64,000 nt of DNA from an uncultured Candidatus Saccharibacteria bacterium (lineage in GTDB: Bacteria; Patescibacteriota; Minisyncoccia; Phycocordibacterales; Phycocordibacteraceae), in the NCBI GenBank assembly GCA_964593365.1, contig CAZQGQ010000001.1, forward strand, positions 50,153-114,152, written 5' to 3'. Under the pieces are notes generated by a model. It was not told the origin of the DNA. It saw only the letters and a list, made by a program, of their open reading frames with translations, and made no database searches. The position numbers and the translations under genes are program-made. How positions within the stretch are numbered: the stretch's first letter is position 1; every line of letters begins with the position of its first letter. Below are positions 1 through 64,000 of this stretch, piece by piece.

Positions 1-3000
1 TTCAAGCTCGTTGTCTCCGTCGCTCGTTGAGACGTAGTTCCAGCCTGACTGCGCGAGCTCGCCTGCGGTGTACGCGCCGTACGGTACGTCGGTGAACGTG
101 ACGCAGCCGTTTTGGCCTGTGACACCTGCGTATCCTTCAGAGAGGCTTACGGCAAGTGTTCCACTGTTGTCTGCATACCAGCTTTCGTTTGCGGTCGTTC
201 CCGATCCGTCGAAGACGCGGAAGTTAGCCGTGCCATCCGCTGCTTGCGTGAATGACTGGGCGTACGCATGAGCTGGTGAGTACGGGCTCCAATCACTATT
301 AGGATCGAACGCCTCGTTGATCTGCAGTTCGAGGATATCGGTCTGGTAGGTCGTGTAACCGTCCATCCAGGTCGTCCATCCGTCGGTCGTCGAGTACTCG
401 GCGTCTACGATGTTTGCTCCCCACTGGTTGGTCCAGGTGCCAAGCGCTGAAGCGATGTAGGACATCCCTCCTTCAAGCGAGTTGACGGTGTCTATTCCAG
501 CGACGTTAGTCGAAGGAACCACAAGGTCCTCGATGTGAGTGCCTGCAAGCGTGAGCGTCCAGCCTGAGAGTGGCTCCTCGTTCTCGTTCACCTTACACAT
601 GGTGACTGTTGAGAATTGTGCCGGCGGCATGACGCACTCGTTTTCATTGACCGTGAGCTTGTAGAGAAGACCCGCTGGGTTGGTTTCCGGCGTGTTCTCC
701 GTTTCATGGTCCATGTTCGTCACCTCGAAGGTAATCGTGTTGGTTCCGTTTATAAGGACGGAAGCCGGAACAGCACAGTCGGTGGTGTCTCCGTAGTTGA
801 ATTCCCCATCGTCGTCACAGACCGTCTGGTTGTTCACTTTGACGACGTAGCTGTTGTCAGCGGCGAGCTCGAGCGTTGAATCAAGCGGCGTGCCGATGAT
901 CTCGAAGGTGCGGGTGAAGGTTTCGGTCGTTCCGTCTGCAGCGTCCTCGTTTGAGGTTCCTGCATCCTTCCAGATCCAGAGCGCATCTACTGCGTCTACC
1001 CAAGAAGTGTGGAGGAATTCTCCGACGATTGAAGCAGGACCGTCCTCATCTTCAGTGAGGAGTTCTCCCTCTTCGCTGTCGCTTGAGAGAAGAATGTTCG
1101 ATGCGCTGACGTCGCAGGCACCACCCTCATCAATCGGTGCGTTAAATGCCACACAGTAGTAGGTCTCGTCTTCTGTTCCATCAATCCATACCCAGTTGTC
1201 GTAATGAAGGACGTCAGTCGAGCAGTAGAACTCAGCAGATACTGGCTGATCGGTAACCTGTCCCGTGAACGGGATGTAGCCTTCCTTCAATACTTCGCGG
1301 ACGCGGATGTTTGCGTCTACGGGAACTTCGGTAGAAACCGTTCCTGTTTCATCAGTGGTGAAGGTTGCCCACGGAGCTTCAAGCGGCGTGGAACCGTTAT
1401 CCTCTGGATCCCCTGTTGCGTCTGTTGCCCACTGGAAATCCCAGTTAGGTGCAAGGTAGCAGCTCTCGTTTTCCTCGAGGAAGTCAGCTGCGGTGTCGGC
1501 GGTGATTTCAGATACGACGCCTCCTGCTCCCCAGTTTGGAAGCATTTCTTCTGTGGGGCAGACGATCTTCGTTGCAACAAGCGTTGCGGTTTCTGGAGGC
1601 GCTTCGCATGACAAGCTTGCGTTGTCGACGAAGGTTCCAAAGGAGTCATTCGTTGATCCTGCATCGCGGAAGGTGATTTCCGTTGCGTAGGAGTCTGCAA
1701 TAAAGCTGTAGGTGTGCGCAGTCCACTCGGTCTGTGCGCCGGTAGCAGCCAAGGGGCCTACCGTGCCAATGACGTCATCGTTTGCGAGCACCTCTACCTT
1801 GTTCTCCCCCGCTGCTGTTCCTGGGCGTGGTGAGAAGTCGAAGGTGAGCGTGTATGACTCGCCAGGAACGGTTGGAACGGTCTGTGAGATAGCGATCTGG
1901 CTTGCTTCACCAGATTGTCCACTCGTAGGTCCGCCCCAGTCAGTATCAAGTTCGGTCCACTGGTCTCCGGTTGCTCCGTTAAGCGTTGAAGCGGTCCAGC
2001 CGTTTAGGCCAGACTCCTGCACTTCAAGATTCGCAACGTCAGGACGTCCGAGAGCCGGTACGCCAAGCCACTGCGCAATCCAATCGATGGTGCCGGACTG
2101 GAAGATGTCCCACTGTGCGCCTGCGGTGACGTCTACGTTTTCGAAGTCGCCGTTAGCAAGGAGTTCTTCGCCGGTTTCGCAAACGGCAGTTCCTTCACAG
2201 CTGTCGACATGGAGCGAGACCACAACGTCGTTGTAGTCTTCGTCTCCTGCGGCAAATACGAGGTCTTCGAATGCGATGGCGTACTCGTTGTCGGCGATGT
2301 TGTATGAGAGCGCATGCGCTTCCCCACCGAAGTTCATCGAGTCGTCCGTTGCGAAGTAGGTGTATACCGATCCGTCCCAGTCAGCGATAGCGAAGACGAT
2401 GTCGTTAACCACTGCTGTTGAGAACGATGCTGAGTTTCCAACTGAAAGTTCGGGAACAGCGGCATACGGAGCTCCGACGGTTCCTTCGCGGAAGACCGGC
2501 GTGAAGCTTCCACCGTTAAGGTAGTAACCAAACACGTGAGTATGTGCGGAGTTGGAATCCTGGCTGAGGTTTTCGACAGTGAAGTCGACAGAGTTTCCCG
2601 TGCCGCTCCATGACTGGAAGTTTTCCTGTTCGGTCGCTGCATCAGGAGCGTTAGCTCCGTACTCACCATCAAGGAGTTCCTGAAGCGTCTCTTCTGCTTC
2701 TGGAGTTACGCCGATAACAACTGTTTCGTCAGATGCCTCTGGAACGATACAGGTGTTTACGGGGTCAGTGTCTACCACTGGCGGCTCGCCGCAGTTGCTA
2801 CCGTCTACCGTGAGGCGGAAAATAAGGCCTGCTGGGTTGTTTTGCGGGTTGGCGTCTCCTCCTTTGTTGAAGACGGTAATCTCAAGCGTGTTGGTTCCTG
2901 CAATAAGACCAGTAACCGGGATGGTGGTGGTTGGGTTGAAGGTATTCCCTGGGTTAGCAAGTTCGTTAGTTCCCTGCTGAACGGTGTTTACCTTAACCAA

Positions 3001-3360
3001 GTATCCGTTATCAGATGCGAGCGTGAGTGTTGCAGATGCGGGCAATTCTTGAAGAGAGAACGTTTTTGTGAAAACTTGCGTTTCATCGACTGACGAATCG
3101 ACGACCGGGTTGTCGCCCCAGATCCAAGCAGCAGCTGGCTCAAGATCATGGTTCCAGTTCGGATGGACGAAGGTGAGTTCGTCAGCTGGCTGGCCGTCCT
3201 CTAGTGTTGTGTCGTCACTTACGATGACGCACTGCTCAGGCGCTTCTTGGGCCTGCACTGGGGTCACGTTGGTGAAGTATCCTCCTACGAGCGAAATCGC
3301 AAGTAATAGAGCAACACTGCGCCTTGCTGTAGCGCGTGACCAGAAAGAAATAATATTCAT
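1..3360 (-). CDS. Large secreted surface protein (partial; C-terminus lies beyond the window start). It has a signal peptide, internally repeated domains and a DUF4114-like DYNDVV motif.
   Basis: Reverse-complement translation from the ATG at 3360 gives MNIISFWSRATARRSVALLLAISLVGGYFTNVTPVQAQEA, a signal peptide. I checked the frame at 2760, 2280, 120 and 60 and it stays open with sensible protein, e.g. AIAFEDLVFAAGDEDYNDVV. Repeated motifs NPAGLIFRLTVDGSNC and NPAGLLYKLTVNENEC occur. Plus-strand ORFs in the track (68..3622) are shadow ORFs. Confidence 0.7.
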   Translation of the reverse strand, partial: MNIISFWSRATARRSVALLLAISLVGGYFTNVTPVQAQEAPEQCVIVSDDTTLEDGQPADELTFVHPNWNHDLEPAAAWIWGDNPVVDSSVDETQVFTKTFSLQELPASATLTLASDNGYLVKVNTVQQGTNELANPGNTFNPTTTIPVTGLIAGTNTLEITVFNKGGDANPQNNPAGLIFRLTVDGSNCGEPPVVDTDPVNTCIVPEASDETVVIGVTPEAEETLQELLDGEYGANAPDAATEQENFQSWSGTGNSVDFTVENLSQDSNSAHTHVFGYYLNGGSFTPVFREGTVGAPYAAVPELSVGNSASFSTAVVNDIVFAIADWDGSVYTYFATDDSMNFGGEAHALSYNIADNEYAIAFEDLVFAAGDEDYNDVVVSLHVDSCEGTAVCETGEELLANGDFENVDVTAGAQWDIFQSGTIDWIAQWLGVPALGRPDVANLEVQESGLNGWTASTLNGATGDQWTELDTDWGGPTSGQSGEASQIAISQTVPTVPGESYTLTFDFSPRPGTAAGENKVEVLANDDVIGTVGPLAATGAQTEWTAHTYSFIADSYATEITFRDAGSTNDSFGTFVDNASLSCEAPPETATLVATKIVCPTEEMLPNWGAGGVVSEITADTAADFLEENESCYLAPNWDFQWATDATGDPEDNGSTPLEAPWATFTTDETGTVSTEVPVDANIRVREVLKEGYIPFTGQVTDQPVSAEFYCSTDVLHYDNWVWIDGTEDETYYCVAFNAPIDEGGACDVSASNILLSSDSEEGELLTEDEDGPASIVGEFLHTSWVDAVDALWIWKDAGTSNEDAADGTTETFTRTFEIIGTPLDSTLELAADNSYVVKVNNQTVCDDDGEFNYGDTTDCAVPASVLINGTNTITFEVTNMDHETENTPETNPAGLLYKLTVNENECVMPPAQFSTVTMCKVNENEEPLSGWTLTLAGTHIEDLVVPSTNVAGIDTVNSLEGGMSYIASALGTWTNQWGANIVDAEYSTTDGWTTWMDGYTTYQTDILELQINEAFDPNSDWSPYSPAHAYAQSFTQAADGTANFRVFDGSGTTANESWYADNSGTLAVSLSEGYAGVTGQNGCVTFTDVPYGAYTAGELAQSGWNYVSTSDGDNELE

Positions 3361-3652
3361 GTTTAAGAGGAATTACCGCAGTGCTGTTACGCGCTGCTTT
3401 GTGCACATTTTATTAAAGAGACTTCCACGCCGCATTTTGCCCGCGCGTAGAGCTTATGGAGAAAAAAGGAGGTGCCCCGACGAAGGCTTAGGAACCTATG
3501 GTCGGAGATCGTTCTCTCTTCCGCACAAGGTACGAGCTTATGAGTACTCTATCCCTACCAGGAGGTATGTCAATAGAAGGACACATTCTTCGTCTTCAGG
3601 CAATACTCATGTTGCACACTGATAGAATGCTCACAATGAAGGTACATTTCGC

Positions 3653-4444
3653 ATGAAGATAGTTTCGTGGAACGTAAACGGCATCCGGGCAGTGCACCGA
3701 AAGGAGCTGTTCTTGCCCTTTATGAAACAGGTGAAGCCTGATGTTCTCTGCCTCCAGGAAACCAAGGCTCAGCAGCATCAGTCTGAAATCGACCTCCCAG
3801 GCTACGAGGAATACTGGTGCTCGGCAGATAAGAAGGGATATAGCGGAACGGCCATTTTCACCAAGACCGTCCCAAATAACGTTATTTTTGGCCTTCCTAC
3901 GGACATAGCCGATAAATACGGGCTCTCGAGGGACGGGTACGGAGACCCTAATAAGGAGGGCCGGGTCATCGCTGCTGACCTTGAACAGTTCTACGTAGTC
4001 TCCGTCTATACCCCTAACGCTAAGGACGATCTCTCTCGTCTTCCCCTTCGGCACAAGCAATGGGACCCTGCTTTTCTTGAGTACATGAAACGCCTCGAGG
4101 AAGAAAAACCGGTTATCTTCTGCGGGGATTTGAACGTCGCCCATACCCCAGATGACCTTGCCCGCCCCAAGCAAAACGTGGGAGTTAAAGGCTTTACTAA
4201 CGAAGAGCGGGAAGGAATACAGGGCATGATAGAGGCTGGATTTGTTGATACCTTCCGCATCTTTACTCAAGGTAACGGCCACTATAGTTGGTGGAGTCAT
4301 TTTGCACAGGCGCGAGAACGAAACGTTGGCTGGCGTATTGATTACATTTTCGTATCCGAAAAACTAGCATCAAAGGTTAAGAAAGCTGAGATACATCCAG
4401 ACATATTCGGCTCTGACCACTGCCCTGTCTCCATAACCTTATAA
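3653..4444 (+). CDS. xth: Exodeoxyribonuclease III / AP endonuclease
   Basis: 263 aa. MKIVSWNVNGIRA ... CLQETK ... SDHCPV motifs, typical of the ExoIII/EEP family. Confidence 0.9.
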   Translation: MKIVSWNVNGIRAVHRKELFLPFMKQVKPDVLCLQETKAQQHQSEIDLPGYEEYWCSADKKGYSGTAIFTKTVPNNVIFGLPTDIADKYGLSRDGYGDPNKEGRVIAADLEQFYVVSVYTPNAKDDLSRLPLRHKQWDPAFLEYMKRLEEEKPVIFCGDLNVAHTPDDLARPKQNVGVKGFTNEEREGIQGMIEAGFVDTFRIFTQGNGHYSWWSHFAQARERNVGWRIDYIFVSEKLASKVKKAEIHPDIFGSDHCPVSITL

Positions 4445-4835
4445 AGGACATATAGGACATTATCCACAGACAGCGTAGGTTGTTTGTCCTTTATAACGTA
4501 TGATAGATCCTAGACCCGCGGCGGCAGAACTCTTAGGAGCTGTCCGTGGTTACGGCACAGTTCTTTGAGAGCTCTTTCATCATCGCGTCTAACGCTAAGC
4601 TTTTCCCTTCAACGTAACCGGGGCGTATCCCCTGAAATATTCTGGAAGCGGAAATTGCATGCGAGACGGCGCAGAAAACAATAAAAGCCGCCAAGCTGCC
4701 CACTCCTGGAAACTACCCAATCATTTGCCCGCTCACTATTTGGTTTCCAACTAAGCAAGGCGGCTTTTTTATACCTGAAATAGACGAAAAACCTATATTA
4801 TACAACGTATAAATGGACGTTTCACACGAAACCCC

Positions 4836-6299
4836 CTAGCAAACGTGGTGCTTTTCAAGAATCTTCTGTAATTCTGCCTCCTCTGCGTCTTCTCGCTTCT
4901 TCTTGCCTGACTCCCCTAGAGTCTTAAGTTCTCCTTCCGGAAGGGTAAGCAGTGCCTGAGTTCTTTCGTCTAGGTATTTCTCGGTATTCTTCTTCGGGTC
5001 TTCAAGGACCTCTTCAAGGAGGGCGTTTAGTACGAAGCCTATGCTTGGACCTGGTTTCACGTGAAAGACCTCCATAAGCCTGGTGCCGTCAGTCTTAAGC
5101 ATGCTGACTGATATCGGGTCCCTAAGCGCTTCCTCAACCATTGCCTTGTACTTGCGGAAACGGAAAGGCTGCTCTTTAGGACGCCCCGTCCCTATACGGT
5201 CGCAAATGCGGAGGTTCAATAGATCCCATATATTCTCTTCTCCTACGTTTCGTATGATCCTTCGAACAGCAGACAAAGTTATCTGATCCGGGTCAGAGAA
5301 GAACATATGCCAGCGGACAAGCTTTACTACCTTATCTATCGTTTCACGTGAAAACCTCAGGTCTTTAAGGGCTTTTTCGGCTACACGGGCTCCGACGACC
5401 TCATGGCCATGGAACGTCCAGTCCTTCTTCTCTTCAGACCAGCGTCTGGTTTCAGGTTTAGAGACGTCGTGGAACAGGGCAGCGAGGCGTATATCAAAAT
5501 CCCATTCCTTATCGGCTGCGTGCTGCATGGAACGCATAAGATGTCCGAATACGTCATAGCTATGTGCCTGGTTCTGATCTATCCCGATGCCTCGCGTAAG
5601 GTCAGGGGCGATGTACTCAAGGATGCCTAGTTGCTGGGAAAGGGTAAGGGCCATCATCGGCTGTTCAGACTGGAGGATCCTGGAGAACTCATCCCGGATT
5701 CTTTCACGTGAAACGTGGGTCAAATTATGGCCTTTTTGCTGTATTGCAGCCGCTGTATCCGTATCTAGGGCAAAATTGAGCTCTGCGACCAAGCGGACAG
5801 CCCGCATGAGGCGAAGAGCATCTTCCTCGAACCTCTCCTCAGGGACACCGACGGTTCGAAGCACCCGAAGCTCAATGTCCTTTTGTCCTTTATAAGGATC
5901 TACGAGTTGTCCTTTAGAATCATCAAGGGCGATTGCGTTAATCGTAAAGTCACGGCGTGCCAGATCTTCTTCCAAACTCTCTCCAAAGGAAACGGCGTCA
6001 GGACGACGCTTGTCGGAATACCCGGTCTCAGTTCGATAGGGAGTTACCTCAACGATCGCGACGGTTGGGTCCTCTGACCCAGTCTTTACCCCGACAGTGC
6101 CGAAGTCATTTTCATAAAAAGAGTCAGGGAATACGCGCTGGATATCAGCTGGTTTTGCGTTAGTCGTGACGTCCCAGTCCTTTGGTTTCCTGCCAAGGAG
6201 GATATCTCGAACGCATCCGCCGACAAGATATGCCTCGAACCCTTCGCTTCGAAGACTCGCTGCAACTACGGTCACTTCTTGGGGAACGGAAAAGCTCAT
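4836..6299 (-). CDS. cca: CCA-adding tRNA nucleotidyltransferase (PolyA polymerase head plus HD domain)
   Basis: 487 aa. LVGGCVRDILLGRKPKDWDVTT nucleotidyltransferase motif, RDFTINA, and an HD domain (LFHDVSKP). Confidence 0.85.
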   Translation of the reverse strand: MSFSVPQEVTVVAASLRSEGFEAYLVGGCVRDILLGRKPKDWDVTTNAKPADIQRVFPDSFYENDFGTVGVKTGSEDPTVAIVEVTPYRTETGYSDKRRPDAVSFGESLEEDLARRDFTINAIALDDSKGQLVDPYKGQKDIELRVLRTVGVPEERFEEDALRLMRAVRLVAELNFALDTDTAAAIQQKGHNLTHVSRERIRDEFSRILQSEQPMMALTLSQQLGILEYIAPDLTRGIGIDQNQAHSYDVFGHLMRSMQHAADKEWDFDIRLAALFHDVSKPETRRWSEEKKDWTFHGHEVVGARVAEKALKDLRFSRETIDKVVKLVRWHMFFSDPDQITLSAVRRIIRNVGEENIWDLLNLRICDRIGTGRPKEQPFRFRKYKAMVEEALRDPISVSMLKTDGTRLMEVFHVKPGPSIGFVLNALLEEVLEDPKKNTEKYLDERTQALLTLPEGELKTLGESGKKKREDAEEAELQKILEKHHVC

Positions 6300-6358
6300 A
6301 GGTAAAATACTAGTATGCAGGTAGCCAATCTCCTAGGGTTCGCGTAGTATTTCAGTAC

Positions 6359-6431
6359 GCTCCTGTGGTGAAACGGATATCATTACTGTCTTCGGAACAG
6401 TCGTTCCAGGTTCGAGTCCTGGCGGGAGCAC
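6359..6431 (+). tRNA. tRNA-Arg (anticodon TCG)
   Basis: Manual cloverleaf fold. Acceptor GCTCCTG/CGGGAGC, D-arm with GG, anticodon stem ACTGT/ACAGT with loop CTTCGGA, T-arm CCAGG-TTCGAGT-CCTGG, discriminator A. No full CCA encoded. Confidence 0.8.
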
Positions 6432-6476
6432 AAGCGAATTGAAGAAACGAAAAGAGTGTGCGACCATAGAGTTCGC

Positions 6477-6550
6477 GCGGATATGGTTTAGTGGTAAAAC
6501 GGGTCCTTGCCAAGGACCAGTCGGGAGTTCGATTCTCCCTATCCGCACCA
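6477..6550 (+). tRNA. tRNA-Gly (anticodon GCC), 3' CCA encoded
   Basis: Acceptor GCGGATA/TATCCGC, anticodon stem GGTCC/GGACC with loop TTGCCAA, T-loop GTTCGATTC. Ends ACCA. Confidence 0.85.
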
Positions 6551-6556
6551 GTCAGG

Positions 6557-6584
6557 AAAGCGGCCCCATAAGGGCCGTTTTTCC
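6557..6584 (+). terminator. Rho-independent terminator after tRNA-Gly
   Basis: AAAGCGGCCC-cataa-GGGCCGTTTTTCC hairpin followed by a T-run. Confidence 0.6.
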
Positions 6585-6741
6585 GTTCATTAGGACCTGT
6601 GTATAAAGGTGTTGGCAGTGGGGATAAAAGACAAAAGTCACTCTCGGTCAATTTCCGTTAGTCCGAGAAATACCCATATAACAGGCCGTACTCTTCAAGG
6701 TCGGAGCACTCATTTGTTTTTCACGAAAAGACACTCTCAAT

Positions 6742-6815
6742 TGGTCGGGCCGCCGAGAATCGAACTCGGTCTCTCTGCTCCCAAAGCAGATGTACTACCG
6801 GTATACTACGGCCCG
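6742..6815 (-). tRNA. tRNA-Pro (anticodon TGG)
   Basis: Reverse complement CGGGCCG-TA-GTAT...TCTGC-TTTGGGA-GCAGA...CCGAG-TTCGATT-CTCGG-CGGCCCG-A-CCA. Full cloverleaf; CCA present. Confidence 0.8.
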
Positions 6816-6845
6816 CTTCAGGGCATCCTAGCACAAACTTTCGCT

Positions 6846-8054
6846 TTATTCCGCCTCTGCAATCGCTTCTTCGAGGATATCGAGAAGATCTGATGCGCGG
6901 CCGCGGAAGTTCGCGACGAGTGTTGGTGTGTTTCCCTTGAGATAGGCATCAAGGTCGCTGTTCATGTCAGCGCGGAAGCTGCGGCGCACATGATCCATGG
7001 TGAGTGCCTGCAGTTCGCGAAGGGAAAGATCCGGTTTCACGCTTCGGGTCGAGATAAGTCCGATAAGGCGTCGGTTCTCGTTTATGACAGCGCCTCCGGA
7101 GGATCCTTCCTGGGCTGCAGGGCCCGCCTTGACCGAGAAGATATCGGTGCGGTTCCCGCCGAAGGTATATACGTCGTTTACGGGGGCGAAGCTTATTGTC
7201 GGATAGAGGGATGAGCGTACCTGGGAGCTCGTCAGGAACTCAGCGGCATAGGAGCCAATGCCTACCTGGTCTCCTATCTCTATATCTGTCGCCGAGGAGG
7301 CAAGCGGGATATGGATGAAAGAAGAGGGAACAGAAGACCCTGTCAGGCTTCCGGTGACCGCCACGAAAGCAAAGTCATCCTGGCCGGTGCCGGTGGGACG
7401 AGTCGAAAGGAAAGTACCGGGGTTGTCCTTTATCCAGTCAGAGGAGATGTAGATAAGTTCGGCAGTGTAGGCATTTTTGGCTGGGCTTCCGGTCCGGATA
7501 TAGCAGTGGCCGGCATTCTCTTGCGGGTAGTCGGTCAGAAGGAAGCCTTGCGCGACGTGTGCGACGGTCATGATGATTCCTTTTGAGTCCACCACCACTC
7601 CAGAGCCCGAGCTTCCGCGAAGGCCTCCTCCTTGGACGCAGATGATATTTACGACCGCACCCTTAAGAAGAGCTTCAGTCGTGAGCTTTACATCAACGTT
7701 GGGGACAACCGGCGCTACGGGCGCTGTTGGCGTTACCGGCGCGACTATTTGCGGGGGAGTAGGAACCGGGAGCGGGGTGAAGGGAACCGTCGGGGTTGTC
7801 GTTGGAACCGGCTTAGGTGTTTGGGGAACTGCGGGAGTGACCGTTGCAGTTGAGCTTGCAGCTTCGGCAAGCTCATCGATCAGTATTTCAAACGGGGAGG
7901 GTCCTGGGTCTATCGCTGGAACCACTTCCGCCACTTCTACCGGCGGAATCTCGATCTCAGGAGGAGGTCCTGAGAACTGGTGGTACTGGGTAACCACGGT
8001 CGCCCAGAAGGTAAGGGCGCCCGCGGCTACGATTGAGACGATGTGCTGGAGCAT
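6846..8054 (-). CDS. Membrane-anchored trypsin-like serine protease with a Pro/Thr-rich linker
   Basis: 402 aa. N-terminal TM helix, a long PTPV-rich linker, catalytic-type motifs TVAHVA and AQEGSSGGAV (GxSGG). Confidence 0.7.
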   Translation of the reverse strand: MLQHIVSIVAAGALTFWATVVTQYHQFSGPPPEIEIPPVEVAEVVPAIDPGPSPFEILIDELAEAASSTATVTPAVPQTPKPVPTTTPTVPFTPLPVPTPPQIVAPVTPTAPVAPVVPNVDVKLTTEALLKGAVVNIICVQGGGLRGSSGSGVVVDSKGIIMTVAHVAQGFLLTDYPQENAGHCYIRTGSPAKNAYTAELIYISSDWIKDNPGTFLSTRPTGTGQDDFAFVAVTGSLTGSSVPSSFIHIPLASSATDIEIGDQVGIGSYAAEFLTSSQVRSSLYPTISFAPVNDVYTFGGNRTDIFSVKAGPAAQEGSSGGAVINENRRLIGLISTRSVKPDLSLRELQALTMDHVRRSFRADMNSDLDAYLKGNTPTLVANFRGRASDLLDILEEAIAEAE

Positions 8055-8113
8055 TATTGGTATGCTACGCCAAAGCAGGCAAAAATACAGTGGTATGGTA
8101 TTCTCGCCCTATT

Positions 8114-8184
8114 GCGGGATTAGTTTAATGGTAGAACATCAGTTTTCCAAACTGAGAGCAGGAGTTCGATTCTCCTATCCCGCA
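8114..8184 (+). tRNA. tRNA-Gly (anticodon TCC)
   Basis: Acceptor GCGGGAT/ATCCCGC, anticodon stem TCAGT/ACTGA with loop TTTCCAA, T-arm AGGAG-TTCGATT-CTCCT, discriminator A. CCA not fully encoded (ACCC). Confidence 0.8.
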
Positions 8185-8267
8185 CCCACTAGTGCTAGTT
8201 CAAGAGACTGAGGTGCTTTGTAAGTAACCGGCTTCTCTGAGTTTATGAACGAAGCTATACTTGCTTC

Positions 8268-9122
8268 ATGATCGAACCCTTTCCACAGACTCCGCTGGGG
8301 AGCCCTTCTGAAGGCGTAAAAACTCCGGACTATTGGAAGGAGAATCACCAGTTTGTATATCCTAAAGGACTTTTCGATACGCAGTTCAGGTTTGCAAAAA
8401 TCATGGCAGAACGCGAAGGCGTTTCTGTTATTGAAGCTGTGGAGACATACGCTCCTCTGCTTAATAAAGCGATTCACACGGAAGGGGAAGACAACACACT
8501 TATACCTGGTCTTACAGATGAGAATCTTACTGAGGTAGGATATGCAGAAGTATTGAAGCGCCGCGAAAGCTACGACAAGAAGGGTCTTAAGTATCATGAC
8601 GAGAAAGAAGCTCGTTTCGGTTGTTCTTACTATCGCTACGACGATGCGACAAAAACCATCGCACTGCACTTCTTTAATGCTGAAGCTGAAGAAGAGTTCG
8701 AAGATGGTAAGGATGTATCAAAAGGACCCTTGAGCAAGGAGAGACTCGATCGTCGCAAGGCAGAACTTACAGACATGTTCCGTGACATTAAGGCTAAATA
8801 TCCAGATGCCAAATACGTGAGCGGTAGATCCAATCTCTATAATCTGGAAGCGTATCGACGCCTCTACCCACCTACGTATGAAGTAGGGAACATCGATTAC
8901 AATCCTGAGTTATGGAAAGGCCAAACAGACGTATGGGGTCAATTTCTTGGCGGGCATGACAAAGCTCCAGGTGAATACGGGTTTAAACAAGAACTTGCGG
9001 ATGACTTCTTAGAAAAAGCGAAACAAGTTCCGTTAGATAAGCTTGTTGATGCAACTTCCATGCCGCCACGTACTGCTCACGGCATCATACAGGATTTCTA
9101 CGACTTCTACGGAATTAAATAG
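8268..9122 (+). CDS. Hypothetical protein (284 aa)
   Basis: Long ORF with balanced composition and no domain I can name. Confidence 0.45.
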   Translation: MIEPFPQTPLGSPSEGVKTPDYWKENHQFVYPKGLFDTQFRFAKIMAEREGVSVIEAVETYAPLLNKAIHTEGEDNTLIPGLTDENLTEVGYAEVLKRRESYDKKGLKYHDEKEARFGCSYYRYDDATKTIALHFFNAEAEEEFEDGKDVSKGPLSKERLDRRKAELTDMFRDIKAKYPDAKYVSGRSNLYNLEAYRRLYPPTYEVGNIDYNPELWKGQTDVWGQFLGGHDKAPGEYGFKQELADDFLEKAKQVPLDKLVDATSMPPRTAHGIIQDFYDFYGIK

Positions 9123-9186
9123 CTAGACCGACAAAGTATCCTTCATGTGCCTCGCTCTACCTAGTTCGAGACTGAGGTGGGGCACA

Positions 9187-9927
9187 CTAATGAACTTCGA
9201 AACTCGTAGGATTGAATTGAGGAGTATCGTGACCTACATGTACCAACAGAAGCACATTCTCTACCCTTTTGAAAAATTGAATGGCATGCATATTTCGAAG
9301 CGGACTACAAAGCTGATACGCAGCTTCTGGATCTTGCTCATAAAATGCTTCAGTAGGATAAACGGCAAATAATGTTTCACCAGGAATCTGAATTCCTACT
9401 ACACCACCATCTTCCGCAATATAGTCTTTTACTTTGCAGTTAGCTCTTGCTAGGGGATGAGGAAGCGCGCTCACCAAAGAAGCAATAAACTTTTTGGTGT
9501 CTTGTCCTTCCTCTAAGATCCAGTAATCCACAATAGGTCTTCCCTCTATATCGTTACCGCTCACGTCATCCAATGCGTACTCTCCTCCAGTAATCGGGAC
9601 AATTTGCGAACCGGTGTTTCGGAAACTCAACGCATACGAATCGCAGTGCGTATACTCAAATGTAATTGTTTGAGCGTATGGAGAAAAAGGTGCCAACTCT
9701 ACGGAAGCCGTACGAATGTCACATCCGTCATCTGCGGGCCAGCCCCGTTCCATCCTGGCTCTCCAGGTATCTGTTGAAATGGCTAGTTCTTGCTCCAGCG
9801 CCTGATCATCGATGTGAGTCTCTGTTCTAGTCCCGCTTACATACGAGACGTAGAAAGCGCCTAGTAGCACTACTACTGCCAAAATGGTTCCTATAACGGC
9901 TACTGGATCTTTGAGCAAGGATTTCAT
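9187..9927 (-). CDS. Hypothetical membrane-anchored or secreted protein
   Basis: 246 aa. N-terminal hydrophobic helix VAVIGTILAVVVLLGAFYV. No recognisable domain. Confidence 0.45.
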   Translation of the reverse strand: MKSLLKDPVAVIGTILAVVVLLGAFYVSYVSGTRTETHIDDQALEQELAISTDTWRARMERGWPADDGCDIRTASVELAPFSPYAQTITFEYTHCDSYALSFRNTGSQIVPITGGEYALDDVSGNDIEGRPIVDYWILEEGQDTKKFIASLVSALPHPLARANCKVKDYIAEDGGVVGIQIPGETLFAVYPTEAFYEQDPEAAYQLCSPLRNMHAIQFFKRVENVLLLVHVGHDTPQFNPTSFEVH

Positions 9928-9956
9928 GAGCTAAGTATATAGCTTATATCCGGCTG

Positions 9957-10652
9957 CTACAGACCAATAGTTTTGAGAAATGTCTTCAGTTCCGCTCCTT
10001 CGATCTTTCGGAACGCACCTGAAGAAAGGGAATCAAGGGCGATATTCAAAACACGCACACGTTCAAGCGTGTCCACCTCGTTATGCATGGCAGACACCAT
10101 GCGGCGGATCTGATGCTTCTTACCTTCGGTGAGCGTAATACGAAACGTCTTGCCTCCAAGGATTTTTACGGTACATGGCTTGGTGCGGTAGCCTTCGATA
10201 TCAACGCCTGCCTCCATGTATTCCTTGAAACTGCTGCGAAGTGGCTGCTTGGTACGCACTACGTACTCCTTCTCGTGCTCGTGAACAGGATTGAGCATGC
10301 GGTCAGTGACGCGGCCGTCATTGGTAAGGAGCATGAGCCCGCTTGAGTCTTTATCTAGTCTCCCGATAGGGAAGGTCCCGCGTAGTTCAGGAACCTCTAT
10401 CGTGATGCCGTTGATATCGTCTTCTCCGTCTTGGGCTGAGTGCGTCATGATCCCCCGGGGCTTGTGGTACGCATAGTAGGAGTACGCTTTCTGCTTGTGT
10501 GAGGCTCGGACTTCGACCAGGTCACGCTCCTCTACTTTGTCGCCAAGGAGCGCTTTGCGTCCGTTAATAGTTATTTTGCCTTCCTGTATAAGAGTGTCTG
10601 CGCCACGGCGGGTCGCAAGACCTTTCTGGGCAAGATACTTATTAATACGCAT
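9957..10652 (-). CDS. Pseudouridine synthase, RsuA/RluB family (S4 domain plus PseudoU_synth_2)
   Basis: MRINKYLAQKGLATRRGADTLIQEGKITINGR is an S4 domain; GRLDKDSSGLMLLTNDG is the catalytic Asp motif. The track ORF extends to 10769, but I prefer the internal ATG at 10652 (MRINKYL), which matches the family N-terminus. Confidence 0.75.
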   Translation of the reverse strand: MRINKYLAQKGLATRRGADTLIQEGKITINGRKALLGDKVEERDLVEVRASHKQKAYSYYAYHKPRGIMTHSAQDGEDDINGITIEVPELRGTFPIGRLDKDSSGLMLLTNDGRVTDRMLNPVHEHEKEYVVRTKQPLRSSFKEYMEAGVDIEGYRTKPCTVKILGGKTFRITLTEGKKHQIRRMVSAMHNEVDTLERVRVLNIALDSLSSGAFRKIEGAELKTFLKTIGL

Positions 10653-10715
10653 AGGGAATGCCGGCGGTTCCATGAATCGACTATAGCAGGAGTAACCTTC
10701 GGTATACTCGTAGCC

Positions 10716-11039
10716 ATGAATCTCATACCGCCTCAGGAGGTCGCGCAGGCAGCTGCAGAAGGGCTGCAATTACGTAGAAAGTGGCGACGGGGCGGAACGG
10801 TGGTGGGCCAATCAGTGGCCGCATTCCTTGTACGCCGAGAGCCGGTTCCGGCGTCGCTCATCCTGCGCATGTATTCGTACTTCGCACGACATGAGGTTGA
10901 TAAGAAGGGAAAATACTTCTTTGATCCTTCCAGGCCCTCAAACGGGTATATCGCCTGGCAGCTGTGGGGTGGGGACGCGGGCCGAGCATGGGCCACTGAG
11001 TGCAGAGAAGGTATGAGATCTGAAAAGAAGAAGCCCTAG
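10716..11039 (+). CDS. Hypothetical small protein (107 aa)
   Basis: Complete ORF GYIAWQLWGGDAGRAW.... A minus-strand ORF overlaps it on the opposite strand, so its coding status is uncertain. Confidence 0.3.
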   Translation: MNLIPPQEVAQAAAEGLQLRRKWRRGGTVVGQSVAAFLVRREPVPASLILRMYSYFARHEVDKKGKYFFDPSRPSNGYIAWQLWGGDAGRAWATECREGMRSEKKKP

Positions 11040-11081
11040 AAGCTAATATCACTCAAGCATTTCTGCTAGAATGGCTCGTAT

Positions 11082-11606
11082 ATGAAACAACTTGATCCAA
11101 AAGCCGTCTGGCTCTTTTTCCTTGGTTCGTTCTTCCAGTTCGCGTACACGATAATTCTAATCGCGTTCTTCTGGTTCATGTTCAACGCGGAGGATGAGAA
11201 CACGTGGTCAGCAGCACTCAGCAACATTGGTCTATACGTAGTAGGAATTCTTATTGTTGCCGCGGTCCTCGCCTTTGTATGGGCGAAGCTGACTTACCAC
11301 TTCTATCGCTACGAGATTACCGACGCGGGGTTCCGTAAGGAGTCAGGCGTCATCTGGAAGCGATATGTGACTATCCCGTACACGCGCATCCAGAACGTGG
11401 ATATCTACCGCGGCATCATCGCCCGCATTCTTGGTCTCTCTGACCTCCATATCCAGACCGCAGGAGCAAGCGCTTCTATGGGCCGGTATGGCGCAATGGG
11501 CGTAGGCTCTGAAGGGCGATTGATGGGACTTTCAAAAGCTGATGCAGAAGTGCTTCGCGATGAGCTCATCAACCGAGCGCGTGCCAATACCGGGCAGGGC
11601 GTATAG
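11082..11606 (+). CDS. Membrane protein with a bacterial PH domain (YdbS/YdbT-like, DUF304)
   Basis: 174 aa. Two N-terminal TM helices, then YRYEITDAGFRKESGVIWKRYVTIPYTRIQNVDIYRGIIARILGLSDLHIQTAG, typical of bPH_2. Confidence 0.6.
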   Translation: MKQLDPKAVWLFFLGSFFQFAYTIILIAFFWFMFNAEDENTWSAALSNIGLYVVGILIVAAVLAFVWAKLTYHFYRYEITDAGFRKESGVIWKRYVTIPYTRIQNVDIYRGIIARILGLSDLHIQTAGASASMGRYGAMGVGSEGRLMGLSKADAEVLRDELINRARANTGQGV

Positions 11607-11627
11607 CCGCTTAGACTTGAGCGTAAA

Positions 11628-11660
11628 TAAAATAACCACCTAAAGGGTGGTTATTTTGTA
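11628..11660. terminator. Bidirectional terminator between convergent genes
   Basis: AAATAACCACC-taaa-GGGTGGTTATTTTGT. Confidence 0.6.
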
Positions 11661-11675
11661 CCGAGGAAACCAGCG

Positions 11676-12095
11676 CTACGGGCGCAAATACTGCCTGGTT
11701 GCGATATAGGCAATAACAATTCCTAGAACCGCTAGAGCGTAGTCTTCCCAAAACAGCTCGTATCCCTGCCAGAAGTCTAGGACAAAGCCAAGAATCGTAA
11801 GGAGGACGAACCCGATCGTGGTGTAGAGAACCGCCTTCCTATAGTCGGTGATGAGGTAGCGCTTACTCGCATAGCGGGCCTGATGCATGATGCTGATCCA
11901 CATCACTACGAACGTCAGGATGTTCATAACGATGAGGCCGGTAGTCGTCATTGCCCATTGATCGATATAAAAGTCAGGGCTCACCATGCCCACGAGAAAG
12001 ACCAGGGCGATGATTATGATGGTCGTTAGAATGGATACTGAAACGGATACGAAGAAGGCGATCCACCAAAGCGATGCGGGTTTTTGTTCAGTCAT
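11676..12095 (-). CDS. Hypothetical integral membrane protein (3-4 TM helices)
   Basis: 139 aa, highly hydrophobic helices. Confidence 0.5.
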   Translation of the reverse strand: MTEQKPASLWWIAFFVSVSVSILTTIIIIALVFLVGMVSPDFYIDQWAMTTTGLIVMNILTFVVMWISIMHQARYASKRYLITDYRKAVLYTTIGFVLLTILGFVLDFWQGYELFWEDYALAVLGIVIAYIATRQYLRP

Positions 12096-12248
12096 GCAAT
12101 TGATTGTAATGCTTAGGACCTTTGCGCGGGAATCTGCTGGGGATAATTGATCGTTCGTGCCGTCTTCATCAATTCCGCATGATATTCTTGGTTATGTTAG
12201 AGGCACTGTGCGAAAGACCGTCTCAATAGCTAACCCAAAATATGAACT

Positions 12249-13664
12249 ATGCGTACTAACACTTTATACAGAAACGTAGCTGCCTTTGTAACGGCAGCCG
12301 CGCTTTCGCTCTCAGTATTTGCGATGATGCCGGCACTTCCGGCACGCGCCGCTGACTGCGGATTCACTCGCGACATGCAGGTAGGAACCTCAGGAGATGA
12401 TGTGAAGTGCCTTCAGATCTATCTGAACTCTACTGGTTTCTTGGTCGCAAGCACGGGAGTAGGATCTCCAGGACAGGAGACGACCCTCTTCGGAGGACTT
12501 ACCAAAGACGCAGTCATGCGTTGGCAGTCTGCAAACCAGGTAACGCCTGCAAGCGGCTACTTCGGAATGCTCTCGCGCGCAAAGTATGCGTCGATTGCTT
12601 CTGGCGGAACCACGCCTCCTCCGTCAACTCCATCAACAGATGAGACCCGGGCACGCATCGCTCTTCTTGAAGCGGTGTCTGCATACCAGGACGCAGTTGA
12701 TGAGGATGACAACGCAAGCGAGGATGTCGGCGACACCCTCTTGGATGCATTCGTAGCATTCCTTGACCGCGACTACTCAGAAGCGATCAGCCTTGCACAG
12801 GATGCTGAATCTGACGCGAAGGACATCACTGACAACTCAGATGATGACGACAACGATGATGACGACAACAATGGCGATGAACAGGATGCTGAAGACGCCA
12901 TCGAAGACGCTGAGAACGCCATCGAAGACGCTCAGGAGGACATCGACGACTCTACCCAGTCAAACGGCGACATCAGTGACGCTGAGGAGCTCCTCGAGGA
13001 TGCGGAAGCAGCCCTTGATGACGCTAACGAAGCCCTTGATGACGAAGAGTTTGATGAGGCAATCGAGCAGGCCGAAGAAGCACAGGACCTTGCTGAAGAG
13101 GCAAGCGACATTGCAAACGGCAACGAGGACGATGATGACGACAGCTCTGACGAGGAAGACGCCCAGGATGCAATCGACAATGCTGACGAAGCTATTGACG
13201 ATGCGCAGCAGGCGATCGACGACTCAGATGAATCTATCGGCACCAAGGAAGAAGCTCAGGACCTTGTTGACGAAGCAGAAGACAAGCTCGACGTCGCTCA
13301 GGAAGAGTTTGACGACGAGAAGTACGATTCCGCAATGGACCGCGCTGACGAAGCTCTCGAGCTCGCAGAAGAAGCGCAGGATATTGCAGAAGGAGGAAGT
13401 GGCAGTAACGATGACGCCGACGAGGGCGACGCAGAAGACGCTCTCGACGATGCTGAGAACGCCATCGATGATGCATGGGAAGCAGTCGACGACTCTGATG
13501 CGTCAAACGACGACATCGAGGAAGCCGAGGACCTTCTCGAGGAAGCAGAAGATGTTCTCGCCGAGGCAGAAGATGCCTACGACGACGAGAACTATGATGA
13601 CGCAGTTGAGCTAGCCGAGGAAGCTGAAGACCTTGCCGACGAGGCAATGAACTTGGTCGACTAA
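12249..13664 (+). CDS. Secreted peptidoglycan-binding-domain protein with a long poly-acidic (Asp/Glu) repeat region
   Basis: Signal peptide MRTNTLYRNVAAFVTAAALSLSVFAMMPALPARA. PG_binding_1-like segment DMQVGTSGDDVKCLQIYLNSTGF...TLFGGLTKDAVMRWQ. Then about 300 aa that are over 40% D/E, with roughly three ~70 aa repeats (EEFDDE.YD.A...AEEAQDLAEEA.DIA.G..DDDD). Confidence 0.7.
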   Translation: MRTNTLYRNVAAFVTAAALSLSVFAMMPALPARAADCGFTRDMQVGTSGDDVKCLQIYLNSTGFLVASTGVGSPGQETTLFGGLTKDAVMRWQSANQVTPASGYFGMLSRAKYASIASGGTTPPPSTPSTDETRARIALLEAVSAYQDAVDEDDNASEDVGDTLLDAFVAFLDRDYSEAISLAQDAESDAKDITDNSDDDDNDDDDNNGDEQDAEDAIEDAENAIEDAQEDIDDSTQSNGDISDAEELLEDAEAALDDANEALDDEEFDEAIEQAEEAQDLAEEASDIANGNEDDDDDSSDEEDAQDAIDNADEAIDDAQQAIDDSDESIGTKEEAQDLVDEAEDKLDVAQEEFDDEKYDSAMDRADEALELAEEAQDIAEGGSGSNDDADEGDAEDALDDAENAIDDAWEAVDDSDASNDDIEEAEDLLEEAEDVLAEAEDAYDDENYDDAVELAEEAEDLADEAMNLVD

Positions 13665-13685
13665 GCAGACCGCTCATACGTGCAA

Positions 13686-13718
13686 AGAAAGCCGCCCTTC
13701 ACGGGGCGGCTTTCTTCA
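13686..13718 (+). terminator. Rho-independent terminator
   Basis: GAAAGCCGCCC-ttcac-GGGGCGGCTTTCTTC. Confidence 0.6.
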
Positions 13719-13752
13719 TGCAGAGAACTTTCTCAAAAGGTACTATGGAGGG

Positions 13753-14898
13753 ATGGAACCGCTCGCAGCACGCCTACGCCCCAAGACTATCGCAGAGGTA
13801 GTAGGGCAAGAACACCTGGTCGCTGAAGGGAAGCCGCTTCGCGTTGCTATCGAGAAGAAGCACCGCTTCTCGTTTCTTCTGTGGGGCCCTCCGGGAACCG
13901 GGAAGACGACGATCGCCCGCATCTACGCCAAAGCCCTTGACGCGGAGCTGTATGAGCTTTCAGCGGTGTCTGCAGGCAAGGACGACATCCGCCGGATCGT
14001 CGACGGAGGCGCTTCTTCCGGAAAGCTTCCGTTCGGGAAGCCGAAGGTGCTCTTTCTTGATGAAATCCACCGCTTCAACAAAAGCCAACAGGATTTCCTC
14101 CTTCCGTTTGTTGAAAGCGGAGAGCTGACCTTGATCGGGGCGACGACCGAGAATCCTTCCTTCGAAGTTATTCCCGCGCTCCTTTCTCGTTGCCGCGTGT
14201 TCGTGCTCGAGCCCTTGTCTGAAGAGGCTTTGAAGAAGATCGTGAAGCGCTCGAAGCTCAAGGTAGGCAAAGAAGCGTTCGATTGGCTCTTGGGCTACGC
14301 AAACGGAGACGCTAGACGTGCGCTTACTATGCTCGAAGGAGCAGAGTCCTTGTATGGGGAAGTGACGCCAGCCACCTTAGCGAGCGCGCTTGAGTCCCCG
14401 CATCTTCGCTACGACAAGAAGGGAGACGAGCACTACGACACCATAAGCGCGTTCATTAAGAGCATGCGGGCTTCGCAGCCTGATGCGGCCGTCTATTATC
14501 TTGCGCGCATGGTGGAGGCAGGAGAGGATCCTCTCTTCATCGCCCGACGAATGGTCATCTTCGCTTCAGAGGACATTGGTCTTGCTCAGCCGACGGCGCT
14601 TGTCGTTGCTAATGCCGTGTTTCGCGCCTGCGAGACGATCGGCTACCCTGAGTGCGCCATCAACCTCGCGCACGGAGTTGCCTACCTTGCTAACTGCAAG
14701 AAAGAAAAGAGCGCGTACGAAGCGCTTCGCGAAGCGCAAGCAGACATAGCGAAATTCGGGAATCTTCCGGTTCCTATGAACATCCGTAACGCTCCAACCA
14801 AGCTCATGAAAGAGCTCGGGCACGGCAAAGGCTACAAGCGCTATGACACGGAGAGCTATATGCCCGAGAAGCTGAAGAACAAGAAGTATTTCAAATAA
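13753..14898 (+). CDS. rarA: Replication-associated recombination protein A (AAA+ ATPase, MgsA/RarA)
   Basis: 381 aa. [15 protein letters not shown], Walker [26 protein letters not shown]. Confidence 0.85.
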
Positions 14899-14901
14899 AG
14901 T

Positions 14902-14935
14902 AAAAGCCTCCCACAAGGGAGGCTTTCACGTACAG
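14902..14935. terminator. Bidirectional terminator between rarA and the convergent SBP gene
   Basis: AAAAGCCTCCC-acaa-GGGAGGCTTT. The reverse complement is followed by a T-rich tract on the SBP side. Confidence 0.55.
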
Positions 14936-14943
14936 CACACTAG

Positions 14944-16059
14944 TTAGTTTTTAATTGTGATTGGAAGGCCGTCGATCACTTGTTTCAGAACGTATGGCTT
15001 CGTGAATGCCCGCTTGCCGTCTGAGGTGAGTGTGCCGGAAGCGCCGGTATAGACCTCTATCTTTGCAAGATAGTCCTTAACGACTTCGGGATCTTCGGAA
15101 CCGGTCTCTTCCATTGCTTCTGCGATCATCATGATTGCGTCGTAGGCTGAGTCAGCACCAATCTCAACATCGCGGTTGTACGCTGCTTGGTACTTTGCTT
15201 CAAAGTCAGACGTGGGCGTGAGAGAGGTTGGGAAGATCATTCCGTTACAGCTGTCACCGCATTGCGTAATGATGCCCTTGTCGACGGTAATGTTGAAGAG
15301 TGGGAGCGTTGATCCGAACTCCTTAAGCTGGCGAGCAGTCACAACCGTAAGGCCAGTCCCGTCGGTCGTCATAACAACCGCGTCGACTGACTTGTCGATA
15401 AGCACCTTCTGGATCTCTGTACGTTCGTCAGAGGTTCCGAGAATTGGCTCGTAGATATGTGCGACCGTTCCTCCAAGCTGTTCGAAGCGCTTCTTGAACG
15501 CAGCTGTCTGGAGCGTCACCCATACGTCATTTGCTCCAAAGAGCGCAACCTTTCGATGTCCTCGCTCATACACGATGTCTGCGAGGTCAGCAGAAAGGAT
15601 CTCGTCATGCTGCCAGGTGTTGAAGAGGTACTCGCTGCTTTCGTTGAACGCAGGAGCGCCAAGAGAAGGAGAGATCACGACCACCTTAGCGGCCGCAGCA
15701 ACGGGAGCGACAGCAAGGCCGGTATTCGACCAGTTAAGGCCGACGATGAACTTGGCCCCGTCAGCAGTAGTGAGCTTCTTGAAGGCACTGATGGACTTCT
15801 GAGAGTCCCCCGCATCGTCCTCATAGATGCCGCGGAGCTGCTTTCCGTTAACTCCTCCGCGCGCGTTCACTTCTTTAATGGCAAGCTCCATGCCGTTTCG
15901 AGACGCTTCGCCCCAGGTGGCTCCTTCGCCTGAAAGGATCATGATGCCGCCAATGGGGATAGAGCCTTCATTAGAGGTGTTGCCTTTCGTTACTCCTACT
16001 CCAACAAGCACGATGAGCACCAGGAGAACAATGGCACCAAGGATAAATTTCTTGTTCAT
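14944..16059 (-). CDS. ABC transporter substrate-binding protein, PBP type 1 (LivJ/branched-chain amino acid family), membrane-anchored. Cassette 1 SBP.
   Basis: 371 aa. N-terminal TM anchor, then IPIGGIMILSGEGATWGE...GGVNGKQL...DD, the Peripla_BP_6 signature. Confidence 0.8.
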   Translation of the reverse strand: MNKKFILGAIVLLVLIVLVGVGVTKGNTSNEGSIPIGGIMILSGEGATWGEASRNGMELAIKEVNARGGVNGKQLRGIYEDDAGDSQKSISAFKKLTTADGAKFIVGLNWSNTGLAVAPVAAAAKVVVISPSLGAPAFNESSEYLFNTWQHDEILSADLADIVYERGHRKVALFGANDVWVTLQTAAFKKRFEQLGGTVAHIYEPILGTSDERTEIQKVLIDKSVDAVVMTTDGTGLTVVTARQLKEFGSTLPLFNITVDKGIITQCGDSCNGMIFPTSLTPTSDFEAKYQAAYNRDVEIGADSAYDAIMMIAEAMEETGSEDPEVVKDYLAKIEVYTGASGTLTSDGKRAFTKPYVLKQVIDGLPITIKN

Positions 16060-16143
16060 GGATAGTTGCTAGGTAAATAATTCTTATAAGTCATAACTTG
16101 ACTCTGGGGGGAATTATTGTGTAGTGCCTACCTATGGTCAATA

Positions 16144-16181
16144 TTTGTCGAACATATGTTGACAAAAGGTTGACAACATAT
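16144..16181. promoter_or_regulatory. Putative operator: inverted and direct repeats of TTGTCGA/TTGACAA around a CATATG core
   Basis: TTTGTCGAACATATGTTGACAAAAGGTTGACAACATAT sits between divergent SBP and regulator genes, 13 nt upstream of the regulator ATG. Confidence 0.4.
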
Positions 16182-16193
16182 AGACTTATACGT

Positions 16194-16958
16194 ATGAAAG
16201 ATTCCTTGCTTAGCTCTCTGGGTCTTTCTCCAAGCGAGATCCGGATCTACAACAGCATCATTAAAATAGGACCTTCAACGCCTCCTGTGTTTGGCAAAAG
16301 CGCAGGTATCAAACGAACAACGGCCTACAGTCTCGCGCGAGGGCTCGTTGAAAAAGGGCTTCTAAGCGAGGACGCAACGAAGCGCCCCCGACTCTTTAGC
16401 GTAGCGAGCCCTGCGGAGGTGCTTGCTCTTACACGCGCAGACAAAAAACGAGTTGCGGAACGCGAAGAGCTGTTGAAGGGCCTTGCAAAGGAACTTTCTA
16501 CGATCGCAGCGAGTCCTTCGTATGAGGTACCGACGGTCCGTTTTATTGAGGAGACAAAGATTATGGATTTCCTACGCCAACAGGCATTCGTATGGGACAA
16601 GAATATTCTCGAAAGCAAAGAAACGACGTGGTGGGGATTCCAAGACCACACCTTTGTGGAGCACTACGGGGAGTGGATCAGTTGGTATTGGGACAAGTGG
16701 CAAGAAGGAATAGACCTTAAGCTGTTAAGCAACCGGGCTCCTGTCGAAGTTAAGTTTGGTCCTAAGTACGCGTCTCGCAGGCATATAAAATTCTGGGGGG
16801 AAGCAGTGAACTTTCTTTCAACCACCTGGGCTATCGGGGATTACGTGGTGATGATCAATACCCGTACACGCCCGTTTTATCTCGTGGAGATACACTCAAA
16901 GCTTTTGGCGCACGACCAGCGCGAAGTCTTCCGAAACCTCTGGCCTCTGGTCCCATAA
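16194..16958 (+). CDS. Transcriptional regulator with N-terminal winged HTH (TrmB/MarR-like). Cassette 1 regulator.
   Basis: I prefer the ATG at 16194 (MKDSLLSSLGLSPSEIRIYNSIIKIG...TTAYSLARGLVEKGLL), which aligns with the N-termini of the seven paralogs. The track ORF starts at 16134. Confidence 0.7.
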   Translation: MKDSLLSSLGLSPSEIRIYNSIIKIGPSTPPVFGKSAGIKRTTAYSLARGLVEKGLLSEDATKRPRLFSVASPAEVLALTRADKKRVAEREELLKGLAKELSTIAASPSYEVPTVRFIEETKIMDFLRQQAFVWDKNILESKETTWWGFQDHTFVEHYGEWISWYWDKWQEGIDLKLLSNRAPVEVKFGPKYASRRHIKFWGEAVNFLSTTWAIGDYVVMINTRTRPFYLVEIHSKLLAHDQREVFRNLWPLVP

Positions 16959-16962
16959 AGAA

Positions 16963-16989
16963 AAAACCGCCCCGTAGGGCGGCTTTTCC
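16963..16989. terminator. Bidirectional terminator
   Basis: AAAACCGCCC-cgta-GGGCGGCTTTTCC. Confidence 0.6.
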
Positions 16990-17004
16990 TGAACGTAGCG
17001 TTCT

Positions 17005-17277
17005 TTACTTAACTGCGTCCTTGAGTGCCTTTGCTGCGCGGAACTTAGGTGTGCGAGTTGCAGCAATGCGGATGGTCTCTCCAGTGCGAGGGTTTCGTCC
17101 AGTTCGAGCTGGGCGAGCCTTTGCAACGAAGATCCCAAGACCTGCGACTGAAACCTCATCGCCTGACTTCAAGCCGGTGATGATCGAGTCAATAAAGGTC
17201 TCAACAGCGCGTTCTGCGTCCGCCTTCGTGCTGCCGAGAACATCCTGAACTTTGGATACGATGTCTGCTTTGTTCAT
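17005..17277 (-). CDS. hup: DNA-binding protein HU
   Basis: 90 aa. MNKADIVSKV...GLGIFVAKARPARTGRNPRTGETIRIAATRTPKFRAAKALKDAV. Confidence 0.9.
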   Translation of the reverse strand: MNKADIVSKVQDVLGSTKADAERAVETFIDSIITGLKSGDEVSVAGLGIFVAKARPARTGRNPRTGETIRIAATRTPKFRAAKALKDAVK

Positions 17278-17405
17278 GGTGTGTAGTTAGTTGATAATCC
17301 CTCGGCCAAGATACGAACGGCAGGGGATACCTAAAAAGTATAGGAAATGCGCCATTTTGTGCAATAGGGGTTGCCTTTTGCTCTGTATATCTCCTAATCC
17401 ACGCT

Positions 17406-18935
17406 CTAGCGAGCAAACTCAACGACGCGGTTCTCCCGAATGACGTTCACTTTGATCTCGCCCGGATATTTGAGCTCTTCCTGCACGCGCTTTGCGATAT
17501 CTCGCGCCATCTTGTGCATTGCGAGGTCTGAGACCTTGCCCGGATTCACGAAGATGCGGATCTCGCGTCCTGCGGAGATGGCATATACCTTCTCTACGCC
17601 AGGGAAGCCGCTAGCAATGCGCTCAAGGTCCCCAAGGCGCTCGAGGTAACGCTCGACGGTGTCCCGACGCGCTCCAGGGCGCCCTGCAGAAATTGCGTCT
17701 GCCACCTGTACGATGACGGATTCAGGAGTTTCATACGGATGCTCCTCGTGATGCGACTGCATCGCCTGGATGATGCGCTTATCGACGCCGAACTTCTCCA
17801 GCACGCGGCGGCCGATCTCGACGTGGGTGCCCTGCACCTCGTGATCGATCGCTTTTCCGATGTCATGCAAGAGCGCTCCTGCGCGAGCCACGGCAGCGTC
17901 TGCGCCAAGCTCGTCTGCGAGCATGCCAGCAAGATGCGCCATCTCGATTGAATGCTGGAGCACGTTCTGGCCATAGCTTGTGCGGAAGTGGAGGCGTCCA
18001 AGCAGGGAGATGAGGCGCGGATCAAGGCCCACTAGCCCGATCTCATAGGCTGCCTGCTCTCCGCGCTTCTTCACCGTCTCGTCTACTTCCTTCTTCGCTT
18101 TCTCGACTGCCTCTTCGATCTTTGCTGGCTGGATTCTTCCGTCCTGGATCAATCGCTCAAGCGCGATCTTCGCGATGTGGCGGCGAAGCGGATCAAAGGA
18201 AGAGAGCGTGATCTTCTCAGGCGCGTCATCGATGATGACATCGACCCCGGTCGCGCGCTCAAACGCCTTGATATTACGGCCTTCCTTGCCGATCACCTTA
18301 CCTTTGATCTCTTCCGAAGGAATGCTTATCGAAAGCGACATCACTTCCGCGTTCACAGCGTTTCCAAGGCGATGAATCACCGTTGTAAGCATTGTGCGCG
18401 CTTTTTCCTGCAGGCGTTCTTCGCCATGTGCCTCAAGTTTCTGAAGGCGCGTAAGGATAGCTTCCTCGGTCGCCTCCTCTACTTCTTTCATCAGGCGCTT
18501 CTTGGCCTCGTCCTCTGAAAGGTGCGAGATGCGAGCAAGTTCAGCACGGCGTTCTTTCAAAACGTTCTCAGCATCCTTTTTCAAATTCTGCGCTTCGTTC
18601 TCCCGGGTGCGCACGCGCTCTCCTTCTTCTGCGAGGTTTCGTTCGCGGTCATCAAGAAACTCCTCGCGTTTAGCAAGGCGGTCTTCCGTCTTCTCAAGGC
18701 GCTCTTCGCGCTCGCCAAGCGGGGCAAGGCGGTCTTCTTCAACCGTTTCTGCGCGCGCCTCTGCCTCCTTCACGATCATGTCGGCCTTTTCACGAGCCTC
18801 AAGCAACTTCTGCTTCACTTCCAAATCCAAAGACCCCCGCTGGGAAAGGGAGATGAGCCAGCGAAGTACGTAGCCAAGGGCGATGCCGGCAAGGCCGGAC
18901 ACCGCGAGCAGTATCAATACGAGTTTTATAGACAT
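17406..18935 (-). CDS. rny: Ribonuclease Y
   Basis: 509 aa. N-terminal TM helix, coiled coil, KH domain (KGKVIGKEGRNIKAFE), HD domain (LLHDIGKA). Confidence 0.9.
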   Translation of the reverse strand: MSIKLVLILLAVSGLAGIALGYVLRWLISLSQRGSLDLEVKQKLLEAREKADMIVKEAEARAETVEEDRLAPLGEREERLEKTEDRLAKREEFLDDRERNLAEEGERVRTRENEAQNLKKDAENVLKERRAELARISHLSEDEAKKRLMKEVEEATEEAILTRLQKLEAHGEERLQEKARTMLTTVIHRLGNAVNAEVMSLSISIPSEEIKGKVIGKEGRNIKAFERATGVDVIIDDAPEKITLSSFDPLRRHIAKIALERLIQDGRIQPAKIEEAVEKAKKEVDETVKKRGEQAAYEIGLVGLDPRLISLLGRLHFRTSYGQNVLQHSIEMAHLAGMLADELGADAAVARAGALLHDIGKAIDHEVQGTHVEIGRRVLEKFGVDKRIIQAMQSHHEEHPYETPESVIVQVADAISAGRPGARRDTVERYLERLGDLERIASGFPGVEKVYAISAGREIRIFVNPGKVSDLAMHKMARDIAKRVQEELKYPGEIKVNVIRENRVVEFAR

Positions 18936-19153
18936 AACCTGGATACCCTACTTACACGCGCACGTTTTTAAAACTAACGAAAATCTATTGAATATCAGCG
19001 GAAATGCAGCCGTAAGGACAAGAATCGGTGCTGATTGCGTGAGTATAGCATATTGACGTTTTCTACTCTTCGTAGTCTCGTATTTCCTGCCGGCACGGCG
19101 TAACGCAAACGGACTCCACTCAAGGAGTCCGTGTCGCTTCTTTGGCTGCTTTC

Positions 19154-19759
19154 TTACTTTGCTTTGTAAACGGTATCGATGACTCCGTACTTCTTCGCTT
19201 CGTCTGCGGTCATGAAGTAATCGCGCTCGACATCCTTCTCGATCTTTGCAAGCGGCTGGCCGGTTGATTTCGCGAGGATTTTATTGAGGCGCTCTCTGGT
19301 AGCGATGATGTGCTTTGCCGTGATCTCGATATCAGTTGCCTGGCCCTGAGCACCGCCCCATGGCTGGTGGATCATCACTTCGGAGTTAGGAAGCGCATAG
19401 CGCTTGCCTTTCTCTCCTGCAGCAAGGATGACTGCTGCGGCTGACGCTGCCATACCGACACACACCGTCGAGACATCAGGTTTGATGTGGTTCATCGCAT
19501 CCAGAATCGCGAGTCCTGCGGTCACTGATCCTCCCGGGGAGTTCACATAGAGAGAAATATCCTTCTTAGGATCTTCCGCTTCAAGGAAGAGAAGCTGCGC
19601 GATGATGAGGTTAGCAACATCGTCATCAATTCCTCCGCCAAGGAAGACGATGCGCTCGCGAAGGAGGCGGGAGTAGATATCGTATGCGCGCTCGCCAAAC
19701 TGCGACTTCTCAATAACCATCGGGATAAGCATCGAGGAACGGGGGTATTTCATTTCCAT
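19154..19759 (-). CDS. clpP: ATP-dependent Clp protease proteolytic subunit
   Basis: 201 aa. [29 protein letters not shown]...[11 protein letters not shown]...MIHQP, the S14 catalytic triad context. Confidence 0.9.
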
Positions 19760-19845
19760 AGTCTAGTCATCGTATCAAAAAAGGGGAGAGGAGTAAAAGA
19801 AGCGAGGCGGCGAGGACATGAAAGTCCATCGCCGCCTCACGCCGT

Positions 19846-20157
19846 CTAGGCTTCGTCAGGTCCTCGTTTCTCGGACCGGCCCTGGTTGTAGAAGAACGCG
19901 AGCGCCTCCTCAACCAATTCGCCGATGCCATGGTCGCCGCCGTTTATGTTGAGCGCCTCGATGAGCTTTATGAGCGATTCAATCTCATCTTCATCCATGG
20001 TCTCGATAAGTTTCGAGGCCGGGATGATATCGATGAAGTCGATTTCCTCGTCTGCAAGCTCCGCCGCGAGGCGTTTCTTCGAGTGCCCAGGGTAAAACGA
20101 GACCCGGGTGGCCTTTCCGTCTTTGCCGAGAATGACCATCTGTCCTGAACGTGCCAT
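19846..20157 (-). CDS. Hypothetical acidic protein (103 aa from the internal ATG)
   Basis: I prefer the start at MARSGQMVILGKDGKATRV. The upstream extension of the track ORF (to 20253) is low-complexity and probably not coding. Confidence 0.4.
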   Translation of the reverse strand: MARSGQMVILGKDGKATRVSFYPGHSKKRLAAELADEEIDFIDIIPASKLIETMDEDEIESLIKLIEALNINGGDHGIGELVEEALAFFYNQGRSEKRGPDEA

Positions 20158-20269
20158 GTGTTTGGCTCCTGTGGTTGCCTGTGGCGTGTTGAGACTAAGG
20201 TAGAAGACACGAAGGGTCAAGCAAAACGCCCGCAACGTGTGCGGGCGTTTCATCTATGTATTGTCGCTG

Positions 20270-20467
20270 CTATTCTTGCGTATCAAGTATCTCTTGCTCT
20301 TCTGAAGTGAGATCTCCGTTTTGCGAAATGCGCTCCCCCCATACGTAGAAGGCTCCTACGACAATCAGGATGAGGATGAGCAAAATACCAAGCACGCCGC
20401 CCATCGATGTCTTTGCTTTTGGTGCAGGTGCTGGTGCCTGACTTTCGCTCGGTGTGGTTGGTTCCAT
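20270..20467 (-). CDS. Small single-pass membrane protein
   Basis: 65 aa. Pro/Ala-rich N-terminus, then the TM segment GVLGILLILILIVVGAFYVWG. Confidence 0.4.
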   Translation of the reverse strand: MEPTTPSESQAPAPAPKAKTSMGGVLGILLILILIVVGAFYVWGERISQNGDLTSEEQEILDTQE

Positions 20468-20551
20468 GATCCCTATAGATTACTAGATAAGCGCCGTGTC
20501 TGTCACGCTCCGAGCATCCTTTCACGTCTTAGATGAAGGGCGTATGAGCGT

Positions 20552-21106
20552 CTATGAGCTCTTGTCCGTGGAAGCGAGGTACTTCAAGAGTACTAGCGCG
20601 CTGCGTTCTTCCTGGATAGAGCCGTCGAGACACATCTTCTCTACCGTCGCTCGGTCAAAGGCTTCCACACTTATATCCTCCCCCTCCCCAAGTTCTTGAG
20701 CGGTCTCTTCAAACGCGTCTACTACAAAGTAAAACAAATCCCAGACCACGGTGGTGCCGCAGACCGACCTATGGAAGAACGAAAGCTCTTTCGCATCGAT
20801 GCCAATCTCTTCACGCGCCTCTCGTTTCCCAGCCTCTTTCGCTTCTGCTTGTACATCGAGTCCTCCGGCAAGCGCAGTGGTGTATTCAGTCAGAGTGTCA
20901 AAGACTTTGCCTCCGGGCAGTCGGTAGTCATAGCCGCCTACTTCGTGTCGCTCTTCTTTGGAAAGAAGAATAGTGTCTCCCTTCGGGATAATGAGACGCA
21001 CGCCAGGGCTCCGGCGCGCGCACTCAAATACCATCTGCTTGCCAGCTTGAGTGACGTCGAACTCTACAATCTCAAGTATCTTTCCCTGGTACTTGATCCG
21101 ATCCAT
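20552..21106 (-). CDS. NUDIX hydrolase
   Basis: Nudix box GGKVFDTLTEYTTALAGGLDVQAEAKEAGKREAREEIGI (GX5EX7REUXEEXGU). Confidence 0.7.
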   Translation of the reverse strand: MDRIKYQGKILEIVEFDVTQAGKQMVFECARRSPGVRLIIPKGDTILLSKEERHEVGGYDYRLPGGKVFDTLTEYTTALAGGLDVQAEAKEAGKREAREEIGIDAKELSFFHRSVCGTTVVWDLFYFVVDAFEETAQELGEGEDISVEAFDRATVEKMCLDGSIQEERSALVLLKYLASTDKSS

Positions 21107-21111
21107 GCCGC

Positions 21112-21642
21112 TTATGCGCCTGCCTGCTTCTCGTCGTAGAGCGTTCGTGCGCGATCGAATGCTTCCTGTGCTTCCTTCTTTCCTTTGAATGCTTGGATCA
21201 CGACTTCGTTTCCTTTTCCTTTCAGGTGCTTGTACGTCTCGAAGAAATGCTGGATCTCTTTCAAGGTGTGCTTGTTGATGTCGCTAATATCCTGCACATC
21301 ATCCCAACGCTTGTCGTTCACCGGGACACCGATGATCTTGAAATCATTCTCTCCCGTGTCGATCATTTCCATGAGCGCGACAGGACGCACTTTGACGAGG
21401 ATACCGGGAAGGATAGGGAAGGTCGCAAGCACCAAGACATCGATCGCGTCTCCATCATCCCAATGGGTCTGCGGCACGAAGCCGTACTCGCATGGGTATG
21501 CGGCAGCTGAGTAGTTGGCGCGATCAAGCGCGATCAATCCGGTCTCCTTATCGATTTCGTACTTGTTTGATGAGCCCTTCGGGACTTCGACGATGACGTT
21601 GATCTCATCGCGCGTACCGGGAGCAATGTCGTAGAGTTTCAT
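21112..21642 (-). CDS. ppa: Inorganic pyrophosphatase
   Basis: 176 aa. EVPKGSSNKYEIDKETG...DGDAIDVLV...DTGENDFKIIGV. Confidence 0.9.
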   Translation of the reverse strand: MKLYDIAPGTRDEINVIVEVPKGSSNKYEIDKETGLIALDRANYSAAAYPCEYGFVPQTHWDDGDAIDVLVLATFPILPGILVKVRPVALMEMIDTGENDFKIIGVPVNDKRWDDVQDISDINKHTLKEIQHFFETYKHLKGKGNEVVIQAFKGKKEAQEAFDRARTLYDEKQAGA

Positions 21643-21657
21643 GCTGGTGTAAGGATA

Positions 21658-22992
21658 CTATGCCTCGTCGCGTGATTCTTTGGAATCAACAACTGGCTCG
21701 TTCTCGTCAGTGCGCGTCGTCTCCTCTTCTGCAGAGAGAGTCGTCGGTGCTTCTTTCACCTCCTCCACGATCTCAGACGGAGTCTCAGTTGGAGCAACTC
21801 CTGCCTCAGGGGCAGCGCTGTCTCCTGCGGTCTCGTCTGGGGCTCCGGTTGCGGCAGCTTCCGTCTTCTCGCCTCCTAGGGACATGATGTCGATGTTCCA
21901 GCCGGTAAGCTTTGCGGCAAGGCGGACGTTCTGTCCTCCGCGGCCAATCGCCAATGACTGCTGATCTTCAGAGACGGTCACCGTTGCACGGCGCTCTGCC
22001 TCATCAAGCACGACGTCGATCACCGTTGCAGGCGAAAGGGATTCTTTAACAAAGGCGCTCTGGTCTTCAGACCACTCGATGATGTCGATGCGCTCTCCGC
22101 CGATCTCGCTCATGACGGTCGAGACGCGTACGCCGCGCTGGCCGACAAGGGAACCGACTGGATCTACATGCGGCTCAAGGGAAGCGATCGCGATCTTCGT
22201 GCGGCTTCCAGGCTCTCGCGCGATGTTCTTGACTTCAAGCGCTCCTGAAGCAAGTTCAGGTGCTTCCATCTCAAACAATTTCACGACGAACTTCGGGTTT
22301 GCGCGTGAGAGGCGAAGATAGACGCCACGGAATCCTTCATCCACTGCGCCTAGGTATGCGCGGATGCGCTCTCCTGGTCGGAAGCGCTCTCCAGGAATCT
22401 GTTCCTCGTAAGGAATCACGCCTGTTGCGCGTCCAAGGTCAACGTAGAGCGATCCTCGCTCTGCGCGCTGGACGATACCGGAGACGATCTCTCCGCGCTT
22501 GGTACCGAATTCATCCAAAATAGAAAGCTTTTCCGCCTCGCGGATCTTCTGGATAACGACCTGCTTCGCGGTCTGTGCTGCAATGCGGCCGAAATCATCC
22601 TGCGGCTCAAGCGGGAAGACGAGTTCGCTTCCAAGCTCTGCGTCTCGCTTGATGCGGCGCGCGTCCTCAAGGAGGATGTGCTTCTCAGCGTCATAGCGGG
22701 GGAGTTCTCCCTCAGGAGTTTCCTCTTCGCGGTGCGGGTGAGCAGACTCTTCAATTTCCTCGTCCTCAACAAAGCGCACCATGGTCTCGTCGACGACGGT
22801 CTTTACCTGCTCGAAGGAAATGGTGCCGGTGCCCATATCAAGCTTGGCGCGAACGACCTGCCCGCGCTTGCCGTACTCTTTCTTGTACGCGGTTGCCATC
22901 GCCGCCTCAATGGCGTCGATCATGGTCTCTTTGGTAATGCCTCGTTCTTCGAACTCGCCGAGAACTGATTGGATTGTTTTAAGGTCTAGCAT
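21658..22992 (-). CDS. nusA: Transcription termination/antitermination factor NusA (S1 and KH domains, acidic C-terminal tail)
   Basis: I prefer the ATG at 22992 (MLDLKTIQSVLGEFEERGITKETMIDAIEAAM). The track ORF extends to 23139 with an implausible leader. Confidence 0.85.
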   Translation of the reverse strand: MLDLKTIQSVLGEFEERGITKETMIDAIEAAMATAYKKEYGKRGQVVRAKLDMGTGTISFEQVKTVVDETMVRFVEDEEIEESAHPHREEETPEGELPRYDAEKHILLEDARRIKRDAELGSELVFPLEPQDDFGRIAAQTAKQVVIQKIREAEKLSILDEFGTKRGEIVSGIVQRAERGSLYVDLGRATGVIPYEEQIPGERFRPGERIRAYLGAVDEGFRGVYLRLSRANPKFVVKLFEMEAPELASGALEVKNIAREPGSRTKIAIASLEPHVDPVGSLVGQRGVRVSTVMSEIGGERIDIIEWSEDQSAFVKESLSPATVIDVVLDEAERRATVTVSEDQQSLAIGRGGQNVRLAAKLTGWNIDIMSLGGEKTEAAATGAPDETAGDSAAPEAGVAPTETPSEIVEEVKEAPTTLSAEEETTRTDENEPVVDSKESRDEA

Positions 22993-23158
22993 ATGGAATA
23001 TGTATGTCTCGCTAAAAAGAAATGCCCGCGGGGGCGGACATCTCGGGTAGGGAAAGCTTACTATATAAGGACGAAGTGTCAATGAAGATGGCCTAGATAC
23101 AAGCAGAGCGCAGCCTAAGCCACGCTCTACCCGTTCCATTTCTTTTCGTTTCTTTGGC

Positions 23159-23437
23159 TTACGCCGTGAGGATGGCCCCGCCCATGCAAACCAGGGCGAT
23201 TAGCGCGACGCCCATGGCGGTGACCCAGCCCCACGATTTCATAATCGTGAAGACAGCCACCAGGACGAAGGCGAGGACGCCGAGCAGAACTGCGATGCGG
23301 TACTCGAACCCCGACTCACCCAAAGGCGAGTTGTTGAGGTACTGGCCGAAAAGTGCGACCAGGAGCACCGCGCCACCTGCAAGGACGAGGGAGCCAAATA
23401 CTTTGAAAATACGCGGAACAGGGATGGGGTTAGCCAT
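23159..23437 (-). CDS. Small hydrophobic membrane protein (92 aa)
   Basis: MANPIPVPRIFKVFGSLVLAGGAVLLVALF..., three TM helices. The upstream part of the track ORF (to 23803) is unlikely to be coding. Confidence 0.45.
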   Translation of the reverse strand: MANPIPVPRIFKVFGSLVLAGGAVLLVALFGQYLNNSPLGESGFEYRIAVLLGVLAFVLVAVFTIMKSWGWVTAMGVALIALVCMGGAILTA

Positions 23438-23569
23438 CGTTTCGGGCCTCCTTTCAGGTCCCTTATGCAGCACCATGCGACAACAAGTAGCCGATGTCAA
23501 ATGACTCACTGCTTGCGAATCTCGTACTGGCGGTGTTGTATGAAGAAACGGCCTTGGAGGGGGCCAACC

Positions 23570-23722
23570 ATGAATAGACTCCTCACTGCTCTGCTGCTGT
23601 GCGCGAGCTTGCTCGCTTGCAGTGGCCCAGCTCAAGAAGCGGAAGCAGCACCTGAACCGGCTCAAGTCCAAGACGACGCCCAACCAAAGGGGCCGCGATA
23701 CGGGCACGATTCGGACCTGTAA
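23570..23722 (+). CDS. Putative small lipoprotein (50 aa)
   Basis: MNRLLTALLLCASLLACSGPAQ, a lipobox LLAC-S. Confidence 0.3.
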   Translation: MNRLLTALLLCASLLACSGPAQEAEAAPEPAQVQDDAQPKGPRYGHDSDL

Positions 23723-23844
23723 GTCAGGAAGCTGTGACTGAAAATAGAGCGAAGTGTCCCCGGCTGTAGCGATACACCCGGGGCGCTTTTCTTTTCCACG
23801 CATAGAGCACTATTTATGCATGAGCACGCTATACTTTAGCGAGC

Positions 23845-25596
23845 ATGCAGGTCTCTGAGAAAGAATTGAAGGAATTTATCCTCGACTCGGGGCTCGTCTC
23901 CCGCAAGGATGTCGAGGCCGCAACGGAGGAGGGCGAGAAGCGCAAACAATCGGTGGGCGATATCTTGGTTTCTAACGGATCTCTCACTTCCGACGCACTC
24001 CGCCGCATCAAGGCGTACGTGCTCGGGATCCCGTTCGTGAACCTCAAAGACAAGAAGGTGCCGCTTGATGTGCTCGTACTGATTCCTGAGCCGATCGCGC
24101 GCACGCACAACATCATCGCGTTTCGCAAAGATGAGGGATCGCTCGAGGTCGCGATGCTTGATACGGAAGACCTTCCTGCAATCGACTCGGTCGCGAAGAA
24201 AACGCGTCTCAAGATTCTGCCGCGCCTTACAGACGAAGACTCGATCAAGAACGCGCTCCTGCAATATCAAAAATCACTCAAGGAAGAGTTCGGCGACTTA
24301 ATCGCAACGGAAGCGGGGAAGATTAGTCTCGTGAAAGAAGGTGCGCCAGGAGACGACGCTTCGCACGACGAGCTTAAGAAGATGGCGGAGGACCTGCCGA
24401 TCGTGCGCATCGTCGACACTCTTTTGAAGCACGCGATTACCCAAGGCGCGTCTGATATTCATGTGGAGCCGATGGAGCATGAGACCTTGGTGCGCTACCG
24501 CATCGACGGCATCTTGCACGACGCGATGACCCTTCCCAAGCTCGCGGCTCCTGGGCTTACTGCTCGCATCAAGGTGCTTGCGAACCTGAAGCTTGATGAG
24601 AAGCGCCTTCCTCAGGACGGCCGCTTCAAGATGGAAACGGAAACCGACAAAGTGTCGTTTCGCGTTTCGCTTCTTCCAACCTACTTTGGCGAGAAGATCG
24701 TCATGCGCTTGCTCCGAGAAACAGGAGAAGGCTTCACGCTCGAAGCACTTGGCTTCCATGGCGACGGGCTCGAACATCTGCATAAGGCGACGAAGGCAAC
24801 GACAGGCATCATCCTCATCTCAGGCCCTACGGGTTCCGGAAAGACGACGACCCTCTATACGATTCTCGATATTTTGAATACGCCTGACGTGAACATCTCG
24901 ACGATCGAAGATCCGATCGAATACCAGATGAAGCGCGTCAACCAAACGCAGGTGAATCCTGTGATCGGCTTCACTTTTGCAAACGGCCTTCGCTCGTTAG
25001 TTCGCCAGGACCCGGACATCATCATGGTGGGAGAGATTCGCGACGGAGAAACAGCCTCGCTTGCTATCAACGCGGCGCTTACTGGCCACCTCGTGCTCTC
25101 GACCATTCACACCAACTCAGCTTCAGGCGCCATTCCTCGCCTTATCGACATGGGCGTCGAGCCGTTCCTTCTCGTTTCCACGCTTCGCGTCATCGTAGGA
25201 CAGCGCCTGGTGCGACGTCTCTCAGACAATAAAGAGGAGTACACACTCACCAAGGCCGCCAAGGAAAAGATTGCAGGCGAAGACCATTTTGATGCAGCGC
25301 TCAAAGCGCTTATCGACGAGAAGCTCGTTAAGTCAGGCGGGAAGATCGAATCAGTGCCGTTCCATCATCCGAAAGTGGAAGGGGATGAGGACGGATACAA
25401 GAGCCGTATCGGCATCCATGAAGTGCTCCCGGTTTCCTCAGCGATCAAGGAAACTATTATTAAGGGAGGAACCGCAGACGCTATCGAAGCGCAGGCACGA
25501 AAGGAAGGCATGCTCACCATGCTCGAGGACGGAATCTATAAGAGCGCCAAGGGAGTCACCTCGCTTGAAGAAGTGCTCCGTGCCGTTTCAGAGTAG
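23845..25596 (+). CDS. pilB: Type IV pilus assembly / type II secretion ATPase (GspE/PilB family)
   Basis: 583 aa. N-terminal T2SSE_N domains, Walker A ISGPTGSGKTTTLY, VGEIRD, tetracysteine-free PilB-like C-terminus. Confidence 0.85.
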   Translation: MQVSEKELKEFILDSGLVSRKDVEAATEEGEKRKQSVGDILVSNGSLTSDALRRIKAYVLGIPFVNLKDKKVPLDVLVLIPEPIARTHNIIAFRKDEGSLEVAMLDTEDLPAIDSVAKKTRLKILPRLTDEDSIKNALLQYQKSLKEEFGDLIATEAGKISLVKEGAPGDDASHDELKKMAEDLPIVRIVDTLLKHAITQGASDIHVEPMEHETLVRYRIDGILHDAMTLPKLAAPGLTARIKVLANLKLDEKRLPQDGRFKMETETDKVSFRVSLLPTYFGEKIVMRLLRETGEGFTLEALGFHGDGLEHLHKATKATTGIILISGPTGSGKTTTLYTILDILNTPDVNISTIEDPIEYQMKRVNQTQVNPVIGFTFANGLRSLVRQDPDIIMVGEIRDGETASLAINAALTGHLVLSTIHTNSASGAIPRLIDMGVEPFLLVSTLRVIVGQRLVRRLSDNKEEYTLTKAAKEKIAGEDHFDAALKALIDEKLVKSGGKIESVPFHHPKVEGDEDGYKSRIGIHEVLPVSSAIKETIIKGGTADAIEAQARKEGMLTMLEDGIYKSAKGVTSLEEVLRAVSE

Positions 25597-25664
25597 CATT
25601 GACTTTTCTGTGATTTAGCTTATTATTTATTCGCCGCACCGACGCGGTGTTTTAGGGGGCTGTC

Positions 25665-25928
25665 ATGGCTTTCCGTTCATTGATTCTCGTCACTCTCGCC
25701 GCTATTAGTCTTGCTGCATGTGGTCAAGGTCAGGCTGAAGAGCCTGATCCGCTGGTTGCTGGGACGTATCGGTTCGAAGAAGAGACTTCGCCGGCGGTCG
25801 TGAAGTGGAACAACGGTGTTCTCTTCGCGACCTGCCCGGCGGGCTTTCACTTCGAACCGATGTCGTCTTGGCGCGGACAGCAACGCATGGAATGCAAGGT
25901 GAACCCGGCGCCGAGTGACGGCGAATAA
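25665..25928 (+). CDS. Small lipoprotein
   Basis: MAFRSLILVTLAAISLAACGQG, a lipobox. Confidence 0.45.
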   Translation: MAFRSLILVTLAAISLAACGQGQAEEPDPLVAGTYRFEEETSPAVVKWNNGVLFATCPAGFHFEPMSSWRGQQRMECKVNPAPSDGE

Positions 25929-25943
25929 TCGTCGGCAGGGCCT

Positions 25944-27224
25944 GTGCGCGAATCGACTTCGGTCGAGGAGCGTGCAGGCCTTCGCTATTTGCATGCTAAG
26001 ATTTTGTTAGTGAAATTCCGCGTCACACTCAAGAAAGAAGACGGCAGCGATGAGAAGCGCGTCGTTGAGGCGGCGTCTCGTTTTGCGGTCTATGCCGATA
26101 TGGAAAAGGAAGGAGCAACAGTGCTTGCTCTTGAGGAGGGAGGCAAGGGACTTGCGATGCCCGCTTTTCTTTCAGTGAACATCACAAGTGGCATCAAGAC
26201 CGAGGACAAGATCACGTTCACTAAGAACCTTGCAGCCATGCTTACGGCAGGCCTCACTCTTTCTCGTGCGCTTTCCGTCATCGAGCGGCAGTCCTCCAAG
26301 AAGGGGCTCAAGAAGATCGTCATCGACCTTGAGAGCGAAGTGCGCAAGGGAACCGCGTTCCATGAGGCGCTTGCACGGCACCGGGGCGTCTTCTCGAATA
26401 TTTTCATAGCGATGACCAAGTCCGGAGAAGAATCCGGCACGCTCGCTGATTCGCTTAAAGTGGTCGCCAAGCAGATGGAGCGGGCACACACGCTCTCCAA
26501 GAAGATACGCAGCGCGATGATCTATCCGTCGATCATCATGTTCGCGATCGTCATCATCGGTATTCTCATGATGATCTACGTGGTCCCGACGCTCTCGGCG
26601 ACCTTCAAGGCGCTTGGCGTTGAGCTCCCGGCCGCAACTCGGGCGATTATTGGGACCTCGGACTTCATGGCAAACAACGTGATATTCGTCTTTGGTATCT
26701 TGATTGCGGTGACCGCAGTTCTCTTCTTTTTCCTTCGATCGAAAATTGGCGCAAACCTTGTCTTGATGGCGGCGCTTCGCATGCCCGTTATCGGGAACTT
26801 GGTTCGAGAAACCATGAGCGCGCGCGTCGCTCGTGCTCTTTCCTCGCTCCTCTCATCAGGCGTTGAGATGCTCTCCGCGATTGCCATTGCCGAGGAAGTG
26901 GTTGGAGACAATCCTTTTGGAAAGGTGGTTCGAGAAGCTGGCGTGCGCGTCAAGAAGGGAGAGCCGCTCTCTGCTCCCTTTATGGAAAAGACAAAACTGT
27001 ATCCGGTTCTCGTTGGCGACATGATTGCCGTTGGAGAAGAGACCGGGCGCGTCGCGGAGATGCTTTCGCAGGTTGCCGAATACTATGAAAACGATGTGGA
27101 AGAGGGAACCAAAGACCTCTCGACCATCATCGAACCTATTTTGATGCTCGTTATCGGTGGGGCCGTAGGCGTATTTGCTGTTTCGATGATCTCTCCGATC
27201 TACTCGCTCTCCTCCCACATCTAA
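25944..27224 (+). CDS. pilC: Type IV pilus assembly inner-membrane platform protein (GspF/PilC, two T2SSF domains)
   Basis: Duplicated T2SSF motifs (TFTKNLAAMLTAGLTLSRAL; RVARALSSLLSSGVEMLSAI). The true start is possibly the internal TTG/GTG near 26005-26011 (KFRVTLKKEDGSDEKRVVEA). Confidence 0.8.
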   Translation: MRESTSVEERAGLRYLHAKILLVKFRVTLKKEDGSDEKRVVEAASRFAVYADMEKEGATVLALEEGGKGLAMPAFLSVNITSGIKTEDKITFTKNLAAMLTAGLTLSRALSVIERQSSKKGLKKIVIDLESEVRKGTAFHEALARHRGVFSNIFIAMTKSGEESGTLADSLKVVAKQMERAHTLSKKIRSAMIYPSIIMFAIVIIGILMMIYVVPTLSATFKALGVELPAATRAIIGTSDFMANNVIFVFGILIAVTAVLFFFLRSKIGANLVLMAALRMPVIGNLVRETMSARVARALSSLLSSGVEMLSAIAIAEEVVGDNPFGKVVREAGVRVKKGEPLSAPFMEKTKLYPVLVGDMIAVGEETGRVAEMLSQVAEYYENDVEEGTKDLSTIIEPILMLVIGGAVGVFAVSMISPIYSLSSHI

Positions 27225-27260
27225 GCAGGTACGCAGGTGCGTGGCTGGTAGAATGGTTGC

Positions 27261-28730
27261 ATGCGTTCCTTGCGAGGAGTCTCACTAGTCGATGTTGTCG
27301 TTGGCTCGGCGCTCGTCCTTATTATTTTCGTCGGTCTCTTTGGTATATTGCGCGCGTCTCTTGAGATCGCGGGACTCGTGCGCGCGAAAGCTGCAGCAAC
27401 CGCAATCGCAAGCTCGCAGCTTGAGTACGTGCGATCCCTTTCCTACGCTTCAGTCGGGACCGTGGGTGGTATCCCGGCCGGCATCATCCCGCAGGTGACG
27501 AGCGTCCAGCAGGCAGGAACCGATTTCGTACTTCGTACCTTTGTTTCCTATGTCGACAGCCCCAAAGATGGAAGCGGGGCAGCCGACGTGAACCACATCA
27601 CCACCGACTATAAGGCGGTCAGAATAAACGTTTCCTACTATCTAAACGGATTCTCGCGAGAAGTCACTTTGCTTTCAACCGCGTCGCCTCCTGGCATCGA
27701 GACGACGACCGGGGGAGGAACCCTGCAGATCCGCACGGTCGATGCGCTTGGCGTTGCGGTCCCTGGCGCAACCGTTCGCATACAAAACTCGTCGACCACG
27801 CCCGCGATCGATCTCTCGGCGTTCTCCAATATCGACGGCACGGTTTTGCTTGGCGGAGCGCCAACCTCAACCCAATACCGCATCTTGGTCTCGAAGGACG
27901 GATATTCTTCCGCGCAGACGTATCTGAGAGATACGACAAACCAGAACCCGACGCCAGGGTATCTGACTGTCGCAGCCTCCCAGACGACGACAGGAACATT
28001 TGCCATTGATCGCCTCGCAACCTTACTTGTGCGCACCTTCGCTCCTATCGTTCCGGGAGCATTCACCGATTCCTTTGCAGATGCCACAAAGATTGATTCG
28101 CTCCAAAGCGTAACGGTTTCTGGAAGCCAGCTTGCGCTAACGCAGTCGGGCGAGCCGGCAGCGTACGCCCTTAACGGAAGCGCGCTCTCAACAACGGCTG
28201 CTCCCGCTTATCTTGCGACCTGGGTGAATGCAAGCTCAACACGCTCGACGCCAGCTGGCACCACGGCGAGGATCCACGTGGCAGATGGCAACGGAAATCT
28301 CCTTCCGGATGCGGTGCTCGCAGGCAATAGCACGGGTTTCACTGGCGTTATCAATCTTTCAGCAATTTCGACAACGACCTATCCTGCACTCTCCTTGCAG
28401 GCATCGCTTTCGACCACTAACCCGCTTGCGACCCCTGCGGTTTTGGATTGGGGTCTTGGTTACACCTATGGTCCTACTCCACTTCCGAACGTTTCATTCA
28501 CGCTTACCGGAGGGAAGACCATAGGCTCGACGGGAACGGGCGCTCCTATATATAAGACAGTGGTCGCAACCACAACCGACGAGACAGGAGTACGTGAGCT
28601 CTCGCTTGAATGGGATTCCTACCAGCTTCTCGTGCCAGGCCGCACGATACAGACGGCGACTCCAGAAGCGCCTTATGAGCTCCTGCCAGCCTCTGAAGTA
28701 GATGCATCCATTATCTTCACTACGCCATGA
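27261..28730 (+). CDS. Large pilin-like / pseudopilin protein with a class III-like signal peptide and a carboxypeptidase-regulatory-like beta domain
   Basis: N-terminus MRSLRG|VSLVDVVVGSALVLIIF resembles a prepilin leader but has D, not E, at +5. The rest is a Thr/Ser-rich beta-rich region. Confidence 0.5.
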   Translation: MRSLRGVSLVDVVVGSALVLIIFVGLFGILRASLEIAGLVRAKAAATAIASSQLEYVRSLSYASVGTVGGIPAGIIPQVTSVQQAGTDFVLRTFVSYVDSPKDGSGAADVNHITTDYKAVRINVSYYLNGFSREVTLLSTASPPGIETTTGGGTLQIRTVDALGVAVPGATVRIQNSSTTPAIDLSAFSNIDGTVLLGGAPTSTQYRILVSKDGYSSAQTYLRDTTNQNPTPGYLTVAASQTTTGTFAIDRLATLLVRTFAPIVPGAFTDSFADATKIDSLQSVTVSGSQLALTQSGEPAAYALNGSALSTTAAPAYLATWVNASSTRSTPAGTTARIHVADGNGNLLPDAVLAGNSTGFTGVINLSAISTTTYPALSLQASLSTTNPLATPAVLDWGLGYTYGPTPLPNVSFTLTGGKTIGSTGTGAPIYKTVVATTTDETGVRELSLEWDSYQLLVPGRTIQTATPEAPYELLPASEVDASIIFTTP

Positions 28731-29311
28731 GGGGCTTCACCTTAGTCGAGAGCATGGTCGTGGTAGCGCTGACGGCGCTCGTCACCGGAGCGCTCCTCTC
28801 TGCGATCCAGGTCTTTTACCGCGGGAACGCATACGTGTTCGAGTCAGCGGTCTCTGTCGATAGCGCTCGGCGCGGCCTCACGACAGCGCTCCAGAACCTC
28901 CGGGAAGCGTCCTATTCAGATGACGGAGCGTATCCGATTACCGCAGCGGCAACCTCGACCGTTACGTTCTATTCTGACGTTGACTCAGACGGCGGCATGG
29001 AGCGCGTACGCATCTTCATCCAGGACAATGTGCTCTACCGCGTGGTGACAAACTCGGCCGGCAATCCTCCGTCCTACGCGGGGCAAGCAGGAGCGACGAC
29101 TACGATTGTCGCTAACGTGCGTAACGGCACCACGACTCCCTTGTTCCGGTACTTCAACTCATCGGGCGTAGCGCTTGCGACGACTTCCCCTGACATTTCT
29201 CAGGTATCATCAGTAACAGCGACGCTTATGATCGACCTGAACCCCAACCGGGCGCCTAACGTCCTCACGCTCACCGGAAGCGCGACGCTTCGTAACCTTC
29301 GCGACAACTAA
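28727..29311 (+). CDS. Type IV pilin / pseudopilin (prepilin-type N-terminal cleavage/methylation domain)
   Basis: MRG|FTLVESMVVVALTALV, the canonical G-FTLVE motif. Confidence 0.7.
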   Translation: MRGFTLVESMVVVALTALVTGALLSAIQVFYRGNAYVFESAVSVDSARRGLTTALQNLREASYSDDGAYPITAAATSTVTFYSDVDSDGGMERVRIFIQDNVLYRVVTNSAGNPPSYAGQAGATTTIVANVRNGTTTPLFRYFNSSGVALATTSPDISQVSSVTATLMIDLNPNRAPNVLTLTGSATLRNLRDN

Positions 29312-29312
29312 T

Positions 29313-30743
29313 ATGAAACGTCTCCCACCGCGCGGCTACCTCATGATCCTGGCACTCGTGTTTGGCGCAGTGTTCATGACCGTGTTTGGCGGCCTCTCGC
29401 TCTTCGTTCTCTCTGAGAACAGGCTCCAGACGCAGACTGAGGAATCGACCGAAGCGTTCTCGCTCGCAGAAGCCGGCTTAGAGTACTACCGCTGGTTCTT
29501 GTCTCACTACCCTAATGACATGCGAAACGGAACAGGGCAGCCCGGTCCGTATGTGGTCTCGTACTCTGATCCGCAAGCAGGGCTCGCAGGGACCGCGACG
29601 CTCACGATCAATGGCAACCTTGCCTGCGGGCAGCTCACTTCAGTTGATATACAGTCGACGGGGACTCCGGCAGACGCGCCAGGCGTTACACGCACGCTTC
29701 GCGCGCGCTACGCTCGGCCATCAGTTGGCACATACTCCTACATCTTGAATGACTCGGTATGGGCTGGAGCTGACCGCGTGATCTTAGGTCCGTATCACTC
29801 AAACGGGGGTGTGCGCATGGACGGCACTGCAAACTCTTCAGTGACAAGTTCTCTTTCCTCTTGGAACTGCAATAGCGATTACGGCTGCTCTCCTACTCAG
29901 GCGAATGCGCACGGCGTCGTTGGGAACGGGCCAAATCAAGATTTGTGGGACTATCCGGTTCCGCAGGTGAACTTCGGCGGCATCAGTGCTGACTTTGGCA
30001 CGCTAAAGACGCTCGCTAATGCAAGCGGAATCTATTTGCCGCGCTTCAGTTCAGGAACGAATACCACTAACGAGCAGTACTGGCGCGGGTATCGGCTCGT
30101 GTTTAACGCAAACGGGACCGTAACTATTTATCGCGTTGATGATCTGACCAGCCAGACGGTAACGCCCATTAATACACAGTCTGGCACTGTCGACTGGGCG
30201 CTCATCGCTGACGATGACTCGTACCAGACACGCACTATTTCTGCGACCTGTGGCCTTATCTTCGTCGAAGACAACGTATGGGTGGAGGGCACGATTCCCT
30301 CGAAGGTGACTCTGGTTGCGGCTAACATCGTGAACGCAAACATTGCGCCTAACGCCTATCTTTCAAACAACATCCGTTATGGGGCGACCGATGGTACGGA
30401 CGGCTTCACGCTCATCGCAGAAAACAACATCCTCATCGTCCCTAACTCCCCGACCAACATGACGTTGAACGGCATCTTCATCGCGCAGGGCGGAGCGTTT
30501 GGCAGAAACTATTACGGCATGCCAGGCACGTATGAGCCCAAAGGAACGCTCACGATCCTCGGGACGACCGTTTCAAACAGACGCACGGGAACTAAGTGGT
30601 GCTTGAATTCCCCGACCTGTACCTCAAATGCAGGCTATCAGTCGCGCATCGATTCCTATGACCGACGTATCGCAAGTGATCCGCCGCCGTTTACGCCGGT
30701 AGTTTCAACCGATTACCAGTTCGTGGATTGGAAGGAGGAATAG
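29313..30743 (+). CDS. PilX-like minor pilin / pilus-associated protein
   Basis: N-terminus MKRLPPRGYLMILALVFGAVFMTVFGGLSLFVLSENRLQ resembles a PilX_N domain. 476 aa, Thr/Asn/Gly-rich. Confidence 0.5.
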   Translation: MKRLPPRGYLMILALVFGAVFMTVFGGLSLFVLSENRLQTQTEESTEAFSLAEAGLEYYRWFLSHYPNDMRNGTGQPGPYVVSYSDPQAGLAGTATLTINGNLACGQLTSVDIQSTGTPADAPGVTRTLRARYARPSVGTYSYILNDSVWAGADRVILGPYHSNGGVRMDGTANSSVTSSLSSWNCNSDYGCSPTQANAHGVVGNGPNQDLWDYPVPQVNFGGISADFGTLKTLANASGIYLPRFSSGTNTTNEQYWRGYRLVFNANGTVTIYRVDDLTSQTVTPINTQSGTVDWALIADDDSYQTRTISATCGLIFVEDNVWVEGTIPSKVTLVAANIVNANIAPNAYLSNNIRYGATDGTDGFTLIAENNILIVPNSPTNMTLNGIFIAQGGAFGRNYYGMPGTYEPKGTLTILGTTVSNRRTGTKWCLNSPTCTSNAGYQSRIDSYDRRIASDPPPFTPVVSTDYQFVDWKEE

Positions 30744-30748
30744 CAACT

Positions 30749-31276
30749 TTATGAAGCAGCCGTTTTTTGTGTCGGTAGAACAAAGATTGCATATACACAA
30801 ACCAACGCAGAGAGGATTTGTAATCCTGCGAATATGTATTGATCGTGGAAGAAAGAAGCGTAAGAGGTTGCGACGTGTGCAATGGTAAATAGTAGCCAAC
30901 CGTACGTCTTGTGCGTTGTGCTAAGCAAGTAGCCACCCCAAATAAAAGAAAGGGACGAAATTGCTTCGATGAACGTGAGATATCCAGTAAAGAAGAAGTA
31001 GCAGAGCAAAACTGTGAGTGCGCTCATTACAAGATTGATATGTAGCATTCTTTCTTTCGATGGATTCACGTGGCGAACATAGCCATAGAGCATAACGATG
31101 AAGAAGCCTAATTCAGCAATGGCCAAGATCTTCAGGTCAATTGCCCAAAAGTAAAAACCACTAAGCAACCCAATTGCCATTCCAGATGCCCATCCAGATT
31201 TTTTCCCAAGGAACAAGAGAACCTTGTTTACTACGCTTAAGAGTCCTAGGAATATGGATACGGCGAGCAATATCAT
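30749..31276 (-). CDS. Integral membrane protein (6 TM helices; possibly a PnuC-like transporter)
   Basis: 175 aa, entirely hydrophobic helices. The family assignment is tentative. Confidence 0.45.
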   Translation of the reverse strand: MILLAVSIFLGLLSVVNKVLLFLGKKSGWASGMAIGLLSGFYFWAIDLKILAIAELGFFIVMLYGYVRHVNPSKERMLHINLVMSALTVLLCYFFFTGYLTFIEAISSLSFIWGGYLLSTTHKTYGWLLFTIAHVATSYASFFHDQYIFAGLQILSALVCVYAIFVLPTQKTAAS

Positions 31277-31294
31277 ATACGCAATCTTACAACA

Positions 31295-32113
31295 CTATGG
31301 ATAGGTTAGTTTTCCCTCTCCTTTGTTTTCCGGAAGTGTACTGTCGATATAACGGAAGAGAGCCTTAATTGTCTCTGCGATTTTCTTGTCAGTTACAATC
31401 ATCGCCCACGGATGGTCTTCAGCGAACGAAATAATAAGAGCTTTATCGTCGTAAGCTGCGAGCTCGATATCAAAATCGAATTCTTTTGGCAAGAATTTAG
31501 TTACACGCAATTGCTGGTCATCAAATTTAGTCATCTCGCGTGACTTAGGACTATCAACTGCAAGTGCGAGCCATTTTATCCCTGCGGCAGGGCGTTTCTT
31601 TAAAATGTAATCAATCCAGTCCATCCCCATGAGGTTGTAGATTGCGTGGATACCAGTGAAACCATAAACAACTTTTTCTTTGTTGTCGTGTACCAGATCT
31701 TCGTACGCTTGTTTGATACCCTCAGCACCGTCAAAGAATTCAAAGTGAGGTCGATAACGTTCTTCTGTATTCCGGAGACGAGCAATCTCAGGTACTACTT
31801 CTGAGACGCGCTTGATGTTTCGGAGAAGTCGTTCTTGCGCACGTTCAAGATAGTCAACCAAAAGGTGTGGTTGTATAGATTGAAAAAGGAGCACTCCGCG
31901 TTCTTCGGAAGAAGTCACGAGACCTTTCTCAATAAGTGACTTTAAGATTCCGTAAAGCGTTGTGCGGTTGAAGTGAGTACGTTTTGCGATGTCGGTTGCA
32001 CGGAGGCCGGAACTTTGTCTTAAAAGAAACACAAAAACTTTAATCTCAGTATCGGAAAGCCCGCTATCCTTCAGGGTCTCAACAAGTGTCTGATCAATTT
32101 TCTCTCGAGTCAT
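31295..32113 (-). CDS. TrmB/MarR-like wHTH transcriptional regulator. Cassette 2 regulator.
   Basis: N-terminus LKDSGLSDTEIKVFVFLLRQSSGLRATDIAKRTHFNRTTLYGILKSLIEKGLV. C-terminal domain with the FFDGAEGIKQAYEDLV motif shared with paralogs. Confidence 0.7.
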   Translation of the reverse strand: MTREKIDQTLVETLKDSGLSDTEIKVFVFLLRQSSGLRATDIAKRTHFNRTTLYGILKSLIEKGLVTSSEERGVLLFQSIQPHLLVDYLERAQERLLRNIKRVSEVVPEIARLRNTEERYRPHFEFFDGAEGIKQAYEDLVHDNKEKVVYGFTGIHAIYNLMGMDWIDYILKKRPAAGIKWLALAVDSPKSREMTKFDDQQLRVTKFLPKEFDFDIELAAYDDKALIISFAEDHPWAMIVTDKKIAETIKALFRYIDSTLPENKGEGKLTYP

Positions 32114-32120
32114 AATAACT

Positions 32121-32143
32121 GTTGTCGGAATTTATCAACAATA
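32121..32143. promoter_or_regulatory. Putative operator half-sites (TTGTCGGAA ... ATCAACAA), with a second TTTTGTCGGATAAT at 32207-32220
   Basis: Repeated TTGTCGGA in the divergent intergenic region. TATAAT at about 32201-32206 lies just upstream of the SBP start. Confidence 0.35.
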
Positions 32144-32220
32144 ATACCCTTCTGCTTGACAAAGAACAAGTAGGGAACATACTTTCGTCCAAGTGCGCAT
32201 TTATAATTTTGTCGGATAAT

Positions 32221-33348
32221 ATGAACAAAAATTGGCTGATCTCGGCAGTTGTACTTGTTGTTGTGATTATCGGCGGTTGGCTTCTGTTAAAAGAAGGTAA
32301 CCAGGGCACATCAGAAACGGGCCCAATTAAGATTGGTGTTTCGGTTCCGCTTACGGGCGAAGCGGCGAGTTATGGAGAGGCTGGACGTGCTGGTCTGATG
32401 TTGGCTTTAAAAGAAATAAATGATGCTGGCGGTATTGATGGGCGTTCCGTTGAACTAATTATTGAAGACGATAAATGTAGTTCTGCGAGCGTTAGTGCAT
32501 ATCAGAAACTTATCAACGTAGACAAGGTGGTCGCCATTATTGGGCCAGTGTGTTCTCCGGCTGCAGGACCAGCTAACCCTATCGCACGTGAGGCAGGGGT
32601 TCCAAGTATTATGATTGGCGCTTCGGCTCCGGGTCTTGCTGGAGGGGACGACTCTGTTTTCAGCGGATATGCGTCAGACGCTCTTCAGGGACAGTTCGTT
32701 GCAGAGTACGTATACAACACTCTCGAGAAAAGAAACGTTGCTGTCATGTATGAAAACAACGACTGGGGCAAGGGCATCCAGGAAGTCTTCACTAAGCGCT
32801 TCAAGGAACTCGGTGGCACCATCGTGTTTATCGAAGGGGCAGCTCAAGGTTCAAAGGACGTTAAGTCTATTCTCGCGAAAGTTAAAGCAGCCAATCCAGA
32901 CATGATCTACATGCCTGCGTTCCCTGCACTTGCTACGATCGCTATGAAGCAGATGAAAGAGCTTGAAATTACCGCCCCTGTGATCGGTGGTGATGCCTTT
33001 GAATCTGAAGAATTCTTGACTTCGGGTTTTGCTGACGGTGTCATGTATATCACTGGCGCCGTGGGTAACCCGGATGACTTCCAGGCAAAGGTTAAGGCGG
33101 TATCAGGAGACGACGCGATTATAAACATCGTCACCCCTCTTGGTTACGATGCGCTTAAAATACTCGCGAAGGTTATCGACGAGCGCGGAAGTACAAAGCC
33201 AGAAAGCATAATTGCAGGCCTAAAAGCACTCAGCTACACGGAAGGAATTTCATTTCCAATGATTAGCTTTGATGCTAATGGCGATCTTAGGGAAGCAGCA
33301 TACGATGTGAAAATCGTTCGTGGGACTGAATCCGAAATCGTTAAATAA
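32221..33348 (+). CDS. PBP1/LivJ-family ABC substrate-binding protein, membrane-anchored. Cassette 2 SBP.
   Basis: I prefer the ATG at 32221 (MNKNWLISAVVLVVVIIGGWLLL...IKIGVSVPLTGEAASYGEAG...GGIDGRSVELIIEDDKC). The track ORF starts at 32122. Confidence 0.8.
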   Translation: MNKNWLISAVVLVVVIIGGWLLLKEGNQGTSETGPIKIGVSVPLTGEAASYGEAGRAGLMLALKEINDAGGIDGRSVELIIEDDKCSSASVSAYQKLINVDKVVAIIGPVCSPAAGPANPIAREAGVPSIMIGASAPGLAGGDDSVFSGYASDALQGQFVAEYVYNTLEKRNVAVMYENNDWGKGIQEVFTKRFKELGGTIVFIEGAAQGSKDVKSILAKVKAANPDMIYMPAFPALATIAMKQMKELEITAPVIGGDAFESEEFLTSGFADGVMYITGAVGNPDDFQAKVKAVSGDDAIINIVTPLGYDALKILAKVIDERGSTKPESIIAGLKALSYTEGISFPMISFDANGDLREAAYDVKIVRGTESEIVK

Positions 33349-33361
33349 AAGGAGAAATAGC

Positions 33362-33397
33362 AAAACCGGCCGCTACTGTGCGGCCGGTTTTGCTTTG
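33362..33397. terminator. Bidirectional terminator between SBP2 and regulator 3
   Basis: AAAACCGGCCGC-actgt-GCGGCCGGTTTTGCTTTG. Confidence 0.65.
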
Positions 33398-34206
33398 TAG
33401 TTTTCGGTCCCAAGTTCTTGGGCTCCCTTCCATGCAAGATCAAAGATGATTCGCATCATACGATGCAAGGACTTGTCTTCGATGATAAACCCCGAAGGGT
33501 GGCGAGGATTAAGATTTGTAATAAGCATCTTGCTGTCGCCATAGATAATAATCTCTCCCTCAAGCGGAAAATCTTTTGGCGGGAGATAACGTACTTTAGG
33601 TTTAAAACGTGAAGGAACATCCGAATGCACATCTTCAACAACTACCCGCGATTCTTCCGTTGCGGGAAGTATCCCACGAACCGTTATTCCTATCTCAACC
33701 TTACGTTTGCGAAATTTCCGATAGTATTTCTCATCAAGAAATTCGAGAATGTTTGCTGAGTTAGCGATACTAAGTAATTCGTAAGGCTTATCACCTGCGA
33801 CTAAATCGTCGTAAACCGATAGTACCCCCTCTGCTCCTTCAAAATATAGCAACCGCGGTTTATTAGTGTGGTCGGCAAAGTATCCTTGGAGTTCAGGTAA
33901 CAGACTCTGTACTTGCTCCACCGCATCATTTGCGTTTGCCGCATTTCGCTCTGCAAGACGGAGAAGTTTTTTAGGGTTATCAATCTGATAATAAATCTTC
34001 TTTCCGCGTTCAATCTCGTTTACGAGCCCTTTTACACTTAGGTCTGTAAGGATCTTGTAGACCGTACTTCGATTAACACGTGTCTCAGTAGCTATATCAG
34101 AGGGATATGCCCCTCCCATCTCTAGAAGGTAGGAATAAATTATTGACGCTTTCTGTGAAAGCCCGGTTTCCTGGAGGTTGGCTACAATCCGTTTAGCAAG
34201 TTCCAT
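33373..34206 (-). CDS. TrmB/MarR-like wHTH regulator. Cassette 3 regulator.
   Basis: LQETGLSQKASIIYSYLLEMGGAYPSDIATETRVNRSTVYKILTDLSVKGLV; YFEGAEGVLSVYDDLV. Confidence 0.7.
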   Translation of the reverse strand: MELAKRIVANLQETGLSQKASIIYSYLLEMGGAYPSDIATETRVNRSTVYKILTDLSVKGLVNEIERGKKIYYQIDNPKKLLRLAERNAANANDAVEQVQSLLPELQGYFADHTNKPRLLYFEGAEGVLSVYDDLVAGDKPYELLSIANSANILEFLDEKYYRKFRKRKVEIGITVRGILPATEESRVVVEDVHSDVPSRFKPKVRYLPPKDFPLEGEIIIYGDSKMLITNLNPRHPSGFIIEDKSLHRMMRIIFDLAWKGAQELGTENYKAKPAAQ

Positions 34207-34324
34207 AACGTTTAGAGAAGTGTATCATTATTTGTCACTTCATACGAACAAAATTAATATCAAGCTTAAAAGAGAGCCTACATTAAGCATATTTGTGTTA
34301 TTTGAAGGTAGCAAACGCGTACAC

Positions 34325-34347
34325 CATTTGACACATATGTGTAAATG
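34325..34347. promoter_or_regulatory. Imperfect palindrome CATTTGACACATATGTGTAAATG immediately upstream of the SBP3 start codon (putative operator)
   Basis: Symmetric about CATATG and 8 nt upstream of the ATG at 34356. A second TTTGTCAC...GAACAAA element lies at 34229-34254. Confidence 0.4.
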
Positions 34348-34355
34348 TCCGGTAT

Positions 34356-35456
34356 ATGAAAACAAACACACTGCTTGTTATAGGGGTCTTGATTGTCGTG
34401 GTTGTGGGCGGCTGGTTCGTTCTTAACGAAAAGGATGGATCAGAACAATCTGAAACCGTTAAAATCGGCCTTATTCTTCCTCTAACCGGGGATCTTGCTC
34501 ACTTCGGAGAGGCGGGACAACGGGCTGCCTCTCTCGCTATTGAGGAAATCAATGCAAACACAGGATTCAGCTATAACTATGAACTTGTAATCGAAGATGA
34601 CTCATTCGATGCAAGAAAAACAGCAAGTGCACTCAATAAGCTAATCAGTGTTGATAGAGTAGATGCGGTTGTCAGTGTTGGTTCCGGCCCAGGCAACGTG
34701 GTAGCCCCCATTGTTGAGAAGAATAAAATCCCCCATATTGGTCTTGCGTCTGATCCTGTTGTTTCGGATGGGGAATACAACTTCATCCATTGGACTCGAC
34801 CTCAAGAAGAAGTAGACACCATGCTTACTGAACTTAAGGAGCGTGGTCTAACCCAGGTTGCAGTTATGGGTGTCAATCACCAAGGCTTTCAAGCGATAAC
34901 AGATGACTTCAAGGCAAAGGCGTCTAAAGCTGGAATTACGATAGTAAGCGATCAACTCTTTAACACGGGTGAGACTGACTTTAAAACAGTCATCGTAAAC
35001 TCACAGCGCACCAACCCAGACGTCTATCTTCTTGGAGCGTTTAGTCCTGAAGTCGAAATCCTCGCAAAGCAAATGAAAGAGCTTGGCATAACCAAACCAC
35101 TAACCTCAATTGAATCGTTTGGACTTAGTGCAACACCAGAAGTGTTTGAAGGGCACTGGTTTATTGATTCCGCCGTTGTCACTGGGGGATTCAGCGATAA
35201 GTATCGTGCAAAATACAATGCCGCCGTCGGTCCTACTGCTGCCAACATCTATGACGCGCTTAATCTAATAGTGCTCGCTACGGAGGAAGCAGGTAAAGAT
35301 AATCGCCCAACCGGGACTGACATTGCTGTTGCTCTTGGAAAAGTAAAAGGATATTCAGGCGCATTTGGTCCTCTTTCTGTTAGTCCAGAGGGACAGTTCA
35401 TCTCACAGCCTTCAGTAAAGATAATTAGCAACGGGAAACCGACGGAGGTTGAGTAA
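34356..35456 (+). CDS. PBP1/LivJ-family substrate-binding protein, membrane-anchored. Cassette 3 SBP.
   Basis: MKTNTLLVIGVLIVVVVGGWFVL...VKIGLILPLTGDLAHFGEAG. Confidence 0.8.
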   Translation: MKTNTLLVIGVLIVVVVGGWFVLNEKDGSEQSETVKIGLILPLTGDLAHFGEAGQRAASLAIEEINANTGFSYNYELVIEDDSFDARKTASALNKLISVDRVDAVVSVGSGPGNVVAPIVEKNKIPHIGLASDPVVSDGEYNFIHWTRPQEEVDTMLTELKERGLTQVAVMGVNHQGFQAITDDFKAKASKAGITIVSDQLFNTGETDFKTVIVNSQRTNPDVYLLGAFSPEVEILAKQMKELGITKPLTSIESFGLSATPEVFEGHWFIDSAVVTGGFSDKYRAKYNAAVGPTAANIYDALNLIVLATEEAGKDNRPTGTDIAVALGKVKGYSGAFGPLSVSPEGQFISQPSVKIISNGKPTEVE

Positions 35457-35468
35457 AAGTGAATTCCG

Positions 35469-35503
35469 AAACCGCCCGCATATGCGGGCGGTTTTCTTAT
35501 TTA
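35469..35503. terminator. Bidirectional terminator
   Basis: AAACCGCCCGC-atat-GCGGGCGGTTTTCTTATTT. Confidence 0.65.
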
Positions 35504-36255
35504 GAGACACTCTTTTTTTCCGAAGGAAGTGTTTCCCAAATCACCTTGAACCATGTTCGGAAACTGTCAGCGATGTTTTGGTTCACAATGACCGTATAGG
35601 TTGCAGATTCATCTATTACGCCCGGTTCGATATTGGAGAAGATAATAATGCGGTCTTTGAGAATCTCAACGGCAGAGTTAGTTGATCGAGAAGATGGGAA
35701 GAACTTATTGTCAGACATATCGAGTACGGAGGGAACTGCGGCTCTGGCCTCGTGGTCGAAGATGGCGTAGAAAGTTATGTTCTTCCGTCGAACTTCTTTT
35801 ACAAATTGATCATAGAAGGACGCAATTCGTTTATCTCCCCATGCGCCCTTGGCTCCAAGGGTGTGGACGTCTTCACCTGCGCGCAAAATCTCGCGCATGT
35901 AATTCTTCCAACCTTCAAGTCCGCGATACACATATGTCGCATCTGTTTTGTTTATCACACGGTACTTTGCCTCAAGGTCAGGCATGATCTTCTCAAGAGC
36001 AGTCTCCTTCTCTTTGATGAGCTCCATCAGTTTCTTGGGATCAACCGCCTGGTAACGGTTCTCACCCGTCTGAAGTATTTCAAAAACCACACCCTTCTCT
36101 ATAAGGCGATTCAGAGAGTCATAAACGTTTCTGCGGTTTACCCCTGAATGGACCGCAATCTTACTTACCGACATCTCTCCTTCAGAGAGAAGGGATTCGT
36201 AGATTCGTGCCTCGTTTTTGGAGAAGTTGAGCTGGGTGAGAACGTCAGTAAACAT
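35497..36255 (-). CDS. TrmB/MarR-like wHTH regulator. Cassette 4 regulator.
   Basis: I prefer the ATG at 36255 (MFTDVLTQLNFSKNEARIYESLLSEGEMSVSKIAVHSGVNRRNVYDSLNRLIEKGVV). It aligns with the paralog at 45272. YVYRGLEGWKNYMREIL motif. Confidence 0.7.
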   Translation of the reverse strand: MFTDVLTQLNFSKNEARIYESLLSEGEMSVSKIAVHSGVNRRNVYDSLNRLIEKGVVFEILQTGENRYQAVDPKKLMELIKEKETALEKIMPDLEAKYRVINKTDATYVYRGLEGWKNYMREILRAGEDVHTLGAKGAWGDKRIASFYDQFVKEVRRKNITFYAIFDHEARAAVPSVLDMSDNKFFPSSRSTNSAVEILKDRIIIFSNIEPGVIDESATYTVIVNQNIADSFRTWFKVIWETLPSEKKSVSK

Positions 36256-36356
36256 TGAGGTGTAGATTATCACCATATGGCCATATATGCCACTCATGAG
36301 TAATAACTTACGCTTCCCCGGCATTGGCAGTTACTAAACCCCTGCCAGTAAAACGT

Positions 36357-37436
36357 ATGAAAACAAAGGTTATTTTCGGTTTGCTGGCGATTGTGGCAGT
36401 CGCCCTGCTTATCGGCACGTCAGACAAGGAAGCTGATTCTGAGTCAGAAATCAAGATTGGAGTGGTAACTCCTCTCACCGGAGGGGCTGCCTATTGGGGA
36501 GAATCTTCTCTCGTTGGAATCAGGCTCGCAGAGCAGGAACTCCAAGAGAAAGGGATTCCGGTCCGGGTGATTGTTGAAGATGGGGAGCTTGATCCGAAGC
36601 TTGCCCTAAGCGGTGCACAGAAGCTCGTGAATATAGATGGCATTGATGCCATGTATACCGAGTTCAATCCGGCCGTCATCGCAGTAAGCTCGTTCCTTCA
36701 AGATAAAGATCTTATCCAGATCTGCAACGCGACTCCGGTTTCCCCACTTGCTCTAAGCGAAAACTTCTTCAAAACGTACTTAGATTACGAAGAAAGCTGC
36801 GAGCAAGTGGCGAACGTCCTGCAAGGTCGTGGCCACACGAAAGTTGGGGTTCTGAAAATGAACCTCGAACACGGAGACCTGTGCTTGAAAGGAATACGAA
36901 ACGTGTTTGGCGATAACGTTGTGGTCGAAAACTACAACACTGGAATAGTTGACTTCCGGACCCCTCTTGCAAAGCTTGAAGCCTCCGGAGTCCAGGTCAT
37001 CTTCCACGCTGCGTTTCAGGCCGAGACGTTGGCATCGCTACGAAATATGCGCGAGCTTGGGATGTCGCAGCCGTTCGTCGGCCTTGCTGAGACCATGACT
37101 CCTGGTGTCGCTGAGGAGTTCGAAGACGTGCTAGAGGGGGCTGTAGTCTTTGGGCTTCCGACAGTGTCTCCTGACCTACTTGCAAGACTGAATACGGTTG
37201 CGGTCGATGAGAAGCTTGTAGACCAAAATGCGGCTGCTCTCGCGTATCTTCATATCACGCAACTTGGCGAGGCTCTTAGCGAGTGTAAAAAAGAGACAGC
37301 CTGTGTACGAGAGAAGTTGAAACAGTCCCCCGCGAATGCAGGCGTAGGATTCCAGGGTTTTACGGATCGCATTGCCGGGTTCGATACGCTCATCCAGGAA
37401 TGGAAAGATGGGCAATTTGTCCCCGTTTCTGAATAG
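36357..37436 (+). CDS. PBP1/LivJ-family substrate-binding protein. Cassette 4 SBP.
   Basis: I prefer the ATG at 36357 (MKTKVIFGLLAIVAVALLIG...IKIGVVTPLTGGAAYWGE). Confidence 0.8.
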   Translation: MKTKVIFGLLAIVAVALLIGTSDKEADSESEIKIGVVTPLTGGAAYWGESSLVGIRLAEQELQEKGIPVRVIVEDGELDPKLALSGAQKLVNIDGIDAMYTEFNPAVIAVSSFLQDKDLIQICNATPVSPLALSENFFKTYLDYEESCEQVANVLQGRGHTKVGVLKMNLEHGDLCLKGIRNVFGDNVVVENYNTGIVDFRTPLAKLEASGVQVIFHAAFQAETLASLRNMRELGMSQPFVGLAETMTPGVAEEFEDVLEGAVVFGLPTVSPDLLARLNTVAVDEKLVDQNAAALAYLHITQLGEALSECKKETACVREKLKQSPANAGVGFQGFTDRIAGFDTLIQEWKDGQFVPVSE

Positions 37437-37452
37437 GTCGCTACCAACGTTT

Positions 37453-37484
37453 ACCGCCCGTCTATACGGGCGGTTTTCGTTTAT
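37453..37484 (+). terminator. Rho-independent terminator between SBP4 and livH
   Basis: ACCGCCCGT-ctata-CGGGCGGTTTTCGTTTAT. Confidence 0.6.
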
Positions 37485-37496
37485 ACTAGGGAAAAC

Positions 37497-38372
37497 ATGG
37501 ACATCGTCCCGCAGCTTATCGTCAACAGCCTCATCGCAGGCTCTCTCTACGCGCTTGTCGCGATGAGCTTCAATCTCATCTTCGGCGCGACCAAGTTCTT
37601 CAATCTCTCGCACGGCGTCTTGGCCGCTGTAGGCGGATATACCGCCTTCTTCCTTGGAACGACGCTTGGAGCTCCGGTTTCAGTTGCGGTAGCTGGGGCA
37701 GTGATTGCTGCTGCGGCAATCGGATATGGATTCGAGTTCTTTATCTTCCGCCCGCTTCGAAAACGAAAGGCATCAAACCTCGTTCTCCTCGTTGCTTCCT
37801 TAGGAGCCTTTACCGCAGTTGAGGCCATTATTGCCATTCTCTTCACGAGCCAATTCCGAACGCTTTCCTCGCTTACCGGAACGCCAGGCGTCGTCCACCT
37901 TGGAACAGGCGTGATGACGTATGTGCAGGTAGTCATCCTTGCTTCAGCCGTAGCAATCCTAATTCTTCTCTGGCTCGTGCTCACGCGTACTTCCTTTGGA
38001 AAGGCGGTACGAGCCGTCTCTGATGATGAAGAGGTCGCAAAGATTGTTGGAATTAATACGAACAAGATCATCGGCATCGTTTTTATCGTAGGATCTGCGA
38101 TCGCAGGACTTGCTGGCGTATTCGCTGGCATGGATACGGGCATCGAGCCTCGCATGGGCTTCGTACTTCTATTGAAGGGAGTTATCGCTGCAATTGTTGG
38201 CGGCATTGGAAGCGTGTATGGCGGATTCCTGGGAGCCTTCCTTCTTGGCTTTGCCGAGAACTTCGGTATTTGGTACATCAGCGGAGAGTGGAAGGACGCG
38301 ATCGCTTTTGCGATTCTGATCATCTTCTTGCTTGTACGCCCGCAAGGAATCTTGGGTAAGAAGAAAACATAA
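37497..38372 (+). CDS. livH: Branched-chain amino acid ABC transporter permease (LivH-type)
   Basis: 291 aa, 8 TM. BPD_transp_2 pattern. Ends ...LVRPQGILGKKKT. Confidence 0.85.
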   Translation: MDIVPQLIVNSLIAGSLYALVAMSFNLIFGATKFFNLSHGVLAAVGGYTAFFLGTTLGAPVSVAVAGAVIAAAAIGYGFEFFIFRPLRKRKASNLVLLVASLGAFTAVEAIIAILFTSQFRTLSSLTGTPGVVHLGTGVMTYVQVVILASAVAILILLWLVLTRTSFGKAVRAVSDDEEVAKIVGINTNKIIGIVFIVGSAIAGLAGVFAGMDTGIEPRMGFVLLLKGVIAAIVGGIGSVYGGFLGAFLLGFAENFGIWYISGEWKDAIAFAILIIFLLVRPQGILGKKKT

Positions 38373-38375
38373 TTT

Positions 38376-39242
38376 ATGGAATATCTTATTCACCTGGCGA
38401 TCCTGTTCTCGATCTTCGCAATATTGGCTGTATCTCTCCAGCTTCTTGTCGGATACACCGGCCTTCTCTCCGTTGCCCATGCCGCTTTCTACGGTATCGG
38501 GGCATACGTAGTTGCGCTCACTCTTTCCAATACCGGGTTTGGATTTTTCCCAGCGCTTCTCATGGGAATACTCATAAGCGCGGCAGCGGCCTTCTTGATT
38601 GGTCTGGTGCTCTCGAAGTTCCGTGATGATTACTACGCGCTTGGCTCCCTAGGCTTCAACGTCATCGTATTCTCGATATTCCTTAACTGGCAGGAGGTAA
38701 CACGGGGTCCGCTAGGTATCCCGGGAATCGATCGGCCACAGCTCTTTGGTTTTGTTTTTTCAGAGAACATCGCCTTCCTTATTCTTGCTCTCGTATTTCT
38801 CCTCATTATTTATGGGATCGGGAAATTCATAACGGAGTCTTCTTTCGGGCGCGCGCTCCAGGCGATACGCGAGGACGAACAGGCGCTTTCAGTATTCGGG
38901 TACCGCACCTCATGGTTCAAGCTTGCGATCTTTGTCGTGAGCGCCGCGATGGCGTCAGTTGCAGGCGGACTCTTCGCTTCCTATATAACGTTCATTGATC
39001 CAAGCTCGTTCACGATCGTTGAGTCGATCTTCATGCTCTCCCTTATTATCCTTGGCGGACTCGGTACGCTTCGTGGAGCTATCCTTGGCGCTCTCGTGCT
39101 CATCCTCCTTCCGGAAGCGCTTCGCTTCGTTGGCTTTACGCCAGACATCGCAGCCCAGATGCGCCAAGTGATCTACGGCCTCATGCTCGTCCTTCTTATG
39201 CTGTATCGGCCGCAGGGACTGGTTGGTAAGTACAAGCTTTAG
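38376..39242 (+). CDS. livM: Branched-chain amino acid ABC transporter permease (LivM-type)
   Basis: 288 aa. GLLSVAHAAFYGIGAY...LGGLGTLRGAILGALVL. Confidence 0.85.
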   Translation: MEYLIHLAILFSIFAILAVSLQLLVGYTGLLSVAHAAFYGIGAYVVALTLSNTGFGFFPALLMGILISAAAAFLIGLVLSKFRDDYYALGSLGFNVIVFSIFLNWQEVTRGPLGIPGIDRPQLFGFVFSENIAFLILALVFLLIIYGIGKFITESSFGRALQAIREDEQALSVFGYRTSWFKLAIFVVSAAMASVAGGLFASYITFIDPSSFTIVESIFMLSLIILGGLGTLRGAILGALVLILLPEALRFVGFTPDIAAQMRQVIYGLMLVLLMLYRPQGLVGKYKL

Positions 39243-40105
39243 TTTGTCACTAGTGTTTTGATCTCTTTTCGTATAGCCTCAGCGCGCTTAACATTGCGAG
39301 TTATCGTAAGTGTTGTTTTGCCTGTTTGATTCACAATGCTTTGCATTTCTCTGGCATTAAACTCAGTAAGGTTCTTTACCCCCTCGAACATTGCCTTTAT
39401 ATCTTGGAAAATAAAGTTAGGCACTTTAGTTTCGAAGACAAAGTCTCCAATAACGGTTACGTGGAAGTTATCGCTCGGAGCGCCGTAACCTGAAAGCTTG
39501 CTGTAGAGTTTGAAGTGAAAATTGGAGGCGTTATGAAGCTGGGGTACCAGGCGATTGAGAAGGGTGTGTGAGCCGCTCGCCATATACCAGTCGATATTCA
39601 TGGGCTCAAACCCATGCGCAAGCTCAACTGAACCGTCAGAGCGAAGCACTTGAATCCAAGAATAGTAATTCTTGCTATATGCATTCTTGTCCTTGTGGTC
39701 GTTGTCTCGATAATAGTATGAGATTGTCAGGAGTGCGTGGTCCCAGAACGTATCCATCTCTGTCACACGATCAAATACATAGGCTTTGGTTTCGCCCTCC
39801 TCAAGAATGATAGTTGCCTTGGTGATTTCGTTTGAAAGATGCGTTTGCTTTACTCGATCCGTGAATTTTATGAGGTTCTGTACCCAGGCACTGTAAAGAG
39901 AAAGCGTGCCGTTGTTTTTAACTATCACGCGGTCTGCAAGAAGCTGGCGCAGGATCTTATAGAACCCTTGAAGAGTCATGCCAGAAGGGTATTTGCTGAG
40001 AAAGAACTCAAAAGCCTCCTTGCTTGTTATGCCCGGTTTACGGGACAAAATATCAAGCACTATCCCTTCAGGGGAGGGTTTTTGTTCGTAGGGGTTAGGA
40101 ATCAT
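39239..40105 (-). CDS. Divergent putative regulator occupying the regulator slot of cassette 5 (weak wHTH-like N-terminus, no clear TrmB motif)
   Basis: 288 aa. LDILSRKPGITSKEAFEFFLSKYPSGMTLQGFYKILRQLLADRVIV could be a winged helix. The C-terminal domain is unlike the other seven regulators. Confidence 0.4.
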   Translation of the reverse strand: MIPNPYEQKPSPEGIVLDILSRKPGITSKEAFEFFLSKYPSGMTLQGFYKILRQLLADRVIVKNNGTLSLYSAWVQNLIKFTDRVKQTHLSNEITKATIILEEGETKAYVFDRVTEMDTFWDHALLTISYYYRDNDHKDKNAYSKNYYSWIQVLRSDGSVELAHGFEPMNIDWYMASGSHTLLNRLVPQLHNASNFHFKLYSKLSGYGAPSDNFHVTVIGDFVFETKVPNFIFQDIKAMFEGVKNLTEFNAREMQSIVNQTGKTTLTITRNVKRAEAIRKEIKTLVTN

Positions 40106-40206
40106 AGGGAGTAAACGTTTCGTTTAGAATAGTATAATAGTTGATTAACTGTTTACTTTTGTCAACTACATCGTAGAGTGCTGCCGTACCAAATAACGGC
40201 ACACAT

Positions 40207-41301
40207 ATGCAAAACGTACGACAGTTAGTAACTCTGGTTGCGGCAGTTCTGGTTGTTCTTGGTGGTGCGTATGTGCTTTCCCAAGGCTCTTCAAGCTCTA
40301 GTGATACCGTGAAGATTGGGTTCATTGGTCCACTTACCGGATCGATGGCGAGCATTGGTGAATCAAGTCTTGCGGGCGCCATGCTCGCCGTAAAGGAGAT
40401 AAATGATAAAGGAGGTCTTCTTGGGAAAGAGGTTGAGCTTATCGTTGAAGACGACAAATGCTCTGCTGACGGAGCAACGGCGATTAGTAAACTTATTAAC
40501 GTAGATAAAGTAGTCGCTATCTCCGGCCCTGATTGTGGAGCCTCAGGCTCTGCGGCGCTTCCTATAGCAGAAGAAAAGCAAACTCCGGTTGTCATTCGTT
40601 GGGCATCCGCTCCTCCTCTTGCGAAGATAGGAGAGTATATTTTCCGTATCTATCCTTCAGATGCGTTTCAGGGGAGGTTTGTCGCTGATTACATCTTCAA
40701 CGAGCGAAAGGAACGGAAAGTAGCTGTTCTCTACGTCAAAAACGTATGGGGTCAGGGCATTACCGAAGTGTTTGTCGAACGGTTTAAAGAGCTTGGGGGC
40801 GAAGTAGTGTTTGAGGAAGGGGTGCTTGAAGACACTCGGGATCTTAAGACTCAGTTGAACTTGATACAGAATTCAGGCGCAGACATTCTCTTTGCGCCGC
40901 TCTACGCACCAAACGGGGTTATCGCACTTCGACAGATGAAGGAGCTTGGGTTCAAGATCCCCGTTGTCGGAGGAGACGTATTTGAAAGTGCTGAAGTTCA
41001 GGAGGCTCCTGGCGCAACTGGCGTTCTATTCTCAGCTGCGATCATCACAAACCCAGGAGACTTCCAAGCGCGTGTAGCGAAAGAGGTAGGGCGCGACGGG
41101 AGTCGAGTGACTGCGCCACTGGGGTACGACTCGGTCATGGTTATCGCTCAGGCAATTGAGCGCGCTGGCTCTCTGGATCGAGAAGGGATTCGAGATGCCC
41201 TTCAAGAAACGTCATACGCAGGAGTTGCGTTCCCCATGATTGAATTCGATCAAGACGGAGACCTGCTTGAGGCACGGTACGAAATTAAAAAGATCCACTA
41301 A
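40207..41301 (+). CDS. PBP1/LivJ-family substrate-binding protein. Cassette 5 SBP.
   Basis: MQNVRQLVTLVAAVLVVLGGAYVL...VKIGFIGPLTGSMASIGESS...GGLLGKEVELIVEDDKC. Confidence 0.8.
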   Translation: MQNVRQLVTLVAAVLVVLGGAYVLSQGSSSSSDTVKIGFIGPLTGSMASIGESSLAGAMLAVKEINDKGGLLGKEVELIVEDDKCSADGATAISKLINVDKVVAISGPDCGASGSAALPIAEEKQTPVVIRWASAPPLAKIGEYIFRIYPSDAFQGRFVADYIFNERKERKVAVLYVKNVWGQGITEVFVERFKELGGEVVFEEGVLEDTRDLKTQLNLIQNSGADILFAPLYAPNGVIALRQMKELGFKIPVVGGDVFESAEVQEAPGATGVLFSAAIITNPGDFQARVAKEVGRDGSRVTAPLGYDSVMVIAQAIERAGSLDREGIRDALQETSYAGVAFPMIEFDQDGDLLEARYEIKKIH

Positions 41302-41305
41302 AAGA

Positions 41306-42082
41306 TTAATCTTTCACGATTAATGTTGATACATCCCACACTAACTCAAACTGGGACCGTAGAAAGTCCGCAAAGTCCTTACTTCGAACTACGAACCCGT
41401 ATGCTTCGCGTTTGGAGGAAATAAAGGCTGCGGTGTGGCCAGAGAGCCAATACCCCATACTAAGCGTCTTCATGTTCTTGGGGGCCATACGGACTTCCCG
41501 CATCGACTCATTACCAACTTTCGGATTGAACTGTCGGTTTAAATTATCTAAATCGTCAGTGTACGACCATATACCCCGTACATATATTTTATTCTTTATT
41601 CGCTTCTCAACGATGTCGACCATATTCTCTGCGCCAAGAAGATTAACCACGTCTTCGATGGACCACATAGCGATACTATCGGTGTCGCCGGAATAAACAA
41701 TCTGATTCAGTGCTTGCTTTACACCTTCCTTTCCCGAATAGAACTTGAATTTGGGATCAACGGATTCGAACTGCTGCATCAAGGCAGGGATTTCAAGCGC
41801 GACCCGATCTCGCTCTTCTGCCAAGTGTTCAATCTTGTCATTAAGAAGGCGGGTGAGTTGCTTAGGATCGTCTACCTGATAAAGGTTCTTTGTTCCTTCA
41901 AATCGTTCGACAACCAGTCCCCGGTTTATTAACGCCTTGAGATAGTCGTAGGTGGATTGTCTATTTATCTCTAAACGTTCCGCAATTTGTTTGGCCGATG
42001 AAGGCCCATATTCCAGTAGGGAGGCGAACACCTGATGACTTGCCTCAGAAAGGCCTAGTTCCTCAAATGTCTGTTTAAGCAT
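41306..42082 (-). CDS. TrmB/MarR-like wHTH regulator. Cassette 6 regulator.
   Basis: FEELGLSEASHQVFASLLEYGPSSAKQIAERLEINRQSTYDYLKALINRGLV; FYSGKEGVKQALNQIV. Confidence 0.7.
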   Translation of the reverse strand: MLKQTFEELGLSEASHQVFASLLEYGPSSAKQIAERLEINRQSTYDYLKALINRGLVVERFEGTKNLYQVDDPKQLTRLLNDKIEHLAEERDRVALEIPALMQQFESVDPKFKFYSGKEGVKQALNQIVYSGDTDSIAMWSIEDVVNLLGAENMVDIVEKRIKNKIYVRGIWSYTDDLDNLNRQFNPKVGNESMREVRMAPKNMKTLSMGYWLSGHTAAFISSKREAYGFVVRSKDFADFLRSQFELVWDVSTLIVKD

Positions 42083-42101
42083 GTAGATACTATATGCCTC
42101 A

Positions 42102-42124
42102 GTTGTCGAGTTGTCGACGACACA
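42102..42124. promoter_or_regulatory. Putative operator: tandem GTTGTCGA GTTGTCGACGACA (contains a GTCGAC palindrome)
   Basis: Lies in the 80 bp divergent intergenic region between regulator 6 and SBP6. Confidence 0.4.
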
Positions 42125-42161
42125 TTTACATCAGGACGTATTTGGAATAAAGTCAAGGGCA

Positions 42162-43298
42162 ATGAAAAACATATTCTGGATTGGAGCGGCAGCTGTCCTC
42201 CTTGGGATCATTACTATCTTTAGCATTTCAGGCCCTAAGCCTGCTTCCGGAGAACCGATAAAAATTGGAATCTCAACCATGCTGAGCGGAGACTACGCTG
42301 CACTGGGGGACAATATTGTAAAAACAGCAGAATTGGCTGTTGCTGAAGTTAACGTCAAAGGAGGTATTAATGGAAGGCCACTGGAGCTTGTAGTTCAGGA
42401 TGCAGGCCTTGATAGTAAGACCGGTCTTGCGGCAGCACAAAAACTTATTAACGTTGACGGCGTTAAATATATTATTGGCGGTACATCCAGTAACGGTACG
42501 CTTGCTGCAGCTCCATTGGCAAATGAGCACAAGGTTATTTATATGACCCCCGTTACAGGCGGAGCAAATGTGGACTCTGCTGGCGAATATATCTTCCGCG
42601 TTGCAAATGGTGACCTCCTTGCTGGTAAGCAGCTTGCAGAAGCAGCAGTGAAGCTCGGGTACAAGAACGTTGCAGTTGTAGCTGAAGTTACTGAATACAC
42701 TCTCGACATCAAGAAGAGTTTCGAAGAAGCGATTAAAGACCAAGGAGCAGTAGTTGTTGCATCTGAGGAGTTTCAGCCAGGGACGACCGACTTCAGAACT
42801 ATTATTGCGAAAGTGAAAACGCAAAACCCTGAAGCCATTCTTATCGTCTCTCAAACGGGAGTGGGCGGGGCAAACTTCGTAAAACAATCTCGAGAAGCGG
42901 GTATAGAAGCACCCCTCTTCTCAGACTTTAACTTTGTAGCAAATACGAGCGCCAAAGAAATAGTTGGATCGTTTGAGGGAATTTATTTTGCTGACCCTGC
43001 GTATGGAGCAGACGCAGGAGAAACAAAAGCGTTCTTTGAGAGATACGAAATAGCATATGGTTCTCAACCCTTTATTCCTTTTCACTCAGCATCTACATAT
43101 GACTCGGTCATGATGGTTGCTGACGCCCTTAAGGCTGTGGGAGATGACAGCATAAAAGTGCACGACTGGCTTCTGGGTGAAGTACAGAACCGCAAAGGAC
43201 TTATGGGGACATTCTCTATTGATCAGCAAGGAAACTCAGATTTAGGCTTTGTTATTAAGGTTATACGAGATGGGAAACCGGAGGTGGTTTTCAATTAA
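42162..43298 (+). CDS. PBP1/LivJ-family substrate-binding protein. Cassette 6 SBP.
   Basis: I prefer the ATG at 42162 (MKNIFWIGAAAVLLGIITIF...IKIGISTMLSGDYAALGD). Confidence 0.8.
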   Translation: MKNIFWIGAAAVLLGIITIFSISGPKPASGEPIKIGISTMLSGDYAALGDNIVKTAELAVAEVNVKGGINGRPLELVVQDAGLDSKTGLAAAQKLINVDGVKYIIGGTSSNGTLAAAPLANEHKVIYMTPVTGGANVDSAGEYIFRVANGDLLAGKQLAEAAVKLGYKNVAVVAEVTEYTLDIKKSFEEAIKDQGAVVVASEEFQPGTTDFRTIIAKVKTQNPEAILIVSQTGVGGANFVKQSREAGIEAPLFSDFNFVANTSAKEIVGSFEGIYFADPAYGADAGETKAFFERYEIAYGSQPFIPFHSASTYDSVMMVADALKAVGDDSIKVHDWLLGEVQNRKGLMGTFSIDQQGNSDLGFVIKVIRDGKPEVVFN

Positions 43299-43317
43299 AA
43301 TACGCTACACTATTCGA

Positions 43318-44049
43318 GTGAACACACTCGAGACCAAAGACCTCGCAAAAGTATTCGGCGGCGTGAAAGCTGTTAACGGTCTTTCTGTCTCCATTCCAAA
43401 GGGAAAGATTACGGGTGTCATTGGTCCAAATGGATCAGGTAAAACGACGCTTACGAACGTTCTCACAGGAATCTATCCTATAGATGGAGGTGTCGTTGTT
43501 ATCGAAGGCAAGGAACGCTCAAAGATAAAATCGCATGAGGTGTTTTCACTTGGCCTCACGCGCACCTTCCAAAACGTACGGGTGTTTGAGCAGGTAAGCG
43601 TGCTTGATAACGTGCTTATCGCACTCACGCGTCGCAACATCCTAGGCTCTTTGTTTGAGCGCGCTAATGGAGAACACGCAAAGAAAGCACAAGAAGTACT
43701 TGAGCGTGTAGGGCTCTGGGATAAGCGAGAGGCAAACGCCTCAGAACTTTCATACGGACAAAGAAAGCTTCTTGAGATTGCTCGCGCGCTTGCAACTGGC
43801 ACAAACACTATTCTTTTTGACGAACCATACGCAGGACTGTTCCCTGAGATGGTGAAGCTTGTCTCAAGCATCATGCGAGATCTCCGAAGCGAAGGGAAAA
43901 CCATCGTGCTTATCGAACACGACATGGCGCTTATTCGGGAACTCTGCGACTACGTTATCGTCATGGATGCAGGAAAACTTCTCGCGCACGGAACCGCAGA
44001 AGAAGCGCTTTCCAATAAGGCAGTTATTGAGGCGTACTTGGGCGTGTAG
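43318..44049 (+). CDS. livG: ABC transporter ATP-binding protein (LivG-type)
   Basis: LETKDLAKVFGGVKAV...GPNGSGKTT...LSYGQRKLLEIARAL...ILFDEP...EAYLGV. The TTG-initiated track ORF (43249) overlaps the SBP by 50 nt out of frame. The GTG at 43318 is a more plausible start. Confidence 0.8.
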   Translation: MNTLETKDLAKVFGGVKAVNGLSVSIPKGKITGVIGPNGSGKTTLTNVLTGIYPIDGGVVVIEGKERSKIKSHEVFSLGLTRTFQNVRVFEQVSVLDNVLIALTRRNILGSLFERANGEHAKKAQEVLERVGLWDKREANASELSYGQRKLLEIARALATGTNTILFDEPYAGLFPEMVKLVSSIMRDLRSEGKTIVLIEHDMALIRELCDYVIVMDAGKLLAHGTAEEALSNKAVIEAYLGV

Positions 44050-44050
44050 G

Positions 44051-45160
44051 CTATCTGTCGATAGATACGAAGGCTCCGTTTCGGATTACCTTGAATGAGG
44101 TTGGTTTATAGGCTGTTCCGTCTGTCTCGATACTTATGGAGCCACTGACGCCATCATAGTTTTTTACTGAGTGAAAGAATTCAAGCATGCAGTCGGTTTC
44201 ATCTGCGCAGCGGTCATAGGCAGCCGACTCAAGCATGAGTCCGTCATAGGCGTTTCGAGCAAAGACGTCGGCTTCTTGGCCAAATCGTTCTTTGTAGCGA
44301 CGATTAAAGTCGAGCACATCCTCACTTGGAGGAAGCGGTTCGTCAGAAGAGATGTAAAACCCCTCTGCGGAAGCTCCTGCAATTTCAATGACACTAGGAT
44401 CCTCGTTCTGGGAGTTCCCTAGTATACGAGCCTCTATTCCAAGCTCGTCTGCTTGTTTTAGAAGATTGCCCAGAGGTTTCGCTAGTTGCACAACGAATAT
44501 GACATCTGGGTTCTTTTCCTTAATTTTTGTAAGCTCAGTCCGAAAGTCTGACGCGTCTATGAGCGTGACTTGTTCAAGCAGGACTTCACCGCCGCGCTCT
44601 TCGAATGCCGTCGAGAAGTGCTTGCGGTAGTCTTCGCCAAGCGGGGTGTTGTAGTAGAGGATTGCTGCTGTCTTTGCGCGCAGTGTATTTGCAGCAAACG
44701 TTCCAAGTTCAGTTGCTTTGAGTTTGATGGATGTGTTGGTCGAGACTACGTATGTATGACCAAGAACTGAATCCGGATTGGGAGCCAGGTTTACACCGAT
44801 TAGCTGATGCTTTTCTAGGAGATCAATGACTGGTACAAAGCCTGCTACGCAAAATGACCCGCCTAGTAGAGTGATGCGGTCACTTTCGATAAGTTTCGTA
44901 ATTGCAGAAAGGGCATCTTTAGGTTGGCACGCATCTTCGTAGATGACCTCGACTATAGAGCCCCGAGCAGCCAAGTCTTCTTTTGCAAGTTCAAAGCCAT
45001 TGCGTACTCGTTCTCCCAGCACGGCAAAGTTGCCTGACAGGGGAATCAAAACACCAACACGCAGCCCTTCCTTCTTTGGCCCTTGGGAAAGCTGAAAACC
45101 AAGGATCACGGCGGCAAGGATAATCACAACCGCACCGACTACCAGATGGCTCTTATTCAT
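44051..45160 (-). CDS. PBP1/LivJ-family substrate-binding protein. Cassette 7 SBP.
   Basis: MNKSHLVVGAVVIILAAVILG...LRVGVLIPLSGNFAVLGE. Confidence 0.8.
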   Translation of the reverse strand: MNKSHLVVGAVVIILAAVILGFQLSQGPKKEGLRVGVLIPLSGNFAVLGERVRNGFELAKEDLAARGSIVEVIYEDACQPKDALSAITKLIESDRITLLGGSFCVAGFVPVIDLLEKHQLIGVNLAPNPDSVLGHTYVVSTNTSIKLKATELGTFAANTLRAKTAAILYYNTPLGEDYRKHFSTAFEERGGEVLLEQVTLIDASDFRTELTKIKEKNPDVIFVVQLAKPLGNLLKQADELGIEARILGNSQNEDPSVIEIAGASAEGFYISSDEPLPPSEDVLDFNRRYKERFGQEADVFARNAYDGLMLESAAYDRCADETDCMLEFFHSVKNYDGVSGSISIETDGTAYKPTSFKVIRNGAFVSIDR

Positions 45161-45173
45161 GGTTTCTGCAAGT

Positions 45174-45187
45174 TATTGACAACGTGC
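45174..45187. promoter_or_regulatory. TTATTGACAACGTG motif (TTGACAAC half-site shared with other cassettes)
   Basis: Lies in the divergent intergenic region between SBP7 and regulator 7. Confidence 0.3.
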
Positions 45188-45271
45188 AGAGGTTAGGATG
45201 TATACTACGAGTGGCCAATATCACCGCGTGGTGGCACACACCACCAACATAAGAAACACCATATAAACTCT

Positions 45272-46018
45272 ATGTATAGTGAAATCCTCTCGAAACTAGA
45301 CTTATCGAAGAATGAGTCCAAGATTTATGAAACTCTCCTTGAGGAAGGAGAGTCATCGGTAGGATTCATTGCTACCAAATCGAAGATAAACAGGAGAAAC
45401 GTATACGACTCCATGAATCGTCTTGTAGAAAAAGGGCTCGTCTTTGAAATATTCCAGAAGAACGAGAATCAATATAAAGCTGTGGGTCCGCACAAGCTTC
45501 TAGACCTCCTCAAGGAAAAAGAATCGGCGCTCATGTCGATCATGCCGAATTTAGAAAAGCTCTACAATGGTGTTGCGCACGAAGAAGATGTTTACTTATA
45601 CAAAGGTATTGAGGGTTGGAAGAATTTTATGCGCGATATTCTTCGGATTAACGAGGATGTATATATCATTGGAGGGAAAGGGGCTTGGGCTGATCCCAAA
45701 CTTGATGGCTTTCGAGAGGACTTTCTTAAAGAGGCAAAGAAGCAGGGTATAGAGATACATGTCCTCTATGATCCCGAGATTCAAGAAAAGAATCATCCGA
45801 TTCTTTCGCTCCTCAACAGCACACACCGCTTTTTGCCGAAAGGACTGTCTTCAGCTGGAGCAGTGACGGTCTTCGGTAATCAAGTTGTTATGCAGTCGGC
45901 TATCAAGGTGGGGCAAATACAAGAAAACGTCACTTCAACCGTTCTTATCAATGAACCCATTGCCGAGATGTTTCGTATCTGGTTCAAGCTCATGTGGGAG
46001 GCTAGCGAGAAACCATAA
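45272..46018 (+). CDS. TrmB/MarR-like wHTH regulator. Cassette 7 regulator.
   Basis: MYSEILSKLDLSKNESKIYETLLEEGESSVGFIATKSKINRRNVYDSMNRLVEKGLV; YLYKGIEGWKNFMRDIL. Confidence 0.7.
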   Translation: MYSEILSKLDLSKNESKIYETLLEEGESSVGFIATKSKINRRNVYDSMNRLVEKGLVFEIFQKNENQYKAVGPHKLLDLLKEKESALMSIMPNLEKLYNGVAHEEDVYLYKGIEGWKNFMRDILRINEDVYIIGGKGAWADPKLDGFREDFLKEAKKQGIEIHVLYDPEIQEKNHPILSLLNSTHRFLPKGLSSAGAVTVFGNQVVMQSAIKVGQIQENVTSTVLINEPIAEMFRIWFKLMWEASEKP

Positions 46019-46030
46019 AAGGTTATTTCC

Positions 46031-46774
46031 TTGAGGTACAATATTTCTGTGTCTAAAGAAACTCTACTCAAACTCAACGATATTCACGTCCACTACGGAG
46101 GCGTGAAGGCACTTGATGGCGCGTCAGTCACTTTGGACGAAGGAGAGATTGTCGCGCTCATGGGACCAAATGGCGCAGGCAAATCAACGATCCTTAAAGC
46201 GCTCTTCGGTCTTGCTCCGATAAAAGCAGGGGCAGTGCTTTGGGAAGGACATGCATTCACTCCTGTTCCTCATGAAGTAGTAGACCGCGGCATAGCTTTT
46301 GTTCCTCAGGGACGCCGTGTGTTTGCCGATCTTACCGTCGAAGAGAACCTCGAGATCGGCGGATTCAAAGTAGGGAATGCTCGCTTAATCAAAGAACGAA
46401 TACAAGAACTTTACGAACTCTTCCCGGTGTTGAAGGAGAAGCGACATGCGAAATCAGGAACACTTTCTGGAGGACAGCAGCAGATGCTCGCTATCTCCCG
46501 CGGCCTTATGACCGATCCTAAAGTCCTTCTTCTCGATGAGCCTTCCCTCGGTCTTTCTCCGAAGTTCGTTACCGAGATCTTCGCGTTCGTGAAAGATATT
46601 AACGAAAAGCGGAAAACCTCGATCATGGTCGTCGAGCACAACATCAAATCTCTCCTTACTATCGCCACCCGTGGCTACATCCTCGATAAAGGGAAGGTAG
46701 TCGCTCACGGCTCTCCGCAGGAACTAGTATCCAAAGGTACGCTCGAAAAGGTCTTCACCGGGGCTGCGCTCTAA
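46031..46774 (+). CDS. livF: ABC transporter ATP-binding protein (LivF-type), TTG start
   Basis: LLKLNDIHVHYGGVKAL...GPNGAGKST...LSGGQQQMLAISRGL...LLLDEPSLGLSP. Confidence 0.8.
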   Translation: MRYNISVSKETLLKLNDIHVHYGGVKALDGASVTLDEGEIVALMGPNGAGKSTILKALFGLAPIKAGAVLWEGHAFTPVPHEVVDRGIAFVPQGRRVFADLTVEENLEIGGFKVGNARLIKERIQELYELFPVLKEKRHAKSGTLSGGQQQMLAISRGLMTDPKVLLLDEPSLGLSPKFVTEIFAFVKDINEKRKTSIMVVEHNIKSLLTIATRGYILDKGKVVAHGSPQELVSKGTLEKVFTGAAL

Positions 46775-46790
46775 GTGCTATCATTGGCAG

Positions 46791-47528
46791 ATGTTAATTG
46801 TCGCCAACTGGAAAGCGTACGTAGACTCTAAGGAAAAGGCGAAAAAGCTCTTTGCCGCTGCTAAGCGCCTTTCAACAGTGAAGCGCGTGAAGATCGTGCT
46901 CGCTCCTCCCACCCCGTATCTAGGACTCTTGGCGCTCAACAACCGCACTAAGATCATGTTTGCGGCTCAAGACGTATCAGAGGCAACTGCAGCAACAGTC
47001 ACGGGGGAAGTAACAGCTCCTATTTTGAAGAGCATGGGCGTTAAGTACGTCATCATCGGCCACTCAGAACGTCGACGACGAGGAGAGAGCGATGAGCTCA
47101 TTACCGAGAAAGTCCGTCGAGCTCTTGCTAACGGCATAACGCCTATCCTTTGTATCGGAGAGCGTGAGCGTGATCCGGACGCTCGCTATCTCGCATTCCT
47201 TCGAAACCAGATCGTTTCCGTATTCTCTGGCCTCTCTCCCAAAGAACGCCTTGGCATCATCATCGCGTACGAACCCATCTTCGCTATCGGAAAGACGGCA
47301 GCAGACGCGCTTAACTCAGCAGACGTTGCTGAGATGGTTCTTTATATACGCAAAGTGTTGAGCGAGCTTGGTATTAGCAAGACCGGCATAAAGATTTTGT
47401 ACGGAGCATCCGTTGAGCCGGAAAATATCCGAGGCCTTGCAGGCGGGAGCGGTGTCGACGGATTTCTGGTGGGACACGCAAGCGCAGATCCTGCGATGTT
47501 CTCTGCGTTCGTGAAGACTTTGACGTGA
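46791..47528 (+). CDS. tpiA: Triosephosphate isomerase
   Basis: ANWKAY..., IIGHSERRR, CIGERE (active-site Glu), AYEPIFAIGKT. Confidence 0.85.
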   Translation: MLIVANWKAYVDSKEKAKKLFAAAKRLSTVKRVKIVLAPPTPYLGLLALNNRTKIMFAAQDVSEATAATVTGEVTAPILKSMGVKYVIIGHSERRRRGESDELITEKVRRALANGITPILCIGERERDPDARYLAFLRNQIVSVFSGLSPKERLGIIIAYEPIFAIGKTAADALNSADVAEMVLYIRKVLSELGISKTGIKILYGASVEPENIRGLAGGSGVDGFLVGHASADPAMFSAFVKTLT

Positions 47529-48658
47529 GGACAATACAAGACATCAAGGTTCTAGAAAATGTTTCAGTGCTTGTCCGCACTTCCTTGAATGTGCCCGTCG
47601 AGAACGGAAAGGTCGAAAACACCTTTCGCCTCAAGGCCGCGCTTCCAACGATCGCCTACCTTCAGGAGCGCCACGCCCGCGTCATCTTGATAAGCCATAT
47701 AACCGGTAAGGGAACAGAGACTCTGGAGCCCATGTATAAGGCGATGCGCGAGTGGGTGCCTAACCTTTCTTTCTGTCCGGTTTCAACAGGTCCGCAGGCC
47801 CGCCAAGCAGTGCGCGACCTCATGCCAGGACACGTGCTCATGCTCGAGAATCTCCGCCGCAATGTAGGCGAAGAGAAGAATGATCCTGAACTAGCGAAAG
47901 AACTTTCAATGCTTGCGGACGTATTCGTACAAGATTCTTTCGATACCTGCCACCGAAAGCACGCGTCTATTGTCGGAGTTCCTGAACTTCTGCCGTCGTA
48001 TGCAGGCTTCACGGTTGAAGCTGAAGTATATGAGCTATCAAAAGCCTTAAAGCCGAAACATCCTGCGGTTGCCATCATCGGAGGCGCGAAGTTCTCTACC
48101 AAAGAGCCCGTTCTGAAAGTGCTCCTTAAAACCTATGACCGTGTGTTTGTGGGCGGAGCGCTGGCAAACGACTTCCTAAAAGCAAAAGGTTTTTCAGTTG
48201 GAGCGTCCCTGGTCTCAGACGAAGGACAGACCGGCATTCGTGAGCTTCTGAAAAACAAGCGACTCGTCACTCCTTCGGACGTTATTGTCGCTCCACCTAA
48301 TACAGACCGCAAGGAAGGACATGTTGTCTCGGTCTCTGATATTCCTGAGAACGAAGCAGTACTTGATGCAGGCCCACAGACCGCCGAAGAACTCGTACAA
48401 CTGGTAACCAAATCAAAGATGGTGCTCTGGAACGGCCCGCTTGGTCTCTTCGAGCACGGGTTTGTCGACTCTACCCGCACCCTTATCCGTGCGGTCGCAG
48501 CGTCTAAAACACACTCAATCATTGGTGGCGGAGATACGGTCGAAGCGATCGAAGAACTCGGTGTTCGCGCTGAATTCTCCTTTATTTCAACGGGAGGAGG
48601 CGCCATGCTTGATTACCTTGCGTACGGGACGCTTCCCGGACTCCAAGCACTTCGGTAG
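47525..48658 (+). CDS. pgk: Phosphoglycerate kinase
   Basis: 377 aa. VLVRTSLNVP, LENLRRNVGEEKND, FISTGGGAMLDYL. Overlaps the tpiA stop by 4 nt. Confidence 0.9.
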   Translation: MRTIQDIKVLENVSVLVRTSLNVPVENGKVENTFRLKAALPTIAYLQERHARVILISHITGKGTETLEPMYKAMREWVPNLSFCPVSTGPQARQAVRDLMPGHVLMLENLRRNVGEEKNDPELAKELSMLADVFVQDSFDTCHRKHASIVGVPELLPSYAGFTVEAEVYELSKALKPKHPAVAIIGGAKFSTKEPVLKVLLKTYDRVFVGGALANDFLKAKGFSVGASLVSDEGQTGIRELLKNKRLVTPSDVIVAPPNTDRKEGHVVSVSDIPENEAVLDAGPQTAEELVQLVTKSKMVLWNGPLGLFEHGFVDSTRTLIRAVAASKTHSIIGGGDTVEAIEELGVRAEFSFISTGGGAMLDYLAYGTLPGLQALR

Positions 48659-48667
48659 AATAGAGGA

Positions 48668-49129
48668 ATGAAAGGTGATTGTATCTTTTGCCAGATAGTC
48701 CAAGGCACCGCTCCTGCTCACACGATATGGGAAGACGACAAGCATCTGGCATTCCTATCCATATTTCCGAACACCGAAGGGTTTTCAGTGGTTATTCCGA
48801 AAGAGCATCAGGGAAGCTACTTCGCCGAAGTGGAGGAAGGGGTCACGTCCGACCTCATCAAGGCCGCCCGCAAGGTAGCAAAGAAGATAGATGCGGCATT
48901 CCCGGAAGTCGGACGCACCGCGCTCATCTTCGAAGGCTTTGGCGTTGACCATTTGCACGCGAAGCTCGTTCCTCTCCATGGCACCGCCTCCGACACCTGG
49001 AAACAGCATCGCTCATCGGTAGGGAAGTATTTCACCTCCTACGAAGGATACGTATCTTCCCATGACTTCGAGCGGGCAGACGATGAGGTGCTTGCGAAAA
49101 TTGCGAAAAAGATTCGAGGAGCAGCATAA
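48668..49129 (+). CDS. HIT-family protein (histidine triad-like)
   Basis: MKGDCIFCQIVQGTAPAHTIWEDDKHLAFLSIFPNTEGFSVVIPKEH. The triad region reads DHLHAKL, so the third His is replaced by Lys. Confidence 0.6.
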   Translation: MKGDCIFCQIVQGTAPAHTIWEDDKHLAFLSIFPNTEGFSVVIPKEHQGSYFAEVEEGVTSDLIKAARKVAKKIDAAFPEVGRTALIFEGFGVDHLHAKLVPLHGTASDTWKQHRSSVGKYFTSYEGYVSSHDFERADDEVLAKIAKKIRGAA

Positions 49130-49135
49130 GGAGCC

Positions 49136-50845
49136 ATGTTCTCGCTCCACGACCCCATTGATGCTGCTATTCGCGACGAGCTTCTCGAGCACGATGACCT
49201 TATCGCGGCGCTCCTTTCGCGCCGAGGAATCAAAACTAAGGAAGATGCCGATGCTTTCCTCTTTCCTTCATACGACGAGCACATAGGAGATCCGCTGCAG
49301 ATACTTAATATGCCAAAAGCAGCCGGAAGGATTGCAAAGGCGATAGAAACGGGAGAGCGAATTACCGTCTGGAGCGATTATGACTGCGACGGTATCCCGG
49401 GCGGAACCATACTCCACGACTTTCTGAAGAAAGCCGGAGCGAATTTCACTAACTACATCCCGCATCGCCATGAGGAAGGGTTCGGCGTGAACACGCTTGG
49501 CGTCGAGAAGCTCGCGAAAGAGGGAACGACCTTGATGATCACGGTTGATTGCGGGATTACTGACGTCGAGCCCATCAAACGTGCGCAAGAGTTAGGAATC
49601 GACGTCATCTTGACCGACCATCACCTCCCTGCGGAAGTGCTTCCGCCTGCATTCGCCGTCATCGACCCGAAGCAAGAGGGTGAGACGTATCCGTTTCGGG
49701 ATTTCTGCGGAGCAGGACTTGCCTGGAAGCTTGCGTGCGGGGTGCTCGCGCACGGATTTGTCGGACGAGAAAACATACAGATCGGCTGGGAGAAGTGGCT
49801 TTTGGATATGGCAGGGCTCGCGACTATTGCCGACATGGTCCCGCTTGTCGGAGAGAACCGCGTCATCGCAAAGTACGGGCTCCTCGTCATGCGCAAATCT
49901 CCGCGACTCGGACTCCAAGCCCTTTGCAAAGCTGCGCGCGTCAATCAGCGCTTTATTACTGAAGACGATGTCGGTTTCATGATCGCTCCGCGAGTGAATG
50001 CTGCAAGCCGCATGGGGAATCCACGTGATGCATTTGAGCTTTTCACGACAACAGACGAAGCTCGGGCAGACGCGCTTGCAAAAGAACTAGAGAAAGCCAA
50101 TCGTGCGCGGCGAGCACAGGCAGCAGCGATCACGCGTGCAGTGCATGAGCGCTTGGCAGAACGGAAACTCACGACGACAGAAATTCCAGACGTGATCGCG
50201 CTTGGGGATCCTGACTGGCGTCCAGGACTGTTGGGACTTGTAGCAAACACCATCTCTGAAGAATACGGACGCCCCGTCTTCTTGTGGGGACGAGAAGGAG
50301 GGAAGACGTTGAAGGGATCGTGCCGCGCAGGCCGTCCTGGTGTTTCGGTAGTTGAGATTATGGCCGGTACGCAGGATGTGTTTGAAGGACATGGTGGGCA
50401 CGGGCCAGCCGGCGGTTTCACCGTCAAAGACGACGCTGTTTTCTTTCTCGAAGAGCGACTATGTAAATCCTATGCGGCGCTTCCAAGTTCGGGAGAAGCT
50501 GCTGTGCTTGCGATGGCGGACGCGTCGCTATCCATGCAGGAAGCAACGGGAGAGCTTCTCGATAAGCTCTTGAAGCTCGCGCCCTTTGGCATGGGAAATC
50601 AAAAGCCGATCTTCGCCTTCCAGGGTGTCTCGCTTTCTAAAGTCACGTGGTTCGGGAAATCCGAAGAGCACCTGAAGCTCACCGTAGGTTCAGTCGAAGC
50701 CATTTCGTTCTACGCAAAGCGCCAGCTCGGGAAAGGATCAAGCGAGCTCGCACCAGGCAAAGAAGTGAGCATACTCGCAAGTCTTGAGCGGGATCAGTTC
50801 TCACGAGGACGCCCGGTGCGCCTCCGGCTCGTCGCTGTCCGCTAG
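49136..50845 (+). CDS. recJ: Single-stranded-DNA-specific exonuclease RecJ (DHH/DHHA1)
   Basis: VWSDYDCDGIPGGTIL, ILTDHHLP, GGGHGPAAGFTV. Confidence 0.85.
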   Translation: MFSLHDPIDAAIRDELLEHDDLIAALLSRRGIKTKEDADAFLFPSYDEHIGDPLQILNMPKAAGRIAKAIETGERITVWSDYDCDGIPGGTILHDFLKKAGANFTNYIPHRHEEGFGVNTLGVEKLAKEGTTLMITVDCGITDVEPIKRAQELGIDVILTDHHLPAEVLPPAFAVIDPKQEGETYPFRDFCGAGLAWKLACGVLAHGFVGRENIQIGWEKWLLDMAGLATIADMVPLVGENRVIAKYGLLVMRKSPRLGLQALCKAARVNQRFITEDDVGFMIAPRVNAASRMGNPRDAFELFTTTDEARADALAKELEKANRARRAQAAAITRAVHERLAERKLTTTEIPDVIALGDPDWRPGLLGLVANTISEEYGRPVFLWGREGGKTLKGSCRAGRPGVSVVEIMAGTQDVFEGHGGHGPAGGFTVKDDAVFFLEERLCKSYAALPSSGEAAVLAMADASLSMQEATGELLDKLLKLAPFGMGNQKPIFAFQGVSLSKVTWFGKSEEHLKLTVGSVEAISFYAKRQLGKGSSELAPGKEVSILASLERDQFSRGRPVRLRLVAVR

Positions 50846-50868
50846 AAGGACCGTGCTACATTCTATAA

Positions 50869-51291
50869 ATGCAATTTACGCTCTATGCGGACGGCGGTTC
50901 CAGAGGAAACCCAGGACCTTCAGGCGCTGGAGCCGTCGTATTTGATGCGATTGGAAAACGGGTAGCTGAAGTCTCCGACTATCTTGGCGAGACGACAAAT
51001 AATGTCGCCGAATACGAAGCAATCATCCGCGGCCTCAAAGCGTTGCTTGCGGCCTTCCCAGAAGGATATTTCAAGAGTGCTTCCGTTGAGGTGCGTATGG
51101 ATAGCAAGCTCGTTATCGAGCAGATGAAGGGTGCCTATAAGGTGAAGCATCCGAATCTGATACCTCGAAACTTCGAGGCGAAAAACCTCATCGCGCGCAA
51201 TTTCTCACAGATATCGTTCGTGCATGTGCCGCGAGAGAAGAATACGGATGCAGACGAGCTGGCGAACCTCGCGATGGATCGCAAGAAATAA
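50869..51291 (+). CDS. rnhA: Ribonuclease HI
   Basis: LYADGGSRGNPGPSGAG..NNVAEYEAI...HVPREKNTDADELAN. Confidence 0.85.
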   Translation: MQFTLYADGGSRGNPGPSGAGAVVFDAIGKRVAEVSDYLGETTNNVAEYEAIIRGLKALLAAFPEGYFKSASVEVRMDSKLVIEQMKGAYKVKHPNLIPRNFEAKNLIARNFSQISFVHVPREKNTDADELANLAMDRKK

Positions 51292-51294
51292 CCC

Positions 51295-52803
51295 ATGACG
51301 GACAAACTGCTCTTAGTCGGTGTTATCGGCTTTGCGCTCGGTGTTCTTATGGCCTCGTACTTGGGCAGCGTTAGTCTCGTATTTTTCTTTGCGTTTCTTG
51401 CGGTTGTGTTCTTCGGTCTCTGGCGTTTGCGAAAGCAGGCAGTACTTATTTTTGTATGTGTTTTGTTGCTTACCGCTTCCATCGGAGCGATGCGAATGCA
51501 ATTTGTGGCAGAAGCGCTTCCAGATGAGTTCGTCCCGCTGGTAGGGACTGAAGTAGAGATTGAGGGAGTCGTCGTAGCAGATCCTGACATTCGCGAGACC
51601 AGCCAGCGGATAACGGTTGAAGTAGAAAAGGATGGAGTACAAACGCGCGTACTTGCCGTAGCGCCATTGTATCCATCGGTTCGCTATGGCGAGCGAGTAG
51701 TAGCTCGCGGAGAGTTTACTTTGCCTGAAGCATTTGAAACGGATATGGGAAGACAATTCTCCTACGACAAATTCCTCGCTAAGGATTCCGTCTTTGCGGT
51801 TCTCCAAAATGCATCGCTTGAGGTGATCGCGCCGCGCGAGGGGTTCGTAGCACATGTCTTCGGTCCGTTAGCTGACTTTAAAAATATAGGCATTGAAATG
51901 CTGGGCCATGCTCTTCCCGAGCCGCACGCCTCTTTAGCATCCGGTCTTATTCTTGGCGGGAAGCAGGGATTGGGCGAAGACCTTCTCGACAGCTTTATCG
52001 TCTCAGGGCTCGTGCATATCGTCGTACTCTCCGGATACAACGTCATGATCGTCGCGGAGTTCGTGCTCCGCCTCTTGGGATTTTTGCCGAAGCGAACGGC
52101 TGCGTGGTTTGGCGTCGCGACTATCGCTGCGTTCGTTCTTGCAGCTGGAGCAGGTGCGGCGTCCGTCCGCGCAGGTCTTATGGCGGGCATTGCAGTCTTT
52201 GGGCGCGCAACGGGAAGAACGTATGACGCGTTTCGCGCGCTTCTCCTGGCGGGAGTCGTCATGGTGCTCGCAAGCCCGTATTCGCTTGCGTATGACCCTG
52301 GGTTCCAACTTTCGTTTATAGCGACCTTGGGCCTCATCTTCGGTGCGCCGATCGTGGAGCGCTGGCTCCATTTTGTGAAAAGTGCTTTCCTTCGGGAAAT
52401 CGCTTCAGCAACCATCGCTGCTCAGATAAGCGTGTTGCCGCTGCTTATCTATCAAAACGGGCTCTTCTCGCTCGTTGCGCTCCCCGTAAATCTTATCGTT
52501 CTTCCCATTGTCCCAATCGCGATGCTCGCGTCAGCGGTTGCTGGGCTTGGCGGCTTTATTGTGCCTGCGCTGGCAACGCTTATAGGATTGCCTGCGTATC
52601 TCCTCCTTTCCTACATCATCAGCATCGTTGAAATCTCCGCGGCTCTTCCGCTTGCTGCGCTCTCAATCCCTGCCTTCCCGTTTATCTTTACGATTCTCGC
52701 GTACGCAGGCCTTATATACCTGGTGTGGCGCTCCTATGACGCGTCAGCGAACCGTTTCTCAACCACTGCCCAGTTAACGTTATCGAGAAAAGCATCGACG
52801 TAG
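51295..52803 (+). CDS. comEC: DNA internalization competence protein ComEC/Rec2 (competence domain only)
   Basis: 502 aa, multi-TM. DUF4131-like N-terminus and Competence domain (SGLVHIVVLSGYNVMIV). Lacks a C-terminal MBL domain. Confidence 0.8.
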   Translation: MTDKLLLVGVIGFALGVLMASYLGSVSLVFFFAFLAVVFFGLWRLRKQAVLIFVCVLLLTASIGAMRMQFVAEALPDEFVPLVGTEVEIEGVVVADPDIRETSQRITVEVEKDGVQTRVLAVAPLYPSVRYGERVVARGEFTLPEAFETDMGRQFSYDKFLAKDSVFAVLQNASLEVIAPREGFVAHVFGPLADFKNIGIEMLGHALPEPHASLASGLILGGKQGLGEDLLDSFIVSGLVHIVVLSGYNVMIVAEFVLRLLGFLPKRTAAWFGVATIAAFVLAAGAGAASVRAGLMAGIAVFGRATGRTYDAFRALLLAGVVMVLASPYSLAYDPGFQLSFIATLGLIFGAPIVERWLHFVKSAFLREIASATIAAQISVLPLLIYQNGLFSLVALPVNLIVLPIVPIAMLASAVAGLGGFIVPALATLIGLPAYLLLSYIISIVEISAALPLAALSIPAFPFIFTILAYAGLIYLVWRSYDASANRFSTTAQLTLSRKAST

Positions 52804-53327
52804 TTTTTCTTTTCTGCAGGCACGTAGTCAACCATGTAGGCGTGCTCCCAAAGGTCGACTGCCATAAGGACAGGGAGGCCCGATAGCTGCCCGAGCTCAT
52901 GGTCTGCAACAAATACCGTCTGCAGCACGCTTCCTCGAGGATCCCAGTACACCACTACCCATCCAATGCCGCGCATTCCGGCTACTTCCTTTATATGCGC
53001 GATAAAGTCATCAAAGCTCCCGTATTTTTCTGCTGCGACCTTTCGGAGATTTCCCTCTGGGCTTGCAACTGAAGGACCTCCTTCAAGCTGCTCGAAGTAG
53101 TACTCGTGCATGCGCATGCCGTCGAACTCGAAGTTATAGCGGCGGCGAAGCTCGTTTATAACGAATGCGTTGTCTTCAGCTCCTTGTTCCTTGAGGGCTT
53201 TGATCTTCTCGCTTATGAGGTTCACGTGCTTCACGTAGCCCTGGTAGAGACCGAGGTGCACGTCGATCTGCTTTTGGGAGAGTCCTTTGAGTTCTGGAAG
53301 GGCGAACGTTTGGGCGGTGTAGGTCAT
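52734..53327 (-). CDS. sodA: Fe/Mn-family superoxide dismutase
   Basis: I prefer the ATG at 53327 (MTYTAQTFALPEL...). FDGMRMHEYYF, GIGWVVVYWD, DLWEHAYMVDY signature. The track ORF extends to 53540. The C-terminus overlaps comEC by 70 nt, convergent. Confidence 0.75.
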   Translation of the reverse strand: MTYTAQTFALPELKGLSQKQIDVHLGLYQGYVKHVNLISEKIKALKEQGAEDNAFVINELRRRYNFEFDGMRMHEYYFEQLEGGPSVASPEGNLRKVAAEKYGSFDDFIAHIKEVAGMRGIGWVVVYWDPRGSVLQTVFVADHELGQLSGLPVLMAVDLWEHAYMVDYVPAEKKNYVDAFLDNVNWAVVEKRFADAS

Positions 53328-53373
53328 ATACGTGAAGTATATACCTCGGCCTCGGTGATATGCTGGTGAAAAC

Positions 53374-54231
53374 GTGGCCATAGATCGCCGACAGCTCAAG
53401 TATGGTTTTCTCTTTGCCCTGGTAGGGATCAATGTCCTTATCTTCACTCTCGTGCTTTTGCGTCCGTCACACATACTTACTGTTTCGTTCCTTGATGTGG
53501 GGCAAGGCGACGCGATTTTAATCGAAAGCCCAACAGGCACTGACGTCTTGATCGATGGCGGGCGCGACCGTTCTGTCGTTCGAGAACTCCCGAAGCGCCT
53601 CGGACCGTTCGATCGAACAATCGACCTTGTCGTTGCAACGCATCCGGACGCCGATCATATAGGCGCTCTGCCAAGCGTGCTGGACCGCTATCAGGTGAGC
53701 TACGTTCTTGAGCCGGGCGTTTCAAGCGACACCTCGCCAACCAAAGCGTTTGCTGCATCCGTTTTAGAAGAAAAAGGCGTAACGACAATGCTCGCGCGGC
53801 GCGGTATGCGAATCAACCTTGGCGGAGGTGCTCATATGGATGTGTTGTTTCCAGATCGGAATGTATCCGGACTTGAAACCAACACCGGGTCGGTCATCGC
53901 TCGACTGGTGTATGGCGAAACGTCGTTCCTCCTTACTGGAGACGCGCCCTCTTCAATCGAGAACTGGCTAACGCTTCTCGACGGAGAGGAACTTAAGAGC
54001 AATATTCTAAAAGCGGGGCACCATGGATCCCGAACTTCGACGAGCGAAGCGTGGCTTTCTGCTGTTGATCCGTCAGTGGTCGTCATATCTGCCGGCAAAG
54101 ATAACTCATACGGGCATCCGCATGCAGAAGTGCTCGAAAACATCCAAGCATCGGGAGCGTCTATGGAAGCAACGCTTGGGGAAGGGACGGTGACCTTCGT
54201 GAGTGACGGGAAGAGCGTACGGAGAAAATAA
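53374..54231 (+). CDS. Metallo-beta-lactamase-fold protein resembling the ComEC C-terminal MBL domain
   Basis: N-terminal TM helix, then FLDVGQGDAILIESPTGTDVLIDGG...VATHPDADHIGAL...AGHHGSRTS. Confidence 0.75.
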   Translation: MAIDRRQLKYGFLFALVGINVLIFTLVLLRPSHILTVSFLDVGQGDAILIESPTGTDVLIDGGRDRSVVRELPKRLGPFDRTIDLVVATHPDADHIGALPSVLDRYQVSYVLEPGVSSDTSPTKAFAASVLEEKGVTTMLARRGMRINLGGGAHMDVLFPDRNVSGLETNTGSVIARLVYGETSFLLTGDAPSSIENWLTLLDGEELKSNILKAGHHGSRTSTSEAWLSAVDPSVVVISAGKDNSYGHPHAEVLENIQASGASMEATLGEGTVTFVSDGKSVRRK

Positions 54232-54264
54232 AAACCGCCCCGTGGATACGAGGCGGTTTTTATG
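54229..54264. terminator. Bidirectional terminator
   Basis: AAAAACCGCCCCGTGGATACGAGGCGGTTTTTAT. Confidence 0.6.
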
Positions 54265-54272
54265 GAAGCTTT

Positions 54273-54518
54273 CTATTTGAGTATTCCGGCCTTCTTGAGA
54301 GTCTTGAAAGCGCCGTTCTTCTTGATGTGGCGTAGTCCTGCGATAGAAATGTCCACAAGAACCATCTTATTGAGTTCAGGGACGAAGACGCGTCGCTTCT
54401 GGAGGTTTGCCTTGCGGCGGACCTTTCCTGTTGGGTTGAACTGGGTTGCGCGCGTGCGGTTAGAGTACCGACCGCCAATCTGCGTGCTTTTTCCAGTGAT
54501 CTCGCATTCGCGTGCCAT
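54273..54518 (-). CDS. rpmB: 50S ribosomal protein L28
   Basis: MARECEITGKSTQIGGRYSNRTRATQFNPTGKVRRKANLQKRRVFVPELNKMV... Confidence 0.8.
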   Translation of the reverse strand: MARECEITGKSTQIGGRYSNRTRATQFNPTGKVRRKANLQKRRVFVPELNKMVLVDISIAGLRHIKKNGAFKTLKKAGILK

Positions 54519-54563
54519 AGTTCCCGCATGCTAGCATAGAGGCTAGCGTTTAGGCAAACCTAT

Positions 54564-55193
54564 ATGGAATCGATGCTTTTCACGATAGTAGTCCTCATTC
54601 TCTCGATCATCGTGCACGAGGTGGCTCACGGCTATGCCGCTGAGGCTCTCGGAGATCCGACCGCAAAACTGGCGGGTCGCCTCACCTTGAACCCCGTTCC
54701 TCATATAGATCCGATCGGATCCATCCTCATCCCGGCCGTCATGGTCCTTACTAACGCCGGCATGCTCTTCGGATGGGCAAAGCCCGTTCCCTATAACCCG
54801 CATAACCTGCGAAATAAGCGTTGGGGAGAAGCGATCGTCGGTATCGCTGGCGTTGCGACAAACATCCTCATCGCCGTTGTCTTCGCCTTTCTCGCACGTC
54901 TTGCCTTTGGAGCAGGGGAGGAAACATTTGGCGGCGTGCTTGCGACGGTGTCCTTGGTGAACTTATTCCTCGGTCTTTTCAACCTGATTCCATTTCCGCC
55001 TCTTGATGGGTTCACGGTGCTTCGCGGCATACTCCCGTATCGTTACGCGATCTCGATGCGTCACCTTGAAGAGCGCATGTGGGGCGGGGGGATCTTCACG
55101 CTCGTCATCTTCCTCCTGGTGTTCAGCTACGTGCTTGCGACACCGTTCTACAAGTTCGTCCTGTGGGTGTTCGGATTCCTGATCGGAGCCTAA
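54564..55193 (+). CDS. Site-2 protease family (peptidase M50) membrane metalloprotease
   Basis: HEVAHG (HExxH) in TM1; NLIPFPPLDG motif. Confidence 0.8.
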   Translation: MESMLFTIVVLILSIIVHEVAHGYAAEALGDPTAKLAGRLTLNPVPHIDPIGSILIPAVMVLTNAGMLFGWAKPVPYNPHNLRNKRWGEAIVGIAGVATNILIAVVFAFLARLAFGAGEETFGGVLATVSLVNLFLGLFNLIPFPPLDGFTVLRGILPYRYAISMRHLEERMWGGGIFTLVIFLLVFSYVLATPFYKFVLWVFGFLIGA

Positions 55194-55260
55194 TCCACAC
55201 GCCTCATTTGGGGGCTCTATATATTGGTACACTTAAGGGGTTACCCCTTAACCTCTTTCT

Positions 55261-55650
55261 ATGGAACTTACTTTCTTGCTCGCTAAGGTGTTCGGCCTCT
55301 ATGCCTTGATTACCGGTGTCGCGATCATCATGAACCGCAGGCACATCATGCTCGCGGTCGCGGCTTTGGTTGAAGAGCGCTTCGCCCAGCTTCTCACCGG
55401 TATCGTCTCGCTTCTCTTCGGTCTCTTCCTTATTAACATCCATAACGACTGGTCCACGTTCTTTACCGGACTCGTCTCGCTCTTTGGATGGCTCGCGTTT
55501 CTAAAAGGACTGTTCTATCTCTTCGCTCCTGAAGCTACGCTTGGAAGACTGATCAAGAAATTGAACGCACGCAAGTGGTACATGATCGACGGAGGCATCG
55601 CCGTCATCGCCGGTCTTTACTTGGCAGGAACCGCGTACGGCTGGTTCTAG
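55261..55650 (+). CDS. Hypothetical membrane protein (4 TM)
   Basis: 129 aa, hydrophobic helices. Confidence 0.45.
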   Translation: MELTFLLAKVFGLYALITGVAIIMNRRHIMLAVAALVEERFAQLLTGIVSLLFGLFLINIHNDWSTFFTGLVSLFGWLAFLKGLFYLFAPEATLGRLIKKLNARKWYMIDGGIAVIAGLYLAGTAYGWF

Positions 55651-56121
55651 CTAGTCCTCTTGGGGAGGAGTTGGATCCACGATTCGTTTCTGACTTACTC
55701 GCGCCAGACTCCCAGAAGGTCCTCGTGGTTGAGGACCTTTTGGCGTTTCCTCGAGAAGCCGGAGTGCTTCTGCAATCCATTCGCGCTGAACCTTCGGCGC
55801 ATACGGTGGGCCTTTTCCTCGTATGTTGTTCGACCATTCCCTTACGGCTCGTTCTACTATCCGCTTTTGGCTCTCTGGCGGGTAGAGCCACTCAAGCCAC
55901 TTCTTCGTTCTCGTGAAAGGCTCTTCTTGCTCCAGATTCTTAGTAATTACATCAAGCCTTCCTCGTCCATATCTTCCTACAGGCACTTCTTCTCCCGTTA
56001 CGGTTGCGATAGCTTTTTCTAGGGCAATGCTCACTTGATGAAGTGTGCGCGTATCGTCATATGCTTCTGCCGCTTTAGATTGACGGGCGTCTTGTGTAGG
56101 TTGGCGTTCCCCGGGCATCAT
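55651..56121 (-). CDS. Hypothetical protein (strand assignment uncertain)
   Basis: A 156 aa minus-strand ORF and a 120 aa plus-strand ORF (55660..56022) cover the same DNA. The minus ORF has more protein-like composition. Confidence 0.3.
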   Translation of the reverse strand: MMPGERQPTQDARQSKAAEAYDDTRTLHQVSIALEKAIATVTGEEVPVGRYGRGRLDVITKNLEQEEPFTRTKKWLEWLYPPESQKRIVERAVREWSNNIRGKGPPYAPKVQREWIAEALRLLEETPKGPQPRGPSGSLARVSQKRIVDPTPPQED

Positions 56122-56153
56122 GCGACCTAGTATAACTTGGTATAGTTATAACT

Positions 56154-56798
56154 ATGAAAATAACCAAGTACGGCCACTCCTGCCTCCTGATCGAAGAGAA
56201 TGGGGTACGGATCATCACGGACCCAGGGATCTGGAATACTACTCCTGACGCTACCGGGGTGAGCGCGGTGCTCATCACGCACGAACATCCAGACCATAGC
56301 GATGTGGAACAAGTCAAAGCAATCCTTGGGCGAAACCCAGAGGCGCAAGTCATTACGCATAAAGGCCTCGGATCGAAACTAGAAGAAGCTGGAATCGCCT
56401 ACACGGAAATCAAAGCCGGCGAAACAATCGACGTGCAGGGAGTGTCAGTGGAGAGCTGCGGGACCGATCACGCCATCATTTACGGAGACGCGTCCCCGTG
56501 CCAGAACACCGGGTATCTGATCGCGGGAAAATTGTTTGCGCCGGGAGATGCGCTGCATGACGTTCCTCCGGGACAGATAGAGATCCTCGCGCTTCCGTGC
56601 GGAGGTCCGTGGATGCGCTTCTCAGACGCGATCGATTACGCGAAATCTCTGAAGCCAAGGGTCGTGTTCCCGATACATGACGCCATGTACATCGAGGAAT
56701 TCCGAGGCGGACTCGTTCCCCGAGTCATCGGAGGAAGCCTTGAATCAGCCGGAATCTCTTTTATTGATATGCCAGCCGGGGCAACTAAAGAATTCTAA
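56154..56798 (+). CDS. MBL-fold metallo-hydrolase
   Basis: MKITKYGHSCLLIEENGVRIITDPG...VLITHEHPDHSD. Confidence 0.75.
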   Translation: MKITKYGHSCLLIEENGVRIITDPGIWNTTPDATGVSAVLITHEHPDHSDVEQVKAILGRNPEAQVITHKGLGSKLEEAGIAYTEIKAGETIDVQGVSVESCGTDHAIIYGDASPCQNTGYLIAGKLFAPGDALHDVPPGQIEILALPCGGPWMRFSDAIDYAKSLKPRVVFPIHDAMYIEEFRGGLVPRVIGGSLESAGISFIDMPAGATKEF

Positions 56799-56800
56799 CT

Positions 56801-57184
56801 ATGCTACGAAACGTACTACTTCTATTTGTTACGACACTCATCCTGGGCGTCGCGATTGGCTACTTCTTTGGCTTTGGCAATGGTATTGAGAAAGGAGAGC
56901 CTACGTACATTTCTTCCTTTGAAGAATGCAAAGCAGCAGGATATCCAATAATGGAAAGCTATCCCGAGCAGTGCAACACGCCCGACGGAAAACACTTCGT
57001 GCAAGATGTAGAAGAAACTACACCAGAGGAAGAAACACCCGTGACTCCTGTTGTGCCAAGAAATCCTGGCGCCGTTAAACCTGAACCCGTCTTTTGCACC
57101 ATGGATGCAAAGATCTGCCCGGACGGAACCGGGGTAGGGCGTGTCGGTCCTAACTGCGAGTTTGCGCCGTGCCCTGGTGAATAG
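56801..57184 (+). CDS. Small membrane-anchored protein with a C-terminal Cys motif
   Basis: N-terminal TM helix, Glu/Pro/Thr-rich linker, CTMDAKICPDGTGVGRVGPNCEFAPC. Confidence 0.4.
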   Translation: MLRNVLLLFVTTLILGVAIGYFFGFGNGIEKGEPTYISSFEECKAAGYPIMESYPEQCNTPDGKHFVQDVEETTPEEETPVTPVVPRNPGAVKPEPVFCTMDAKICPDGTGVGRVGPNCEFAPCPGE

Positions 57185-57186
57185 GC

Positions 57187-57942
57187 TTAGCTCAGTTTCA
57201 GAAATTCAGCTTTCCCCCACACGTTCCAAAAGTATTCGCGGTACTGTTCCGCAAGAGTCTTGCTCTTTATGTGAACAACCAATGGATCCACGGCCGGCGT
57301 AACGATGTACACATGGTCTCCTGCAAGCCACGCGGTATGCGGAAGCTTGTACGCGTCATCAGCAACTTTGCATGAATACGGATTTTTTAAATAGGGGCCA
57401 ATGAATTCTATTGCTTTATCACGTTCGTTTTCAAAAAAAAGTATCTGCGTATCAATCCCCATCCGTTTGAGTTTACGCACTTCAGCAACGTGTGCTCCAA
57501 AGTTTGTTTTCATACTCTCAAACCATCCCTTACATTCTCCGCGAATAGAAATATACTCGCCCGCTTCGATAGCGCGAAGTCTAAAGTCAGCAATACCTTG
57601 CATGTAACTTTCATTGCCACTGAAGAGTTCAACTCGTTCCTTGTCGTCTTGTTCTCGACGTTGAATTTGTTCAACCAATTCAATTGCCAGAACCTCTTTT
57701 TGTTTTAAATCGCTCAAAAAACGTTGCGGATCTGAAATGCTGTAGAGGTTTTTCCCATTTCGTTTCAGTACAACGATAAGTTTCTTGCTCTCGAGGCTCT
57801 CAAGAGCGTTGTAGATAACTTGCCGGTGCTTTTTTGTTTTGTGGACGATAGGAGCCACAAAACAGGGCCCAACCTCAGTTATCGTTTCATATACCTCCGC
57901 TTCGATAGGGGAAAGCCCAAGCTGAATCAAGGTGTCAATCAT
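57187..57942 (-). CDS. TrmB/MarR-like wHTH regulator. Cassette 8 regulator.
   Basis: MIDTLIQLGLSPIEAEVYETI...KKHRQVIYNALESLESKKLI. Confidence 0.65.
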   Translation of the reverse strand: MIDTLIQLGLSPIEAEVYETITEVGPCFVAPIVHKTKKHRQVIYNALESLESKKLIVVLKRNGKNLYSISDPQRFLSDLKQKEVLAIELVEQIQRREQDDKERVELFSGNESYMQGIADFRLRAIEAGEYISIRGECKGWFESMKTNFGAHVAEVRKLKRMGIDTQILFFENERDKAIEFIGPYLKNPYSCKVADDAYKLPHTAWLAGDHVYIVTPAVDPLVVHIKSKTLAEQYREYFWNVWGKAEFLKLS

Positions 57943-57995
57943 GAGAGATGGTTTATAGGGCCTTATTGCTTACTTTTTCACTGAACTGTCAAGCT

Positions 57996-58013
57996 GTCAA
58001 TAGAACCTATAGA
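57996..58013. promoter_or_regulatory. Direct repeat CTGTCAAGCTGTCAAT (TGTCAA half-sites)
   Basis: Lies in the divergent intergenic region of cassette 8. Confidence 0.35.
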
Positions 58014-58046
58014 CACTTGATGATTTTTTCTTAAGAATGATGACCT

Positions 58047-59183
58047 ATGAACCACAAAGCCATAGCGGGGGCCGGGCTGATCGCTTTTGCAGCGCTTCTC
58101 ATCCTTGTGCTCGCACCACAATCCCAAGAAAAGGGAATTATTCAAATTGGCGTCATTGCACCTCTTACCGGGCCTGGAGCAAGCCTTGGGGAATGGATGA
58201 TTGACGGCGTCACGTTCGCACAAGAGGAGATTAATGCTAAAGGAGGCATAAACGGAAAGAGAGTAGAACTAGTGATTGAAGACGATAAGTGTAACGGCAA
58301 ATCTAGTGTCGATGCCTATAACAAGCTACGCACACAGAACATTGTTTATTTTATTGGCCCCCTTTGTGGCGCAGCCCGAGTACCAGTGCTTGAAGTTGCT
58401 GAAAGGGAGGAGACCGTTCTCATTACGACCGGGTTGGCACTGGATACTGCGCCAAAAACAAGTGCACACACATTCAATGTTCTCCCTTCTGCGTGGTCTG
58501 TTGCACAAAAAATTGTCGAATTTGCTGCAGCGGAAGGCTATACAGTCTTATCTGTTTTGTATTCGGATGACGAGTACGGTAAAGAAAATGACTTGGCGAT
58601 AAAACAGTATGCTGAGCAGCACAACCTTAAACTTATCTCCGTAGAGAAGCACGCTCGAGGTAGCGTTGACTTACGTACGCAGATACTCAAGTTCAAGAAC
58701 GATGAAAGCCAGGCTGTTGTTGCTGCTGCTTTTGGTCCCGAATACGCAGTGTTCCTAAAGCAGGCGAGCGAACTTGACCTCAACAAACCTATCTTTGCTG
58801 TATCCAGTATCCAAGTACCTGAAGCGGCAATAGCTAGTCAACAGACAGAAGAAAAAGTCTTCTATTCATATCCCTCAGTTTCCAATCTAGATTCCGTAGT
58901 TGCGTTTGCTGAAAAGTTTAGATTGGAAGATAAAGACGCTTCCTTATTCTTGCCCATGTATATCGGAGCTGGATACGATGCCCTGACACTTCTTGTCGGA
59001 GCATTAGATACATGTGGCATCAACGACCAGTCGTGTGTAAATGAGACTCTTGCTGCGACGGAAGGATATAAAGGTGCAAACGGCTTGGTGTCTTTTGATG
59101 TGGACGGCAACAACCTAGCAGAGTCATCTATGGAAGTAAGGACCTTATATAAAGGTGAGTTTGCACAGTATGTACCAGAGTAA
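58047..59183 (+). CDS. PBP1/LivJ-family substrate-binding protein. Cassette 8 SBP.
   Basis: MNHKAIAGAGLIAFAALLILVLA...IQIGVIAPLTGPGASLGE...GGINGKRVELVIEDDKC. Confidence 0.8.
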   Translation: MNHKAIAGAGLIAFAALLILVLAPQSQEKGIIQIGVIAPLTGPGASLGEWMIDGVTFAQEEINAKGGINGKRVELVIEDDKCNGKSSVDAYNKLRTQNIVYFIGPLCGAARVPVLEVAEREETVLITTGLALDTAPKTSAHTFNVLPSAWSVAQKIVEFAAAEGYTVLSVLYSDDEYGKENDLAIKQYAEQHNLKLISVEKHARGSVDLRTQILKFKNDESQAVVAAAFGPEYAVFLKQASELDLNKPIFAVSSIQVPEAAIASQQTEEKVFYSYPSVSNLDSVVAFAEKFRLEDKDASLFLPMYIGAGYDALTLLVGALDTCGINDQSCVNETLAATEGYKGANGLVSFDVDGNNLAESSMEVRTLYKGEFAQYVPE

Positions 59184-59243
59184 GTAACTGCCAGTGTTTT
59201 CGTTATTGTCTCAAATCAAGCGACTTCAGCTATAATTAGGGGA

Positions 59244-59963
59244 ATGGGTCTCTCCTTACTTCAGCTCGCCGAGATCGTCATCGTAGTAGCGCTTTTGGGC
59301 GTCGTGACGTATTGGTCAGCCAATACCTTTATGAAAGCCCGGGCGTCAAAGGCAATCATGGAAGACACGGTTCCGTTTAAGAACGAAACAGAGGATCATC
59401 GAGCGACCTTGCTTGTCATCGGGGATTCAACGGGAGTCGGAGTCGGAGCAGATAAGCCAGAAGACACGGTTCCCGCATTGCTTGCCCACTACCTTGGCGC
59501 AACGCATGTCGAGAACCTTTCGGTGACCGGTGCGGGCGTTGAAGATCTTCCGAAACAAATCGCACAAGCGAAACTCGCACGCTACGACACCATCCTTATA
59601 CAGGCAGGCGGCAATAACATACTCGCCTTCGATGATGTGCGTTGGGCCGGGCGCGTGCTCGGAGACGTACTTGCCGACCTTCCGAAAGCCGACAAGAGAA
59701 TCCTTATGTCTGCGGGAAATGCAGGAGGCGCGACCATCTTCCCGCCGCCCGTGCGCCCCTTCCATACCTGGGTCAACAAGCGCTATCACAAGGAATTCGA
59801 GCGCGTCGCTCACGCTTGGGGCGTAACCTATGTAAACCTGTACGAATCTCCCGAAACCGACCCGTTTCTTAAAAATCCCGGCTACTACCTCTCTGAAGAC
59901 GGGCTCCATCCTTCCTCCGAAGGGTACAAGCTCTGGTTCGAGAAAGTGAAGGAAGCGCTGTAG
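59244..59963 (+). CDS. SGNH/GDSL-family hydrolase, membrane-anchored
   Basis: N-terminal TM helix; [13 protein letters not shown] is the GDS block. Confidence 0.65.
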
Positions 59964-60039
59964 GTTGGCTCTGTTTGCATTCCGAAAGGGCCTCCTATAT
60001 AGTGTCTTCAATCCCGCTAGGGCGGGATTTTATCTACAA

Positions 60040-60450
60040 ATGGCAACCATCAACCAGCTTGCAAAGAAGCGCCGCAAGGACAAACCACGAAAATCAAAGG
60101 TCGTGGCACTTGGTCGTGGGTTCAACCATCTTGAAAACCGCCCTACGTTCTATCCAGCTCCGTTCAAGCGCGGTGTCTGCACAAAAGTGACCACGAAGAC
60201 CCCTCGCAAGCCGAACTCTGCTATCCGTAAGATCGCTCGCGTACGCCTTACTAACGGCATGGAAGTGACAGCCTACATCCCAGGAGAAGGGCACAACCTC
60301 CAGGAGCACTCCGTGGTCATGCTTCGCGGTGGCCGTGTGAAGGACATCGGTGTCCAGTACACCATCGTTCGTGGACGCCTTGATACCGCCGGCATCGAGA
60401 AGCGCCGCCGCGGACGATCCCGTTACGGAGCTAAGAAGCCAAAGGCATAA
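60040..60450 (+). CDS. rpsL: 30S ribosomal protein S12
   Basis: [27 protein letters not shown]...[35 protein letters not shown]. The upstream extension of the track ORF is spurious. Confidence 0.9.
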
Positions 60451-60462
60451 TTTTCATAGACC

Positions 60463-60927
60463 ATGCGACGCCCCATCAAGAACAAGCATCCTCGCGTTCC
60501 AGACGCTGAATACAAATCAGAAGCGATCACGCGCTTTATTAATACCGTCATGCTCTCGGGCAAGAAGGATACGGCTCGCCGTGTCGTCTACGCTGCGCTC
60601 AACAAGATAAAAGCAGATGGCGTTGATCCGCTTGAGACCTTTGAGACTGCAATCCGCAACGTGTCTCCGCTCATGGAAGTCCGCTCACGACGTGTCGGAG
60701 GCGCAAACTACCAGGTTCCTCGCGAAGTGCCCCAGCAGCGCCGCGTATCGCTTGCGTACCGCTGGCTCATCAACGCAGCACGCGCAAAGAAAGGAAAGCC
60801 GATGCACGAGAAGCTTGCCGCTGAGATTTTGATGGCTGCTAAGAACGAAGGAGAAGCAATCAAGAAGAAAGACGACATGCACCGCATGGCAGAAGCCAAC
60901 AAGGCGTTCGCCCACTTCGCCTGGTAA
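60463..60927 (+). CDS. rpsG: 30S ribosomal protein S7
   Basis: MRRPIKNKHPRVPDAEYKSEAITRFINTVMLSGKKDTARRVVYAAL... Confidence 0.9.
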   Translation: MRRPIKNKHPRVPDAEYKSEAITRFINTVMLSGKKDTARRVVYAALNKIKADGVDPLETFETAIRNVSPLMEVRSRRVGGANYQVPREVPQQRRVSLAYRWLINAARAKKGKPMHEKLAAEILMAAKNEGEAIKKKDDMHRMAEANKAFAHFAW

Positions 60928-60930
60928 AAC

Positions 60931-60957
60931 AAAAACCGCCTTCGGGCGGTTTTTAGT
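60931..60957 (+). terminator. Rho-independent terminator / attenuator after rpsG
   Basis: AAAAACCGCC-ttcg-GGCGGTTTTTAGTT. Confidence 0.6.
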
Positions 60958-61323
60958 TGTCATTCGCTGCTTCGTTCGGATCCTCGTCACTAATAAGAGG
61001 AGGAGCGAGCGAGAAGCCTTTTTGGGTAAGGATCGGCTCGAGGTCTCCCTCAGCCTCCCATTCCGTGCCGTTTTCGTCCCACGCAAGGGTAGACGCGGAA
61101 TCAATGCCGGTAAATATATCGAAGGTCAGCGGTATGCCTTTCGATTCCGATCCGTCCCGGACCCGTTTAAATGATAGACCCTGAAGAATCTCGGACGCCT
61201 TTGGTATGCCTTCTCCCATAGTCGCTTCAGGGTAGCACAACCGCTCCTGAAGTTGCTTTTTAGCTCCCGAATCAGTATCTTGTAGTTAACGCCTCGGCGC
61301 CTTTTTATTTACACATCTACTCT

Positions 61324-63471
61324 ATGAATCGCGATTATCCACTCGAGAAAGTCCGCAACTTCGGTATCGTCGCCCACGTTGACGCTGGGAAGACCACCAC
61401 GTCTGAACGCGTGCTTTTCTACACGGGCTCACAGCACAAGATCGGAGAAGTGCACGAAGGCGAGACTACGACCGACTGGATGGAACAGGAGCGCGAGCGC
61501 GGCATCACGATTACCGCAGCCGCTATTACCTGCTTCTGGACGCGAACGAATGAGCCGGATAAAAAGGACACCGCTAAGAAGTACCGCTTCAACGTTATCG
61601 ACACCCCGGGCCACATCGACTTCACTGCAGAAGTGAAGCGCTCTATGCGTGTCTTGGACGGCGCCATCGTCGTCTTTGACGGCGTTGCCGGCGTTGAGCC
61701 TCAGTCAGAAACCAACTGGCGTTACGCTGACGAAGCGAAGGTTCCGCGCGTCTGCTTCATCAACAAGCTCGATCGCACCGGCGCATCGTTCGAAGACTCA
61801 TATGCTTCGATCCTCGACCGACTCTCAAAGAAGGCGGTCCGCATGCAGATCCCGATTGGTGCTGAAGGAAACTTCGAAGGCGTCGTCGACCTCCTCACCA
61901 TGAAGGCATTTAGCTTCAGCGGCAGCATGGGAGAGATCGTAACCGAAGGAGAAATTCCTGCAGAACTTCTTGAAGAAGCTAAAAAGTTCCGCGCAGAATT
62001 GATCGAGCGCATCGTCGAGCATGATGAAGCACAGATGGCAGCTTTCTTCGAGGGCAATGAGCCATCAGTCGAGGAACTCAAGAAGACGCTCCGCAAGGCC
62101 GTCATCAATAACGAGATCTTCCCGGTCTACACGGGTTCAGCTCTTAAGAATAAGGGCGTGCAGCTCGTTCTCGACGCTGTCGTCGATTACCTCCCATCTC
62201 CAGTTGATTTGGCAGATGTAAAAGGTATCAACCCAAAGACAGGCGAGGAGATTACTCGAAAGGCAGACGACTCTGAGCCGTTTACCGCGCTTGCCTTCAA
62301 GCTCCAGACCGACCCATTCGTGGGAGCCCTTACCTTCTTCCGCGTGTACGCGGGAACCGTGTCCGCTGGTTCCTATATCTATAACGCAAACACGGGAACT
62401 AAGGAGCGTGTTGGTCGCATCGTGCGATTGCAGGCTGATAAGCGCGAAGAAGTGCAGCAGGTGTTTACCGGAGAAATCGCATCGTTTGTAGGTCTTAAGG
62501 ATACGAAGACGTCTCACACGCTCTGCGATGAGAACAATCCGATCATCCTCGAGCAGATCAAATTCCCAGAGCCAGTGGTGTCGCTTCGCATCGAGCCTGC
62601 AACGAAGGCCGACCAGGAGAAGATGGGTATCGCGCTTAAGAAATTGTCTGACGAAGATCCAACCTTCAAGATCTCTTCTGACGAGGAGACTGCCGAGACC
62701 ATCATCTCAGGCATGGGCGAGCTTCACCTCGAGATTCTCGTTGACCGCATGAAGCGCGAGTTTAGCGTCACTGCTAACGTCGGACGCCCCCAGGTGGCCT
62801 ACCGCGAGACGATCATGGGTTCTGCTGACGCTGAAGGAAAGTACATCAAGCAGACGGGAGGTAAGGGTCAGTACGGCCACGTGAAGATCAAGATGAAGCA
62901 CCTTGAGCCGCTTGATCCTGAGGCGAAGATCCCAAAGAACGTCACGCGTGAGGACCATTTCGAGTTCATCAACAACATCAAAGGAGGCGCGATTCCGGGA
63001 GAATTCATCAACCCGATCGAGAAGGGTATTCGCGAGGCAATGACCCGCGGCACGCTCGCCGGCTATCCGATGGTGGATGTCTCCGTTGACCTCTATGACG
63101 GTTCCTTCCACGATGTGGACTCCTCAGAAATCGCCTTCAAGATCGCAGCGTCCATGGCCTTCCAGGAAGCAGCTCTGAAGGCAAAGCCGGTTATCCTTGA
63201 GCCGATCATGAGCGTCGAAGTAGTCGTTCCTGAGCAGTTCATGGGTGACATCACAGGCTCTCTCTCCGCAAAGCGCGGAGCGATCGAAGGTATGGAGGAT
63301 CGCGGCATGAACAAGGCTATTCACGCCAAGGTGCCGCTCTCAGAAATGTTCGGGTTTACCACAACCCTTCGCTCTATGACTGAAGGACGCGGAAGCATGA
63401 CCATGGAATTCGACCACTATGAAGTGGTTCCAACCAACGTTGCGCAGGAAATCATCGCAGCGCGAAAATAA
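61324..63471 (+). CDS. fusA: Elongation factor G
   Basis: 715 aa. NFGIVAHVDAGKTTTSERVL, DTPGHIDF, and downstream domains. Confidence 0.95.
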   Translation: MNRDYPLEKVRNFGIVAHVDAGKTTTSERVLFYTGSQHKIGEVHEGETTTDWMEQERERGITITAAAITCFWTRTNEPDKKDTAKKYRFNVIDTPGHIDFTAEVKRSMRVLDGAIVVFDGVAGVEPQSETNWRYADEAKVPRVCFINKLDRTGASFEDSYASILDRLSKKAVRMQIPIGAEGNFEGVVDLLTMKAFSFSGSMGEIVTEGEIPAELLEEAKKFRAELIERIVEHDEAQMAAFFEGNEPSVEELKKTLRKAVINNEIFPVYTGSALKNKGVQLVLDAVVDYLPSPVDLADVKGINPKTGEEITRKADDSEPFTALAFKLQTDPFVGALTFFRVYAGTVSAGSYIYNANTGTKERVGRIVRLQADKREEVQQVFTGEIASFVGLKDTKTSHTLCDENNPIILEQIKFPEPVVSLRIEPATKADQEKMGIALKKLSDEDPTFKISSDEETAETIISGMGELHLEILVDRMKREFSVTANVGRPQVAYRETIMGSADAEGKYIKQTGGKGQYGHVKIKMKHLEPLDPEAKIPKNVTREDHFEFINNIKGGAIPGEFINPIEKGIREAMTRGTLAGYPMVDVSVDLYDGSFHDVDSSEIAFKIAASMAFQEAALKAKPVILEPIMSVEVVVPEQFMGDITGSLSAKRGAIEGMEDRGMNKAIHAKVPLSEMFGFTTTLRSMTEGRGSMTMEFDHYEVVPTNVAQEIIAARK

Positions 63472-63489
63472 GAAAGAAGGTTGAAATTG

Positions 63490-63524
63490 AAAACACCCCG
63501 TCCTTTCCGTTCGGGGTGTTTTCG
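63490..63524 (+). terminator. Rho-independent terminator after fusA
   Basis: AAAACACCCCG-tcctttccgtt-CGGGGTGTTTTCG. Confidence 0.6.
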
Positions 63525-63840
63525 CATTTGCAGAGCAGCTTAGTTCGGAGTCACCCATGGGCGGCTCTCACGTCGTAGTCCTTGATGAACAGCGGTAAAA
63601 ACGCCATAGCACCAAAGACGAGGAACATGAAAGCGGTACCGATGAATGGTCCGATCGTTTGGATCACCTGGTCCATGACCAAGGTCCTTCTTCTGCAGAA
63701 GCGAGGTTGTGCTTCCATTTTTTACTATACCCTACGAGAAAGAAGCGAATGATGAATGGGGTCCAGTTATACCCACCTCCCAGGCTACGGACCCCCTTGC
63801 CAAATAGGCATAGTATGTGTGATAATCCACATTACCACTA

Positions 63841-64000
63841 TGGCTAGAGCTACTCTCGGGGGTATTTTTGAATCGAGCGCAAAGATTGCGGAGAAAAAGG
63901 CCCGTCTTGAAGCTGAAACGCCTGCAGCAGAAACCCCTGAAGCTATACGCGCAGCGGGAAGGAACTATCGTCGCTTTGAAGTCATGGCACGGCGCCCAGG
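63841..64000 (+). CDS. Partial ORF (5' end only), hypothetical. Not EF-Tu-like.
   Basis: MARATLGGIFESSAKIAEKKARLEAETPAAE... runs off the window end. Confidence 0.25.

Follow-up and report, generated by a model that had tools for sequence, protein, structure and literature searches.

ComEC is the gate through which transforming DNA universally passes, and the cooperation between its nuclease and its channel is under active study. In the full-length ComEC/Rec2 proteins, which are the closest described systems (TIGR00361; PDB 30bt and 9vc6; Bacillus subtilis ComEC), DUF4131, Competence and Lactamase_B domains follow each other on one chain, an arrangement designated DCL. For the last of them, the metallo-beta-lactamase (MBL) domain, a crystal structure is available from Moorella glycerini ComEC (9ic4), and the corresponding report describes H-x-D-x-D-H as the nuclease motif (PMC12455585). 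Another architecture is the 'DC profile', DUF4131 and Competence without Lactamase_B, which was treated as loss of the nuclease domain in the survey of Pimentel and Zhang 2018 (PMC6299819).

The locus described here, from a bacterium of the Paceibacteria (CPR) with a small genome, departs from the canonical DCL architecture, in which the MBL domain is on the same polypeptide: the same three domains are encoded, in the same N-to-C order and on the same strand, but on two polypeptides. That comEC is split, with a sod gene in between and a 3' overlap, had been observed in an earlier note and is confirmed, three ORFs being present among the following features of the window (the whole stretch of 64,000 nucleotides that was analysed):

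49136..50845, plus strand: recJ (Pfam DHH/DHHA1/RecJ_OB)
50869..51291, plus strand: RNase H gene (Pfam RNase_H)
51295..52803, plus strand: comEC-N, 502 aa, DUF4131/OB fold and Competence channel
52734..52803, convergent: 3' overlap of comEC-N and sod, 70 nt
52734..53327, minus strand: sod, Fe/Mn-family superoxide dismutase (SOD), 197 aa, ATG start
53328..53373, divergent intergenic: spacer of 46 nt between the starts of sod and the MBL gene
53374..54231, plus strand: comEC-C, helix-anchored MBL, 285 aa, GTG start

The two ComEC genes are 570 nt apart, with the reverse-strand sod between them. Directly upstream of comEC-N, and in its orientation, are recJ and the RNase H gene; 23 nt separate these two, and 3 nt the latter from comEC-N.

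The product of comEC-N matches the DC profile exactly. Pfam finds DUF4131 (PF13567, 52.6 bits against a cut-off of 31.6) and Competence (PF03772, 155.9 bits against a cut-off of 23, aa 218-479) but no MBL domain, and the score against TIGR00361, 49.7 bits, is under the equivalog cut-off of 190 bits. The AF2 model (mean pLDDT 87.9) has a beta-strand domain at aa 86-179 with helices on either side; the protein consists of three N-terminal helices, the OB fold (DUF4131) and the Competence channel domain. All of the 120 ComEC-N homologues listed, which are 468-600 aa long (mostly 480-520), have the same domain pair and are devoid of the MBL domain. Where the survey read this profile as loss, however, a ComEC-type nuclease domain is still encoded here, as a separate anchored protein. 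The MBL gene scores 60.9 bits with PF00753 and covers positions 419-660 of the 663 of TIGR00361 ComEC_Rec2 (124.2 bits, against the cut-off of 190). Its predicted structure (pLDDT 95.3) has as top Foldseek match the ComEC domain 9ic4 (E 1e-24, TM 0.79/0.84), to which it is 32% identical and whose catalytic motifs it shares, the next fold match, Pce, being far behind (E 1e-15). Whereas 9ic4 was excised for crystallography, nature itself supplies the domain here as a separate protein, complete with a membrane helix: a single N-terminal hydrophobic helix is found by hydropathy (aa 11-29) and in the AF2 model (5-28), which bears out the transmembrane anchor proposed earlier. The metal-binding motifs of the ComEC subtype (HxDxDH, D, HHGS and H) are present, and conservation among 43 stand-alone homologues is 90% or more for H90-x-D92-x-D94-H95 (H90-P-D92-A-D94-H95 here), D190, H216, H217 and H248; the domain is a predicted nuclease. 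Among the best 150 clusters (at 50% identity) for this gene, about 120 are stand-alone proteins of 260-310 aa, and full-length ComECs (~800 aa) first appear at rank 93, with 42-46% identity.

When aligned to the solved full-length ComEC 30bt_A, comEC-N covers residues 142-491 (E 6e-24) and the MBL gene, for which this is the best PDB sequence match, residues 512-789 (E 2e-38). The two genes therefore tile the full-length protein, with only about 10 loop residues (492-501) unaccounted for, and the break, as placed by this alignment, is in a short loop that joins the last helix of the channel to the helix which would take the nuclease domain to the outer face. The presence of positive charges on both new ends (three K/R ahead of the MBL anchor helix and four in the ComEC-N tail) suggests that this loop is cytoplasmic, so that each product could be inserted with the original topology. 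Domain content, tiling and fold match all speak for a split of ComEC into a competence and an MBL gene; the proviso that the MBL gene might belong to a non-ComEC subfamily does not apply, because its top sequence and fold matches are both ComEC.

The locus comes from a metagenome-assembled sequence, and the comEC tail is not conserved as ComEC sequence. One could thus suspect an artefact behind the split or the overlap, be it misassembly, a frameshift or a pseudogene in decay. This is hardly credible, and effectively refuted: the region 51295..54231 has exactly the same sequence in the independent Logan assemblies of two other runs (SRR6448211 and SRR6448204), the overlapping 502-aa and 197-aa genes are also called in both of these and in a JGI metagenome contig, dozens of genomes have the same architecture, and both halves are modelled at high confidence with their conserved functional residues kept.

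The explanation that we consider highly probable is that ComEC is here made as two polypeptides, as the result of an ancient fission, that sod is unrelated to it and that the overlap is a by-product of compaction or insertion. The first gene would provide the OB fold and the transmembrane channel and the second the MBL nuclease, anchored by its single helix; the two proteins would reassemble in the membrane, where the nuclease would degrade one DNA strand outside and the channel would import the other. Assembly of both proteins, nuclease activity, DNA uptake and operon structure are what we infer for this system. For ComEC in vitro, more nuclease activity is reported if the chain also carries the OB fold (PMC12455585), which counts against this explanation.

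As for transcription, recJ, the RNase H gene and comEC-N probably form one unit. The MBL gene would be transcribed on its own, because the opposite-strand sod separates it from comEC-N, and the 46-nt spacer would have to hold or adjoin the promoters of both sod and the MBL gene. The promoter scan found no sigma-70-like consensus sites in 51000-54600; a GGTGA is read 4 nt 5' of the GTG start of the MBL gene. Terminator-like sites in the same interval number three, fewer than expected by chance, and none is at or near the overlap. The Rfam scan of the whole window returned only four tRNAs, all distant from the locus.

Comparison with 80 related Paceibacteria loci showed that the split is not an event in this genome but the ancestral layout in a large clade. 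The recurring order is recJ, rnh, comEC-N, sod (reverse), MBL, L28 (reverse) and M50; recJ-rnh-comEC-N is found in most of the 80 loci, and sod directly follows comEC-N in 71. In a rough NJ tree, the sod-containing state is on all the deep branches and the sod-less loci are nested within. Judged from these sequences, the two-gene layout is an ancient, clade-wide gene fission and not peculiar to this genome. Since the conserved order spans the whole block, the closeness of the two halves says little about functional coupling. An intact MBL gene is present downstream in 44 loci; in another 16 the MBL gene has lost HxDxDH, and for 11 the stretch examined revealed no MBL gene at all. In these last two groups, i.e. 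27 of the 80 relatives, comEC-N is intact, and the channel is therefore not strictly dependent on this nuclease. The subclade that lost catalysis has a conserved, anchored remnant of ~165 aa at the same position. In one relative (L055, on its 742-kb contig) the MBL gene is located elsewhere, with L28 and M50 and no comEC or sod within 5 kb, from which it follows that linkage of the halves is not required.

These last observations could also be read in another way, namely that the MBL protein has parted from the ComEC channel functionally and acts as a lone surface nuclease, which degrades environmental DNA or RNA and feeds nucleotide salvage in an organism unable to make nucleotides. We judge this unlikely. 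It would fit with the MBL gene having its own transcription unit, cut off from comEC-N by a convergent gene, with its ability to sit apart and with the persistence of ComEC-N in relatives without an active MBL. But the MBL domain is of the ComEC-specific subtype and is preceded by a helix exactly as in full-length ComEC, and a nuclease that served scavenging alone would hardly be expected to leave a conserved anchored remnant. The fission reading can be extended, tentatively, to a large part of the Paceibacteria: ComEC would be a two-subunit machine there, many 'nuclease-less' ComECs would really be splits, and the partner would have a structural role as well. It is more speculative to add that the insertion of sod made the split and that the convergent overlap couples expression. 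On the subject of a structural partner, we note that the subclade remnant is catalytically dead and has nevertheless kept its anchor and its position.

The gene between the two halves appears to encode an ordinary, functional-looking SOD, unrelated to ComEC. It scores 75.7 bits with the C-terminal alpha/beta domain PF02777 (cut-off 20.9) and 18.6 bits with the N-terminal PF00081, under the 27-bit cut-off, although phmmer still aligns the hairpin region; in the best PDB matches by phmmer (E ~1e-23), aa 12-196 are aligned to 1WB8 and 1B06 (Sulfolobus) and 1COJ (Aquifex). Scores against the NCBIfam equivalog models are far under the cut-off (88 against 300), hence no metal is assigned. The first metal-binding region had been called atypical. 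Its motif, VHLGLYQGYVKH, indeed differs from HHxKHH, but in the respects that count the SOD is not atypical, and the closest solved SODs are alike in this: those of Sulfolobus and Aquifex are also without HHxKHH, have a similar first ligand region and carry an H(Y/F)xxH(H/Y)KGYV-type motif. All four ligands (H24, H74, D158 and H162) are kept and are conserved in 71 sequences of the clade, as is DLWEH (a D-x-W-E-H motif). They align with those of the Sulfolobus and Aquifex enzymes, and there is also a His in the 'DHE/ENH' position; in 1WB8, H24 and H74 correspond to H33 and H84, and D158 and H162 fall in its D-x-x-E-H motif. Two differences from these enzymes are that a second-sphere His (H30 in E. 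coli MnSOD numbering) is replaced by Leu, and that the first ligand region is one residue shorter. A longer sod ORF, of 268 aa, could start at GTG 53540; since homologues are mostly 194-203 aa long and begin with MTYT, it was rejected in favour of the ATG at 53327.

The extent of the overlap does not depend on the choice of start codons, because its limits are the two stop codons, TAG at 52801-52803 for comEC and the sod stop at 52734-52736. Location of both bears out the earlier description of a convergent sod overlapping comEC by 70 nt, i.e. 23 comEC codons and the stop. The plus strand encodes ComEC aa 480-502 (SYDASANRFSTTAQLTLSRKAST) and the minus strand the last 22 SOD residues and the stop; the two reading frames share their third codon positions. 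ComEC family homology gives out near aa 478-481 (52728-52737), practically where sod has its stop, and the overlapped 23 codons are therefore not conserved ComEC sequence; with pLDDT below 50 for aa 486-502, the tail is predicted to be mostly disordered. The proposal that homology ending before 52734 would mean no real overlap is thus correct as to where homology ends, but with no in-frame stop ahead of 52801 the overlap of the ORFs is still physical. The alternative that the tail beyond about 52733 is not translated finds no sequence support.

Codon-by-codon inspection showed that the comEC stop is the antisense of AAC-TAC, encoding Asn-Tyr in SOD. In this register, an antisense stop can arise only from a SOD Tyr, or from a His or Gln following a T-ending codon. 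No such residue occurs among the last 21 of SOD; a long overlap is therefore no chance oddity. According to the fission explanation, comEC-N, without a stop of its own after the last helix, would run on, antisense to sod, through the 3' part of that gene and terminate at the first antisense stop, made by the conserved Asn-Tyr codon pair of SOD; the tail so added would be short, basic, mostly disordered by prediction and evolutionarily dispensable. One candidate for a functional tail motif, RFSTTxQL..AST, was rejected, because the same peptide is found in loci where comEC has already stopped. On the plus strand, antisense to the SOD C-terminus, '..RFSTTxQLxFxxxAST' followed by a stop or Tyr can be read, clear or weakened, in nearly every locus, even in one (L049) where comEC stops 818 nt upstream. 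As far as these sequences tell, the apparent conservation of the tail is an antisense shadow of the conserved SOD C-terminus.

Overlap of comEC and sod is found in 41 of the 71 loci, mainly in three classes: 70 nt (14 genomes and the window), 47 nt (10) and 4 nt (6). In the other 30, two intact genes are separated by gaps that reach 880 nt. One may ask whether the overlap is functional, e.g. whether the 3' transcripts couple sod and comEC through transcriptional interference or antisense RNA, such that DNA uptake is lowered under oxidative stress. We find both this coupling and the example most improbable. The frequency of overlaps, the recurrence of the 70-nt state in distant branches and the absence of a terminator-like hairpin in or near the overlap could be quoted in its favour; but overlap length and frame change freely among relatives, the length of the ComEC tail varies, gaps are common, and the recurrence is fully explained by the conserved Asn-Tyr codons. 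Moreover, one substitution at 52737 that leaves SOD unchanged would be enough to shorten comEC by 66 nt, to exactly the 4-nt state which the six genomes of that class show.

It is also possible, though we would not favour it, that the overlap is a scar of the fission itself rather than of later compaction, sod having entered an intact comEC in the stretch that codes for the loop and so caused the split. ComEC homology stops within one or two codons of the sod stop codon, and in a deep subclade of the 70-nt class the last-helix motif 'LIY' abuts it directly; only the loop residues are unaccounted for, and the state with sod in between is ancestral in the sampled tree. On the other hand, no outgroup with a fused comEC was recovered at the same genomic position, and in one locus (L079), which lacks sod, comEC-N and the MBL remnant are next to each other and overlap by 4 nt. 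This locus is nested and looks secondary, as far as the rough NJ tree can tell.

Source annotations already name both halves ComEC, and among the open-access papers searched we found no description of a split ComEC, nor one of ComEC domain architecture in Patescibacteria, which is weak evidence of absence. The layout is real but clade-wide, and as such a modest curiosity rather than a surprise. The overlap is a textbook case: where a gene stops can be set by an opposite-strand neighbour that is conserved, and this neighbour can also mimic conservation of the protein tail. For CPR bacteria, which rely on external nucleotides and DNA, the finding refines the meaning of 'ComEC present' calls in genome surveys, and it cautions that 'Competence-only' or 'DUF4131+Competence' ComECs are not safely read as nuclease loss; if the two-subunit reading is true, many of the ComECs counted as domain losses would be splits. 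A nuclease carried clade-wide on a separate anchored chain would mean that its covalent linkage to the channel is not essential, and a natural two-gene ComEC would be a ready-made system for studying assembly in trans.

The three ORFs on which the earlier note was built (comEC-N, sod and the gene for the metallo-beta-lactamase domain, MBL) were all found at the stated positions, in the following setting:

upstream of comEC-N, forward strand: recJ, then the RNase H gene (rnh), with gaps of 23 and 3 nt
51295-52803, forward: comEC-N, 502 aa; Pfam DUF4131 (52.6 bits) and Competence (155.9 bits, aa 218-479)
52734-53327, reverse: sod, 197 aa; Sod_Fe_C (75.7 bits)
53374-54231, forward: MBL gene, 285 aa, GTG start; Pfam Lactamase_B
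downstream of the MBL gene: L28 (reverse strand) and an M50 peptidase gene

Rfam searches of the whole window returned nothing but four tRNAs, all distant from the locus; no consensus promoter was detected in the locus and no terminator at the comEC/sod overlap. The recJ, rnh and comEC-N genes would form one operon and the 46-nt spacer 53328-53373 would serve both sod and MBL, whose starts face away from each other across it; with a convergent gene in between, the MBL nuclease gene must be transcribed separately. The start of the M50 peptidase (54564-55193, forward) is ambiguous: translation from the first ATG gives 209 aa, as in the JGI call, while the Logan call is 206 aa. Beyond it, a hydrophobic protein of 129 aa that weakly matches DUF308 (55261-55650, forward) and a 156-aa protein without Pfam match (55651-56121, reverse) are encoded convergently and abut at 55650/55651. 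Another MBL-fold gene, unrelated to the first, follows 2 kb downstream (56154-56798, forward; 214 aa, Lactamase_B_3; no membrane helix noted) and is conserved in few related loci only (L028, L050).

Pfam found no metallo-beta-lactamase domain in the 502-aa ComEC-N protein, and the MBL protein covers positions 419-660 of the 663 of TIGR00361 (ComEC_Rec2) with 124 bits. Against the solved full-length ComEC (30bt_A, 801 residues), ComEC-N aligns up to its residue 481 with residues 142-491 (E 6e-24) and the MBL protein, from its residue 11, with residues 512-789 (E 2e-38), so that the pair tiles a single ComEC and leaves a gap of about 20 loop residues. In the AF2 model of the MBL protein (pLDDT 95.3), a helix at the N-terminus (aa 5-28) leads into the MBL fold. 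The structure that matches this model best is 9ic4, the MBL domain of Moorella glycerini ComEC (E 1e-24, TM 0.79/0.84); Pce, in second place, trails it by nine orders of magnitude. The catalytic residues H90-x-D92-x-D94-H95, D190, H216, H217 and H248 are at least 90% conserved among 43 homologues. Since the best matches are ComEC and these residues are kept, the MBL gene is of the ComEC subtype by sequence, fold and catalytic residues, and does not belong to another subfamily. Hydropathy predicts a single membrane segment in this protein, preceded by three basic residues, and the ComEC-N tail beyond the last helix has four; with basic residues at both new ends, the topology would fit a break within a cytoplasmic loop and a nuclease on the outer side. 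Both genes are intact and conserved and together hold every ComEC domain. The division into a competence gene and a separate membrane-anchored MBL gene, as first proposed, is thus borne out by domain content and by the tiling, on which grounds it is a true fission of one ComEC.

Among the ComEC-N matches listed, all 120 homologues have DUF4131 and Competence only (468-600 aa, mostly 480-520), and the named ones come from Parcubacteria, Paceibacterota or Patescibacteria. About 120 of the best 150 cluster representatives (50% identity) of the MBL protein are stand-alone, with 260-310 aa; full-length ComECs (~800 aa, 42-46% identity) first appear at rank 93. In 80 related loci (L001-L080) drawn from GTDB species genomes, the order recJ, rnh, comEC-N, sod (reverse), MBL, L28 (reverse), M50 recurs, and sod lies immediately 3' of comEC-N in 71. 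The MBL gene is intact with both motifs in 44 of the 80, degenerate in 16 and not found in 11, the remainder being cut off by contig ends. ComEC-N is only 41-65% identical among the genomes that keep this block (window 49136-55193). In a rough neighbour-joining tree, rooted with the N-terminal parts of fused ComECs, all deep branches have sod between the two genes; the sod-less loci are nested and so look like secondary losses. This is probably the case of L079, the sole locus where comEC-N directly adjoins a (degenerate) MBL gene, with a 4-nt stop/start overlap (7506-7509) and no sod. Judged by these homologues and loci, the split layout is common to the whole clade and not peculiar to the window's genome. 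Most insertions of extra genes fall between sod and the MBL gene (0.6-1.5 kb in L002, L004, L005, L013, L043 and others). Some record titles and contents disagree: L037 (JBLNCF010000007.1), titled 'Bacillota bacterium', has a Paceibacteria-type locus, as do many CA* records among L001-L072 titled 'uncultured Candidatus Saccharibacteria', probably through mis-binning or generic labelling.

The superoxide dismutase has its best solved relatives in Sulfolobus (1WB8, 1B06) and Aquifex (1COJ), with E values of ~1e-23 over nearly the full length, its N-terminal hairpin domain scoring 18.6 bits, under the Pfam threshold. Its first metal-binding region had been called atypical, and the sequence does differ: VHLGLYQGYV, against VHYNGHHKGYV and PHFEAHYKGYV in the Sulfolobus and Aquifex enzymes, is one residue shorter and has Leu at the position of a second-sphere His. 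However, like these enzymes it keeps the ligand His (H24) and the Tyr of GYV, while H74, D158 and H162 align with the remaining ligands of 1WB8. VHLALYEGYVKH, FEFDGMRMHEYYFEQ and DLWEHAYMVDY are near-invariant in 71 clade sequences. The family is abundant in Paceibacterota (~3000 matches, the best 120 being 68-77% identical and annotated Fe-Mn SOD), and SOD genes are common in Patescibacteria (66-83% of the MAGs in PMC8672522). By its sequence, the enzyme is ordinary for its clade.

The comEC stop codon (TAG, 52801-52803) and that of sod (52734-52736) set an overlap of 70 nt; with a stop codon at either limit, its length does not hinge on annotation choices. Two independent Logan assemblies contain the identical sequence and a JGI contig gives the same gene calls, so that the overlap of ~23 codons described in the earlier note holds. 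ComEC family homology does stop near aa 478-481, level with the sod stop codon, and the ORF overlap is real all the same; nothing in the sequence supports the suggestion that the comEC tail is not translated, as the frame has no earlier stop. The 23 overlapped codons encode a basic tail (pLDDT <50 for residues 486-502), and a subset of ComEC-N homologues apparently share in it the motif RFSTTxQL..AST. As a conserved ComEC tail this motif had to be rejected: translation of the plus strand opposite the SOD C-terminus yields a recognisable version in nearly every locus, even where comEC ends 20 to 880 nt upstream (e.g. L049, L065), and the tblastn alignment ran through comEC stop codons. Read in this way, the motif is a shadow cast by the conserved C-terminal sequence of SOD, N-Y-V/I-D/E-A-F-x-x-N-V/L-N-W-x-V-V-E-x-R-F. 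The two frames share third codon positions, and an antisense stop in this register needs a SOD Tyr after a pyrimidine-ending codon, or His or Gln after a T-ending one; the last 21 SOD residues contain none of the three, and therefore the first antisense stop falls at a conserved Asn-Tyr pair (AAC-TAC).

The overlap is 70 nt in the window and 14 genomes, 47 nt in a different frame in 10 (among them L001, the window's closest relative in the tree), 4 nt in 6, and 79, 73 or 85 nt in 7; 30 genomes have a gap. A T-to-A or T-to-G change at 52737, synonymous for SOD, would shorten comEC by 66 nt, and all six genomes with the 4-nt overlap are in exactly that state. Since the overlap varies across the clade and the tail is a SOD shadow, it has the look of read-through that is tolerated, not of a feature under selection. 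In two loci with 85 nt (L071:7263-7347, L074:7425-7509) the SOD has five additional C-terminal residues, whose codons lie opposite those of the last transmembrane helix of ComEC; the overlap there takes in conserved ComEC sequence.

As to function, the anchored nuclease would dock on the OB-fold/channel protein and degrade the non-imported DNA strand. The main rival, that the MBL protein is an independent surface nuclease that scavenges nucleotides, seems unlikely to us in view of one subclade, including MAGs labelled Adlerbacteria and Kaiserbacteria, in which comEC-N is intact and the MBL position holds a conserved helix-anchored protein of ~157-246 aa (L047, L052, L058, L059, L068, L069, L072-L076, L079; also L030, L035, L064; e.g. 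L079:7506-8006 and L069:2987-3484). It lacks HxDxDH, HHGS and most of the C-terminal half, keeps DASILRALG, PxWQRxIDA and SSSTPxGVYISDG, and looks like a retained pseudo-enzyme remnant; that a catalytically dead form has been kept speaks for the MBL protein being a structural partner. In L071 the remnant is split into two ORFs. There is also evidence against obligatory coupling of channel and nuclease, since ComEC-N is kept in genomes with a degenerate MBL gene or with none found, and the halves can be unlinked. In the L055 relative (DASPLI010000001.1, 742 kb), recJ, rnh, comEC-N and sod are at one place and the block is broken after sod; provided that L055 and L087/L088 belong to one genome, as we infer, an intact MBL gene (P0141) lies elsewhere with L28 and M50, behind S15, NYN and DksA-like genes, with neither comEC nor sod within 5 kb and both ComEC halves intact.

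Of the proposal that comEC underwent fission with sod inserted, the fission stands by the 30bt_A tiling; as an event of this genome it does not, the layout being clade-wide. The near-zero distance from the end of ComEC homology to the sod stop would fit an insertional fission, with comEC read-through into sod as its scar; alternatively, fission may have come first and sod have been inserted afterwards.

Documented ComEC variants include some that lack the OB fold or the lactamase domain, which a 2018 survey models as domain gains and losses (PMC6299819; see also PMC12455585). Our search of open-access papers found no description of a separately encoded ComEC-type nuclease adjoining a domain-lacking comEC. 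Stand-alone MBL genes are already labelled 'competence protein ComEC' or 'ComEC/Rec2 family' in source annotations. The COG system has long divided ComEC between two groups, one for its membrane part and one for its hydrolase part. The split of ComEC is thus real, ancient and tidy, yet not surprising to a specialist, and the comEC/sod overlap is simply explained.
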